From assembly GCA_010015585.1 (NCBI GenBank), contig ML975179.1: a stretch of DNA of 64,000 nt; one strand, 5' to 3'. The notes below the pieces were generated by a model. That model worked only from the letters and a program-made list of their open reading frames with translations, was not told the DNA's origin and searched no databases. Of this stretch, positions 1 through 64,000 are shown in pieces (the stretch's first letter is position 1; each line of letters begins with the position of its first letter). The position numbers were made by a program, and so were the translations under genes. The stretch is from Eremomyces bilateralis CBS 781.70 (Eukaryota).

Positions 1-442
1 TGCGGAAAACGGCCACGAACCTTATGGTAGGTCGGCATTCCGGATCAAATCTTACCGTATTTGAAGTTTAACAACCCACCAGAGAAATTCGCTGCAGCGG
101 ACACCAGAGCGGGTATACGAATCCTTCTTGTCCGCCCTTCAAATGGTAAGCCCCCTTTCAGTGGTTTAGAGCTAAGCTAACCTCTTCCAGTTGCCAGATG
201 CATATGCAAACAATCCCAATACTCATGAAAATGTGGAAGACGTTGTTGTTACGGCCAAATGTCTCATCAAGCAACTGTTGGATGAACTAATAGCGAGGAA
301 CCATCCCGAAGGGCTGACCTGGAGACTTCTGGAAAGCTTTGTTGACGTAATCGATCAGGCTAGATACTTCACAACTGAGCAGAAGGTTCATATCATGAAA
401 GAAGTCCCTTTCTACAACAGATCGGGATATGCTAGTTTCTAG
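1..442 (+). CDS. 3' end of an unidentified intron-containing gene that begins before the window
   Basis: GTAAG...GCTAAC...CAG intron at 146-190 joins ...LQRTPERVYESFLSALQM in frame to the 191-442 ORF (LPDAYANN...GYASF*). Product not recognised. Confidence 0.5.
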
Positions 443-1571
443 TAGATTCCAGACCGCCGCGCTGTCGGCTGGTGCAAACGCATCCATTCTTCATATCATG
501 TTCTAGCGCACTGTAGTTTAATTGACTACTTAGCTAAATGCCACAAAAGATCCTCCATTCTCGGATGCCATTCCTGATACAGTGCGTGGTAATTTCGCCG
601 TCTACCCATAGCACGCTGTGTCCCTACTGTATATCAGTGACTCAGTGCTTCAACCAAGGCGAAAACTTAAAGTACGGAGATTAAATGCTTCAAGAACCTA
701 CCTAGTGTCAACAGTTGCTATAGGGAAAGAACAATCCTATAGTTATATGTTTGCCGGCGGTTTAAGATATATCATTGCTTGTCCCTAGATATGCATGCCT
801 CCAGGGCAATTTCTGACAACAATATAACTCTTTGGCTCCTATTGAGAGATACAACTGGTCTCCGCCATCCTAGCCCCCTTTCAAATGCAGATCACAAATA
901 GCAAGCTCACAAATCATAAATTTGCTCACCGTAAGTAGCGGTCAGTGGCCCCATTTTCAAGTCAGTGAATGGGAGGCCCATATAATGAATATGGAATATC
1001 AGTATTGTAGTTTATCATCATTGTATCCTTTCTCTTCTCGGGTATAAAAGAATTCATTCTCGCTGGACGAATTCAAAACTCTTCAACATCACTATACGAA
1101 CGTTAGTCTGCAGAACAAGTTCAAGGCCGAGCTTGGGATTCAGCATTGGTAAACCATCCGGCATGGCCAACTCTAAAGCACTACACCCTTTATCAGTTGG
1201 TTGGAGGCAAGAAAAGAGCGAGCTGGATACATGGGAGCGCAATGATGAAAAAGGAAGGGTGCTGGTGACAAAAATTGGGATTCGTACACACACTGGGTTT
1301 GATAGTAACACGAGCTCAAGTAGGCTAGAGTAGTGGAAGCTGCTGCGTTGGCGGGAACGGCGCGAAATCATTAGAGCGTTGTAGACAACTATCGAAACAC
1401 AGCCAGAGCACGAGACTCTCAGCGCACAGCTATACTTTCTATTAAGAGAGACGATCTGGTATTCAAGCTTGTGTTCAATGGAGCAGAAGTAGTTTGCTTG
1501 TTGGAGAAGGATGAGTAGCACATTCCAAGCTCTTTTACAACCGACAGGTAGCCATCAGAAGCATGATGTCT

Positions 1572-2243
1572 TCATGTTCTCTCTTTCATCAAAGCTGGAG
1601 ATACACTCGAATGGATTTCCTCACACGGGAATTGAAAGGCATCAAAGAGTGTACTGATTTCGGCGTCATTCTTGTCTTGAGGTGTACGGTCCCTATCCTC
1701 GTCGGGAACATAAAGGAAATCTTCAATCTGGAATATATCATCGTTTTTCCCTGTAGAATTTGTGTCATCGACTGGGGAATAGGTATCTGAATCGCGCAGG
1801 CGCTTCGTGGCCAGAAAGTGATCTCTCGGTGAGCAGCCAACATGCTCAGCAAAGACCTTGTGGAGATATCGCGGCGTGAGACCCACTCTCATTGCAAGCT
1901 CGTTAAGAGTAATTTGACTGCCTTTCCCCGAGCATTCGCTTGCGTTTAGTTCGATGATCCTCTTTGCTTCATTCACAGCTGCAGCGACACGCTCACTGGG
2001 CGCTCCAATTCCTGCCCTCTTTGTTGATTGAGGCTGGCACCTCTTACACGGTCTAAAACCTTCCGTTTCAGCTCGCCCCGCGTCGTCAAAGAAGACAATA
2101 TTCGCCCGTCTAGCAAGGCGAGATGCACAGTTAGGTCGGCAGTATATCCCGGTGGTTTTCACTGCGTAGACAAATGCAGATGATGCGTTGGAGTCGCGGG
2201 AGGACACCGCGATGCAGCGGGCCTGGGACGACGTGTATGCCAT
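1572..2243 (-). CDS. Ada-type methylphosphotriester-DNA alkyltransferase / transcription regulator (Ada Zn-binding domain plus AraC-like HTH)
   Basis: 223-aa ORF with FVYAVKTTGIYCRPNC...GFRPCKRC (four Zn-ligand cysteines as in E. coli Ada N-domain) followed by TLNELAMRVGLTPRYLHKVF, an AraC-type HTH. Confidence 0.9.
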   Translation of the reverse strand: MAYTSSQARCIAVSSRDSNASSAFVYAVKTTGIYCRPNCASRLARRANIVFFDDAGRAETEGFRPCKRCQPQSTKRAGIGAPSERVAAAVNEAKRIIELNASECSGKGSQITLNELAMRVGLTPRYLHKVFAEHVGCSPRDHFLATKRLRDSDTYSPVDDTNSTGKNDDIFQIEDFLYVPDEDRDRTPQDKNDAEISTLFDAFQFPCEEIHSSVSPALMKERT

Positions 2244-2929
2244 GGACGAATCGCGCCAAAGCGCCCCAGGAGTGGAGGTTTTGGAGAAAGCTAGTAATTA
2301 TTATAACATGTCACTCCGACCCATTCTGAAAAGACGATCGGGCGAACCTTAAGATGGATTTGATGACATCGATGCGACAAATGTCGCGACAGAGCAAACT
2401 ACCCTCCGCCCACTTTCTTGACGCCACAGTTGAAAGTGGGACTGTGCTAGGATATCCATATGGATCCTTGCCGCAATTTTGGCGCCATTTAAGTCATCAG
2501 TAATAAGCGATCACTTTTATCAATTCACGAGTGCCTGATCTCTTTCCAGGATCTAAGATCGAATATTTCCTGATATGGAACAAGAATTGTTTCGTAGCAA
2601 CATTGCGGCGTCATGAGTGAATGGCTATTCGTCCCATCAGAGTGGACAGCCAATCGTGGCGCTGGACCAGTCGGTTCGCCTGTCTTCATGAACCGGAAAG
2701 GCTGTGAATCTCAGGCATGGTTTGATACCCAGACATTTCAAAGTTTCATGATTGAGGCAAAGCGGGTAGCACCCTCGCTGATAGAGCCATGGGTATCGAC
2801 TGAGGCATATAAACAGGACTCCATTGGGACTGACTTATATCATGCCGCGAGGAATCATTGAGAGAATGATTCAACGCCAACAGCATCACATTCAATCAAC
2901 AATAGCCCAATATTTTATCATTCGACATC

Positions 2930-5900
2930 ATGACTAGCACAAGCAGGGAAGAAGCGAATGTTCTGATCCAAGAACTGGCGACCGAGAATGGTTGGCTTTC
3001 AGCCGAAGATCGCGAATATCTTCGAGTGAATCGCCCACATATCATCAAAAGCGTTGACGGAGCTCGACGGTTGGCTTGTGCAAGCACAGAGGCGTAGGTA
3101 TTCTACTCTCTTTAAATGCTTTTGACTAACTCTCCTAGACTGTCCCGTAATTTGTACTCGAAGGATACCCGCTTCGTGTACGAATTGATCCAAAACGTGG
3201 AAGACAACAAGTACTCTATCGCCGATGGAAACAAGGAGCGTCCTCATCTCTCATTCATTGTTTCAGCCAAGAGTATTATAATCGACTCCAATGAGGATGG
3301 ATTCTCCGAGGCCAATACCCGGGCAATCTGTAAGGTAGGAGAAAGCACCAAGTCGGGAATCGAAGGCTATGTTGGAGAGAAAGGCATTGGATTCAAATCT
3401 GTCTTCAAAGTTGCCCGCAAGGTTCACGTCCAGTCGGAACCATATTCGTTTGCATTCGAGTACAATCGTGGATTACCAGACTCTGGGCTTGGAATGGTCA
3501 CACCCCTCGTGGAACCTCCCCGTCGGCTGCCGTTGGGTTTTCGGACCCGTATCATTCTTGAACTGAATGATAGGGTCGACAAGGACGCCCTGCTTCGCGA
3601 GTTTGAGGCTCTTCCGGACACCCTTCTATTATTTCTACGGAAATTAAAAAAAGCTTTCAATTCGTATCGAAAGACTTGAGAAGGATGTCCGAAAGGTGTA
3701 CGAATTGTCGACCGAGAATAATAGAGCTCGTATCGCTCGAACCATCGAAAATGACACTGTCAATCTCAACTTCTGGATCGCGAGCAAATCAATTACTGAT
3801 ATGCCTGAGGAAGAAGCAAGAACAGGTATCACGACAGCAGATGTGCTTTTGGCCTTTCCTCTCAATCAGGATGACGTTCCAACTGTTGAGGAGCAGCATA
3901 TATTCGCCTTTCTTCCTCTCCGGAAGGTTGGTTTCAAGGTATCCTCCAGACTCTCTTAACAAAAACTGCCGACGCTGACCTGATTAGTTTCTCATCCAGT
4001 CCGACTTCATAACTCAGGCCAGCCGCGAAGATGTTTCCAATTGCCCTTGGAACCGACGAATTCTGGACGAAATTGTCAATCTTTTCTTGGCAGATACTAT
4101 CTCTGGATTCTTGGATCAACCGACCTTGAAATATTCATGGCTCCGCTATCTGACAACGAATGGGGTGCCCGATGAGTTTTGGGGCACACTTCAAAATCGG
4201 CTATTCTCCCAGCTCATGAATCACAATTGTTTCATTCCATTGGGGGACCGCGGTACCACAATTGCTAGATCATTAAGACTTGTTCCGACTTCTTTAAGAG
4301 ACGTTGAAAACCGACCTCTGCTGCCCGAATGCGACTGTACTACACCTCACCTTCATAGTCGCTACGTCTCAAGTAGGTACGACGCCACTCTTGACATTCC
4401 AATCCTCCGAAAACTCGGCCTCGAAACATTGTCCACTGCAAAATTCATTGGGCTCTTGCGTTGTGACTTGAAACCCAACGGCTACTCTCGGCTGCGAACG
4501 ACGCCAGTGGAATCACGATGGCATACATACCTCTCTAGGTCCTTGCTTCGAGCAGTAGCCACTTCAGAACAATTTGCAATCGGTATTAAGAAGCTGCCAC
4601 TAGTGCCACTTCTCGAGGATGAGCGATGGGTTCCACCATTTAATGCATCGATCTATTTCCCAAACTGCCGAGGGATCGATATTCCGCGGGATCTTCCCCT
4701 GAGTCTAGTTGATCCACGGGCACTTGTCAATGACGAAAGAACAAAGCTATTTCGAGAACTCGGAGTGTCGGAATGTGATCCCGAGCGAATCTTTCCATTG
4801 CTAGAACAGGCCTGCAGAAAGGATGACTGGACGATGGACAAAGCTCTCGACCATCTCAAGTTTGTATTCTGGAACCATGCCGATCTACCATCTCGGGGAC
4901 AGAGAATTTCTCTTATGGTTGTGAGCACAGTTTTTTCGAAACTAGTCCCTGATTCGTCGACCGGGTGGTTGTACAGCCCAAGCAGCGCAGACTCTTGCGG
5001 CGCAGCCAATGTCATCGGCTGTCCAGTTCCGAAGCAGCTAGAGGGAAAGATGCTGTTTTTACATCCACGCTACTATGAAGTGTTTGGAGCTTGCGAACGA
5101 AGATATGACAAGACTGGCATCGAATGGCTCGAAGAATTCGTCCAGGTCAGGTCCATACCAGAGCCCAGGAATAAAGCTGGAACAGCAATTTCTGAAGAGT
5201 CCAAATACCTGGCAACTCAGAAAGCACATTCGATTGCTCTCGGAGTTCTCAAGCGGCAATGGTCTCATGTTGACCTCGACATCCAATGGAAAGCAGATTT
5301 CCAGAAGCTGGCCCGAGTACCGATACTCCATTCAGATGATATCTCACCATTGAGCTCAACATATCTTCCACTCCCAAAATTGAAAGCTATCGTTGATCGA
5401 CTGAGCTTCAGAGCAGTTTTAGATTCATCAAGGAGCTTGATGGAATGGAGGATGACGACGTGTCCGATTGGAGTTTCTTGCGTCACTTAGGAGTGCAGTA
5501 CGAAGAAGATTTTTAATTCTGGTTGCTACTGTTGAAGAAGGCTCCCGAAAAGAAGAACCCAGGATATATTGTAATGTCAGAGGTATACTCCAGACTTGTA
5601 GGTTTCTGCTCGACACCAAGTCACAAAACCATTCTCAGGTACCTGATGAATGTCCCAATCTGGGAGCAGGACTAACAGTTACAGAACAATCTTCGGTGCT
5701 ATTGAAGCCACTTCGGTTTCCGTGGTATGATAAGCAGCTTCCTCCTCTTGCCGGACAAGACTAGAGAGCTGTTTGAGTGTTCCTCTGAAAAGAACTATAT
5801 CTTCACTAGGAAAGATACATGGTACCCCCCGAGTTCCTGTCGGTGGAATACTCCGACTTGGTACCGTCATCATCCCACCCTTGCTCGACTACCTGGATAC

Positions 5901-8190
5901 GACTCCCTTAAGACATTTTTCGTCGATGATCTTTCAGTTCCGACTGAACCGGGAGTGGACGATTACTTGAGTTACATTGCATACTTAACAAAGCCAAGCG
6001 TTGTAGCAAGAAGAGACGAAATCCTCAAACTTCTCTACGATAATCTCCACTCGGAGATTCGAGGGGACAATTCTTGGAAGGAAGCTGTCAAGTGAGTTAA
6101 CCGTACTTCCACTCACTTAATTCTTGTGCTAATTCAGCTAGAAATCGTTTCGAATCTGATAAGCTTGTCTACAACTTCCAGGACCAGACATGGCACAGTC
6201 CATCAACTTGCGTCTGGGCCAACGACACTGCGCGCCTACCCCAGAAATTCTCTGTTGCAACGGAGTACTTCGCGCAGAAACCTTTCTTCCGGGCGGTCCT
6301 TGGGATTGAAGAGCCGAAGCTTCCTCTGTACATCCAATCATTGAAGCAGGAAGCATCTGAATCGCCGAGCAGCGATTCAATCAAGCAACTTATCAGGAAC
6401 ATTTGTCAGTTCGGTCCTACTGCGAGCGATCTAACAATTCTCTTCGACAGCAAATGCTTCCCCGTTCGCCTCCCGGATGGAACACTGGCTTGGATGAATG
6501 GCAAGGAGGACTTTGCTATCGTTGATCGGCAGGAATACGAAACTCTCTTCCGGGGACAGCTCAAAACGTTGGATTTCTCCAAGGAGGAAGTCCACGAAAT
6601 GGAGGTCTTTCTCATCGGGCTAGGTCTCCAGAAGCGATACCTTTCCGGCACAGTCGCAGCTGAGACGACGGCATCTAGAAGCTCGATCGATCACTCAATG
6701 ACCACCGAGTTGAGAAGAAAGGCATATGCGATTTGCCGGTAAGTGTTCATTACCAGCATTGGATCAGTATTGATTGAGCTAGGTATGCTGCTCATGCGAG
6801 ATGCACTGCGGTTTGCGACGACCCAGTCGAATGTTTCGAGAAGCTTCAGAACATAACTGTCCTGCTAGTGAGGAATTTTCAAAGACACTGACTACCTACC
6901 AGGATGGCAGACCAGTCACTATGGTTTCCGGGAAGGCATACTGCCACCTGGAAGACGTAGACAACGAGGTTTGCAATGTTGAAAGCAACGAAAGAGATGA
7001 TCCTGAGGATTCAGCTGGTCTGAAAGTATATATCCCAAGGGACCCCCGGCTTCAACATCGATGCCTTCTGACTCACCTGCCGCAAGCTATTCTCAGTCAC
7101 TTCGGCGCCCCGAACAGCTCTGTTGGAGAATTGGGCAGCATATTCTCAGCCCACGGGCTTGCAGACGTTGACGAAATTCTAGAAAACGCTGGGGTTATTT
7201 CCGTGGCTTGTGTCAATCGACCTGAAGATGTAGAGTTGAATTCGTCTGAACCGGAAGAAGACGACGATCCAATGTTCCAGTTATCAGATGACACTGGAGA
7301 GGCTGAACCGGTTACACCGCCTCGACCTACATTCCTGGAGCAGGCACAATTTACCTTCCGCCCGTCCAGTTCAAGATCCAGCCACTTCATTTCTCAAAGG
7401 AACTCTGGGCTTTCGCCAAGTTCGAACTTAACTCCCGCGACGTTAGTCTTCAGTACACCAGGTACTCAAGAAGATCCTGCTCGCTACACGATGCTTCTCG
7501 AAGTGGCGGTCGACAGCGCTCGGCGCGGTCCGCAATTTCCGCGCGTTGGTGAAACTTCCGCTGTATCTCTTGAGCCTTGCCTTTCAAAGTTCGAGGTTGA
7601 TGTGGCGGTGACTGGTGCCCAGAGAGACTTCAAAGTTGGAGCAGCTGGAGAACTCTTTGTAGGTCTGTCGTTCGGTCTAGGAGTATTGCTAATTTGAGCA
7701 GATGTTTGAATGGTTGAAGAGTCTCCAATTACCGAACTTCGGCCTTGAGAGTTGGCAGTCTAGGATTCGAAATCTCGTTCGGTCACATTATGATTACACG
7801 GCGCTGACGAATTGGTCATTACCTGAGACTTCAGACATCGTTTACGAAGACTACAAGAGCAAACTTACCGGCCTTCTGATCGCCAATGGCTATCTCCGGT
7901 CTGATATCTGGGCAAGGGAGCAACCAAAGTACCATATTGAGGTGAAAGCCTCCACGGGCCGCCTCACCACACCGTTCTACGTGAGCCGCAACCAGTACGA
8001 CCTCATGATGGACACCACACTACCCACAGATTCGGCTTCGGGCAGAGTATACATCCTCGCGAGAGTGTTCAATCTCGGCCAGTCGGATATGAGGCTGAAG
8101 TTGTATCTTGACCCGAACCGGTTGGAGCGTGAAGCCAGGCTGAGGTTCAGATCGGATAAGTATGAGGTGACGGAAGCAGCAGAATTTTGA
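2930..8190 (+). pseudogene. NO VEIN/sacsin-like protein: N-terminal GHKL (HSP90-like) ATPase and C-terminal DUF3883-like PD-(D/E)xK domain; reading frame disrupted
   Basis: Motifs YELIQNVEDN, NEDGFS, GEKGIGFKSVF, FLIQSDF..ASRE..WN; C-terminus GAAGELF..SDIVYED..IEVKAS..FYVSRNQY. Introns at about 3094-3138, 3939-3987, 5639-5684, 6092-6140, 6739-6782 and 7659-7701. Frameshifts near 3650, 5405, 5700 and 6862; in-frame TAA at 5514-5516. Confidence 0.8.
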
Positions 8191-9485
8191 GAGGATTTGA
8201 GACCGTGTCTGTAGTTTGATTGTGAAGGACGTAGTTCAGCAATCGTAGTATATCATATTTCATCTTTCTGGCCAGCTCTGCTGGCATTCAAGTTGTAATG
8301 TACATGGTCAAACATCAATTTGAAAAGGGTCGTTCAGTCCTGTGCAGCAGTTTATATGACAACGGCATTGAATCGAGCCACTCGAATTCGTCTGAATTGG
8401 TCCTCTGAGTAGCCTTGATACCTCTTCTCCAGATTTTCACCAATCCGAGCCCGGCGGTTGTGCCATATCAGTGTCATCCGCGCTCCAGTCGCAGTCCTAG
8501 TTCTTTCCTTCTCCTCCACATTTCATGGCCACCTCGCTCCTTCCATCATGCTTCTCTCCACAGATCGTGTCCATCTCTCAAATCCTTTCCTCTCTTCTAT
8601 GCTTCCTCCGATCGTTCCTGCTCTCGCCTCACTCCATGCGAACAAAGACCTCGGGATCTCGACCACCACTGCAATGTAACATGACAACACCACGGAGCGA
8701 TTGCTGTGATGCTGTCTTTTTAATTCCTCTCTACTAACTAACTAACTACAGCTAATGTACTATGCAATCAGCTTTGAAAGAGGAGGGAAAGGTTCTCAGG
8801 GGTTTGAAACCGCTTCAAGATTCCCTCCAGAAAGTCTTCTACAATGCAATCCGGAACGCAGTCTCCCAATTCCGCCAAAACGACCAGGTCAATACATGAT
8901 TCACACAATACAATTCTATCGAGACCACTCTAGCGTTTGGTGTTTCACTCATAGGATATTTCTGGACCACCAATGTCACATGCATCTCTATGCCCTTCTA
9001 GTATCAATTAGCTAAGGGCAAACCAAAGTTGACACGTGGAGTTCGGTCGGCGCGAGTGACCACTAGCGACATTCCAGGGGTATCAGCTCGTGTCTGTCAA
9101 TGAGTGAGCCAGACTGGTGATAAGGAGGAAATGGCCGACTTCCTCTAATATGCCATGCTAGTAACTAGTGATACGGGGCGGTTCAAACGAGATCAGTTCA
9201 CAGTGGGGGCGTGTAATCCTTATAAAGTGGATATGTTCAGAGAGATATAGAGTAGAAGCATCTTATTCGCGATTGATATTTACATTGAAAGTCCCATCGC
9301 TCATGATCATAACAAATGGCAACTGTAGGCCAGGGATATCAAACCGAACCCGAAGGAACCAACAAAATCGCCGAGACTAGATGGTCAGTAAAGGAAAGCC
9401 GACATCGAGACGGTTGGGTCCAACACCGAGATATTACAAGGATAGACTTTCTCCTCCTTTCTCCAATAATCCCAATGAATCGTCT

Positions 9486-12480
9486 TCACAGCGCGTAGTT
9501 CTCCGCATGCAAGAATATCTCTTCTATACCCTCCACCTTCTCTCCTCTCGGCCCCGTCCCACTGACGACCATGCGCTGTAACTGCGCCACCTGCTCACTT
9601 ACTGCTATCCGCATGCTCGGCGGCCCACATACGAACACACATGTCCTCCTCCCCCATCCCCGGCTCGCCTCTCGCAGCATAAATGGAATATCTGGCCGAC
9701 CGTACTCAATGCTCCAACCAGGTCGATACGGAGCCTCGCGCTCCTGAGGGCTTTCAGCGTCGTTCCCAGGCTTCCGCCTTGGTCGCGGAATGGATAGCAG
9801 TGATTTGCGCTTCGATGTAGAATCATCCGCACCAGATTTAAAAAAGCCTGACTTGGATAGTTTCCTGGGCGGTGGGTGTCCCGGACTCGGCTTCGCTGGG
9901 CCGATCATGCTTGCCGCAACAGGGTTGATTGGGCCGGGTAAAAATGCAAACCTCATTAGGTTCTTCTGGAACTCGGTCGGTGTGCTGGGGAACCCGAAGT
10001 CAAAGTTCGTGGCTTGCGTGCGGTTCGACGGGTCGGACAAATTGTTGTCAGGGGACTTCTCATCCTTGGAGGCGACGCCGGACATATCCCACATTCGACC
10101 ACGAAAGCTGTGTGGACTTGATGGGGAAATGGCGGAGGCAGTCGCGGCTGTGTTGGGGTCTAGAGCACCGGTGCCAGCTGCCACGGCCTGGGCGACGTCT
10201 AGGGAGAGATTGCGGGAATGGGAGGCATGGGATTGAGCATACTTGCGACGCTCAGCCCAAGTGGTAAAACGGATATCCTGTGGGTTATAGGGGTCTTCCT
10301 CCGCGTATTCAGGAGCGTCACCGTCCGACCCTGGCGGGGCGAGGTGGCCTCTGCTTCCGCTTCTTGCAGAGACGAGTTGTGCTTGTGGGAGTGCAGTTAT
10401 GGCGTCTTCGTTTTCGCGGCGCATTTCCTCGCGCTCAGTATCCCCATGAGCCTCCTCTTGGATAAGTGCACTGTTCCGATTGGAGAGGTTGGAGAGGTTG
10501 GAGAGGCGCTTGCGGTCGGGAATGCCGGAGAAGCGTTTTTCGGCGATGTCTTGGAAGACATCGTTCACCTTATCGTGGAAATACATGGACACTGGCCGCG
10601 TCGGAGTATGCGCCGAAACGAGCCCGCTCTGTCCTTCTATGCCGAGTCCCATCTGCATCATCTCCCTTTGTGATAGCCTCTTTGCTGCAGTGATATACAA
10701 CTGACAAGAGACACTGTCAGGTGGAGCAAATTCGCGACAGATCCGCAATTCTTCTTTGAACCATTCGAGGGTCTCCGGGCGCTTGAGCGCCCAAATGACT
10801 TGGACGGTCTTCGTGACAGCTTTGCCATCTCGCATACGCTTGATGAGATCCAACAATTGCGACACGATCGCGGTAATACCGGATCCGCCGGCGATGAGAA
10901 CTACCGAATCAAACGATTCGATGCGCCGACGCATTCCTCCATATGGTCCGTCAATGAACGCACGGTAGGTATGCCACGGTCCATGTTCTAGGGCGGTTTT
11001 GACAACCTTCTGAGTGAAGCCACCGAATGGACGGAAGACAAGGAGCATGTCTCTGTATCCGTCTCCATACTCTGAAGGGAAGTCATCGGAGCACAACGAT
11101 GCAATGGTGAACGGATGATTCTCAAACACCGAGATCCCTGGCATCCGCAGATACACATATTGTCCGGGTCTCCATTTGACTTGAGTCGGAATCGTGATCT
11201 TCACAGCATTCTCTGGGAGAAGTGTGATTGCAGACTCATCGCCAACCAGCCACGACATGCGAAATGGGTGCGTCCAATTCAGGTACAATAGCCGGAATAG
11301 GTATGATGCAAGCCAGATCCCAATCGTGGCAAACAGATAGTGCCACGATGTCAAATAATTCTTACAATGCCAAAACAGCATTCCGATAAAGACGATGGAA
11401 ATAGGGACATGAACAGCCACAAATAGCTCGTAGGCCCGACGTCGGAGGAATGGCAACGAATGGAGGCAAAGGAAGCCGAGGGGAACAAGACAGGCAATGC
11501 CTACATGGCTGATGTCAATATAGCCCGCATATATCAAGGGGCATGAAAAGCGTACCAGTGGAATAAATATACATTCCTCCTTGCGCCTCGAAAATTTTGT
11601 GGAAGCTATCCAGGGCCGCGGCATCGGTGATTGGTGTGATGTAGAATGGAACGGTATGGACGATGCTGAGCGCGAGACAGAGATAAGCTAGCCATCGATG
11701 GAGAACGTTGAGCCTTTCGTGTCCGACTCCAGTCAGTAAGGAGATGAAGTTCGCTTTCATGCTCAGTGCTACAATCCACGGGATCAAGGACACGGCGACC
11801 ATGCCCGCCCGAATTGCAAGTGGAGGCGATCCGTACGCGATGCTCTTGTAGAACAGTGGCTGCGGAATGAAGCAGTAACAAACGGTGAATACCATAGCAG
11901 CGGCTACAATGATGGAAACCGCTAGTGATGGGAAAGCAATTGGCCGCCATCCTTTCCTCAATCGTAGTTCCGGGATGGGTCGGTAGAAGAGGAAACGGAA
12001 CATCGCAACAAGCACATTGACCCAGTGCAATGACGACCAGTTGGACTCGAGCTTCGGTTTCGCCGGTAACGCTCCGTCCCGTGGAAAGAATTTAGCCGTC
12101 GACTTGTCTGTGTACAGTGCATTCATCTCGTAGTCCGTATCTGGTGATGACGTTTTCGATTGCGCCTTCGTGTCTTCCGCGTGGAGTGCCGTTCGTATCC
12201 GGTCGGTAAAATAATGATATGTCCTCAGCAGGAAAGCAACCACCAGGAGAATTATGCAGAAATACACCCAACCCAAGGCATATTTCCCGCTGAACCTCCA
12301 CGGATCTGTGCTGACCGCCTCTATCAGGTCTGGCGAGCTGGTTCTGTTCGTTGAAATATTGATGCGCTTGACGAGGAACGGCAGGTCGTCAAGCACCCCC
12401 CTTGCCATGATAATCGCATGACCAACACTATCAAATACCCCCTCCGCACTCATATCCATCAGTCCTGGTAATGCTGGCAT
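9486..12480 (-). CDS. Ferric/cupric reductase (FRE family metalloreductase)
   Basis: Two exons (intron 11555-11501). Haem-ligating histidines in LHRW..IVH and VHVP..WH; FAD motif ENHPFTI; NADPH motifs DGPYGG, AGGSGIT and VFVCGPPSM..HAENY. Confidence 0.93.
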
Positions 12481-15400
12481 GGCGGAATTGCGCCGGTGAA
12501 GCCCGTGTCTTGAGAAGCAATTTCCTTATTCCCTCTGCAGTTCTCGATCCGGGCTCTTGCTGCTATATGTAGCGCAGTTTGTGTGTATTTGTGTGGTTGT
12601 GGCGCCTTGGATATCGAAGAAGACAGCCAGAGATGGCTAGAGTATGACAATTGCGGATGACGGACAGCAGGCAGGTCAACTGCACATCAAAACCAACAGA
12701 TCGAGTCCGGAGAAAAGGTATTACTAGGTCTAGGGTCGTGATGAGTGTATAATGCAAATTGGGGTATCTAGCGAGAGATGCGTGGAGAAATTCGTAAGGG
12801 CCTAGTCGAAGGATTTCCAGCTCCCCGCTCCAGGCGTTCAAATAGGTCTAATTGTGAAGAAACGAAACACTCAAAATAAATATCTCAATGATCGCTCAGT
12901 CGGAGACCTGTATAACGAGCAAGAGATCCCCTCGAAGAGTGGGAGAGCGAGTGGCAAGTAATAGCAGAAGAGAAGGTCAAGATGCCATCGTGATACGGAT
13001 CTCATGATAGATGGGGACATGGCGGTGGTCATGCACCTTAAGAAGCACAAGGACCACTACCTATGGTTGATGAGCATGGGACAAGCAAGGGCAGCTGTGC
13101 GAATTGGGATCGATCATTGAATATTCACATCGTCCATCGTAGCCCTGGTTCGCAGCTGACAAGGTTGCGGGCGTTGATGATGGACGGCAGGCCGCGAGAT
13201 GGCAGACCCGACTGCAAGGGTCCCTGATGCGGGTGAGCCCTCTCTAGCCTATCGCGGCCCGTCTCGAAGCTCTCGTAGCAAAGGCCTGTACTCTCGTCAC
13301 TCCAATGGAGAGCCTCTCTTAGCTCTCCCTCCTAGAGATGGGAGGCCCCAAGGGGTAAAGGGTGCAGCTGTGCAGTGAACGGCTTTGTTGCGTTGACGCT
13401 CTCGCTTTTGGTCCAATTCATAGGAGCCGTGCGCCCTGTCGAAGCTCACAGATTGCTGTACTCCACCGCGGATTCGCCCTTTCATGCCCTGGTCGATGTG
13501 AATCAAGGTGACAATTTGAATATTTGATAAATTTCCTTGTGCACAACCAAATTGGCCAGTGGATCCATCGAGCAGTGGCGCGTGTCGGCCAACGATGCCG
13601 AGCATGCGCTTCCACCTTGGGAGGAGACACCACCAGTGAGACTGAGAAAACTCACCCTGACATCTACTGTCGTACAAGCTCGTTGCTGATGGTCACAGTC
13701 ATCTTGTTGTGTAACGATGATACCGACTTGACTGGCATTCTCCTCCTTGAGCATCTTCGATGCATCTTGAATTCTTTGCATCAAGAATGGACGTGGCGTG
13801 CTAAAAGTGGTGGCGTCTGTATTATGATAATTCGGCGGCTCGATGCGACGTACATTGGCCCTCGCTTCGGGTCTGCTTGACCCTAATTCCTGATCCGCTG
13901 GTGGCGGATGTGACGGGCGGGGAGAGGGTGCGGTCCGGATCAGATGGCCTGCAGGTTGCAGAGCTGCAGCAGAATTGGAGGAATCTGCTGGGCACTTAAC
14001 GTTGTACCCCCCATGTACCGATAAGGTGTTCTCTCTGCTGTACAGACTACAAAGTACCTTGAGGCACAAAATTCCTTTCCTTGTGCAGCCGAAAGGGAGC
14101 AACTAGGAATGGTTCAGGCATTGGATGGATAGGCCTCCTATAGTATGCCGGAGTGACAGCGGAGCAGATCCTTGCTAAATGTTCCATCGTTCGGTGAGCA
14201 ACATGGAACGCAACCACCATGCATCATGGTTCCACCGAACACAGAAAGTGATATCTCCGTGGGCCTTCCAGACTTGTTCCCAGTGGCTAAAGACAATGTC
14301 AACGCAAGGCAAAGGAAACGTGCGATGCCGTCTATGCCGATGGGGTGGGATGGTGGATTGCTATCCGTGATGTCCGTAATAATGGAGGTGGATCCGTGGA
14401 TGGATCAGGGAGGGGAAGAGAGTTAAGCGCCCACTTAACGAACTAAGAGAACAAGCTTCTCGATAGCCCTAAACCGCTGTGCTCCAGTTGTCCAATAGAA
14501 TCGTCAGAATTGACTAATATTCGTGTCGAGTTTTTCTCGGCTTACTACCATATCCGATTGAAAATACCACTCCGTGAAGTCAAGGCGTCGGCTCTGAGTA
14601 CGGAATACATCAAATACTCATGTCTCACCGTAGCGCTGCTTCTCGAGACCTCGATTCATCGGAATTTCAGGATCCGAGATGGACCTGAGAAGAGAGAGTT
14701 GCCTTGTCAGTTTGAAATCGTCGCGCTGTGGGACAGTATCACCGTCCCAGGACGCTGGTAAAGCGAAGCAATGCCGCAGAAGTCCTTGTACTTTGCGAAG
14801 TACCTAGGTCCACCGAGTTCCGAAATTGCGGACAGAGTAATTGGTCGGAATCGTTCAACTATGGTATTTGTGCCCATGATCGAAGATATCCGGAACGGCT
14901 GGAAGGAGGTGATCGACGTTTGAGACTCTTTCCACTCCTCCGAGATCTGAACCTTGGTAGTCTTGGATCTAGACTTACTATTCGAGATAGGGACGGCGCT
15001 TAAATCAACATGCAAGCATTGCAACGATGTGGACGTCTTGCAGATATATCAGCCTGAACTCACCTAAGCAATTGACCAGGTCGGTGGATGTTGATAGGCG
15101 CCAAGTCCATGAACGCTCGACGAAAAGCTCAAATCAACCAAAGCCTGTAGAGCACTGGATTCATCACCTTCCAGATATTCTTATACATATATGCTAACCC
15201 AAGCGAGTGGAGAAGAACCCTTCCCTCTTCACCAACATGAGTATGGCAATAGTACACGGATTCCTTGGAGCGGAGTTGGAAAGGCTCGGTTGAGTATACT
15301 CTGCTAGATCATCAAACCTTGGGCCAGTCCACTCAAATGAAGAAAGGAGGATAAATTCGAGTTGTTGTAACGCGCGACGTGAACTGCGGAATGGGGAGCA

Positions 15401-17169
15401 ATCTTGTGGAATCTCCTGTTGATGGTCTTCGAGCACCCTGCGCCACCGAGTCAATCATCGGAATTCGCCCAACACATCGTCTTTGGTTGCTGTGTATAAT
15501 GCATCTCTGATGCCTCATGTCACTGGCGCATCAGTACTGAAATCGAGGCGAGACACAGATAGAATATCTGTGAAGCAATATAGGGCGAATAAGTCACGCT
15601 TCGATTCGCTCCACGGGAGGTGATCTGGACTGACTGTAGTATTTGGACTTGTCCTAGATCATGGATAAAGGATGTAACGAGATCTAGGACTATGAAGGAC
15701 CTAGCTAAAGGACCCTAGCCGTGCAATGAAAAAAGGGCTTCTAGAAGCATGCGGAGCAGGATGACAGTACCTCAATGGCATGGGTTTGATACTGGGTAGA
15801 GGACGAAGGCCAAATACCGGGACCCTGAAGAGCGCTCGACAGAGACCATGAACAGACAGTACGGATTTTCGAGGAGAGCGGTGGAATACATATTCCTGGC
15901 GAGTCTGACATTAACTCTTGTAATGCCACTTTTCAAAGTGACATCTCGCTGCACAGCAACGCCGGTCCAAGACGGTTGGATGGGCTTGTAGATGCAAGAC
16001 AATGTCTATGTCTCGATAGTCCAGCTGGCTTGGCTGGCCTGGTGCCTTACCTTCGGTTGTTAGTCAATAATACGACCTAATATGTCGAAGACAAAGAAGC
16101 TAAAATCGTGGAGTGAACAAATAATAAGAACAATGGTCGCCTTCCTACATGGTGAGTCAAACTGTGAAAAGCTTATGCCTGTTGTCTTTGCTTCTGAGTC
16201 TGATTAGGCCTGTAAAAGACGCTTATAATCATCAGATGCCGTGTATCCAACCCTCGAGGCCAAGCATCCACCCCCCTCACCATGAACCTTCATTAGCAAG
16301 TTCCCACTGATGCCCATGATCCGCAAAGTTGAGGGAAATTTGCGAGGAGTGAGTGGGCAAGTTCAAAGCGGAATTTACAGTATTTCCCGCGATCCGAGAC
16401 AGCGTCAATGGTTTGAGCAACCCATCAAACGGTCCATCTATGGGTAAATGTGAGCAGGTGGCTTAATGGATCCAAATCCGAGTATAAGGAAAAGCATCGG
16501 GGGGACTTGAACGATCCCTTCGAACCGTTGGCCCAGGTGTACTATGACAGCAAGCCTTTATTAAGCATCGACATCAAATTTAGGGGTGTATTGCTCGGCA
16601 TAGTAATGAAGATTTTCCAAGCGCTTGAGAGACGGAGGTGCAAGAATCCATGGAGAAATGGCAACTGGATCAACGGCAGCCTTCCTGTTGTGTTCAATCC
16701 TAGCATTGGGATCTGACTGACATCCAATTCCAATACAGAAGGCTGTTAGCCACTTCACTACAGGATACACTCATAGCGGGCGTCAGGCATTATCATGAAA
16801 GTTGATGACACAAACTCGATGAAATGGCATGGGAGATCCAGTGGGTACGACAGGGGGACAGGTCCTGTCCCGGGTAGACTTCGGCGGCTAACAGCCCATG
16901 AAGTGTTTTGTCAGCGCCTTGGATGCCTGGATGCCTGGATGCCTGAGGGATGAGGCAAGGCAGAGGCAGAGGCAGAGGACTGCATGTGGGGAGTCCGATG
17001 TAGTATTCCGTAACGAGGGTGTAGATCAGTGGGAGATTCAGACATATCCACAAACCTAACGCTGAGATAACACCAGGGAATCGGCTAATGTGAGCCCGAA
17101 TTCGGAGCAAGGAGAGCTCTCGATACAGAGTATTATCAATTCTCCCTCCAGCGCCGCTGTCCCCTTACC

Positions 17170-18836
17170 ATGGCTACCTCCAATTGTCTGTACCACTCAT
17201 GTCGTCTGTTTACTTCCCTTCGGATCACCCGACAACGTAAAGACTTCTTCAATATCAGTCAAACCAAATACTTTAGTTATTCCTACTCGACGATGTTTCG
17301 CTCTTCCGAAATGCAAGACCAGGATATTGCGTTATTACAGGTGAATAGGAAACGGTTGATGGATGAGTTGCACCACACCTGTCAATGGGGAATTGGAGAA
17401 CGCTGGGGCGAGTAAGGAACCAGTTTCTTTGATTGACTGGATTTTCTATCTCTGCTTTTCTCATTGTCCGCATAAATCAGCTCTTGTTTAAAGCGAGTAT
17501 CAAAGTCCATCATTGTAACAACGCCAACAGTGGTTCCAACGAGACTGGGATGCGCCGTCTATCCCTCACAGACGACGATAAATCAGTAAGAGACTGGTTT
17601 ATCAAAACAACTCAAGGGCTGGGGTGCACAACTACCATCGATACCATGGGTAATATATTCGCTGTACGACCAGGCATCAAGAAAGGGGCCCCAACGTATG
17701 CTGGCTCGCACCTTGACACACAACCGCAAGGTGGTCGATACGATGGGATACTGGGAGTCCAAGCTGGGATCGAAATGCTGAAAATCTTGAATGAGAATCG
17801 GGTCGAGACAGAATATCCGGTTGGTGTAGTGAACTGGACTAAGTAATCCAACCCCACTTCCATTACTCTCTACCCACGGCCCTGACCTGCTCCTAGCGAA
17901 GAAGGGGCCCGATTCCCCCTTTCCGTGCATGCTTCCGCCGTTTGGGCGGATAAACTTCCTCTTTCCCAAGCACATGGACTGGCATCTATCATCCCACCGA
18001 ACAAGCCTACTCCCTTCATTGACGAGCTCTCCCGGATCGGTTACCATGGTCCCACGCCCTGTTCTTACACTGCCAACCCCATGGCCGCACACTTTGAGTT
18101 GCATATCGAACAAGGTCCGCAACTCGAAGCCACCGGACGCAAGGTTGGCATTGTGACTGGTGCGCAGGCGTACCGCTGGTACACAGTCTCAGTGAGTGGC
18201 AAATCATGTCACACCGGCACGACACCATTCGAGCATCGCGCCGACCCGCTGCTCATCGCGGCGAAATGTATGGTACAGGCTCAAGCTAGTGCACATATAA
18301 AGAAGGGCGCACTAGCGAGCACCGGAGTAGTGAAGGTGGCGCCGGGGAGCGTCAACACTGTCCCAGACGAGGTGACATTTAGCCTAGATCTTCGGGCACA
18401 GAGTGACGGTGTGCTGGATGACTTGGAGAAGGAGCTGAAGACCGTTTTCAAACAACTCGCGGACGGAGACGACTCTTGTAATACGGAGAGTTTCTGGGCA
18501 GGAAACAGGAAGCCGTGCACCGTTGAGTGGCGGACGGACAGCGTTTCCAAGGCGGTCAACTTCAATGAGTCTTGCATCGAGTGCGTCGCCAAATCAGCGC
18601 GCTCCGTGCTAGTACTTGCAGGGAAAGATGATACATCTGCCATGCGGCTGGTAAGCGGAGCGGGTCATGATAGCGTGATGACCAGCCATCGAGTACCGAC
18701 CGCCATGATTTTCGTGCCCAGTCGAGAGGGCATCAGTCACAACCCACGCGAATTCACGAGTGAGGAAGACTGTGCGATTGGGGCGGAAGTGTTGACGCAA
18801 AGCGTGCTTCGATATGATCGCTTGCGAGTACAGTGA
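17170..18836 (+). CDS. Beta-alanine synthase / N-carbamoyl-amino-acid hydrolase (peptidase M20 family)
   Basis: GSHLDTQPQGGRYDGILG, NWTNEEGARFP, HFELHIEQGP, SGAGHD and GISHNPRE motifs. Introns 17412-17530 and 17843-17896. The start could be 17170 or 17293. Confidence 0.9.
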
Positions 18837-18894
18837 TCCTAGTATGGCTATTCAATCATCAAATTTTCACCATTTCCGTTAGATATCGTCTCCT

Positions 18895-20160
18895 TCAAGC
18901 ATTCAGGTCGATCACCACTCTCCCTTGCAACTTTTGATCATCCATCTCCTGGAACACTTCCGCCAACTTATCCAATGGCTCCGTTCTATAGTGCGTCTTC
19001 ACGATCCCCCTGGCTGCGAAATCCAGCACCTCTATCGCGTCCTGCCTCGTGCCCACCGCAACGCCCATAATCTTCTTCTCCCCTATAATCAAAGCCGGAG
19101 CCCTTGCGCCCTCAATAGCTACAGGTTTACCCTCAGGGACACCCACACAGACGACCGTCCCGCCAAATCGAAGAAGGTCAACGGAGGTGGCGTATGCTGC
19201 GTTGGCTGCCGTCAGGACGAGCACTGCGTGCGCGCCCAAACCTTCCGTCAATGCCTTCACCCGCTCCACCACATTCTCATCGATACCAACAAACGCCTCC
19301 GCACCCATCTCCAAGACCAAATCCTTCTTGCTCGGATGGTCGACGCCGATGACCCTGTATCCCATTCCCTTCGAGGCCAGTTGCACACCGAGATGGCCCA
19401 GTCCACCGCCCGCACCGAGGAGCACGACAAAGTTTCCGGGCTTCGCGTCGGCTTTCTTGAGGCCGGAGTAGACGGTCACACCGGCGCAGAGCATGGGAGC
19501 GGCGGAGGCGGAGTCCACGCCGTCGGGGATCGGGGTCGCGTAGTGCGCGGGCGCGATGGCGTATTGTTGGAACGTGCCGGGGTAGTAGTAGCCGGAGATT
19601 TTCTGGTTTTGGCAGAGACCGTCTCGGCCGCTCATGCACGGCACTATACAGTGGAAAGCGTCAGCAAATGTTCGTTATTCGGGCAATGTGGTCGTCCAAG
19701 TTTGGGTGGGTAGAGGGGACGTCGCCCTCAAAGGGGCTTCGGGACGACGTACAGCAGCCGCCGCATGCGTACGCGATCCATTTGATACCAACGCGTTGTC
19801 CGAGCTTGATTGGTGCGCTCTCCGTGCCCGGGCCCAGCTTCACGACCTCGCCTACGCCTTCATGGCCGCCTACTTGGCCTGGCTGGGTGGGGTATGGCAA
19901 GCTGGACCAGGTGTTGGCCATGACCCCGAGGTCGGAGTGGCAGACGCCAGAATGGGAGCTGTAATGATATCAATTAGACTTTGGACATAGGGCAAAAGTA
20001 GGAGGGAATGGCGTAGGAGTCTATTGGATGCTTACAGCTTAACAAGAACTTCGCCGGCTCCTGGCTCAGGCGTATCGACCAATCGAACCTCGGTCGATAT
20101 GCTGCCTGGCTTGTCATAGACGGCAGCCTTGTGCTGCTTCGGGATCTGGGGTTCGGCCAT
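18895..20160 (-). CDS. Zinc-dependent alcohol dehydrogenase (MDR family)
   Basis: GVCHSD, GGHEGVG, structural-Zn cysteines, GAGGGLG Rossmann motif, GRVVIDL C-terminus. Two introns near 20035-19960 and 19752-19649. ATG at 20160. Confidence 0.93.
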
Positions 20161-21227
20161 TACTGTCTTATAGATTCACAAATAACTCTGCTTGGTAGGG
20201 TTTAGAGCCGCTCGATATACCAGAGGCGGAGTTGAGGTGATGCACAGCAAAGATCGAATCGAATATCTTGGAGCAAACTGGAAGGACACCACAATGCAAC
20301 TCAAAGATCAAAGACGGAAGGAGAAGATGAAACGGAAAGCACACGCTTATCTTCGAGTAAGATATGGACACCTTCATTTAATACACCCTTCACACGGAGA
20401 CGCGTGACGCAACGGCCGTAAGCCCCTAACCGGTCCCTCGTCGTCCGTCGGAAGCTTGATGCGGGATATACGCTGCCTGCCCCTCCATCGCAAAGGACCT
20501 CCTGATCGTCGTGGCGGATGGAATCACCTATTTGGCTTAGGGCCACAGGAACGAGACTAGACGAGCCTAGATGAGCCCCGCGCCGTCATATACCGGTCGA
20601 ATCGTACGAAAATTGAACGCGAGATGGAAGCGGCCTGGATGCTGTACCCTCGGTTGTGGTCGTATTCTCCGCACGGAACGAATCCGCTCCGCTGGGTGGA
20701 GTGAGCGGGGGCCAGGGGGCTGGATATGCGGGGCGATGCGGGATGCTGAAATTAAGTCAATTAGGATGGCAAAATAGGTTCGGGCTTTTGCAGATCCGCT
20801 GGTGCGGCGTGGATGAAAGTGGTTTGAGATGAGGATAACTAGGAGTTTAACGTATTTAAATGAAAGAGTAGGCCATCACTGGCCATGACGGTTTTAGTAC
20901 TAAGCATGAAGTAGGCAAGCCGCAAGGCCCATTGATCTGACGGCGAGTAATTGGATATGTACTGTACCTCATAAAGCTTGATTAAACGGCTGGTAATAAC
21001 TGGATAGTTTACAGTATCTTTACCTGCCTTTGGAATCATTTCGTATAAGTAGTAATACTATCGTCTAAGAATGAGGAAAATAAACTGAAGCTCAAACACC
21101 TCATACTCCGCTCATGTGGCGATTGTCTCGTTAAGGTTTCCGTCACCAACACCGGTCATGGACTGGAATCCTCGTTCATCATCAACAAACCAACCAGTCT
21201 GTCCACGCAACAGGCACCTCCCTCCTA

Positions 21228-23556
21228 CTAAGCCTCGACCGTAACCTCCTTTCCACCATCCACCCCCATCATATCCATACCCACACCTCCGAACTGCTCA
21301 ATCGCATCCTGCGCCCTAGGCATTCCAATCAGCACCGCCTTCTTCGGCACCGCCACCTCCTCAATCCTGAAGCACCCAAACGCAATGACCCGCGTCAAGT
21401 TCGGACAGGACCGGAAAATCCCCGCCATCACATACGAGTCCACCTCGCCGCAGAAGCTCAGGTCGATGTCTTCCAGGTTCGGATACGTCGAGCCGGTGCC
21501 GAACACCTCGCTGAACGCCGCCATCGAGATGTGCCGGCACGACGAGACGTTCAGCTTCCGTAGCGCGGAGCCGGAGTGTTTCATAAGTGCGATGAATCCC
21601 GCGGACGCGAGGCCGACCGCCTCTTCGTCCGGCCCTTCGGGCATGACGTAGTCGACGGATCGGGTGGAGTTCATGTCAATGAAGGATAGCGGGGGGTTCT
21701 TGCCGGTCCATTCGTTGAACATGGTGGCGATGCCTTCATCGGTTAGGTTTTCGGCGCTCGAGAGGCGCAGCTTGGAGAGGCGGGTGCAGTGGGAGGAGAT
21801 GGTGTTGAGGAGGGAGTTGGTCGCTTCGGGGATGTGGGCGAGGCAGAGGGTCTGGAGTCGAGCGCCGTGAGCGGCAATGATCGATTCAATGATTTCCGGA
21901 TCGGTGGGCTGGGTGAGATGGAGGCTAAGGTGTGCGAGCCGAGGCAAGTCCTTGAGATGCTTAAGTCCTTCATCAGTGATCTTACCGCAGAGCTCGAGTT
22001 TGAGCCTGGTGAGCTGCATACACCGCTTGGCGAGCACCTCCATGGTGCTGTCATCGAAAGAGGCGTTGAGCCAAGTGAGTTTGAGGGTCTCTAGATTGGG
22101 ACCGTGTTCGGTGAGGTAGGTGTTCCACATGTCCGTAGTGATGAGGTTTGCGGCGTAGAGTTTGAGGTGCTTGATGTGCCGCGCCTTTTCGAGCATGTAC
22201 TGGAGGTTTTGATCTTTCAGTTGACAGGCATTCCCAAAGGTGATATCCTCCATTTGCGGACACTCCATGAAAACCCGGTCGTAATTGTCTGTTTCGAGGT
22301 CTATGCCATGTTAGAAGCGAAGTGGGTTTGATTGCAATTCAGAGGAGACTTACAAGCCGCGTCATGGATCTCGATCTTCCTATTGTCGTTCCGAAGGAAC
22401 AAGTCCAGTGTCTCCGGCTTCAAGACCCGATTCTTGGTGAAGATATGGCTCAACTTTCGCAGCAAGGGATCCGAAATGTCCCCAAAGCCCTCAACGTCCT
22501 CTGCGTACCGAGCGATCTTCTCGATGGACAGCTGCACCAGGCTCTTCGCCCCGACCCCAATCCTGCCATCTAACTTCTCACTCTCCACCTTCCTCCTTCG
22601 CCTTCCAGTGACAGCCGGCTTTTGCGTCTTCTTCTTCGCCTTGGCCTCCTCACCTTTCAGTAACTTTCCACATGGCGCACAAAGCAATCCCCCATCCGAC
22701 CCCGTCTTGGAATATGGCGTGACTGTAAACCGCTTCCTACACTCCTCACAATTTTCCAACTGTCCCGGCAGCTTCTTGCCTTTCTTGTACATATCCCTGG
22801 CTAAGAAGTCGTCCGCGTCCTCAGATTCGGAGTCATCCTCGGATCCACGGGGCTTCTTCTTTCCTTTCCCTTTGCCTTTCCCGGCCTTTCCTTTCCCCTT
22901 ACCCTTCTTGCCTGTCCCCTTGCCTTTCACCGGAAGATCATCATCTTCATCGCTGGACTGAACTCTCGCCTTGCCTTTCCCTTTGTCCAATTTCCGCCTT
23001 TTGAGCGCCGGAACCGCATCCGAGTCGTCTTCCTCGGTATTAGGGATGACGATGGTGTCGTCTGCATTCTCCATTTCGAAGTCCGAATCACCATCCTTGC
23101 GCTTCGTGGAGGAGCGCCGGCGAGACGATGCTGGGGGAGCGGCCGACTCATCTTCCTCTTGGTGTTCGTCGCCCTCGGCGGGATCACCATCTTCCTCTCC
23201 TAGTTGCGTCGCTTGTTCGCGGCGGCGGATGAAGTCATCGCGGATACGGGCTGCGGAGATGTTGTTGGCCGCGAGAAAGTCGGTCAAGGCGGAGTGACTG
23301 AAGAAAGAATCCAATTAGCTGAGACTGAAGGGGAGATGATGTGGATATGACTTACGGGCCCCGGATGCGGTTATTCCCGCGTCGGTTCGACCTGTTTGAG
23401 TTCTTGTTAGCCTCAAACCATCAACTCCTAGTGTTGGAAGACGCTGATCGTGACATAGGGTTTATATGCCGGTATGGGTTGCAAGGTAATGAATCCACTG
23501 TTCGATCTTCTTGGTCGCAAACACGAGTCTCAGGGCTAGAGGGGACGAACTCACAT
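21228..23556 (-). CDS. RAD7: Nucleotide-excision-repair protein Rad7/Rhp7 (LRR/RNI-like repeats)
   Basis: IRGPHSALTDFLA N-terminus, PGQLENCEECRKRFTVTPYS..LLCAPC motif and leucine-rich repeats. Introns 23554-23392, 23355-23298 and 22353-22301. Confidence 0.88.
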
Positions 23557-23776
23557 CTTGCTCGCGTAGGCTCCTCCAGACGCCTTGTATTTGATCTATG
23601 CTGGAACGATTGACGGTAAAGAAGGAATGATCGTGGACAAGGAGCGAAGTGACAGAGCCGCAAAGGGAACTGAGCCTTTCAAGTTCAGTTTGAATCGGCG
23701 CATCGACTGAATTATTGGCTGCGCTGCCTAAAACCGCCGCCACTCGCAGCCTAAGGCCGCAAGGCACTTAAGATCG

Positions 23777-23815
23777 TCGCGTTTCAACACGCGATGAGTG
23801 ACGCGAACTCACGTG
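23777..23815. promoter_or_regulatory. Cluster of MCB-like ACGCGA elements plus a CACGTG E-box upstream of RAD7
   Basis: TCGCGT at 23777, ACGCGA at 23789 and 23801 (12-bp spacing), CACGTG at 23810; about 220 bp upstream of the RAD7 start. Confidence 0.4.
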
Positions 23816-24286
23816 ATCTATAAATCCAATGTAGAAGAGAAGCGGTGGAGATGGATTGATCACAGTCAACAGCTACGTAGGTTTCCTTGATCAAAGCTGC
23901 TGAAGAGACAGAAACGGAGATCAAAGTGTCTGAATTGATATAAATCGACATTTCGAAGGATATTGATACAGATAATATCTAGAATAGCTTGAATACAGGC
24001 CCCTCGGATGAACGAGAGATTTCGAAACGCCTCGCTTGCTGGGTCCATCCGTTTGTGTCCCGGTACCTGGTCTATTTGTTGCGTGATGCCGTGAAGAAAA
24101 TAAGGCATGCCAAAAAAAAGGGGGAAACATTATGCCTGTCTCGAGTTAGATGGGCTGGAGCGGCCGCAACAGGCAGGCAGGCCCCTAACTGGGACGGGTT
24201 GGTGCAAGTGTAGATACGGATGACGTGCCATCCGGATGTGGAAAGGGATGAGGCATGGCTGACGTCCAAACGCTCCTCGTTAACAA

Positions 24287-26657
24287 TCACCGATCAGGAT
24301 CTTGCATGTCCTCATCTTCGTCCTTCAACGTCGGACTCTCCAACTCCCCCAGTTCCCCCATCAACCTCACCTCCCCCGCTCGCCCCTCCATCATCTCCTC
24401 TTCCCCAATATATTCCCTCGTCAACCCGCCTTTCACGTCAATCCCACCGTGCACCCACTCCATCACCGCCACTTCATCCAGACTCAACCGCCCCCGACTC
24501 GCCTTCTTCAGCAGCGCCCCCACCACCCGCCTCGCCCCCCTCCACTGACCCTCCTCCGCTCCCTCCCCCCGCTCCACCCAATTCCCATCCTCGTCCCCAA
24601 ACCGCCACCAACCCCACTCGCACCGCGCGATCCGGTGCGCTGCCTTACTTCTGCCGCGTGATTTCCCACCGGCGGGCGGATCGAAGGGCAGGCGGCCTTC
24701 GATGAGAGTGTAGAGGACAACACCGGCGGCCCAGGCGTCGGTGGCGCGGCCGTCGTACGGTTGGCCGAGGAGGATTTCCGGGGCCGCGTAGTCTTCGGAG
24801 CCGCAGCGGGTGGTAAGGAAGGGGGAGTGGGGGGGCGAGGGAATGGAGCGGGAGAGGCCGAGGTCGGTGAGGGTGATGAGGGGGTAGGGGTGGGATGTGG
24901 GGGAGGGGAGGTGAGAGATGAAGGACGCGGGGTAGTTTAGGAGAATGTCTAAAGGGCGCATTAGCGGGTGGGAGGGACATGGGCGTGAAGGGGGACAACA
25001 CACTCTCTAACTTGATATCCCGATGTACAATCCACTTGCTGTGTAAATACCGCACCGCGCCCACCAGCTCCGCAAATATCCTCCGCGCCACCCCCCCCGT
25101 AAACACCTCCAGATTCTTGCTTGCCAACTCGAACAGGTCGCCCCCGGGACAGTACTCTAGCACCAACAACGCCTGCTTATCCCCCCGCTCCAGATCGAAC
25201 GCCCGCAAATTTACCAAGCTCGGATGCCGAATGCTCTTCAAGATCTCCACCTCCCGCTTCAACCCCAACTCCACCCGCTCCTCATCCGCCCCGCCCGCCG
25301 GCCCGTGTGCTACGATCTTCAGCGCCACCAACCGTCCCGGATCGTACCCCGGCTCCTCCGGCGCCCGCGGCGATACCGCCGTCGGCCCCGCCCTTTCCCG
25401 CCGCGCCCGCACATCCGCCGCCGCCTCGCTCGTCGCCAGCACCACCTTGCTGAACGTCCCCTGCCCCAGCGGCCGGATCGGCCGGTACGTGATCGGCTTC
25501 CGCTGCGGGCCCGCGTGGATCGTGAACGTCTCTCCCGCCGGCTCCGCCTCCTGCAGCGCGGGTTCCTCGCCGTCGGACTCGGTGACGGAGCGGTTGCTGG
25601 GTGGGGGGGTAGGGAGCGTGGGCGCGGGAGCGGGAGCGGAGGTGAATCCGCGCTTGTCGGCGAGGTAGGCCTCGCGCTGGAGGGCGCCTTGGGATGCGTC
25701 GATGGAGGAGCTCGATATGGTGACGTTTCGCGGGCGAGAATTGTGCAGCGGTTCGGGGACGTAGTCGCTGACGCTGCGACTTCGGCTATGGCCGGGGCTA
25801 GCCTCTCTCCGTGCTACGGTCGGGGTGCCGTGCGTCTCCACCGTGGTCGGCATGAGGCTCTGATATCCCTTTTTCTTCCGCGATGGCGATGATCGGGTGG
25901 GGAACGGGAGGTTCTTGCTATTTGCATGCGTCGAACTTGACGGTGCGGGATGGGTGGTCTCCATGGACGCGGCTGTGGCCTCCGTCCCTGGTACGATGGC
26001 GCTGGCGGAACCACGCGATCCGGGACGAGACCCTGACATCGTCATCGTCGCCGAGGCGCGGCGCCAGGGATTCGGCGACCCGGCCCCTTCTTCGCCGACG
26101 AGCGGGGAGGGCAGCGGAGTGATGTCGGTCATCGCATTGAGCGCGGGTGAGCTCAGCGACGAGCCCGGGGATGCGGAGTCGGCGAAGCTGCTGGCTGAGA
26201 AGGTGGGGCGGAGGTTCGGGCGGGAGGAGCTGGAGCGGAGGGGCATGGTGGAGGGGCGGTCGGGGGTTTCGAGGGGGTTCTCAAGAGGGGTGCTTTCGAT
26301 AATTGAGGGCGCGTTCGGGGTTGGCTGGCGGGAGGGGATCGTTATTGTTGCGGTGTCGGTTTTAAGATGAAGGTCGAGACCTGCGCCGAGAGGAGTGCGA
26401 GGCGAGCGGTTCGGGCCTATCGAGATGGCTGCAGTTGTGGTCGGTTGCTGCGATTGCGAGTCGGCGATAGTGTAGATTCGAGGGAGTATAGAGTTTTGCG
26501 AGGTTGCTTCCCGATTGGCAGCGGATATGGATACGGAGAGCGATGTGGGATGTTGGTCGACTTTTGAACTCTCGATCGGACGAGAGGTGGTGGTCTCGTC
26601 TGGAATGCGCGCTGCCTCGAATGCGGAATGTGACCCGAGGGCGGTAGGGTCTGCCAT
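24287..26657 (-). CDS. Ser/Thr protein kinase, PRR1-like, with long disordered N-terminus
   Basis: LGQGTFSKV, VALK, HRDIKLEN (across intron 25003-24949), DLG in place of DFG, TRCGSEDYAAPE, DAWAAG. Confidence 0.88.
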
Positions 26658-27584
26658 GGTGATAAAAGGAGAAAATCAAATGCGTCGGATGGTCACAGTA
26701 ACAAAGGACCAAGTTGCAGGAGCTATTACCAGCACAAAATAAGTAGACACGAGCCGACGCCGGATTCGGAGGTGCTCCTCTCGCGCTCCAGGTTCAACCC
26801 GCTGGACGCTGCGGCGCTGGATCCTTTATGGCCAACAGGCCCAATATATGGTGAAGCTAAGGAGTTGAATAAAGTTGCTCTGCAAGGCGAAGGATGGAGG
26901 GAATGGTGTGGACATTATTATTAGATCTGAGGGAGTGTCGTTGAACCTGGCATGTTGAACCTGGCAAGTGAGGGCAGGGCCGCAGGAGACCTGGTGAGTC
27001 GACGATGGAGGATTTAAGGCTGGGAGCGCAGCTTAGCAGAGCTCCAGTCATCCACGCACCCAACGAACGTGAACGACATGGCAATTTGACAGGTCCCGCC
27101 CTTTTCAGCCACTACAAACCACCGACAAGTGAACGGGCCCAACCAGGGAAATGAAATACCGATAAGACTAACTGGCTTTTACTTTTTAGCTCTGCAGCAG
27201 GTTGAGGTTCCAGCCCTGCGGATTGCCGAGACGTGCAAATCACTCACAAATGAGGCCTCGCCAGTCCGTGTCACCGCTGTCACCAGTCAGGCAGTCAACA
27301 CTTATCACTTGCCTATCCTGCTATTTTAGTTGTCCATGTAACTAAAGAATCCACCGAGGCTAGAGCTCATGGTAGGCCAAATGCATGGATTGTACAGAGT
27401 ACGGATCAAAATGTCTATATCAAAACATCTATTGCGAGACCGGAACTGGAAAACCGAGGGTATATTCTTTATCATACAGCGAACCATAAAAGAGAAACTG
27501 TGTACAATTAATCTCACAACCCGTCCAACCTTAGCCATGTCTAACATGGCCAGCATATCTCGTACCAACACCTTTCGCAAGAGC

Positions 27585-29948
27585 TCACAAGAAACCTTCC
27601 CCACCCCATTGACCGCCGAACCAGAATCCATGAGATGGTCCGCCCCGTGGTCCCGCCGATCTCCCCTGACCGGCCGCCGAGGAGGGCAAGTTCGGAACCG
27701 CGCCCTTGAAATATCCCTTCTGCTTAAGCAGCTCGATCGCCTGCCGACAGTTACTCTCCATGGCGGCCGGTTGATTTTCGTTTCGTCGGGGATCCGTGAA
27801 CATGGGCACGTTCGGCAGCCCCGGATACTCCGCCGCCCACGCGGCCATCTTGCGGATCATGTGCTCGGCGCCGGCGCGACAATGGCGGTCGAAGACGTCC
27901 GCCCACAGACCGTCGGACTGTTGTTTGATGTTTCGCAGGCGGTCGAGAATGCCCCAGCGCACCGTCAGCCAGGTCACGTAATGGGCGTAGTCGTGGTAGC
28001 GGCCGGTCTCGCGCATCCCTTGGAAGGGGGTATTCTTGATGGGGTCGTCGCTGAAGATCATGCTCTGGATGGAGACCAGCACTTGGAGGAACGTGGAGGA
28101 TTGGGGGTTCCAGGGCTCGCCGGCGAACGTCCCTAATAGCGACAGACACACTACGCAACAGTCAGCGGAATGACCCAAGGAATGATATGCCACAGCAGCG
28201 ATGGATGAAGAGCTGGGGACGTACCTTTGCCATCTGCGTGAAGATTCGGATTGAAGCTCGCATGGCCTCCAGCGTTCGACCGGAAAATGACCATGGGATT
28301 GGTTCGTGGATAATCTCCCGGGAAGAAAACGTCGAACTCAAAGAAGCCACTGTCATACGGCGTATCCTCAGGCCCAATGATGGCGAATTTCATGAAATCG
28401 GGTCTCGATGAGGCATATCGGACAAAGATTCCCGGCGGAAGGGAGGTTTTTAAGTTGGCGATCTCTCCGACGATCCGCTTCATCCGCCCGGGCATCACGG
28501 CCTTGAGACCCCAAGCTTCGGAGGCGTAGTAATGGATATCGCGAATGGTTTCGTCCCGGACCGGCAATATGCAGTTATCCCGCTGCCACTTCAACCACTC
28601 TTGCTCGGGGGTCAACGACTTGCTCTTATCGCTCGTGCTAGAGGTGGCAGTCGATTTCATAAGGTCGGCCAGAGTGGCGATTTTCTGGCATATCGCTAGG
28701 GTCTGCTTGCCTTCCCCGTCCCGGTAGTGCGAACTTGCCGATCGGATGACATTGCCTTGCAGAATGATATTTTGCATCCGCTTGTCGATGGATTGGAGGA
28801 CATTCTCGTCATTTTTGCCCCGGTCCTTAAAAATGGCGCCTCCGCGCATGACATGCACGTTGAACAGACCATATCCTGGCTTTTTCTCGAGCCGCTCGAC
28901 GAAGATAACAGGTCTGGTCAAGGGGAGCGAGGTAAGCGCAGAGACAAAGTCGAAGATAACATTGTACATGTCGTGCTTCTCGGTAATGTCATCCAACGAG
29001 TCGTTCCGTAACAAGTCTCCGGTCTTGTCGATGAGAAAACTCGTAAGAAACATGGCTGGAAGTGCTAGGGGTGGAGAACGGTCGAAATCGCCTCTCAGTC
29101 CTTTCGAAGGATCTGGGAGAAGCTGTAGCAGAAGTTCCATTATCGGAGCAGCGATCTCATCGGTTGGGTCGAACTGCTCCTCAACCACCGTTCCCTCGGA
29201 TCTCGACATGCCCATCATCCACATTGCGTTGGAGCTGGGAGACCCCTCGTATCCGGTCCCAGCCCCTTGCCGCAGCCCACCATGCATCGCCAAATTCTGC
29301 CGCCGGATCCGCTCTTTAGCCTTCTGATTGCGCTGGCGGAGCGCGTATTCCTGATCGAATCGACACAGCGCCAGCCATATCAAATAGAGGCGGCCAAGGT
29401 CGCAGCACCAACTATACGCGTCGGTGTCGATGTAGACCACGCCGGTAATGCGGCCTAGAAACTGGTTGCCACACCCCATGCAGGTCAACGTCCTGCACGC
29501 GTCGGAGCACCGTAAGGTCGAGTTGACGTTCCCTGCATGGGTTAGCTGGCGTACATTCCCGGGCACCAGCATACTTACGTGGGCTTAATATCTCCATCGG
29601 GTTGATGGCTACGGGGAACACTTTCCGTTTGCACCTGACGCACCGAGGTTCGCGAATTTTCTTCGAGAAAGAAACAAGAGCTTCAAGACTCGCATCGATC
29701 GAGATGCTACGTCCCTCGCTCCGGGTTGGCTGGGAGCTGGTAGATGGATTTTGCCGGTCGATATTCATTTTCCGCATGTCTTGCTCTAGCTTATCCGGCG
29801 CTGAAGCCCTATCAAATGACCTTCTCGCTACTGCGGAGGACGACTCCGCTCTGGGAGCCGATGCGGAGCTTCCATGCCCTTCCTCCGTCGCTTCGGCATC
29901 AAATTGTGCCTGGAGTAGCTTTGCAAGTTCCAAATCGCCGTCAGCCAT
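27585..29948 (-). CDS. Large ubiquitin-conjugating enzyme with BIRC6/UBE2Z/UBE2O-type UBC domain
   Basis: IIGPEDTPYDSGFFEFD..P..YP, FNPNLHADGK|VCLSLLGT (catalytic Cys across intron 28224-28151), STFLQVLVSIQSMI. First intron 29578-29533. Confidence 0.88.
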
Positions 29949-30600
29949 GTTGTTAGGTCGGTCAACTTCCCCGGGGTAGGAGGAATAAAGGGGCTCCTAT
30001 AAAAGACGTGGAGAATTTGACAGAGCAGCAAGCCGGAAATAGAGGACACGCTCAATTATATTGCAAAACCATCTGAGTCATTGGGGAACTGGAAACGCAT
30101 GTCACCAATCGGTAGCTTGGGAGTTGAGAACCAGAGACGGTTGATGTGAATTTCAGGCTCATTGGCTAGGTGATTGCGCTGGCGAGAAGTTTAAGGGAAA
30201 CGCTCATAAATCAATGACAGTCGGTAAGGAAAGAGCGAAAACGAACCAAAAGGCCTGCAACACTTAGCTCAGGCTTCCAGGGGACGGATGGAACAATTCA
30301 TGTTGTTTGCTGAGTGCGAAATCAATAGACACCTGTACCGTAAATTCATCAAACAGCTCTGCCAGCCTACCAGCATCTAATAAGTCATAGATCGGAATTA
30401 AGTATAACTACAGGGTATTAGACAGACTTGGACTTTTACACGAACAAGCTCCATCAATACTACCAGTATTATTCTTGAAGTTGGTGGAGTTCGTGAAAGT
30501 TCCCATTCCATCGGATGTTGGAAGCTGACGTTCAGACGTTCAATAATGTAACAACATTCAACGTTGAAGGTTCAAAGTTGTTAGGTTCATAATTAGGATT

Positions 30601-30635
30601 TAGGTCATAGGTGATAGGTCATAGGTGATAGGTGA
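30601..30635. repeat. 7-bp tandem repeat (TAGGTCA/TAGGTGA) x5
   Basis: taggtca taggtga taggtca taggtga taggtga read directly. Confidence 0.85.
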
Positions 30636-30868
30636 AGTCGCGCAACGCACGGACCTCAACATCAACCTCTGGCACGCGACGCTTTCCAAAAGGTTCATTT
30701 ATTCTGGAAGGTGTATTCCCATTTCCAGCAAGTTCTCCTATTGTGAAAGTTCTAGCTCTAATAGGCTTTGATTCCAGGCAAGGATCGTGCCTCATATTTC
30801 AAGGTCGAGGGTACATTGGAGGTGTTGGCTGAGTATGGTTGCGCATCGCGGTTCCCATTCTAAGCAAC

Positions 30869-32902
30869 ATGGATCGAGAGTTCCACCACCACCAAGGCCA
30901 AAGTGGTCATGAAGGCATGGGAATGGGTCGCGGTAGACCGAGGAGTAAGTCACCTTGCTTCCCGTTGTTCGTGTTCGGGAATAACTCTTTACAGGACCGG
31001 TAACCGATTATGGATCGACGTTGGTACAGTGGATGCGACATCGAGGCCCACGACATTCCAGGGCGCAATGCATGGAACAAGAGCGGCCAAGTGCTAGTTA
31101 TATCGTTGATGTACGGGATTGCCCTCCATAATAGCACTGGAAGATCCTTCTTTGGCTGACCGTCTCAAAGCTCCAACCTCCACATGCCCGACCTGCGAAA
31201 GCCGCCGATACGATCCCAGCCCGACATCTCCATACCTCCTTGAACAAGATCCGGCACCCGATCAATGTGGTGTTATGGACTCCGGAAGGCAGAAGGTTGT
31301 TGACGGCATCCTCAAGTGGGGAGTTTACGTTATGGAATGGCATGGGATTCAACTTCGAGACGATTATGCAGGTAATGATGGGCCGATGGTAGAGCACTGT
31401 TCCAATACTCACCGATCTGTTAGGCCCATGATAACGCGATCCGAGCGGCACAATATTCCCACAGCAATGACTGGCTGATATCAGCGGACCAGGACGGTAT
31501 CGTGAAGTACTGGCAACCCAACTTCAACAACGTGAAAGCCATCCAAGCCCATAATGAAGCGATCCGAGGGATGGCCATTGCGCCCACCGACTCCAAATTC
31601 GTCACCGCGGCGGATGATTCAACGTTGAAGATCTTCGACTTTGCGGGAGGGACGGAAGAATCGACGCTTACGGGCCATCAGTGGGAGCTACGGTGCGTGG
31701 ATTGGCATCCAACCAAGGGGCTGATTGTGTCGGGGTCGAAAGACCACACCGTGAAGTTATGGGACCCTAGAACGGGCCGGTGCTTGACCACGCTCATCGC
31801 ACATAAGAATCAGGTCTCGAAGACCGTGTTCGAGCCGACGCGCGGAGAGCTGCTAGCGACCAGTGGCCGCGATCATGTCATTCGGATCTTCGACTTGCGA
31901 ATGATGAGAGACGTGTTCCTTCTACGCGGGCATGAGAAAGATGTGACCTCCTTAGCATGGCACCCCGTCCATCGCAATCTTCTGTCATCGGGTGGAAATG
32001 ACGGCGCGCTGCACCATTACCTCCTTGACGAACCTAACTTGCCTGACGGCACGGCACCAACCACCTCACCCTACGACAACCCCGATCCCTCCAGCTCCCC
32101 TGCTCAAACCCTCTATCCCGCTCACTCGATGCCATATGCCCACGAATTCGCAGTGTGGACCTTGGCATGGCATCCACTCGGCCACATCCTCACCTCCGGG
32201 TCCAACGACCGCGTCACGCGCTTCTGGACGCGTCCTCGCCCCGGCGAGAAAATCTACCTCAGCGACCGCTACCATATCGGCCAATCCGCCGCCGAAGCCC
32301 AAGGCACCTACGATCGCCGCGACGGCCGCCGCCAGCTCCGCGAGGAAGAAGAGCAAGAAGCAGAAGACGAAGCCGACGGCCTCGTCGACCAGAAAATGCC
32401 CGCCCCGCAACCCGTCCTCCCGGGCCTCCCGGGCATCAGCATCAGTATGGGCACCGGCGCTAGCCCCCTGCCCCCCGGCATGGTCGGCCACCCCCCCGTC
32501 CCCCCTATCCTCCCCAGCACCGCCCCCTTCCCGCCGCCCCCACCCCCGAACCTCCCTGCCGGCAAGGTCCCCGATCTCTCCACGCTCATGGAGATGTTCG
32601 GCGGACAACTGCCGCCGATTCCGCCTCCAGGCGGTTTCCCGCCGCCCCCGCAGGGATTCCCGCCGCTACCGGCCGGGATGCCGCCGCCGCCGAATATGCT
32701 GCCGCCGGGGTTTCCCATGCCTGGATTTCCGCCGCCGCCGCCCATGGCGCTGCCGCAGCCGGGTGCGGGGTATCCGGTGGGTACGGGACCGGGTGTGGCG
32801 GAGGGGGAAAATGGGGGGGTGCGGAGGAGGACGCCGCTGCCAAGTCAGCAGGATAGCTTGAAAGAGGAGATGAAGAGGGGGAAGTTTCGGACGGCGAGAT
32901 GA
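30869..32902 (+). CDS. PFS2: Polyadenylation factor subunit 2 (WDR33 orthologue; WD40 repeats, Pro-rich tail)
   Basis: [60 protein letters not shown]. Introns near 30945-30993, 31111-31170 and 31372-31423. Confidence 0.93.
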
Positions 32903-34353
32903 AGTGGAGTGGGGAATGGAAACATCGGTTGAAAGGTGGAGTTCGAATCCAGCCGAAGAGGATGCTAAGATCGGCCATCTGAATGGTTTCGCGCTGACCG
33001 GAATGCGGCATCTCTCTCATTGATGCAGATGATCGCATTTGACGGCATTCGACGTGGTCTGGATTGAGTTAGCGAGGAACAATGTGCCATGAGATCCGAG
33101 ATGCCCGAACCTTTGGCGGTAGCATCCCTCTGTTGCAGCGGATGGCCGCAGCGTCGAAAGAGCCAGGGTATCTAACATGACAGAGGGAACGCGAGATCTG
33201 GGCCAGAATCGGCGCAATGGGAGAACATCAAGAAGTCACATCTGTACGATGAATTGTATGGTAGGTAGGTATGCCCATTAATATTCCGTCTCAGACGACG
33301 GGATGGTTTTCATCCTACCCTCAGCGTTGAATTGGTGATATCCGACAGGCGTGTACGGGGAGTTGGCGTATGCCGTTTTCCTTTCCGGTTCGCTGCATCG
33401 AAAGCGGTGATTGGGGGTCGTTTCCTGCTCAACGTTAGGGGTTTTGACAACCGTGAGTGAATCGTAAAGAGAAGGCTGCTGGATCTTGTTGCTTCTCGTC
33501 TTACTCACCGGATTTCAATGAGTCTATCACCTACAGGACTCACGGCACAGTACATAAGGTAGGTACAGCAGACGCTGCTCCTTCCTCCCTTCTCCGTTTG
33601 CTGTTCGGGATCGCGCTCTTTATAGAACACATGCATCCTCGCGTCAACCCATGGTTGCCACGTCTGACCGTGATAGATAGTCATGTGCAGTTAGACATCG
33701 CCGTCCAGGTCATACCTCGAATTTGTTCCATATTGAAACCACTCTTCAACTTTCCCGATTCTCCCCACTCAACACTGCTACTTGAATTCACTTCCTCATC
33801 GTATTATCTCTCAAGCCTCCAGTTACCCCATTCAATCCCGATTCCCATTCTAATTGAATCAGTCAGCTCTACTCACCACATGAGAGCATCGGGTTGAGGT
33901 AGTGGAATGAGGTCCTCGAGATCCCTTCATTCACTTCTGCTTTCCGCTACCCACATCATCGTTTCCTCTTCGTTTACGTCCACCTCCCACCACTCACCTC
34001 TTCCACACTTCGTGGATCTCCCTCCTCACTCCTGTCGAACGCGAGCATCATTCTAGAGACGGGAGCTCCAGCGCCGTTTCTCTAAGCACTCTCTAACAGC
34101 AGAAAGTGAGTTCAGCTTCTGACTCTAAACCATCACTCTCATATCATGATAACACCGCGTACCTATCCTTGCATCAATCAATAATACCGCCACCCGTCCA
34201 ACTTCTCCCTTACCCCAACACAGCTCACTGTCATCCTTCAGACTGACACCACTACTAGCCGAATTTTCGGAATGCTATCGGATCAATCAAAGATAGTTGA
34301 GACGTCAACTGACTGATACTAGTGAGCCTAACTTTGTCACTCTGATCTTCAAG

Positions 34354-35513
34354 ATGCCATCCAGGAGAGGAAATTCGGGTGGTGGATGGAGTGACCTCAC
34401 AGCCGCCAGGTAAGTCCATCAGTGATTCCTAATTCGGTATGATGATCTTCGCTAACAAATATACAGGGTCAAATCGACTCCTCTGCCCCGCATGTAAGTT
34501 TGGTGCCCGTGAAAATGATCTGCCGTCTGACCATCTTTAGGATCAAATGCACGAAATGCGGAAAAAATAAGAGTGCGGAAGCGTTTTCTAACAAGCAACT
34601 GAACCAAGTCCGGGCGTCCGTCGCGAAGTTTGGCCAAGGCGCCTCCATTCCTGGGGTCAGATGCACTGCGTGCACTCCGGGGGCCCAAGAGCAAGGCACC
34701 TGCGTCATGTGCCACAAAATCAAACCCTTGCTGGAATTCTCAAAGCGGCAACGTGGGGAAGGCGACCAGAAGGTAAGTATATTCTATATCTAGAGCAGTT
34801 AAGTATCCACAATTAACTCGGCCTGTAGAAATGCGAAGAGTGCATGGAGGAGCACCTGGTCCTGGCCGACGTGCCAATGGAACACGAGGTCAACTCTGTG
34901 CCGCCTAGCATTGAGGACGGGTCCGAGACGGACGAGGATAGCTCGTACAAGGTAGGATATCCCATTTTCCACGTTTGATCCCAACCTCGCGTCTATCTGC
35001 CTATGAGGTCCGGCAGCTAATCGTGTTCGCTACTAGACTGGACTCAGCTCCCGCTTGGGGACCCTTGAGATTTCGAGTAACTATACGGGCGAATCCAAGG
35101 ATACCACTAGCAAGCCAAGTGGGATTCGACTCCCGGTAGATCTTCAGTCGTTCCTCGAATCGGATGAGTTGTTCGAAAGCTCCACGTCGAAGAGCAAAGC
35201 TTCCCGACGTGGCTTGATGATCGGCTTTTCGAACGCCTCAAAAGCTCCTCCTCATGCCACTTCTTCCTCTGCCTACGATCCCTACGATGCGCCGTCTCAG
35301 GCGGACGACGATGCAATCAACCGAGCCACTGCGGCGATGCTTCAAGCCGCCCCCGTGCCCCCGCCCTCTGGTGCAAGCCGCTCAAAATTCGCCAGAGTTA
35401 AGGCGGCCAAGCCAGTTCGGTCCGGGAAGTCGGGGTTTTCCGATGACGAGAAGTCTGACCATGGGGATTGGAGCACCGTTGACTCGGACAGTGAGGATGA
35501 CGAGCTCCCGTGA
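34354..35513 (+). CDS. Stc1-domain zinc-finger protein (family of the S. pombe RNAi-heterochromatin linker)
   Basis: Tandem CxxC..FSxxQ repeats: CTKCGKNKSAEAFSNKQL..CTAC and CVMCHKIKPLLEFSKRQR..CEEC; acidic tail; four GT-AG introns. Confidence 0.78.
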
Positions 35514-36143
35514 GCTGATGCGCTTGCATAGCACACCAAGGTGATTACGAACAGTACTTTTTCTGTGATGCACGATGGCATCGGGATACTCAGTGAAGAG
35601 AGCTTGGATGCTTCAATCGAGAAACTGCACAATTCGCGATGCGCTAGGGGTTGCGAAAGTCCAAGGCTTCCTTTCTCCGAAACCATCAAGGTGATTTGAC
35701 AGTCACTGAATGGAATTCTGGGATACTGGGATGCTTGAATCATGTATTACCACCCAATTGCGAAGAGCCAGCGCTTCTATTTTCCAAAGCCGTTATGAAG
35801 GTGAATGGACAAGTCATCGGATGAAAAGCTGGGGACGGGAACCTCCTAGATAGATGCTTGAATCAGTTAGAATCATTACACCGACAGCTCGATTCGTTTG
35901 CTTCAATACAATGGTTCACATTCAGTAAGCTGCTGATGTTACCCATGATCGCTCGTTCTCATGATCAATGAATTTTGAACAGGTCCATTTTGTGATCCAT
36001 GCAATAACACGACGCCATTTCCCCATGCCCAGTTAGTAGTTATGGGTTCCCTAGGCCACGGCTATGAAAGCAAAGGACGTCATCTCCCTCCTCTCGATGT
36101 TCTCCATCCATCTGCCTCATCGACCGACCTCCATTGTCCGTCT

Positions 36144-36847
36144 CTACTCAGCCTGCGGCGCCCCACGACCACGTCCGAACCCAGTCCTGAAATCCGGTCT
36201 GAACCCACCGGGCGCATCGCCCTCCTTGCCCTCACCCTGGTCCCTCCGCCTATACCCCTCCCGGTCGCCGCGTCCACCACGGTCACCACCGCGGCCGCCG
36301 CCGCGGCGCTCACGGTCCTCACCGCCCAGCATGCCGCGCGGGGGCGGGTGGCTTCGCTGCTGCTTGATGTGGGTCTGCGGGACGATCTCGGCGGGGACGT
36401 GCAGCCATTCGCGGAGGTAGTCGAGGCCCTCAGGGGTCAGGGTGTAGTAGAACCATTGCCAGGAGAACTGGGTCTTGACGAAGCCGCGGGAGGTGAGGGA
36501 TTGCATTGCCTTGATAACCTGGTGATGGAGGTTAGCGAGGGGTTTCAGGGTTTGGGGTGTGTTGAGCTTGGGTGGATGGAGGATAGGAAATCGATGGGGT
36601 CAGAGGTGGACGTACGAAGAGGTTGTTGACATCGAGATGCGGGTGCTTCGGGAGGTTGTAGTCTTTCGGCGCGACCATCACGCCCTCTGTATTCGGGTCA
36701 GTCTCATTGCCACTTGATTCCTCGTGTCGGCAAGCTCGTCGTACCCTTGAAGATGTACTCATGGATCTTTTTGCGATCGGCCTTGGGCATAAGCCTGGAG
36801 ACGGTCAGTAGGTTTCATGGTGGATTGAGATCGGTAATGGCTTACAT
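36144..36847 (-). CDS. RPS10: 40S ribosomal protein S10 (eS10)
   Basis: [23 protein letters not shown]..., [36 protein letters not shown]-rich tail; three introns. Confidence 0.95.
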
Positions 36848-37216
36848 CTTGGCGGTATTTACAAGATGCAGCCGAGATTGGCGAGTTCGTGATGTGTGGT
36901 GCGGTAGAAGGTCGATGTGCGAGAGGTAAGTGTAGATGAGGATTGTGTGGATTTTTGGATTAGCGAGAGTTTCGTGGGAGAGGCTTGGCAGTGGCTGAAA
37001 AATGGTCAGGTGATAAATGATTGTGGCTTGACGTGGGGTATGTCCGCCACTCACTTATCCTTCATCACCCAGCTGTTCACCACTCATCAGAGACTGTCTC
37101 ACTCATCAAAGACTCACTTTTATCGCGCCATAACTCGAATAGTTCAAATAATTCAATCCCACGTACTTTGCTGTGGCCAAGACTCCGACATCCTCATCCT
37201 CTAACTTGAACAAACC

Positions 37217-38167
37217 ATGGCCGCCACAGCATTGCTACCCAGCAAGCGACCGCAGCTGGAGGCCAACACCATCCGATCAAAGTCCTCATGTCGCTTCTCC
37301 CCCGCTGGAACACACACTGTCAATCTCATAATCAATACTATTCCCGGCTGTGGCCTTCCCCCCACCGTCCAACTCCCCGTCCGCTCCGCCGCCCGCATCA
37401 GCGATGTTTACTTTCAAATCCTCAGCCTCCTCCCCGCCCAACTAGTTGACACCCACCGAGTCAACGTAAACCTCCTCACATTACGGGCTCTTACACCTCA
37501 TGATGACGAGCCCATCTCAACCCTCCTCTCCAACGCTCACGATGACCTCCTCACCCTCAACCTCACCCTCCCGCTTCCCGGTGGCAAAGGCGGCTTCGGC
37601 TCGCAACTTCGCGCCGCGGGCGGGCGCATGTCCTCGCGCAAGAAGCGCAACCAAGGCGACCCGAATGCCTCCAGCCGCAACCTAGACGGGCGGCGCCTAC
37701 GGACAATCACTGAGGCGAAGGCACTCGCGGAATATCTGGTGGTCCGACCGGAGATGGATAAAAAGGAGAAAGAGGAGCGGCGGAAACGGTGGGAGGAGAT
37801 CGTGGAGGCGACGGAGCGGAAGGCGGAGGAGATGCGGAGTGGGAAGGGGAGAGTGGATGGGAAGTGGGTGGAGATGAAGGATGAGAGCATTGAGAAGATG
37901 AGGCTGGCGATTTTGGAGCGGGCGGCTAAGGAGAGGGAGGCGCAGGAAGAGGAGATGGAGGGTGCGCCGATGGAGGTGACACCGCGTGAAGAACCGGAAA
38001 GCTCGAAATCAGGGAAAGCCCGGGATGCGGTGCGGGTTTATGGATGGGATGAGGATGATGAGTTCATGTCGGACTCTTCGGAGGAGGGCTCGGAACCGAG
38101 TGAGGACACGGAGATCTCGGAGGGTGATGGGGCTGGGTCTTCGAAGGGCAAATCGAAAGTCGTTTGA
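37217..38167 (+). CDS. SDE2: Sde2 ubiquitin-fold-activated splicing/silencing factor
   Basis: Ubiquitin-like N-terminus ending in the GG|KGGFGSQLR processing site, followed by SRNLDGRRLRT. Confidence 0.9.
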   Translation: MAATALLPSKRPQLEANTIRSKSSCRFSPAGTHTVNLIINTIPGCGLPPTVQLPVRSAARISDVYFQILSLLPAQLVDTHRVNVNLLTLRALTPHDDEPISTLLSNAHDDLLTLNLTLPLPGGKGGFGSQLRAAGGRMSSRKKRNQGDPNASSRNLDGRRLRTITEAKALAEYLVVRPEMDKKEKEERRKRWEEIVEATERKAEEMRSGKGRVDGKWVEMKDESIEKMRLAILERAAKEREAQEEEMEGAPMEVTPREEPESSKSGKARDAVRVYGWDEDDEFMSDSSEEGSEPSEDTEISEGDGAGSSKGKSKVV

Positions 38168-38822
38168 CGTGCATGGATCTGTTTTCGACAGTATTTTAAC
38201 AGCGTTTGGGTATACCAACTGGGCAGGCGTTGGAGCAGAATATATTGCTCATTTGCTTCAGGGGCGGTTTTATGTCAATCACGTAGCGAGCAATTCTCAT
38301 AGCATATTCAAAAGTATGCTATTTATCCGTTCATTTGGAAATTGGTCTATACTTGGATTTAAAGCAATTATTAAAGGTAATATTTACTTCTGTCTCGGTA
38401 CAACAATGTCTTCTTGCCAAAATCACTACTACGTAGTAAGGGACAATCATACGACAGGGGTTGGAGTAACGTCGCGTCTGACCGCGAACCTCGAGGACCC
38501 GAATCGACAACCAAACATTCACCCGATATGCGATTTTCACCGCTGTCAACAGTTACATTCATCAAAGCTGTACTATAACCCGAATCTCGGGGAACCTTCT
38601 TGACATCCCGAGCCGCTGAACGATACTGGGAAAACCGAAGCACGAATCTACCTACCGACCCCATTTGTGTCCAACGGTCATCCCCTTGACTCGAATACTC
38701 GAACACAAATGTCTGCCACCTGGATATCATGATCTGGCCTATCATTCTCGAAGACACGAATATAGACGCTTCATCGACCTCCTCATCACTACCCTTTATT
38801 GAGGGTCTCATAGGACGTCAAC

Positions 38823-41800
38823 ATGTCGTCATACCGTGCTGGTCAAGTGGTTGGGCTCAATGACGGCAGACAGGCTACAGTCCGTTTCGTCGGCGAGACA
38901 TCATTCGCCCAAGGGGACTGGATTGGGGTAGAATTCGAAGATGCGTTGGGCAAGAACGATGGTTCGGTACAAGGAGAGCGATACTTTGACTGCCAGCCCG
39001 GCCATGGCATGTTTATGCGACCGTCTGGCATCTCGGCCATCCTGGAGGAGCCTCGATCAAAACCTCAAGCCGCGAAATCAGCCACGAAGGAGAATGGGAA
39101 GCCGAGTGGAAGCGTGGTAAAGGGCAGGCCGTCAAGTATAACTACATCCACCACACGGCCACGACAGAGCATGGCACCGCCCGCGACGACAAAAAGGCAA
39201 TCGATGGCTCCGTCTACGACTACCGCTCGACGAACCCCCGTCCCACCAAACCCTTCCACAAGACTGTCGGCACGATCATCGATTGGGCCAGGCCTTAGGT
39301 CTACATCCTCTAGGCCGTCTCTGTCAGGGACTACTTCTGCCAGATCGGGGGTTTCCTCACCAACCAAGCCATCTGGTGTCGTGTCGCCCACCAAGCCTAC
39401 TCCCCTTCCATCGGCAGCTTCTCGAAGAGTCAGTCCTCCGACTTCCGGTGCCAAATCGATTTCATCGACTCTCCAACCTTCACAGCCGCCACAACCTACC
39501 GCGAGCAGCCGACCTTCCGCCTCCAAACCAAGCCCCGCATCCAATAAAGAGATCGATGACCTCAACTCTAAAATCCGCATCCTGGAAAAGAAGCGACTGG
39601 AAGACCGAGAGAAGCTCAAAACCTTCGACCGCACCCAGGAAGAACGCGACCGATTCCATACCATCATCGAGAAACTTCAAGCGAAATGTCAAACCCAACA
39701 GCATGAATCGACCGAGTTACGGAAGCAACTTCGCGACACGAAGGGGGCGGTGGAACAGATTGAGGCGATGCAGGCAGAGCATGATTCACTTATGGAGATG
39801 GCAGCGTTGGATCGAGAGATGGCCGAGGAGCAGGCGGAGGCATATAAAACGGAAATGGGGGGATTGAAGGACCGCGCTGAGGAGTTGCAACTGGAGAATG
39901 AGATATTGAAAGAAGAGAACGAGGAGTTGAGCAAGGATATGAGTCCGGAGGAACGGACGAGTAAAGGATGGTTGCAGATGGAGAGGGAGAATGGTCGGTT
40001 ACGAGAGGCGCTGCTGCGCCTGCGGGATATAAGCCAAGAGCAAGAGGGACAGTTTCGTGAGGAGATCCAAAGCCTGGAGGAGGACGTTCAGGAACTGGCG
40101 GCTTTGAAGGCAGAGTTCGATGATATGAAAGCGAAGCTGCTCGAATCCGAAGCGGACGTGGATGACCTGCGACAGCAGCTGGACGCCGCTCTCGGAGCGG
40201 AAGACATGATCGAGCAGCTCACCGAGCGCAACTTTGCCCTTACGGAGCAACTCGAAGAGCTCAAGAATATGGTCGACGATCTTCAGAGCTTGACAGAACT
40301 CAACGACGAGCTGGAGCTCAACCATGTTGAAAACGAGAAGCAGCTACAGGAAGTTATCGACTTCAAAGATTCGCTGCTCTATGAGCAGACCAAGCGTGCC
40401 AACCAGCAAGACGAGACGCTGACGGATCAGGAGTATACCATCACTCGATTCCGAGAGTTGGTCATCAACCTCCAAGCGGACCTCGAGCAAATGCGGGCAT
40501 CGAAGGAGATCACCGAGACCGAAGCGCAAGAACTCAGCAGCAAATCAAGAGACATGATGGACCTGAACCGTCAACTCCAGATGTCGGCATCGAACGCCCG
40601 CATCAAGACCATCGACCTGGAACTCCGCCGCATGGAAGCTCAGGAAGCCTCGGAACACCTCACGATTGTCCAGTTGTTCTTACCCGATGCATTCCACGCC
40701 GAACGAGACTCTGTACTAGCATACATGCGCGTCAAACGCATTGGATTCAAAGGAAAACTACTCCATAACTTCCTCCGAGATAAGGTGGCGGCACAGGACC
40801 GCACGTATCTGCCGGAGCAGGTCTATCATGCGTGCGACGCGATGGATAAACTCACCTGGGTGCAGGCGATGTGCGACCGATTTGTGAGCTGCATGCAGAC
40901 GTGCGACTTGGAGCAGTTCGCGAAGTTCGCCGGCTCGTTGTATGAGCTGGAGCCGGTGGAGCGGACTTTGAATGCGTATATTGATCAGTTGAGGAAGGAC
41001 GAGGTGAAGGAGAGTGATGTGGTTGAAGGGTTGCACAGGTATGGTCATACTCTCCATTCTCCGATTCGATCCTAACATTTCGATAGGTCGATTGCATTAA
41101 TGTCACATCTAGCCGAACACCACCTCCGAGAGGGGCTAGAATCGTTTGGTGATGAGATCCTAATGAAGGCTCTCATGATGCAAAGCAATCTTGAAAGTGC
41201 TGCCGCGTCTCTCCTTGCTACCAAAACGGACGTCGGCTCTCACTTTGCGGAAGCAGTCGAGACCGGCCATGAGGGTCTGGAAACATTCGATCAAGCTACC
41301 GAGACCCTCATTGCACAGTCTCGAAGTGCCAAGGTGGTCGTGTCGAAGGTGGTTCGTGCTCTACAAGACCTGAAAGCGCGCAGCCTTTCACTCAAGCCTG
41401 ATTCAACCGAGCTGCTTTTCTCCAAAAGCGAATCCGCGACATCTGCCATCTCAAAATACGCACAGCAACTGGGTCATTCTGCCTCCTCTCTCCTCCACGT
41501 AGAGGGCCGTACCGAGCCTCTACACTTCTCCGACGTCGCCTCCCTCATGCGCAAGACAGCCGCGTCCTTCTACGCCTTAAGTACCGAATCCGCATCCGAT
41601 AACCCCCTGCAACCCATCATCTCCAACCTCCGGACCCTGGTCGACAGTCTCTCTACCCTCTCTCCCCTGGCCACCGACCTCTCCCAAGCCGACGAATTCG
41701 AACGCCCTTCACCACCCTGGGTCCTCCGTTCCAACGAACTCGCCGCCACTAAACTCACCTCCGCCGCTACCGAAGCCGAGCTCCGCCGCCTCAAGGACGA

Positions 41801-42539
41801 GCTCCACGAACGCACTGCGCACCTCCGCTTCAAAGAAAAAGAACTCGAAGACGCGACCCACAAGGCTGAGACCCTCGACAGCCGCATGAAGGAAGCCGGC
41901 AAGAAAGCCACGCGCATCACCGAGCTCGAGAAGCTCCTCGACCAGGGCAAACAGCGCGAGCAGCTCGCCGTGCGCGCCCTCGAGCAAAAAGAAGCTGAGA
42001 TCCGCACCGCCGTCGAAGCGCGCGAGCACTGGCGCCACCTCGCCGAGACCTCCGCCCCGAAGCCCGGGGCCGCCGGCACCGCCATCGAGCTCACCCCTGG
42101 TGCCATCCAGGAGCTCGAGCGCCTCCGCGCCGAGGTTGACGTGCTGCAGGCGACGAACCGGTTCCTGCGCGCGGAAGCGCGGCGTGCCAAGACGGAGGCG
42201 CAGGTCGCGGAGACCAGCTGGCTGGCGGCGCCGATCGTGGCGGCGCGCACGCCGGAGCAGACGGCGACGGAGTCGGCGCATCGGAAGGGATTGCAGTTGC
42301 TGGAGACGATCGCGGGGATTCCGGCGGAGGCAGCGCTGGTGCGGTTGAGGCCGGCGGTGGAGGGAAAGCGGATGAAGTGGAGGCCGAAGAGGGAGATTCC
42401 GAGGTTTCAGGTGCTGGAACAGGAGATGCGGCGGTTGGAGGTGTGGGAGATGTGGGAGAGGGAGGTGGCAGTGGGGACGAAGGCGATGAAGTTTGGGGGC
42501 GGGTTCGAGGTCCCGAGTGCCAGAGTGAGCGTCGTTTAG
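38823..42539 (+). CDS. Dynactin p150Glued subunit (ro-3/NudM/Nip100)
   Basis: CAP-Gly domain with GKNDG, basic Ser-rich linker, long coiled coil with EMAALDREMAEE; intron 41039-41086. Confidence 0.93.
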
Positions 42540-44107
42540 GCTCGATGCATGTCTGGATGGGCGTCGATTTTTGAGAGAATTTTGGGAATACCTTAGCTTG
42601 TCAAGTCTTCAATGTCTTGACTTTTTATACCCAACAAGGCGTGTCCTAAGTTAAAGCTCGAAATTGTCTATGTTTGCACTTCTTACTACCCAATCCAGCG
42701 ATATCGGTCCAGCGATTGACACGGCACCGTGCGATCCACGTTTATAATCACGTCAGACAGGATATAACATCGAGTTCACCAATATATCTAGATTTACCTT
42801 CCAGTATCCCCAGAGTCGTGCTACGGGATCACCCCTCTCGTTCGGTTTAAGTACACTAGACGGAGTATGTCATTTTCCGTTCTAATGGTCCAAGGATCTC
42901 GATTCCTGAATTCGTGATGCCTTTGTCTTCCGGATGTAAATGAGTTCGACGCGACAACTACCTATATCCATCAATGGACGTCCGAAGCCAGAATCATATA
43001 ACGATCCGACTGCTAATCCAATACTGGCAGGAAGAACAGCGGCGCAAGATCTGCTATTGCCGGGAAATTGCCTGGCTCGAAGGATACTGGAACCGAGAAG
43101 GTTGGAGGTTGGATGAATTGTGCATGAGTGTACGCTCGCGCTCTGCCATGTTGGGGCTGTCGTTGTCGCTGAACGAAGATCGAGACCCAGGATAAAGAGC
43201 ATCGCTTGTCTTGGCATATGGGGAAACGGCGAGAGCTGTACTCGAGAGATATTTGAACGGTGTGTTTGATTCTGACATGGCTGGCTCTAGATTTGGTTGT
43301 AACCAATGAAGAATTTCGGTCTCCCCTCCTTCTAGAGGCAGCCAGTCAACAGACACCGCAACGAATGGTCCATTTGTCGTTGGTCAAATCCAATCAGAGG
43401 ATCGGGGGGTCTAGGAGAAGGATATTTTTGTCGCATCACGACTTGAGGTATATAAGCATACCTTCAATATCAATTTACTGCGTTTATGTGATGACATATT
43501 CCATTATATGGACGCTAGGCCAAGACAGAAAAGGATGAGCCCAGCTCTCAAGAACTGTGGCCCTAGAAGCTTCATCTTAACCGCATACCAGCCTAATTTC
43601 GAAAGCAAAGGCCCCAAGTAAACTCAAATCTTTGATTTAGACTCTGAAACCCGAAGTCAATAGACAATAGACTGAACGAAACGGTTGAAGCTTTAAATAT
43701 CACAATCAATAGTTGGAGGATCTCCCCAACCCCAACATCGTCGCTGCTCATGGATGATACCATAATTGCAACGTCACCACAGCCTACACACCTTTTTGAC
43801 TGTTTTCGGCTGGCAAAGAACAAGAACAGATCGTAGAACCGGATCTTTAGGGCGTGGATGCAAACAGGGGGCTATGAATATTTTCCCCAATGCAATAATC
43901 CTGATGACGATGACAACCGAAGTTGAAAATGGACGGCATTCATTGGCTGGCCGTCTGGGTTCCTCCAGATCACGTGCACCAATTTTCATGAAGTTTCGAT
44001 TGTTCGATTGTTCTTCAGGATGGCAAAGTCCAGGACAATTCGGACAAACAGTCGGTACAACCCAAGTGCAGTCTCGAATTGCTTGAATAGTTTCAAAGCA
44101 TCACATA

Positions 44108-45518
44108 ATGGAAGCCGATAGACTAGAAACCAATCTAGGTCCCTCGATTGAGGAAGACAAACCACCCGTATCAGACGACGCAACTCTCAAGCAACCAAAG
44201 AAGCGGTTTGTGGGCCGCCGCACAGCAGAGCAATCCAGCGACAAATCCCCAGCTAATCTGAGTATAGAGGACAGCAAAGCTATTCAAGGTCAGTTGGCTC
44301 GATTGGTGTTGTGTCCTGAATGAGGGCTGATGTTCCATATTAGTTGCTCAGCCCAGAAGACCTGCGCGGTTGATACACAACATCCCTCCTGAAATCTTGA
44401 ACGACAAAGATATCAACGATGCTATTGCTCTTCTTCCCTCCAATTACTCCTTCGAGATCCACAAAACTATACACCGGGTACGACAGTCAGGGGCGAAGAA
44501 GATAGCACTTCAATTTCCTGAAGGGTTACTCCTCTTTGCCACCACCATATCGGACATTTTGACTAGATTTTGTCCTGGTACGGAGACACTGATCATGGGA
44601 GACGTGACCTACGGTGCCTGTTGTATTGATGACTACACAGCCCGTGCGCTGGGTTGTGACGTCCTTATACATTACGCCCACAGCTGTCTGATACCGGTTG
44701 ATGTAACGAAAATCAAGACGCTCTATGTTTTCGTCGATATTAGTATTGACGTACCACATCTGATTGCTACGTTAACACGCAACTTCGAGCCGGGCAAGGC
44801 GATTGCCATGGTCGGAACTATACAGTTCAACGCGACAATTCATCATATTGCGCCTTCACTCCGGAAAGAGGGCTTGGAAATTGTCATTCCGCAGATCTCT
44901 CCATTGAGCAAAGGCGAAATATTGGGCTGCACATCGCCTCAGTTAGCAAAATCAAAGGACGCCGCCGGACTATCAGCCGATGCGCTATTATACGTCGGAG
45001 ATGGGCGGTTCCACTTGGAATCCGCCATGATTCACAATCCTGATATTCCGGCATATCGATACGATCCATACTCACGACGCCTAACACGAGAGCGCTATGA
45101 TCACGACGAACTCTACACCTTGCGGACGAAAGCGATTACCAATGCCCAGTCAGCGAAGAAATGGGGCCTGATATTGGGATCGCTCGGTCGACAAGGGAAC
45201 CCGCATACCATGGCTCTCATCGAAAAGCGTTTAACCGAGAAGAATATCCCTTGGATCACGATCCTGCTGAGCGAGATCTTCCCCGGGAAACTGGCCCTGA
45301 TGCCAGATGTGGAATGCTGGGTTCAGATCGCTTGTCCCCGACTGAGTATCGACTGGGGCTACGCGTTTCCTCGACCATTGCTCAGTCCTTACGAGGCGCT
45401 TGTTGCGCTGGGACTGAAGGAAGCGAAATGGATGGACCGGAAGACAGACGAGGCATACCCGATGGATTTCTATGCGAAGGAGGGGTTGGGTCGAACGAAG
45501 GCGATCGACGTGAAATAG
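44108..45518 (+). CDS. DPH1: Diphthamide biosynthesis protein 1
   Basis: [55 protein letters not shown]; intron 44289-44343. Confidence 0.95.
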
Positions 45519-46400
45519 ACCGAATGGACAATTGGTCACTATTAAATACTCTTCGCTATGATGATCGGTTTCTTTGTAAAGCCCACGCATCTTCAGCCCT
45601 ACAACTGCATTATCATGGCTGAAACCCAGTCCCAACGTACTATCAGACCCTTGCTAGTCGATTTCCCCTTTCTACCGTTTATGCTATAACTGCTCATAGT
45701 ACGTCCTACACACTAAAGTCTGATGTTATTCCGTCCGAAGAAGCAGAAAATGAAATTCGACGTTGTCAACAGTCAGCGCTACCTAAGGTAACCGACCTCA
45801 ACAGGGAAGCGCCACATCTGGTGGCCCCTGAAAGAAGCTTCTCCTGGTCGTTAACGCCACTGATGGCTCCAACTACAGTCCACATCAGTCCATCTCTATT
45901 CAATATCAAGCCGGACTATGTGGCCAGCTGCTGGCTGATTTGGTGATTCCATATCTGGTACCGCCGGTAACATTAGGAGGCTAGATTCCGTCAATGATAG
46001 GGTCTTAGACGTATATAGCAGGTAGGGAGTACCAGAAAATCTTCACGAACTGATTCAATCCGTGAATGAAGAGAGCTGGGGTATAAATCCCCATAATCGA
46101 TCAAGGACCGCCTTTTATACCGTAGGTACCACAGCCTCACAACCATCATCGGTGATTTTAACTGTTTCGACGGTTAAAATAGCGGTTCAATTGCTGTATT
46201 CTACAGGGTTTCGTTCGCACGATTCTGTTTAATTCTAGTTCCCTGAATAACTCCGAGGGTATTGATATGTACCGTATGCACCATTCGTATTCACATAGCC
46301 CGTCAAGATGTTGTAAAGCACCGTAGACAATCCCGCCGCTTCCTAGCGAAAGGTATCGCCATACCGTCCGCGATCAAACGTGCGTGACGCCCTCCGATCC

Positions 46401-47465
46401 CTACGCCGCTAACCCCCTCGCCCTCACATCCAACTCCCTCACCCGGCTCAACGCCTCTCCCCACCACCCCATAAACTCCTTTCCCACCTCCCCAATGCTC
46501 GCTGGGCCCTCCTCCTCCTGCCACCGCAGCCACGCCCCCTCGACCTTCCGCGCCGCGTGCCGCAGCCGCACCATCCCCTCCCCGCGTAACGTGCGCACCT
46601 CCGCGAGATACCGCATCGTGTGCGCATCCCGTGGCAGCTCTTGGTCTGCGTCCGTAAAGTTCGAGAACGTCTTCGCGGATGTGGTGCTGGGTCTGCCGGG
46701 TCCGAGGCTCGTGGGTATCCGGGTCGGAGGCAATGATATCGAGAAGGAGGAGCGGGCCGAGGAAGGAGAGGGGTAGAAGAGATCGGCGGTGCTGAAGGAG
46801 CTGCCGGGGGAGGGTCGAACGTTGGAATCGGTGGTGGTATAGGGGTTGGTGGAAGAGGTGGATGCGGTGCGGGTTCCGGAGGAGTTGGAGATTGTGGGGG
46901 CGAGCTGCGAGGAAGGGTCTTCGGCGAACGGACTGTCGGCATCGAACATGATTGGAATGTAGCAGGGGCTGGCGTTATCTGGAGTGGGGGTTAGTGAACC
47001 TGGCTTCTTGCCCACGGATGCGTTGCTGTGCTTGTATGCGTGCGAGGAGATGTTGGAGTTATTCTTGCTGTGATCCCACATCTGGTGCTCACCTGGTAGG
47101 GCAGAGGAGATCGACTGAGGTCGTGAGGCGGTGTGCTTCGCAAGCTCGTCGGGAATGCCAATATCGTCAAGACGCGCGAATCCCGTCCGCACCGCGGCTC
47201 CTGCATGCTGCAGCGCGGCGATCGGTTCCAGGAGGTTCTCGGGCAGCTTCTTCCATAGCAGATCGGCCACCTTCCACTCCGCGAGATGGATGGGATCGTA
47301 GCTGAACGCATCTCCATCGGGCGGACATGCCGTCTTTGATGACCGGCGCGAGGGGCTCTGAGGGAGGGCAGTTTCTTGCGATGATAATCGGTGGCGGGAA
47401 TTGAGCGGCATGCTGGGTGTGCGCTGGGAACGGTTACGGGAAACCTGGGGTGTTGTGTCCTGCAT
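46401..47465 (-). CDS. Hypothetical protein (354 aa), no family recognised
   Basis: Long ATG-started ORF with two helical-looking blocks (FSYDPIHL..LQHAGAAV; YLAEVRTLR..RLRHAARKV) around a Ser/Pro-rich linker; codon skew resembles the neighbouring genes. Confidence 0.7.
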   Translation of the reverse strand: MQDTTPQVSRNRSQRTPSMPLNSRHRLSSQETALPQSPSRRSSKTACPPDGDAFSYDPIHLAEWKVADLLWKKLPENLLEPIAALQHAGAAVRTGFARLDDIGIPDELAKHTASRPQSISSALPGEHQMWDHSKNNSNISSHAYKHSNASVGKKPGSLTPTPDNASPCYIPIMFDADSPFAEDPSSQLAPTISNSSGTRTASTSSTNPYTTTDSNVRPSPGSSFSTADLFYPSPSSARSSFSISLPPTRIPTSLGPGRPSTTSAKTFSNFTDADQELPRDAHTMRYLAEVRTLRGEGMVRLRHAARKVEGAWLRWQEEEGPASIGEVGKEFMGWWGEALSRVRELDVRARGLAA

Positions 47466-48879
47466 CTTCGCATACGGTTTGCTTGATTGTTTTAGGTTTG
47501 CGATGCTTCTAGTGATGAAGGGGATTGATTCGGGATCGTGCGGCGATGTTGACAGCGGACTGGATATGATTGTGGAGAGGAATCCGGGGAATGCGGGGTA
47601 TAGGTCGTGAGAGAGTTAGGATATTTGTTTGTTTGGCTGCTAGGTGAATTCAGGTTGAGAGAACCATGGATCGTGGATCGTGGATCGATACGATCAGCTG
47701 ATGTGGAGAGTGTTGAGAGAGATGGAACATTCACTTTCCCGCGCTCCTAGAAAATCAAATGGAATTTACCCAGAATTCAACTCAGTCGTCGCCATGGAAC
47801 AATAACGCTGAACTGCTTGATGGTTGCTCTCGGAGTTGAATGTCAGAGACTCGACCCGTAGTTCGTGAGATACCGGGAGGTTGTCCATAGGGTGATCTAA
47901 CCCAGAGCTCATTTCCTCTACACGTTTGTGTCCGCAGCGAATACGGTGCCGTCTCAGGTTTGGTAGTCTTTGTTTGTTCCGTCGATCCGGTTGCACAATC
48001 GAATTGTCAGTCAACGGACGGCGGGATGTTCCTTTCGTTGAACGACTGATACACGACTGATACACCAGTGAGCAACCTGGGGCCCCAAGGAGGACGAGTC
48101 GATGATGGTGAGCGTAATAGAAGTCGAGATGGATCTCCACGAGTGAGTCGCACGTGAGGTTGAAATGCGCCGTTAAACCGCTATTTGAAGTGAAATGCAG
48201 GGTACCTAGGAAATGGAGGAAAGGAAGAGCAAAAGCATCATAATTCCGGTGACCGTGAACGGCAAAATGATTGTAATGCTCGACTTGGATGATAAGAAGT
48301 GAATGCGAAAGTGAGTGACAGAGCAGGAAGGCAAACGGGAAGGTCAACGGGAAGTTCCCATCAACTCTCGCATTGGATAGGTTATCACGATATTAGTCAC
48401 TGGTTCAGATGCATGAAGTGGAGAGTGCAAAGGGACAACAAACAGGGACAATAACCAGGGGATTTTCTGGAGAAGCGAATTGAGGTCTAGTGAGTCGAAT
48501 AGGCAGGTGGCGTCATATCGTCATCATTGCCATCTTGAGTCACATACTCGGCTTATTTCCATCAATTCCTCACCTGATCACGAATTCACGAGGAGATGTC
48601 ACGCCTGCGAGGTGAGCTTGAGTTAGGTGTAACTCGTCAGGCGTAACTTCACTGAGCTCGCGGGAGCACGAGAAATTCTGATTCCAACGAAGCACTGCGA
48701 CTCTGCGTGACCTCATTCTAGCATAACATAGCACCCGTCTAGCCGGAGACCACTCCGGTCATCATGACAATGCCAACGTCAATTTTTGGTGGCAGACAAG
48801 CTTCATCTTGATCGGCTCAAGCGAGCCCGCTAACCAACAAACGCTGCAACACTAACGGCGGCGGACAATTGATGTCCAT

Positions 48880-49641
48880 CTACTCGATCCTATGATATAA
48901 AGTCAGCGATTAGGCCATCACCATGACATGTCGTGAATCACCTACCGTTCGATCAAATGAAGTCCCGACGCCGTCTCCACGATCCCGCTCACCTCCCCGG
49001 GCTGGAGCGCGAACGCCGCCATTTCAAACTCCTTCTGCATATCGCCTTTCCCAAAGAATCCCCTACCCACCATATATCAGCCTACGCCTCTCACATCCCT
49101 CCCACGTTCAACAAGCGCGATAGAAAAGTACTCACAAATCCCCCCGCTTCCGCGCACTGCTGCAATCCGACTCGCTCATCGCAATCTCTCCCAACGCCGC
49201 CTCCTCCGCCCGGATCCGCGCCTCGTGCGCCTGCAAGATCTCCCGCGCCTCCTCCTTCGACCTCGTGATCTGCGCCTCCCGCCAACTGCTCGGGCGGCGG
49301 CTGTCGCGATGCTTGATGAGCAGGTGGGCGGCGCGGATCTTCCCGTCGTTGCCGTTGGCGCCACTGTCGGACTTGGGGAGCGGGGCGCTGGAGTGGTAGT
49401 TCGCCATGTAGACTTTGAGGAGGTCGCTGTTGGTGCCTTCGGGGGGCTCCCAACGGGAGTCTTTGGTGTCGGCGTGGAAGTAGTAGGGGAGGTTTTTGGA
49501 GTTGGAGTGGCGGACTTCCCAGCCGGGAGGGAGACCGGTGTCGGACTTTGTAGGGTTAGCGATGATTGGGAAGCCGACTGGGAAGCCGACTGGGAAGCCG
49601 ACTGGGAAGCCGACTGGGTTGGGGGTTGGAGGACATACCAT
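48880..49641 (-). CDS. ESS1: Peptidyl-prolyl cis-trans isomerase Ess1/Pin1 (WW plus parvulin domains)
   Basis: [77 protein letters not shown]; three introns. Confidence 0.95.
49567..49618. repeat. 12-bp tandem repeat (TGGGAAGCCGAC) x4.3 inside ESS1 intron 1
   Basis: Four perfect copies read directly. Confidence 0.9.
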
Positions 49642-50366
49642 TGTTTGCTGGTTAGCGGATGGGGATTGCTCAACTGGCGAGTGGGGGTAGCACGGATTGT
49701 AGAGAGCAAGCAGAGATTGGTAACGGAGAGATGGAAGGTAGGTAAGGGAAATGAAGAGTCTAAATACCCGTTACGAATGTTCAGAACAGGACCCGATCAA
49801 GATGTCAGTGAATTAGATGAAGTTGAAAGAGTGACGATGTCGATCCAACAATCCCACAGACGATGCGGGGTGTTTTTCCACACCATGAACTAGACCATGT
49901 CAATGTTTGGGGGTTGCAGGGATGCTACACGTTTGCCTGAGGCTGAAAGCAATGGATTGTAGACAAGTGAAATTGACGCCTGATGAATATCAAGTTATCT
50001 CAGCTTGGGCTCAGACGTTACCCAAGCCATGTCCCTGGTTTAGCTAAACCAGAACCGGATTAGACCCATGTTTAGCGTAAAATCTACTCACGTGAGTGCA
50101 ACTGTCTTGTGTACCGTCTGAGAAGCCTCTACAAAATTAGCGTGGATATGTAGATGATGAGATTTACTAGAACTGACGAGGTTGCGAATAACATCATACG
50201 GAGAAGTTGGGTGGGCTCCAGAAGTTGATGAAATATAGATAAGGGTTTGTTAAACCGTCCTATAGCTTTTAAATACCGAATTTCTAACTGTAGATTCTGT
50301 AACTAGAGTTTAAAAACTGCTTGTCGCGTCATCAACCGTAAAGGATCAATCTCTAGATCTGCCTCC

Positions 50367-50955
50367 ATGCGACTAAAGCGCCGGCAAGGCCGCGCCTATG
50401 GGCGTGAAACCTCCCTATATAAGAATCCAACCTCTGTACAACCACCTTCCATCGAGAAAACGATCGAAGAACAGATATCCATAATTGCAACGACACCAGA
50501 TGAAGAGTTATGCTCGGTATTACAAGAGCTAGTCAAGGCCTGCCTGATACGAAAGAACATTAAATACCAGTATGGTCTGATCTTCCATGGTTTGCAGCGA
50601 CTCCTGGCTGGTCGGCTCCCACGTATCAACTAGGTTCGGGCTCTTCGACGAATTGTTTTTCGCCATGGGGATACTATTGTCTCTGCTAAGACTGGTTTTG
50701 GGAAGAGCATTATCTTCCATGCTATCCCAATCTTTATTGGCAGAATTGTCATCCAGTTGATTCCTTTAAGCAAGCTTGGAGAGGAGCAGAAGAGGTCAGG
50801 CCTTGCCTTGTTACAGCGGAGACCAAGCGCACGAATCCGAACCTGTTAAAGGAGATTGCAGCTGGATTATACACCCATATCTTGATGAGTCCTGAGCAAG
50901 CAGTTAGCGACGAGTTTCATGATTCGCTGTCAAACCCTAGTGTCAAGGACGTAGA
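50367..50955 (+). pseudogene. Truncated RecQ-like SF2 helicase relic
   Basis: After an in-frame TAG at 50631-50633 the frame reads GDTIVSAKTGFGKS (motif I) and IPLSKLGEEQ (Ia); after a frameshift near 50796 it reads YTHILMSPEQ (Ib). It ends before the DEAH motif. Confidence 0.75.
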
Positions 50956-51791
50956 CACGTAGTGATGTTGTCTGGAATACGTGCATTGTACTACATGTGA
51001 AAGATAATATTAGTACAAAGGAGGAAGATCCATCAAGCGGAGAGTCTCCCTGATATGTAACTTTTACAAAAGCACTCAGGCGTTGGTCATGTGATGTCAT
51101 GTGATATTATAACCGGCCAATGTCTGAACCGTGACGGACTGTAGAGTGGTTGGATTGGTCCTAAAACTTGATGAAATGTAGAAGTCAACGCGTAGAACCA
51201 ATTTCTGAAAACAGATTAGCGATAAACATTCTGTATCAAGTACACTTAGCGATGGGAGTTCTCTCACCTATATCATCATGATATGATGCACTACACATCC
51301 ATACAAATTATGTGCAAGTCTCTCAGACGGCAGTGGTGCCCACAGCCTTCATGACATATAATTGGTCAATAGTTAGTGACGTATGCTAAAGAAGAGGCTG
51401 GGCTTCATTGGGTATAGCGGAGCCCCATAATGGCCAGGGGGCACCATTGCCGCCTGAGTCCCAACTGAGATAAATATCAAGAGGCAATAAGGAATCTAGC
51501 ACAAAGCGCCGCAAACAGCACAAAATCAGATGCTGTTCATGGGCTATGAGGATCTATTAGATGCAACATATTAGCAGGTAACACACGGTTAACATTGGGT
51601 ATATTTCCATTCAACTCAGAGATTAAGCAGTCCTATAAAAGTCCTCCCTCCCAGTAATCGCCGTGTCATTATGATTGCCCAGTTCAATCTCATAATTACA
51701 GGTGTATCGGATAAGCTCTTCAGCCAAGATGCCAATGCCATCCATAAACCAACCTAAAAGGAATCGAGTCTCCCTGCCAATCTCAGCCCGC

Positions 51792-52800
51792 CTAAGCCAG
51801 AAGAGCCATGAGCCCTCGAATCACCCACACACTCGCCAAGGTTCCCACCACCGCCACGACGCCCGTTCGATATCCAGGCCCCGCTTCACTTGCCCCAACC
51901 CCACCAATCGGACCGGCGCTCCCACCGCTCAACGACGAGCCTTCAGTAGAAGTGGGAGCCGATGCGCCTCGGGCCGTGGAAGTCGGGATGCTGTTGGTTG
52001 GAATGACAGTCGCCGCGGCGGGCGTGAAGAACGATTCGGTGCGTGTGAATTGGCTGTAGGAGCTGTCCGCGGCGTCGGAGTCGGTGGCAGAGACGGACCA
52101 GATAGTCGTGGTGGAGACGCGCGTGGTGGTGGCGGTGCTCGTGGAGAGGACGATGTCGTAGTCAAGGGTCCAGGAAAGGTAGGTACTTCAGGATCGGGTC
52201 AGTTTCCAGGACCGCGTGCGGACCATAAGGAGGACTTACTAGGTGATGGTGTACGTGTAGTATCTAGTTCCGCCCCCGCTAGAACCTCCGGTGGGAAGCG
52301 TCGCCGCGGAGGTGGTCGTGGGCGACGATCCCGATCCCGACGATCCGCCTTCGTCGCCGCCGTTTACGGGAGTGCATCCCCTACAAGTCCTGCCATTCCG
52401 GCAGCTCGCTCCATCTGTGCAGCAGTAATAGCCAGGACGCGCATGCGTATCGTAATTGGGACAGCACGTGGATCCAGCAGGCGCGGATCCACCTGAGCAA
52501 CAGATTTCGTCCGAATCAGCGTAGGAACCGTTGGCGCAACAGGTGCCGTCTGTTGGACGGCAGTAGCCGTTGCCGCAAGGGACAAATCCGGTACGACCTA
52601 TTGGACGGATTAGATCAGATAAAGAGAAACCAGAGAATGGTTTGCTAACATGCTCGTCCTTCCAACACACGCTTCTCCAGAGGAAAACCGCGTTCTACAA
52701 GACTGAATCCTTCGAGAGAATCGAGACTGTCTGCGGAGACAAAGGACCCAAGGAGGAGGAAGGCGCTGAGCGCAATATCTCGAAAGTAGCTCCCGTGCAT
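51792..52800 (-). CDS. Secreted Cys-rich, Ser/Thr-rich, probably GPI-anchored cell-surface protein
   Basis: Signal-peptide-like N-terminus (DIALSAFLLLGSFVSA), EKR Kex2-like site, repeated CC motifs, Thr/Ser stalk, hydrophobic C-terminus. Introns 52649-52598 and 52239-52186. Confidence 0.75.
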
Positions 52801-54392
52801 GGTGAACGTCAGTGGTGTTTAAAAGGTGTGACAATGTTCCTCAAGATAGGATCTTGAGGTGCGCCGACGAGAACTTTATAGCCCGCATGAATGACACCGA
52901 ACCGGAAATAGCTCTTTCATCGTGGAATGTCCCTGTCAATGCAGGCAGCGTTCCCTCGCACCAGGAGCCTCATCACACTCGATCGAGGAGACCAGGTCGC
53001 CGGCCATTGGCTCCCGCGAGGATAGAGGAAATTAAACGAGCGGGAGGGAGCAACAAAATTGACCGGACTGAAGCAACGCCTTGGCACAAGCCGACTAGCC
53101 TCAGAGCAGAAGGTGGAGCGGTGCATTTTGTCTTTAGTGACCTGTGATCTGTCGCTCCCTCCTCGGTGGACTAGCCAACTCAGGGATCGCCAGTGGCCAA
53201 GTGCAGGTTGAATACGAGAATGGTCGATCGGTTGTCCAATAAACGAAGGGGGTGACATAAATAAGGACATGGGTGATAAGGCTGGATCAATTCCACAGAG
53301 ACAAGGCAGACTCACCCCACCGGAAATGTCGCTGTGCTTCACCTCGGGATCATCGGAAGGGCACTAAAAGAAAAGATACGACTTAGACAAAGAAAGAATC
53401 GATACTTCATAAAGAGATTGTCGAACATCGACCATCGACTTCGCACTAGCTGTGTCGACTTCTAAAAGCGCTTGCTCACCCGACGACGAGGTCGTGGCAC
53501 AGATATGTTCCTCAATTGGCGCTACAATATGTAGTACTCTGGTTCAGCCACGCCGATCCTTTCCAGGAGTTCCCACTTTCTTGTTGTTTATTCCGCTTTC
53601 CACGATGAAATTGCGGTCTCGTGGAGAGTCGGTTACGGACGGGACTCTCGGAAGACTTCGATGTGGGGGATTGACCAGGCCGCTTCCTTGGAAGTTGAGT
53701 CGGCACATTCGCACCCTGCCTCCAGCAGTCCGGCCCTCCACTGACAGACATCTTGCAGCCTGTCCTGGTTGCCAATACGGAATTCAGGTTGACCCGACCA
53801 CCATGAGTGTAACATGCATGATGCAGTGGTGTCGCTGGTGTGTATCGTTTACTATAGAGAGGTCAAAGTAAGGTTGTTGACGAAAAGATTCCAAGTTGTC
53901 AGAGCCGTGGGGTGTACTGAGGAGTGAGGCCTGAGTAACTAAGTTTGTTTCTACGGTTCCAGGGATTAGCTCGATACTACCTTAGTGGATGGACCCTTGG
54001 ACCCTAGCTTGATGTTTATACTTTGCATGAATCCTCCAGGCTCCAGCAAACTACCCGTACGTACCGATACCCTCTGTCCACTTTGTTGAAGCCACAGTTT
54101 AAAGTGGGTCTAGACTACGTAGTAGGACACCCATGTCCACCGCCGAGGAGCTGCCGCTGTATCAGGAAATGAATGAGCTGATTAGTAATTCTTGACATTC
54201 TTACCAGCTCACTCTAATCCACCAGCCACGTCTTCAGCCACAACCAAGGGAACAGGCCGCAGGCCTGGGACCATAACACTAGGTCAATATAAAGCCTAAC
54301 TACCCTTCTTAGGTAGGAAATAATCTAGGAAAGAGCCACTTGAACTGGAAACATGAATTAGGAGAAGTACGGAATAAGTAGTTAGTTAGTTA

Positions 54393-56264
54393 AGTCAACG
54401 GACCCAATTTCCGTGCAACCCAGTTTCCGTGCACCCCCACCACAGCTCCAATAGGACACAAAGACGAATGGGTTTTGCGGAATGTAACCACCACCATATA
54501 TTTTTCTATACCTGTAATTGAAATTGTGGATAGAGTGACTTAAACATCGCCTTCTGCAATTATTAAGACGTTTCCTCCGGGTTAATTTGAAGTCGTTTTG
54601 CAGCCTTTTGTTCCCTCTCCCTAGCTGCCTCCTGAGCCCCAACAATCTGATCAATCTGAACAAATCGTTCGTTCAGATTGGGCTGAACCCGTTCCCTTTT
54701 CTTGCCAGCAGGCCCTCCTAAGTCTGCAACTGTATTTTCAGCCCTTTGAAGTTCGGCTTTGAGTCGGGCGATTTCCGCGTTCTTCTCTGCCAGCGCCTTT
54801 GCGACCTTCCCCTGAAACCTCCTGAAATCCCGGCCCCCCATTTCGTCTAATTTGGCATCGTATATATCTTTGGGGCCTTTGGGCGTACGGAATGCATAAG
54901 TATACTGGGACTCTGGAGTCACATGACGTTGTATTTGATGGTTCTCGTTTAATTGGGTGCTATTTAATACTTTGTCTGGGTTGAACGGAACCATTCCAGT
55001 TCCACGGAAGCCGGCACGAATATTGTACGAATTCAAAGCTTCTTTTCGGGAATTAGAGTATATAGATATAAAATTATGCTTTTTTACAGGCACGGAATCA
55101 TCTAATGATGCTAATTGGGAGAGCTCTTTATGATATTTGGACTTTAGGGGCGAGAAACACGCGACGTCAAGGGGCTGGAGGAGGTGGGAACAATGGGGGG
55201 GCAAAAACAACAAGAATACGCGGTTGTCCTTGGCCAACTTCATGAACTCGACTGTAGCGTGAGAGCCGTGCCCATCGCATATTAATAGGCGCCATTCCTG
55301 CGCGCCGTTCGCTGCCGGGGAGTTCAGGGGCTTGCTTTCTGACAAAAACTTTTTCTGGAGCCACTGAAGACCGATTTCGTTCGAAGTCCAGGCATTTTCT
55401 GAACTTGTATAGTGCCAATTTGGTATATCTGTCTGCTTAGGAGGGAACCAGGAAGACTGGACCGTTTTTCCTTTGAAGACAACCAAGGGAGAGATTGCTC
55501 GGCCGTCTGCTAATACAGCTTCGATCACTGAGACCCATTCTCGATTTTCTGGGGACTTGACGTATGTATGGCTCTTCTTTCGCCTTTTAGAAGAAGTATG
55601 AACAGGGGCAATTACTCTCCCATTGGTTCCACAGCCAAGGGAGAGGCCGTGCTCGTCGAAATTCCACTGGTTTGAGATCTTTGATGTTGTACTCCGCGCA
55701 GACACGCAGATATGTATCAAAGAACGCTTGGATCGTCTCTTTTGAAGCTTCATTGACGCGGGCGGCCTCGATTGATCGTCCCACCACTGTATTTACCTCC
55801 GGATTGCGTCGTAGAAATCCCTGAGTCCAATTGATACCGCAAGGGGTAGTATCCCCATTTTCTCGTGCAATTGCCTCAGCCATTTGGCGTACTCTTGCAT
55901 GGGAGGGGGCTCTGGCAGCGAGATCTTCTTCCTGGATCATTCGACCAGCCATTTTTCCTGCTCGGGAGATAACTTCTGAAGTTTCTTCGAACTATTTTGG
56001 TGGGAATCGTTGCCGTTGAGTCTGTCCCGAAGTGTAGATCTCTTGATACCGTACGCATCCGCACATTTATTCAGCGAGTCAAATTTTTGGTCATGGAAAG
56101 CATTGATAGCTTGTTGGACAGCCTCTTCATTAATACGAGGCATCCTGATAATATTAGATGGTGTTGTTGAATTTATTTCATTGATCAAAAGCGCTCTACG
56201 TATCTACGTATTATCTCAAGGGGTGCACGGAATCTGGGTTGCACGGAAAGTGGGTCTGTTGACT
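54393..56264 (-). mobile_element. Fot1/pogo-family (Tc1-mariner superfamily) DNA transposon, 1872 bp, transposase frameshifted
   Basis: 45-bp TIRs (54393-54437 and 56220-56264, 3 mismatches) starting AGTCAA; TA target duplication at 54391-92 and 56265-66. Transposase 56143-54563 has HTH domains and WNFDE / CDGH / QPLD (DD35D). Confidence 0.95.
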
Positions 56265-56578
56265 TACGGAAGATTCGAATTAAACTGCTTATCGATCCCT
56301 TGACGACAGGGGGTTACAGAATTAACATCCTTAATTCGTTGAGACCTAACTGCATCTGTACTTGCGATTGACATACCCCTCAATTCTTCCCCAGGGGTCG
56401 AAGAAGCGAATGAACGAAGCGTAACCAGTTCAGGTACCGAGCAATTGACACCGAATGAATGGATCAATTTATAATGGCATTGCCGGCTCTTCTATAAATC
56501 ATGGATAGCCAATGCTTAGTGATCGAATGCCGTTACCGTTGCCATCTTCAAGATATACTTTGTGTTTTTTATATCAAC

Positions 56579-57798
56579 ATGCCGAGCAAACCAGCCCCCC
56601 TCCGCACACTCGGGAAGAATGGCCCAGCTGTCCCTGCCATGGGTTTCGGCCTGATGGGCCTCTCCGGAATCCACGGGCCCCGTCCCAGCGACGAAGAACG
56701 ATTCCAGGTCCTCGACCACGCGGTCGAACTCGGGAGCACGTTTTGGGATACCGCCAAGTGAGCCTAGCACAGGCACCACCTCGACGTCGCTAAATCTCCG
56801 CAGCGTCTACGGCGACAGCGAGGATCTATTGAGCCGATGGTTTGCGCGCACGGGGAAACGAGGGGAGATCTTCCTGGCGTCGAAGTTTGCGCTGATTATT
56901 GGGGAGGGGAGGGGGATTAAGGGCGTGGATAGCTCGGGGGAGTACTGCAAACGTGCATGCGAGGCGAGTCTGAAGAGGCTAGGGACCGATTATATTGATC
57001 TTTGTGAGAACCTTCCGTCGCCCTGATGGGCCTGTGACCCGGTTGACGTCAGTTCATTGCTCTTACCTAATCAGATTACGCCCATCGGGTCAATCCTAAG
57101 ACCCCTATTGAGGAGACGATGCGAGCAATGGCAGAACTGAAAGCGTAAGTGCGATGGAGTTGAAACGATACCATCTAACCGGTTCCAGAGAGGGCAAGAT
57201 CAGAAATATTGGGCTTTGCGGGGTGAGCTCCAATACACTTCGGCGTGCGTGTGCCATTGCACCAGTCGCTGCAGTCCAGTTCGAGTACTCCCCGTTTGTT
57301 CTGGATATCGAACAAGCCAGCAGCACCCACCTTCTCCAGACCTGCCGTGAACTTGGCATCGCTGTCGTCTGCTACTCGCCGCTTGGACGCGGGATGCTCT
57401 CGGAAGCCTTCACCGCCAAAGGACCGTCTGAGGCCAAGGATTCCCGCGCATCCCGGTTCCCTCAGTTCCGCGAGGAGAACCGTGATGGAAACGCGAAGAT
57501 CGTCCGCCAGTTCAAAGCATTCGCCGACAAGAAAGGCTGCTCCACGTCGCAGTTGGCCCTCGCGTGGATCCTCAAACAGGGCGACGAGATGTTTCCGATT
57601 CCCGGGACGAAGCGGATCAAGTACCTGGAGGAGAATTGGGGGGCGCTCGATGTCCAGCTGACGGATGACGATGCGGCCGACGTGCGGAGATTTGTGGAAG
57701 GCGCCGAGCTCGCGGGCGATGCGGGGCCTGCGGCGTCGAAGGCTTTCGCATTTGTAGATACGAAGGAGGACGCTGAAAGACCTAACGAGAGACTTTAA
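56579..57798 (+). CDS. Aldo-keto reductase (YakC-like)
   Basis: LGKNGPAVPAMGFGLMG, FWDTA|NVYGDSE, FLASKF, SLKRLGTDYIDL|YYAHR, YSPLGRG, PIPGTK; three introns. Confidence 0.92.
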
Positions 57799-58059
57799 GT
57801 TGAAGCTCCATCTTCAATAGCCTCCGGGTATCTCAAAGCTGTTCATACCCTATAGTAACCGATGGTCTTACAGGCCGATGGGTTCATTCAATCAGGCTAT
57901 GTGGACATCCCATTTCGGTCACTGCAGTCGACACCATGGAGGTCCCACGTGAGTCTAACATAGCGCGAACAGAACCCAATGGTGTTGAATGTAGGAAAAG
58001 GAAGAACTTCTAGTTACATGACTGTTGACGGGAGGTCATGTTGGTGCCTGGATATCCAT

Positions 58060-58300
58060 TCCTCCGGGGGAGAAGAAATTGAGTTACCTTTCTTGGCATT
58101 CCCCTAAGCACAGTTCCCACGATCTTAACCAGAACGCGGCGGAGAATTCACCAAAACAGGCCTCTAGTAGTTGCTTAATTAGGAAAAGAGCATACTTTTT
58201 GGTATTATGTTGTTTTTGAGCGAATTGGGCCTGTCTGTAATGGTGGTGATGGTTGCGGGAATGCCAAGAAACGTAACTCAATTTCTTCCCCCCCGGAGGA
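58060..58300. mobile_element. MITE-like element with 44-bp terminal inverted repeats
   Basis: 58060-58103 is the reverse complement of 58257-58300 with 2 mismatches; about 150 bp non-coding core; no clear target-site duplication. Confidence 0.6.
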
Positions 58301-58652
58301 TTATATGCCTGAGGCATAACAGTGTGCAGTCCCTCCGTCTTGGAGTGCATATCACGTGAACTCCGACAAGAGATTCACTCCACCAATCACAACAAGTGTT
58401 CGCCATCGAATCAGAATGTCGCCCCTCCCTCAGAGTCAACACTTCGAGTGACAGGATTCCGCAGACGGACATTTCTTGATATGATTCACCATTCTCAAAT
58501 TATTTAAAACGTCAACACCACCCTAGGATTATATTTCTCCATTCTCCGGTTCTCCCCAATGCAATACACACTGACCTACTAGCTACCAAAACGACACATC
58601 TACATCAAAGGAAAATCAACCATCCCGATCTTCGTGAGCATCATTTGACACG

Positions 58653-59763
58653 ATGGCCGACTCACCAGCAGCCACCAACGGCACCGACAAGCCTAAGAAG
58701 ATCACCTTTCGCTTCTGTCAAGAATGGTCAGTCCTCTTTCCGCACTCCCATGCAGTCTGCTAACATCGTTCTTCTCTTCCCCAGCTCGAACATGCTCTAT
58801 CCCCACGAAGAGACGTCCACGAACAAGCTCCTCTTCCAGTGCCGCTCCTGCCACTGGAAGGAAGACGCCCCCATCTCCGTCATCTACCGCAACGAAATGA
58901 GCAACACGGTGGGCGAAACAGCCGGCATCACACAGGATGTCGCCCAAGATCCCACGGTTGGTGGTTCCCGCGGTTCCCACACATCTTCCTCTTCCCCCAG
59001 CAACCCTGTCCCCAACGACTCTGTGCAAGGCGCGCGGCTTCTCTCTCCCACGTCCATGTCCGCCGACCCCTCCTCCGACTTCCCCCCGCTCAGTCCCCTC
59101 CTCCGCGCGCTCCCCCTCGACACGCCCGACTTCTGCACGATGTGCGGACAGGAGATCTTCTGCGTGACATGCGGCGAGGAGGTCGAGACGGGGTGTTTCC
59201 TCGAGACGGAGGAGACTGAGGCAGACTCGGTCCGCACCCTGGCGGCGATGTCGGGCGAGCGGACGATCGGTTACGACTGCCTGCCCGACGCGTTGCGATC
59301 GTCGAATTTAGATACCGAGCGAATGGAGGATTCCTGACCGCGAGAGACCGACCACGAAAGAACCATCCCGTATTCGCCCGAGAGAGAAGCCACGCCGTCT
59401 ATACACACTTCGTTCTATACCCCTTATTAAACACTGAGTTACCTCTTGTCATGATGAGTCCCTTACTCTCTACTATATTTGATGCGTTTATATGCGTTTC
59501 CGTCTTCGTCTTGGTTTGATAAGGCAATTTCGGCAAACGCTGACTTCTGTTGGTTTCGGATTTCTAGCTCCCCCGAGTCACGAAACCGTGCCCGAATTGC
59601 CAGGAGACCGAGGCCGTCTTCTTTCAAAGTCAGCAACGGACCGCGGAGACAGGGATGGTGAGTCGAAGTCCGAGCGATCTACCCTAACAGATGTCCTAAT
59701 GCTAGCGGATAGAAACTGTACTTTGTCTGCTGCAGCTGTGGACACGTGTGGCAAGAGGCCTAA
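58653..59763 (+). CDS. RPB9: RNA polymerase II subunit Rpb9 (canonical spliced form)
   Basis: Exons 58653-58726, 58785-58956, 59568-59657 and 59713-59763 give FRFCQECSNMLYP..CRSC..DPT|LPR..CPNC..EAVFFQSQQRTAETGM|KLYFVCCSCGHVW. Confidence 0.95.
58957..59337 (+). CDS. Putative alternative terminal coding segment of RPB9 within intron 2 (CxxC-x6-CxxC)
   Basis: In frame with exon 2 and stop-free for 126 codons; contains DFCTMCGQEIFCVTCGEE; TGA at 59335-59337. Confidence 0.6.
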   Translation, partial: VGGSRGSHTSSSSPSNPVPNDSVQGARLLSPTSMSADPSSDFPPLSPLLRALPLDTPDFCTMCGQEIFCVTCGEEVETGCFLETEETEADSVRTLAAMSGERTIGYDCLPDALRSSNLDTERMEDS

Positions 59764-60057
59764 ATCACGAATCGGGCGTTTTGGGGTTCGGGGTACCGGG
59801 ATAGCGGATGGCATGGAGATTTTGGAAGATGGATCCAAACATTCATAATGCCGATGGCGGCATCGAACGTAGTTCCAACATACCCGCGATTTTTTGTTTC
59901 CGGAGTCTCCAGGAAAAAGCACCGGCGCATATGATGAAGCGACTCCACATAGCATTTGGATAGGAGTTGATATAAAATCCAAATCAATCCCTTTTCTATA
60001 TATACACATCTTTCCGTTAACGCCGTCCATGCGAAACCTTCCTCTCCCCTCCCCGCA

Positions 60058-60658
60058 CTATAAATGCATTGGCGCCAACGACAAAATCTTCGACCACCCG
60101 TTCTTCCTCAACTCCGCTCCCACGATCCCGCTGATCCGCGTCCCGATCGGCTCCCCGGTCTTGTTGATCAGCACACATGCATTGTCGTCGAAGCGCACGA
60201 CGCTGCCGTCCTTCCGCTGCATCTTGGAGCGCGTGCGCACGACGACGGCGTGGCGGATGTCGCCGCGGCGGACCTTGTTGGCGGCAGAGACGGAGACGCT
60301 GCCGCCGGATTCGGGGCCGAAGGAGCGCTGTTTTTGGACGACGACGATGATGCGATCGCCTGGGGGTTGGGGTTAGTCGGGGGCTCTGGAATGGGACGAG
60401 ATTGTGGGAGGATAGTGGGAGAAGACAAGAGGGCATGGCGGTAGGAAAGCATCGGAGGACTCGATCGCATGGGTCCGGGCCGGGGGGAGATGAGTACATA
60501 CCGATTTTCGCAGCGCGGTGCATCTTCAGGACTTTGACGCATTCGACAATGGCGGCGCCGGAGTTGTCAATGCAGTTGACCATGGTCTAGAGAGATGTTA
60601 GTTGTCTAGAGAGACATAAGGTGCAGGAGAATGGGAAACGGACCTTGAGTTGGATCAT
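60058..60658 (-). CDS. MRPL38: Mitochondrial ribosomal protein uL14m
   Basis: [55 protein letters not shown]; two introns. Confidence 0.92.
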
Positions 60659-61306
60659 CTTGACGAGTGCGACAACCCTCCTTGAGGGCCAGTCCTTCCT
60701 CTGTCAACTATGCACGGGTTGTGAGGGAATGCGATCTTGAGATGGGCGATTAAAGGTGGAGAGTGGGAATAACATTTGATATCAGATTGTTGCAACCATC
60801 GTGCAAGGACCCCATGCGATCCATCTCGTGTTGAGCCTGAGGCTGTCAGGCTGCAAAGAACGACCCTTGGTTCCCAGCCCCCGAAGCTTCCAATTCACAG
60901 CCACGATGGACGATGACAACTGAAGAGTGAATGTCGGATTGGCCAATCTTCTTCAATAGTAATTCCCCAAGGAGTCTCGCCGTGTTCATTCTTTTGCGGC
61001 CTTCTCTCCGACCACTCTCTCCACACTCCCCAACTTTCCATTTCTTCCAATCGTCCAATCGTCCCTCAAACCGTCCGAACATGCTTGGTCCCTTCGCGCC
61101 GTAGCCTTGTTCATGTGCTGCTTCGTACTCAACCCCCGTCGACGTCACTGCCATTCAGCTTCGCGCTGTTGAGTTCGCACACCGACAACCGGTATTGAGG
61201 GCGTGGAGATTGGATGGTGTGCATGAGGTGCATGAGAAGGAGCTACAGTCATTTCTGAATTCTATCGCTACGGTTATTTATTGCACCTGAATAAACAGCC
61301 GCGGCC

Positions 61307-63807
61307 ATGTCGCTCAAAGAGGTAGTCGTCAAGAAAGGGGTGCTAACACTGGCGCAACTGGCCAACTACGACGACGTGATCACGGATGCGCTTATTGACC
61401 ATGTACGTTACATTCGATACCGCTCTCCTTACTCTACCATGCATTCTCCCGTCCAGCGATGCAATGCGACTGACACAGCCACTAGGTGTATTTCTGGACC
61501 TCGATCCGCAAGAACAAAGCGCGTTTCTTCCCTTCCCGCGGCATTGGTGAGGAGGATATCGCAAACATCCTGCGCGACTGCATCGTCGTTGAGAAGAACG
61601 TCAACAAAGCTGTCGACCAGCTCCTCAAGGTCCGCGGCATCAAGGCGTTCTTCGACCGGCTGAAAGCACCGCATGAGCGCGACCATTTCGTCAAGCACCT
61701 AAAGAAATATGTGCAGATCTACCTTCCCGACTGCCCGTTTGAGGTTACGACGACCAATCGCTACACCATATCCACCTACGAAGCGGCCGTTACTGCCCGA
61801 CGGTCCCTCAAGAAGGACGAGGAGATTAAATACCTGACCGGAATCCAGGTCCCGTTGACCAAAGAAGAGGAGAAAACCCTGGACCTCACCCGGCGCGATT
61901 TCAGCATCGTCATGTCCAGCCGCAAGAAAGCCCCCTCCCTCTTCCTCGGTCCCGCTCGCTTCGCCAACCACGACTGCTCCGCCAATGCGACCCTCTCCAC
62001 CCGCGGCATGCAAGGCATGCAAGTCGTCGCGACCCGCCCCATCGACGTGGGTGAGGAGATCACCGTGACCTACGGCGAGGACTACTTCGGCGACGACAAC
62101 TATGAGTGCCTCTGCGCGACCTGCGAGCGGCTGTGGCGCAACGGCTGGGCGCCGGCCGACCGGGTGCTGCGGGAATCGGTACACGCGTCCGTGGCGGCGG
62201 CGACGGAGGAGGTGGAGATGGCGCAGCCGTATTCATTTCGGAACAAGCGGAAGTTCGTGGACGAGTCGGCGCAGGTGTCGAGGTCGGCGACGCCGGATGT
62301 GTTGGGGAAGAGGCGGCGGCTGGCGGTGGGAGGAGCGCCGGCGGGTTCGCCGCCGGCAACGCCGAGGGGACGACGGACATTGCGCGTGCCAGAGATGAAA
62401 AAAAAAAGGAGTGGCTCGAATCTTGGGACAGAGGTGGTGGCGGAGAATGTGGGGGATCCGATCACATCAACGGAAAAAGAACCCTGGACCCCGAAAGCGC
62501 TGAAGACGTCCGCGAGCATTCCTTCTACCCCAAAGTCGTCCAAGTCGTCTTCGGCTCGGGAGGAGCTAAAGCAGGCATATGCGAGGGCCCTTGCAAGGCG
62601 ACTAGGCCAGACTCAGAAAGATATCGCACAGCCCGACATCCCAGAGCAAACAACGGATGCAGACGAAATCAGGGACATATCGATTACCAAATCATCGTTA
62701 CGGAGCAGCAGTAGAGCCGAAACTAGCTCACCTTCGACGAAGACCAGGCGAGTTGACACGCCCGACATCCCGATCACCCCGGCTGCACTACGAAAGTTGG
62801 ATAGAGTGGCGGCCGAGAAAGCGGACACGACGGAGGCGGTTCAAGAGCGGGACATCTCGATTACGCGATCCTCCTTGCGCAACAGTAGTCAGGCGATGAT
62901 ATCGAACGTGCCTTCGCCGGATTCCGATGCGTCGACGCCAGTATCATCCACGGAGTCCTCAATGGGATCGTCCCATAACTCCCAAGCGACCGAGGCGACA
63001 TCCATTGGCGACCTGCCACTACCCGATCCCGGGATTGAGGTCAAATCCGAGCAGGTCGAGACATCGACGAAGTCGATCGAGGAGAACCGCGAAGAACCCC
63101 TCCCCACCCCGAATCGGCTTCAATTATCCCTGAAACCGTCCATCAGTTCCCTTAGCGAGCTATCTGACCTCTCCGAAACCTGCGATATCGACCACGACAC
63201 CCTCGAGGCCGTCCGCCATCCCGTTCTCTCCGCTTCCTCCCTGAAACGCGGCCGCGGGCGACCCCCCAACTCCCAACGCACGCAGCCCCGCTCCCACCTC
63301 GCCTCCGCAACCCGCGCATCTGACTCCCCCATCCCCACCACTGAACCCCACCCTCCCCCCTCCCCCACCGGCTCCACAGCCAGCCAAACCGATAACGGCC
63401 CACACCGCACCCCCGGTGACTACTCCCAAACCGCCCTTCTCCTCAGCACGCCCTTTAGCCGCTGGGTGACCTGCCAAACCTGCGCTTCCCCCTTCCTCCA
63501 ACACGACGCGTACTTGACGCGGGCCGGCTGTCCGCGGTGCGAGCGGCACAGCATGCTGTACGGGTACGCGTGGCCGAAGACGGAGAAAGAGGGGCGGTGG
63601 GATAGAGAGGAGCGGGTGCGGGATCATCGGGAGGTGCATCGGTTTGTGGACCCGAAGGAGGAGCGGGGGATACGGAAGGGGAGGAGGTGGAAGTTGGAGG
63701 ATAGTAGGGAGGTGGAGGAGGAGGAAGAGGAAGAGGAAGAGGGGGTGGAGGTGGAGGGGAAAGTGGAGGGGAAGAGGGGAAGTCTGAGAAGGAAGACGAG
63801 GGCGTGA
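61307..63807 (+). CDS. SET9: Histone H4K20 methyltransferase Set9 (KMT5)
   Basis: LANYDDVITDALID|VYFWTSIRK, DFSIVMSSRK, LFLGPARFANHDC, EEITVTYG..YFG..CLCATCE; intron 61403-61485. Confidence 0.93.
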
Positions 63808-64000
63808 GAGAGGTAATGATTATGATAGGGGATTACATGGCAACGGGATAGGGACTCGGGGGCAGGAAAACTGGCGATGGCAATAAGCATCCCATACATA
63901 ATCAAGATAGTTGTTCCGTTCGCAGTGCATTTCCTGCCAAGGGAAAGGTTGCATTCAGAGACTCGGGGTTCCCCGATTCATTATTTGCATAACATACATT

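Follow-up and report, generated by a model that had tools for sequence, protein, structure and literature searches.

A coding intron in RPB9 of Eremomyces bilateralis and other Dothideomycetes, when retained, very likely gives a second Rpb9 with an alternative C-terminus

The RPB9 gene of Eremomyces bilateralis CBS 781.70, which was analyzed within a window of 64,000 nucleotides from contig ML975179.1, quite probably encodes two proteins, namely the canonical Rpb9 and an isoform that is made and used upon retention of intron 2. When left unspliced, intron 2 very likely makes a second Rpb9 in which the C-terminal ribbon is swapped for a Cys4 knuckle and an acidic tail. Judged from comparisons of sequences, intron 2 appears to be protein-coding as well and to be held by purifying selection across the class Dothideomycetes, and it is from the layout common to Dothideomycetes together with purifying selection that we infer that the second protein is made and used. 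Codon periodicity and conservation, rather than the size of the open frame, carry the case.

Canonical RPB9 and the removal of its introns

All parts of the gene lie on the plus strand. Exon 1 (58653..58726) starts with the ATG at 58653 and ends halfway through the first CxxC of the N-terminal zinc ribbon, as placed by translation, a splice model and the RNA joint 58725>58784. Intron 1 (58727..58784; 58 nt, donor GTCAGT) is followed by exon 2 (58785..58956), which encodes the remaining N-terminal zinc ribbon (PF02150) and the linker up to D-P-T. Intron 2 (58957..59567) measures 611 nt, with donor GTTGGT and acceptor TCTAG, and a branch-like CTGAC (59540-59544) is found 24 nt upstream of this acceptor. 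Exon 3 (59568..59657) encodes the first half of the canonical TFIIS-type C-terminal ribbon and on its own matches PF01096 in Pfam (E 1.9e-8, 34.5 bits versus a cut-off of 21). After intron 3 (59658..59712; 55 nt, donor GTGAGT), exon 4 (59713..59763), taken from the splice model, supplies the second CxxC of the C-ribbon and the TAA at 59761-59763, giving a canonical spliced product of 128 aa in the E. bilateralis window. PF02150 is annotated (precomputed) on the deposited 208-aa protein P0001, and a query consisting of exon 2 and the extension described below, without exon 1, yielded a partial match (E 0.0024, 18.2 bits, below the cut-off of 25.2).

RNA data consisted of the contigs of a single run, X1, whose label as RNA is a guess, and the GT..AG joints show that spliced RNA is present. 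Each of the three introns was seen removed as a GT..AG joint in these contigs, introns 1 and 2 at a contig depth of 1828 (the latter at joint 58955>59567) and intron 3 at a depth of 998 (joint 59656>59712). The length and donor of intron 2 given in the original prediction, as well as its coordinates and its removal, were borne out by the contigs, and the canonical splice of RPB9 is the major mRNA in E. bilateralis.

An open frame in intron 2 continuous with exon 2

Reading through from exon 2 into intron 2 yields an alternative coding extension (58957..59334) of 126 sense codons in frame with exon 2, composed of a Ser/Pro-rich spacer, a Cys4 core and an acidic tail. The same sequence makes up residues 83-208 of P0001, the protein deposited for E. 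bilateralis, which is the read-through form. The best-conserved stretch of the extension is the Cys4 knuckle CxxC-G-x4-CxxC (59134..59172). Translation of the read-through ends at a TGA (59335..59337), and the remainder of the intron (59338..59567; 230 nt, GC about 0.46) is non-coding. The count of 126 stop-free codons and their C/G-rich third positions agree with what had been predicted, and so does the ATTAAA (59426-59431), which was found 89 nt past the stop; the TGA exists as predicted, but the position given for it, 59337, is that of its last base. The predicted spacing of the cysteines, CxxC-x6-CxxC, had to be corrected, as a regular expression with x6 matched 0/61 relatives and one with x5 matched 51/61, and the motif is therefore CxxC-x5-CxxC.

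The GC content by codon position is 0.586/0.562/0.795 in the extension and 0.512/0.457/0.752 in the canonical coding sequence, and directly past the alternative stop GC falls from 0.63-0.68 to 0.42-0.46. In 20,000 simulations with a first-order Markov model of whole-intron composition, 1.9% reached at least 126 stop-free codons by chance, and modelling on the GC-rich part of the intron raised this share to 7.4%; the open frame by itself is therefore only mildly unusual. A minus-strand ORF (58702-59307, 201 aa) was considered and rejected because its third positions are the first positions of the sense frame, with a GC of 0.586, so that the plus frame is the one that accounts for the periodicity.

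Frame and cysteine motif among relatives

Conservation had been predicted for both the frame and the cysteines in orthologous introns, and this proved correct in raw DNA: in 49/49 metagenome loci the motif lies in an open reading frame continuous with exon 2, and the dN/dS of the extension is 0.17. The open frame within the intron spans 35-126 codons in every locus. Canonical exon 3 was recognized downstream in 40 of the 49 loci, and exon 4 in the same 40; among the other nine, one is cut by the contig end, one has diverged and in seven the contigs end too early. The donors of the 49 metagenome loci are GT in 45 and GC, as GCAAGT, in 4, and neither GTAAGT nor GTGAGT was found as donor in any of 50 loci (0/50), all of which have sub-consensus donors. 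The tail between the stop and the acceptor is 30-145 nt in relatives, and in six distinct loci it measures just 30-31 nt.

Among deposited proteins, the read-through form, recognized by its D-P-T/S-V junction, was present in 59/61 protein relatives and the Cys4 motif in 51/61. A phmmer search with the extension only returned 17 matches, every one centred on the Cys core, and a profile built on the extension only matched 160 proteins. In 111 new profile matches, rows that were not chosen for the Cys motif, the Cys4 motif occurred in 110/111, the exon-2 junction in 107/111 and the canonical C-ribbon in 0/111. When the extension alone was used in a word-indexed protein search, it retrieved itself only (1/33 candidates), and relatives emerged only when the full protein served as query or when phmmer or a profile was used. 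Named species with the extension belong to the Pleosporales, Botryosphaeriales, Mycosphaerellales, Trypetheliales and Eremomycetales. In alignments A3 and A4 the residues C, C, G, C, C are invariant, the rows having been selected for cysteines, while G, T, P and E were no selection criterion. The spacer preceding the motif varies from 5 to 73 residues in relatives. In Lecanoromycete variants the Cys motif is eroded, but an acidic motif is still there. Many of the database entries are naive ORF calls, some of them even crossing intron 1.

Selection on the extension

Pooled over ten non-overlapping pairs, dN/dS was 0.17 for the whole extension, 0.054 for its Cys core, 0.32 for the spacer and 0.24 for the tail, next to 0.035 for exon 2, in line with the expectation of a value below 1 for the extension. 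Underlying the extension value are counts of sd 186 and nd 154 on S 522 and N 1974 (binomial p 2e-42 versus neutrality), p-values of this kind being optimistic because pairs inside one clade share ancestry. Since pS is equal in the extension (0.357) and in exon 2 (0.350), it is the protein rather than the RNA that is constrained.

Nature of the Cys4 module

The original prediction had described the new module as a zinc ribbon, a description that the searches did not support. In Pfam no family scored above its cut-off on the extension, the listed scores being those of DZR (E 0.028, 15 bits, cut-off 27.3) and Zn_Ribbon_1 (E 0.044, 14 bits, cut-off 25). A sequence profile search of the PDB gave no significant match (best eS27, E 0.33), and Foldseek found no fold match in the PDB for the model of the extension (best E 4.9). 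Comparison of the module with canonical Rpb9 by hhalign gave a probability of 0.6%, that is, no detectable relation to the C-ribbon, and the idea that the module arose as a duplicate of the C-ribbon therefore lacks support. In the AF2 model, pLDDT was 92-96 for the N-ribbon and 70-87 for the Cys core, all else being disordered. As no significant Pfam, PDB sequence or PDB fold match was obtained, it is the motif that points to zinc binding and to a function, so that zinc binding by the Cys4 module is putative and "Cys4 knuckle" is a safer name than "zinc ribbon" for the new C-terminal module.

A search of the ESM Atlas returned just clusters of the Rpb9 N-ribbon (scores 0.79-0.83) and zinc-ribbon-like models with TM 0.25-0.30, which are leads only.

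RNA from intron 2

A contig of 520 nt with a depth of 281 is colinear with 59077-59596 and so starts within intron 2, crosses the 3' splice site and reaches exon 3. For introns 1 and 3, arithmetic on the contig table of run X1 gave zero contig depth. Contigs of this run have a coverage gap at 58956-59076, and none of them bridges the boundary between exon 2 and intron 2. The proposed check for retained transcripts was thus answered in part: intron RNA continuous with exon 3 is there, but no contig reaches across the boundary of exon 2 and the intron. A separate transcript starting near 59077 was considered and rejected, as the first in-frame ATG falls inside the first CxxC and the Met that it encodes is a Leu in many relatives.

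In six metagenome- or run-derived proteins (P0007, P0011, P0017, P0022, P0039 and P0111), exon 1 continues directly into exon 2 and intron 2 is read as coding sequence. Four of them, P0007, P0011, P0022 and P0111, come from contigs of 743-1612 nt and might represent cDNA that still contains intron 2. P0017 (12 kb) and P0039 (19.6 kb) indicate that intron 1 can also be missing from genomic DNA, and for this reason the cDNA-like proteins on short contigs are a hint only.

Discussion

In the layout that emerges, the donor is sub-consensus and would also code for Val-Gly/Ser, the intron is coding, and its short non-coding tail contains the branch site and the acceptor. Splicing of intron 2 would give the 128-aa Rpb9 with N-ribbon, linker and TFIIS-type C-ribbon; if the intron is kept, the ribosome would continue from exon 2 into the intron and the predicted product of 208 aa would consist of the N-ribbon, the linker to D-P-T, a disordered Ser/Pro spacer, the CxxC-x5-CxxC knuckle and the acidic tail. 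The retained form is presumably translated. Compared with canonical Rpb9/POLR2I (PF02150 + PF01096), the second form stems from the same gene and has the same product of exons 1 and 2, but it is devoid of PF01096 and has in its place the disordered spacer, the knuckle and the acidic tail.

Rpb9 shapes start-site choice, transcriptional fidelity, the response to TFIIS and transcription-coupled repair. The isoform would dock on Pol II via the shared N-ribbon and linker, and the resulting polymerase would be without the C-ribbon, with a tethered zinc knuckle and an acidic tail near jaw and funnel; the function of the isoform is probably exerted in such a variant Pol II. It is possible, if on the unlikely side, that the isoform is instead functional off the polymerase, for example by competing in soluble form, by aiding assembly in the manner of a chaperone or by binding another partner through knuckle and acidic tail. 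The extension starts within the conserved linker motif D-P-T-L-P-R, which we take to be important for the contact between Rpb9 and Pol II, so that docking may be weakened, and a spacer that is long and disordered (with the range of 5-73 residues in relatives) fits the same idea. However, the entire N-ribbon and most of the linker are common to canonical Rpb9, and a study on the Pol III paralogue C11 reports an independent role of its N-terminal domain and linker, which act on the polymerase by themselves (PMC8501072).

As to how the alternative C-terminus would arise, cleavage and polyadenylation within the intron at the ATTAAA (59426), forming a composite terminal exon, is improbable as its main source. 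The signal itself is suitably placed past the stop, and a similar layout exists in budding yeast FES1, for which PMC7491326 describes a retained intron that contributes four sense codons and a stop as well as a poly(A) site, and hence an alternative C-terminus. Against this stands that the sole intron contig crosses 59426-59460 and continues into exon 3, bearing in mind that contigs reveal neither RNA ends nor strand, and that tails of 30-31 nt in six distinct loci leave scant space for a poly(A) site. Plain intron retention fits all loci, because the intron contig passes the ATTAAA into exon 3 and the tails of relatives go down to this length. In the same source, unspliced mRNA of budding yeast PTC7 adds a transmembrane helix. 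RPB9 would resemble FES1 and PTC7 in that one gene gives two proteins by way of an unspliced in-frame intron conserved over long evolution, and would resemble FES1 further in that the outcome is an alternative C-terminus. It differs from both in concerning a core Pol II subunit, in an intron that codes for a structured and strongly constrained Cys4 module (35-126 codons) and in its occurrence in Pezizomycotina (Dothideomycetes), and from FES1 in that a poly(A) site within the intron is unsupported.

Retention might also be regulatory and unproductive, the weak donor diverting pre-mRNA to a form prone to nonsense-mediated decay (NMD) and thereby tuning the output of Rpb9, with a peptide devoid of function. 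In exon junction complex-linked NMD, a stop upstream of an exon-exon junction can mark an mRNA for decay. The stop of the retained mRNA precedes the junction of exons 3 and 4, and therefore the retained form could be a target of NMD, which would keep the isoform and its protein scarce. Sub-consensus donors in 50/50 loci and the position of the stop upstream of a spliced junction are compatible with this reading, as is the minor abundance of the retained form (281 versus 998-1828 in contig depth, which is a poor gauge of isoform ratio). However, such regulation needs no open frame of 35-126 codons in every locus, and it leaves unexplained both a core dN/dS of 0.054 combined with synonymous freedom like that of exon 2 and the invariant C, C, G, C, C; as an account of the intron it is very improbable. 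Regulatory retention may coexist with a functional isoform protein. The idea that the frame is open by chance because the intron is GC-rich, and that gene callers with a preference for long ORFs have spread it as an artefact, deserves virtually no credence. In its favour, 2-7% of composition-matched simulations do reach at least 126 codons and naive ORF calls do abound in the databases, but annotation-independent DNA with frame and motif in 49/49 loci, together with purifying selection, refutes it.

Precedents exist for the components of the proposed two-isoform RPB9. A12.2 (Pol I), C11 and archaeal TFS are relatives of TFIIS and Rpb9 with C-terminal ribbons that act differently at the active site, and among them archaeal TFS4 is an inhibitor, according to PMC5715097. 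Together they provide a precedent for a changed C-terminal module on a common N-ribbon anchor altering the behaviour of the polymerase; these are separate genes with true TFIIS-type ribbons, whereas in RPB9 the swap would be made by splicing and the module is not of the TFIIS type. SKI7/HBS1, according to PMC3597508, is an ancient conserved alternative splicing event of fungi that produces two functionally distinct proteins. RPB9 would share with it an old, conserved fungal splicing event giving two proteins, and differs in that SKI7/HBS1 uses alternative 3' splice sites, has no coding retained intron and belongs to an unrelated gene family, as described there. In the literature on Rpb9 and fungal splicing that was searched, no description of a retained-intron Rpb9 isoform was found, and a study on S. 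pombe discusses rpb9 introns solely with regard to expression level (PMC13300194).

The deposited "RPB9" is the read-through form without PF01096 in E. bilateralis and at least 24 named relatives, yet the canonical splice is the major one in the RNA of E. bilateralis, and therefore orthology tables and domain censuses would wrongly score a complete Rpb9 as absent. To our knowledge, the core subunits of Pol II are treated as single-form proteins in fungi. By analogy with A12.2, C11 or the archaeal inhibitor TFS4, which work through their C-terminal modules, it may be conjectured that two kinds of Pol II exist in Dothideomycetes, in one of which the flexibly tethered knuckle would reach the funnel and secondary channel or the downstream-DNA jaw and alter backtracking, cleavage, fidelity or access of TFIIS, and regulated retention of the weak intron would determine how much there is of each kind; in this specific shape we consider the idea quite unlikely. 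If the two-isoform explanation is true, a second isoform kept by selection would imply either a Pol II that is regulated and distinct in composition or a new factor derived from Rpb9, and this would apply to the Dothideomycetes, the largest class of fungi, which includes many crop pathogens.

Structure of RPB9 and the reading frame of intron 2

The four-exon model of RPB9 on the plus strand comprises exon 1 (58653-58726), exon 2 (58785-58956), exon 3 (59568-59657) and exon 4 (59713-59763), and GT..AG joints in RNA contigs define intron 1 (58727-58784, 58 nt), intron 2 (58957-59567, 611 nt, GTTGGT...TCTAG) and intron 3 (59658-59712, 55 nt). Translation of the four joined exons yields the 128-aa Rpb9, and exon 3 by itself has a match to PF01096, the TFIIS-type ribbon (E 1.9e-8). 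The original prediction had singled out the 611-nt intron with a weak donor, and both features are borne out, the intron by its RNA joint and the donor GTTGGT by its sub-consensus sequence, which doubles as Val-Gly/Ser codons of the extension.

As had been predicted, the exon 2 frame stays open for 126 codons into intron 2, up to a TGA at 59335-59337, and its third positions are rich in C and G (GC by codon position 0.586/0.562/0.795, resembling the 0.512/0.457/0.752 of the canonical coding sequence). GC content changes from 0.63-0.68 before the alternative stop to about 0.44 immediately past it, and the expected ATTAAA was read at 59426 on the plus strand. Because an open frame of at least 126 codons arises by composition alone in 1.9-7.4% of simulated sequences, the read-through frame alone is weak evidence. 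Sequence reading and motif search place a Cys4 motif at 59134-59172 (plus strand); the predicted four-Cys module is therefore present, with the spacing CxxC-x5-CxxC instead of the x6 proposed.

Convergent with RPB9, and with about 250 nt separating the stop codons, lies a minus-strand gene of the ribosomal protein L14p/L23e family (60017-60700; PF00238, E 8.6e-32) with two introns defined by RNA joints (60358>60501 and 60586>60644). Some 350 nt before the start codon of RPB9 lies an inverted repeat of 51 nt (arms 58060-58110 and 58250-58300, 90% complementary, 139 nt between them) that looks like a MITE. RNA contigs align here with 95-99% identity, the differences being G>A and T>C, and have loose ends on both sides (58060/58088 and 58299/58301), which indicates transcription of further copies located elsewhere in the genome.

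Intron 2 in RNA and in the deposited protein

The contigs of one public run contain GT..AG joints for all three RPB9 introns and for those of the neighboring minus-strand gene, indicating that the run represents spliced RNA, a label missing from its record. A 520-nt contig of depth 281 is colinear with 59077-59596: it begins within intron 2, crosses both the ATTAAA and the 3' splice site, and covers the first 29 nt of exon 3. By depth-bin arithmetic, contig depth is nil over introns 1 and 3, and intron 2 sequence is therefore selectively represented in the RNA, with a depth of very approximately one sixth to one quarter of that of the exons, contig depth being a poor measure. Depth is also nil over 58956-59076 and the boundary between exon 2 and intron 2 is unbridged, so that the retention put forward by the original prediction is supported in part. 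Intronic polyadenylation, the other route proposed, is not supported: although contigs reveal neither RNA ends nor strand, this one passes through the ATTAAA, and stop-to-acceptor tails of 30-31 nt in some relatives make polyadenylation of the ATTAAA type unlikely as a conserved route.

The extension is identical, letter for letter, to residues 83-208 of a deposited 208-aa hypothetical protein of the Dothideomycete Eremomyces bilateralis CBS 781.70, and the public gene model is thus the read-through form. Contrary to this model, the RNA contigs indicate that the canonical splice is the major form. The deposited protein (P0001, 58653-59337) represents the minor form, in which read-through leaves out the PF01096 ribbon; the RPB9 models deposited for some two dozen other named Dothideomycetes are likewise read-through and without this ribbon.

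Conservation of the extension in proteins

A search with the 208-aa protein picked out 61 proteins among 296 candidates; the read-through junction D-P-T/S-V occurs in 59 of them and CxxC-x5-CxxC follows it in 51. Only P0029 and P0031 are canonical models (species Aulographum hederae and Tothia fuscella). The motif is also missing from P0048 and P0057, which are cut inside it, from P0053 and P0060, which end shortly past the junction, and from four variants (P0025, P0028, P0030 and P0039), among which a single species is named, the Lecanoromycete Imshaugia aleurites. These four are read-through forms of a Lecanoromycete type that have lost the Cys motif in part or entirely but share an acidic motif situated more distally in the tail; this pattern suggests that the coding intron may be older than the Dothideomycetes and may evolve differently in lichen fungi.

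A phmmer search with the extension alone against 1.84 billion representatives gave 17 matches at E up to 0.001, all centered on the Cys core; seven were already among the 61, and the ten new ones were Rpb9-linked or were fragments whose first residues lie at the motif or immediately ahead of it. An extension-only sequence profile retrieved 160 proteins, 111 of them new, with the motif in 110, the junction in 107 and the canonical C-ribbon signature in none of these 111. Named species span the Dothideomycete orders Pleosporales, Botryosphaeriales, Mycosphaerellales, Trypetheliales and Eremomycetales, and the full-protein, phmmer and profile searches found the Cys4 module in no other protein context. 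Extensions of the Mycosphaerellales/Cladosporium type carry a second conserved motif, E-(Q/R)-R-E-R-A-x-S, close to where the tail ends (metagenome loci L027, L034-L037 and L041-L048; proteins P0018, P0084, P0088, P0111, P0157, P0163 and P0178). Filed under the tree Carpinus fangiana is P0015, a read-through Rpb9 of 229 aa that has the fungal Cys4 motif; most likely the plant assembly includes a contig from a contaminating or endophytic fungus.

Conservation at the DNA level

An annotation-independent scan of metagenome contigs yielded 49 loci, and in all of them the open frame that contains the motif continues without interruption from the exon 2 junction, as anticipated for orthologous introns. 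Together with the window, these loci hold 45 distinct extension sequences, complete extensions of 35-126 codons, introns 2 of 207-611 nt and non-coding tails of 30-230 nt from stop to acceptor, the longest being that of the window. None of the 50 has a GTAAGT or GTGAGT donor; among the 49 loci, the donor is GT in 45 and GCAAGT, of a GC-AG intron, in four. In this GCAAGT lineage (L001, L003, L005 and L006; junction near L006:2977), the GC of the donor doubles in the extension as an Ala codon, and further along exons 3 and 4 of the canonical form are intact.

Canonical exon 3 follows the extension in 40 of the 49 loci and exon 4 in the same 40, indicating that both C-termini are kept side by side; in the other nine, the end of the contig truncates exon 3 (L017), exon 3 has diverged (L010) or the contigs stop before it could appear (seven). 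In the lineage L009-L011 and L021, canonical exon 3 has diverged (L010:1290-1500), with the usual F-F-Q-S-Q-Q-R replaced and exon 4 altered, while the extension is still well conserved; the relative weight of the two C-termini may have changed in this lineage.

Selection on the extension and nature of the Cys4 module

Nei-Gojobori counts over ten non-overlapping sequence pairs gave a dN/dS of 0.17 for the whole extension, 0.054 for the Cys core, 0.32 for the spacer, 0.24 for the tail and 0.035 for exon 2, in agreement with the expectation of values below 1. For the whole extension (sd 186, nd 154, S 522, N 1974), the binomial p against neutrality is 2e-42; pairs within one clade share history, which makes the p-values generous and leaves the direction firm. 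Conservation of an RNA element is argued against by equal synonymous divergence in the extension and exon 2 (pS 0.357 and 0.350), which indicates that the peptide is conserved. One gene carries two conserved C-termini under selection.

In an AlphaFold2 model with 60 aligned relatives, pLDDT was 92-96 for the N-ribbon, 75-82 for the 20 residues round the Cys motif and below 60 for the remainder; for the extension alone, it was 70-87 in the core only. The Cys4 module had no Pfam family match above cut-off and no match in a PDB sequence search, in comparison with the canonical Rpb9 C-ribbon or in a PDB fold search with its model. The label "zinc ribbon" of the original prediction is thus not established, and the most fitting description of the module is a Cys4 knuckle between disordered, acidic flanks.

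A predicted second isoform of Rpb9

In yeast Rpb9, the N-ribbon with the linker and the C-ribbon have separable roles. We infer that intron 2 is retained in some of the transcripts and that these yield, on translation, an isoform consisting of N-ribbon, linker to D-P-T, spacer, Cys4 knuckle and acidic tail. As the anchoring part is common to both forms, this isoform would most likely occupy the Rpb9 site on Pol II, giving a polymerase that lacks the C-ribbon and bears a new tethered module. Possibly the isoform acts off the polymerase instead, and retention may have an added regulatory role via NMD. According to PMC8501072, the N-domain and linker of the Pol III paralogue C11 have an independent role. 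Yeast FES1 and PTC7, translated retained introns described in PMC7491326, represent the same kind of mechanism, whereas the RPB9 case differs in gene, lineage and encoded module. No description of a second Rpb9 isoform was found in the literature searched, supplementary material aside, and PMC13300194 discusses rpb9 introns solely in relation to expression.

Domain censuses relying on the deposited models would wrongly class E. bilateralis and the other Dothideomycetes with read-through models as lacking a complete Rpb9. Frame, conservation and selection confirm that intron 2 of RPB9 encodes an alternative C-terminus; the feature is class-wide and under selection, and it supports the reading of the original prediction, a candidate second isoform of this core subunit of Pol II.
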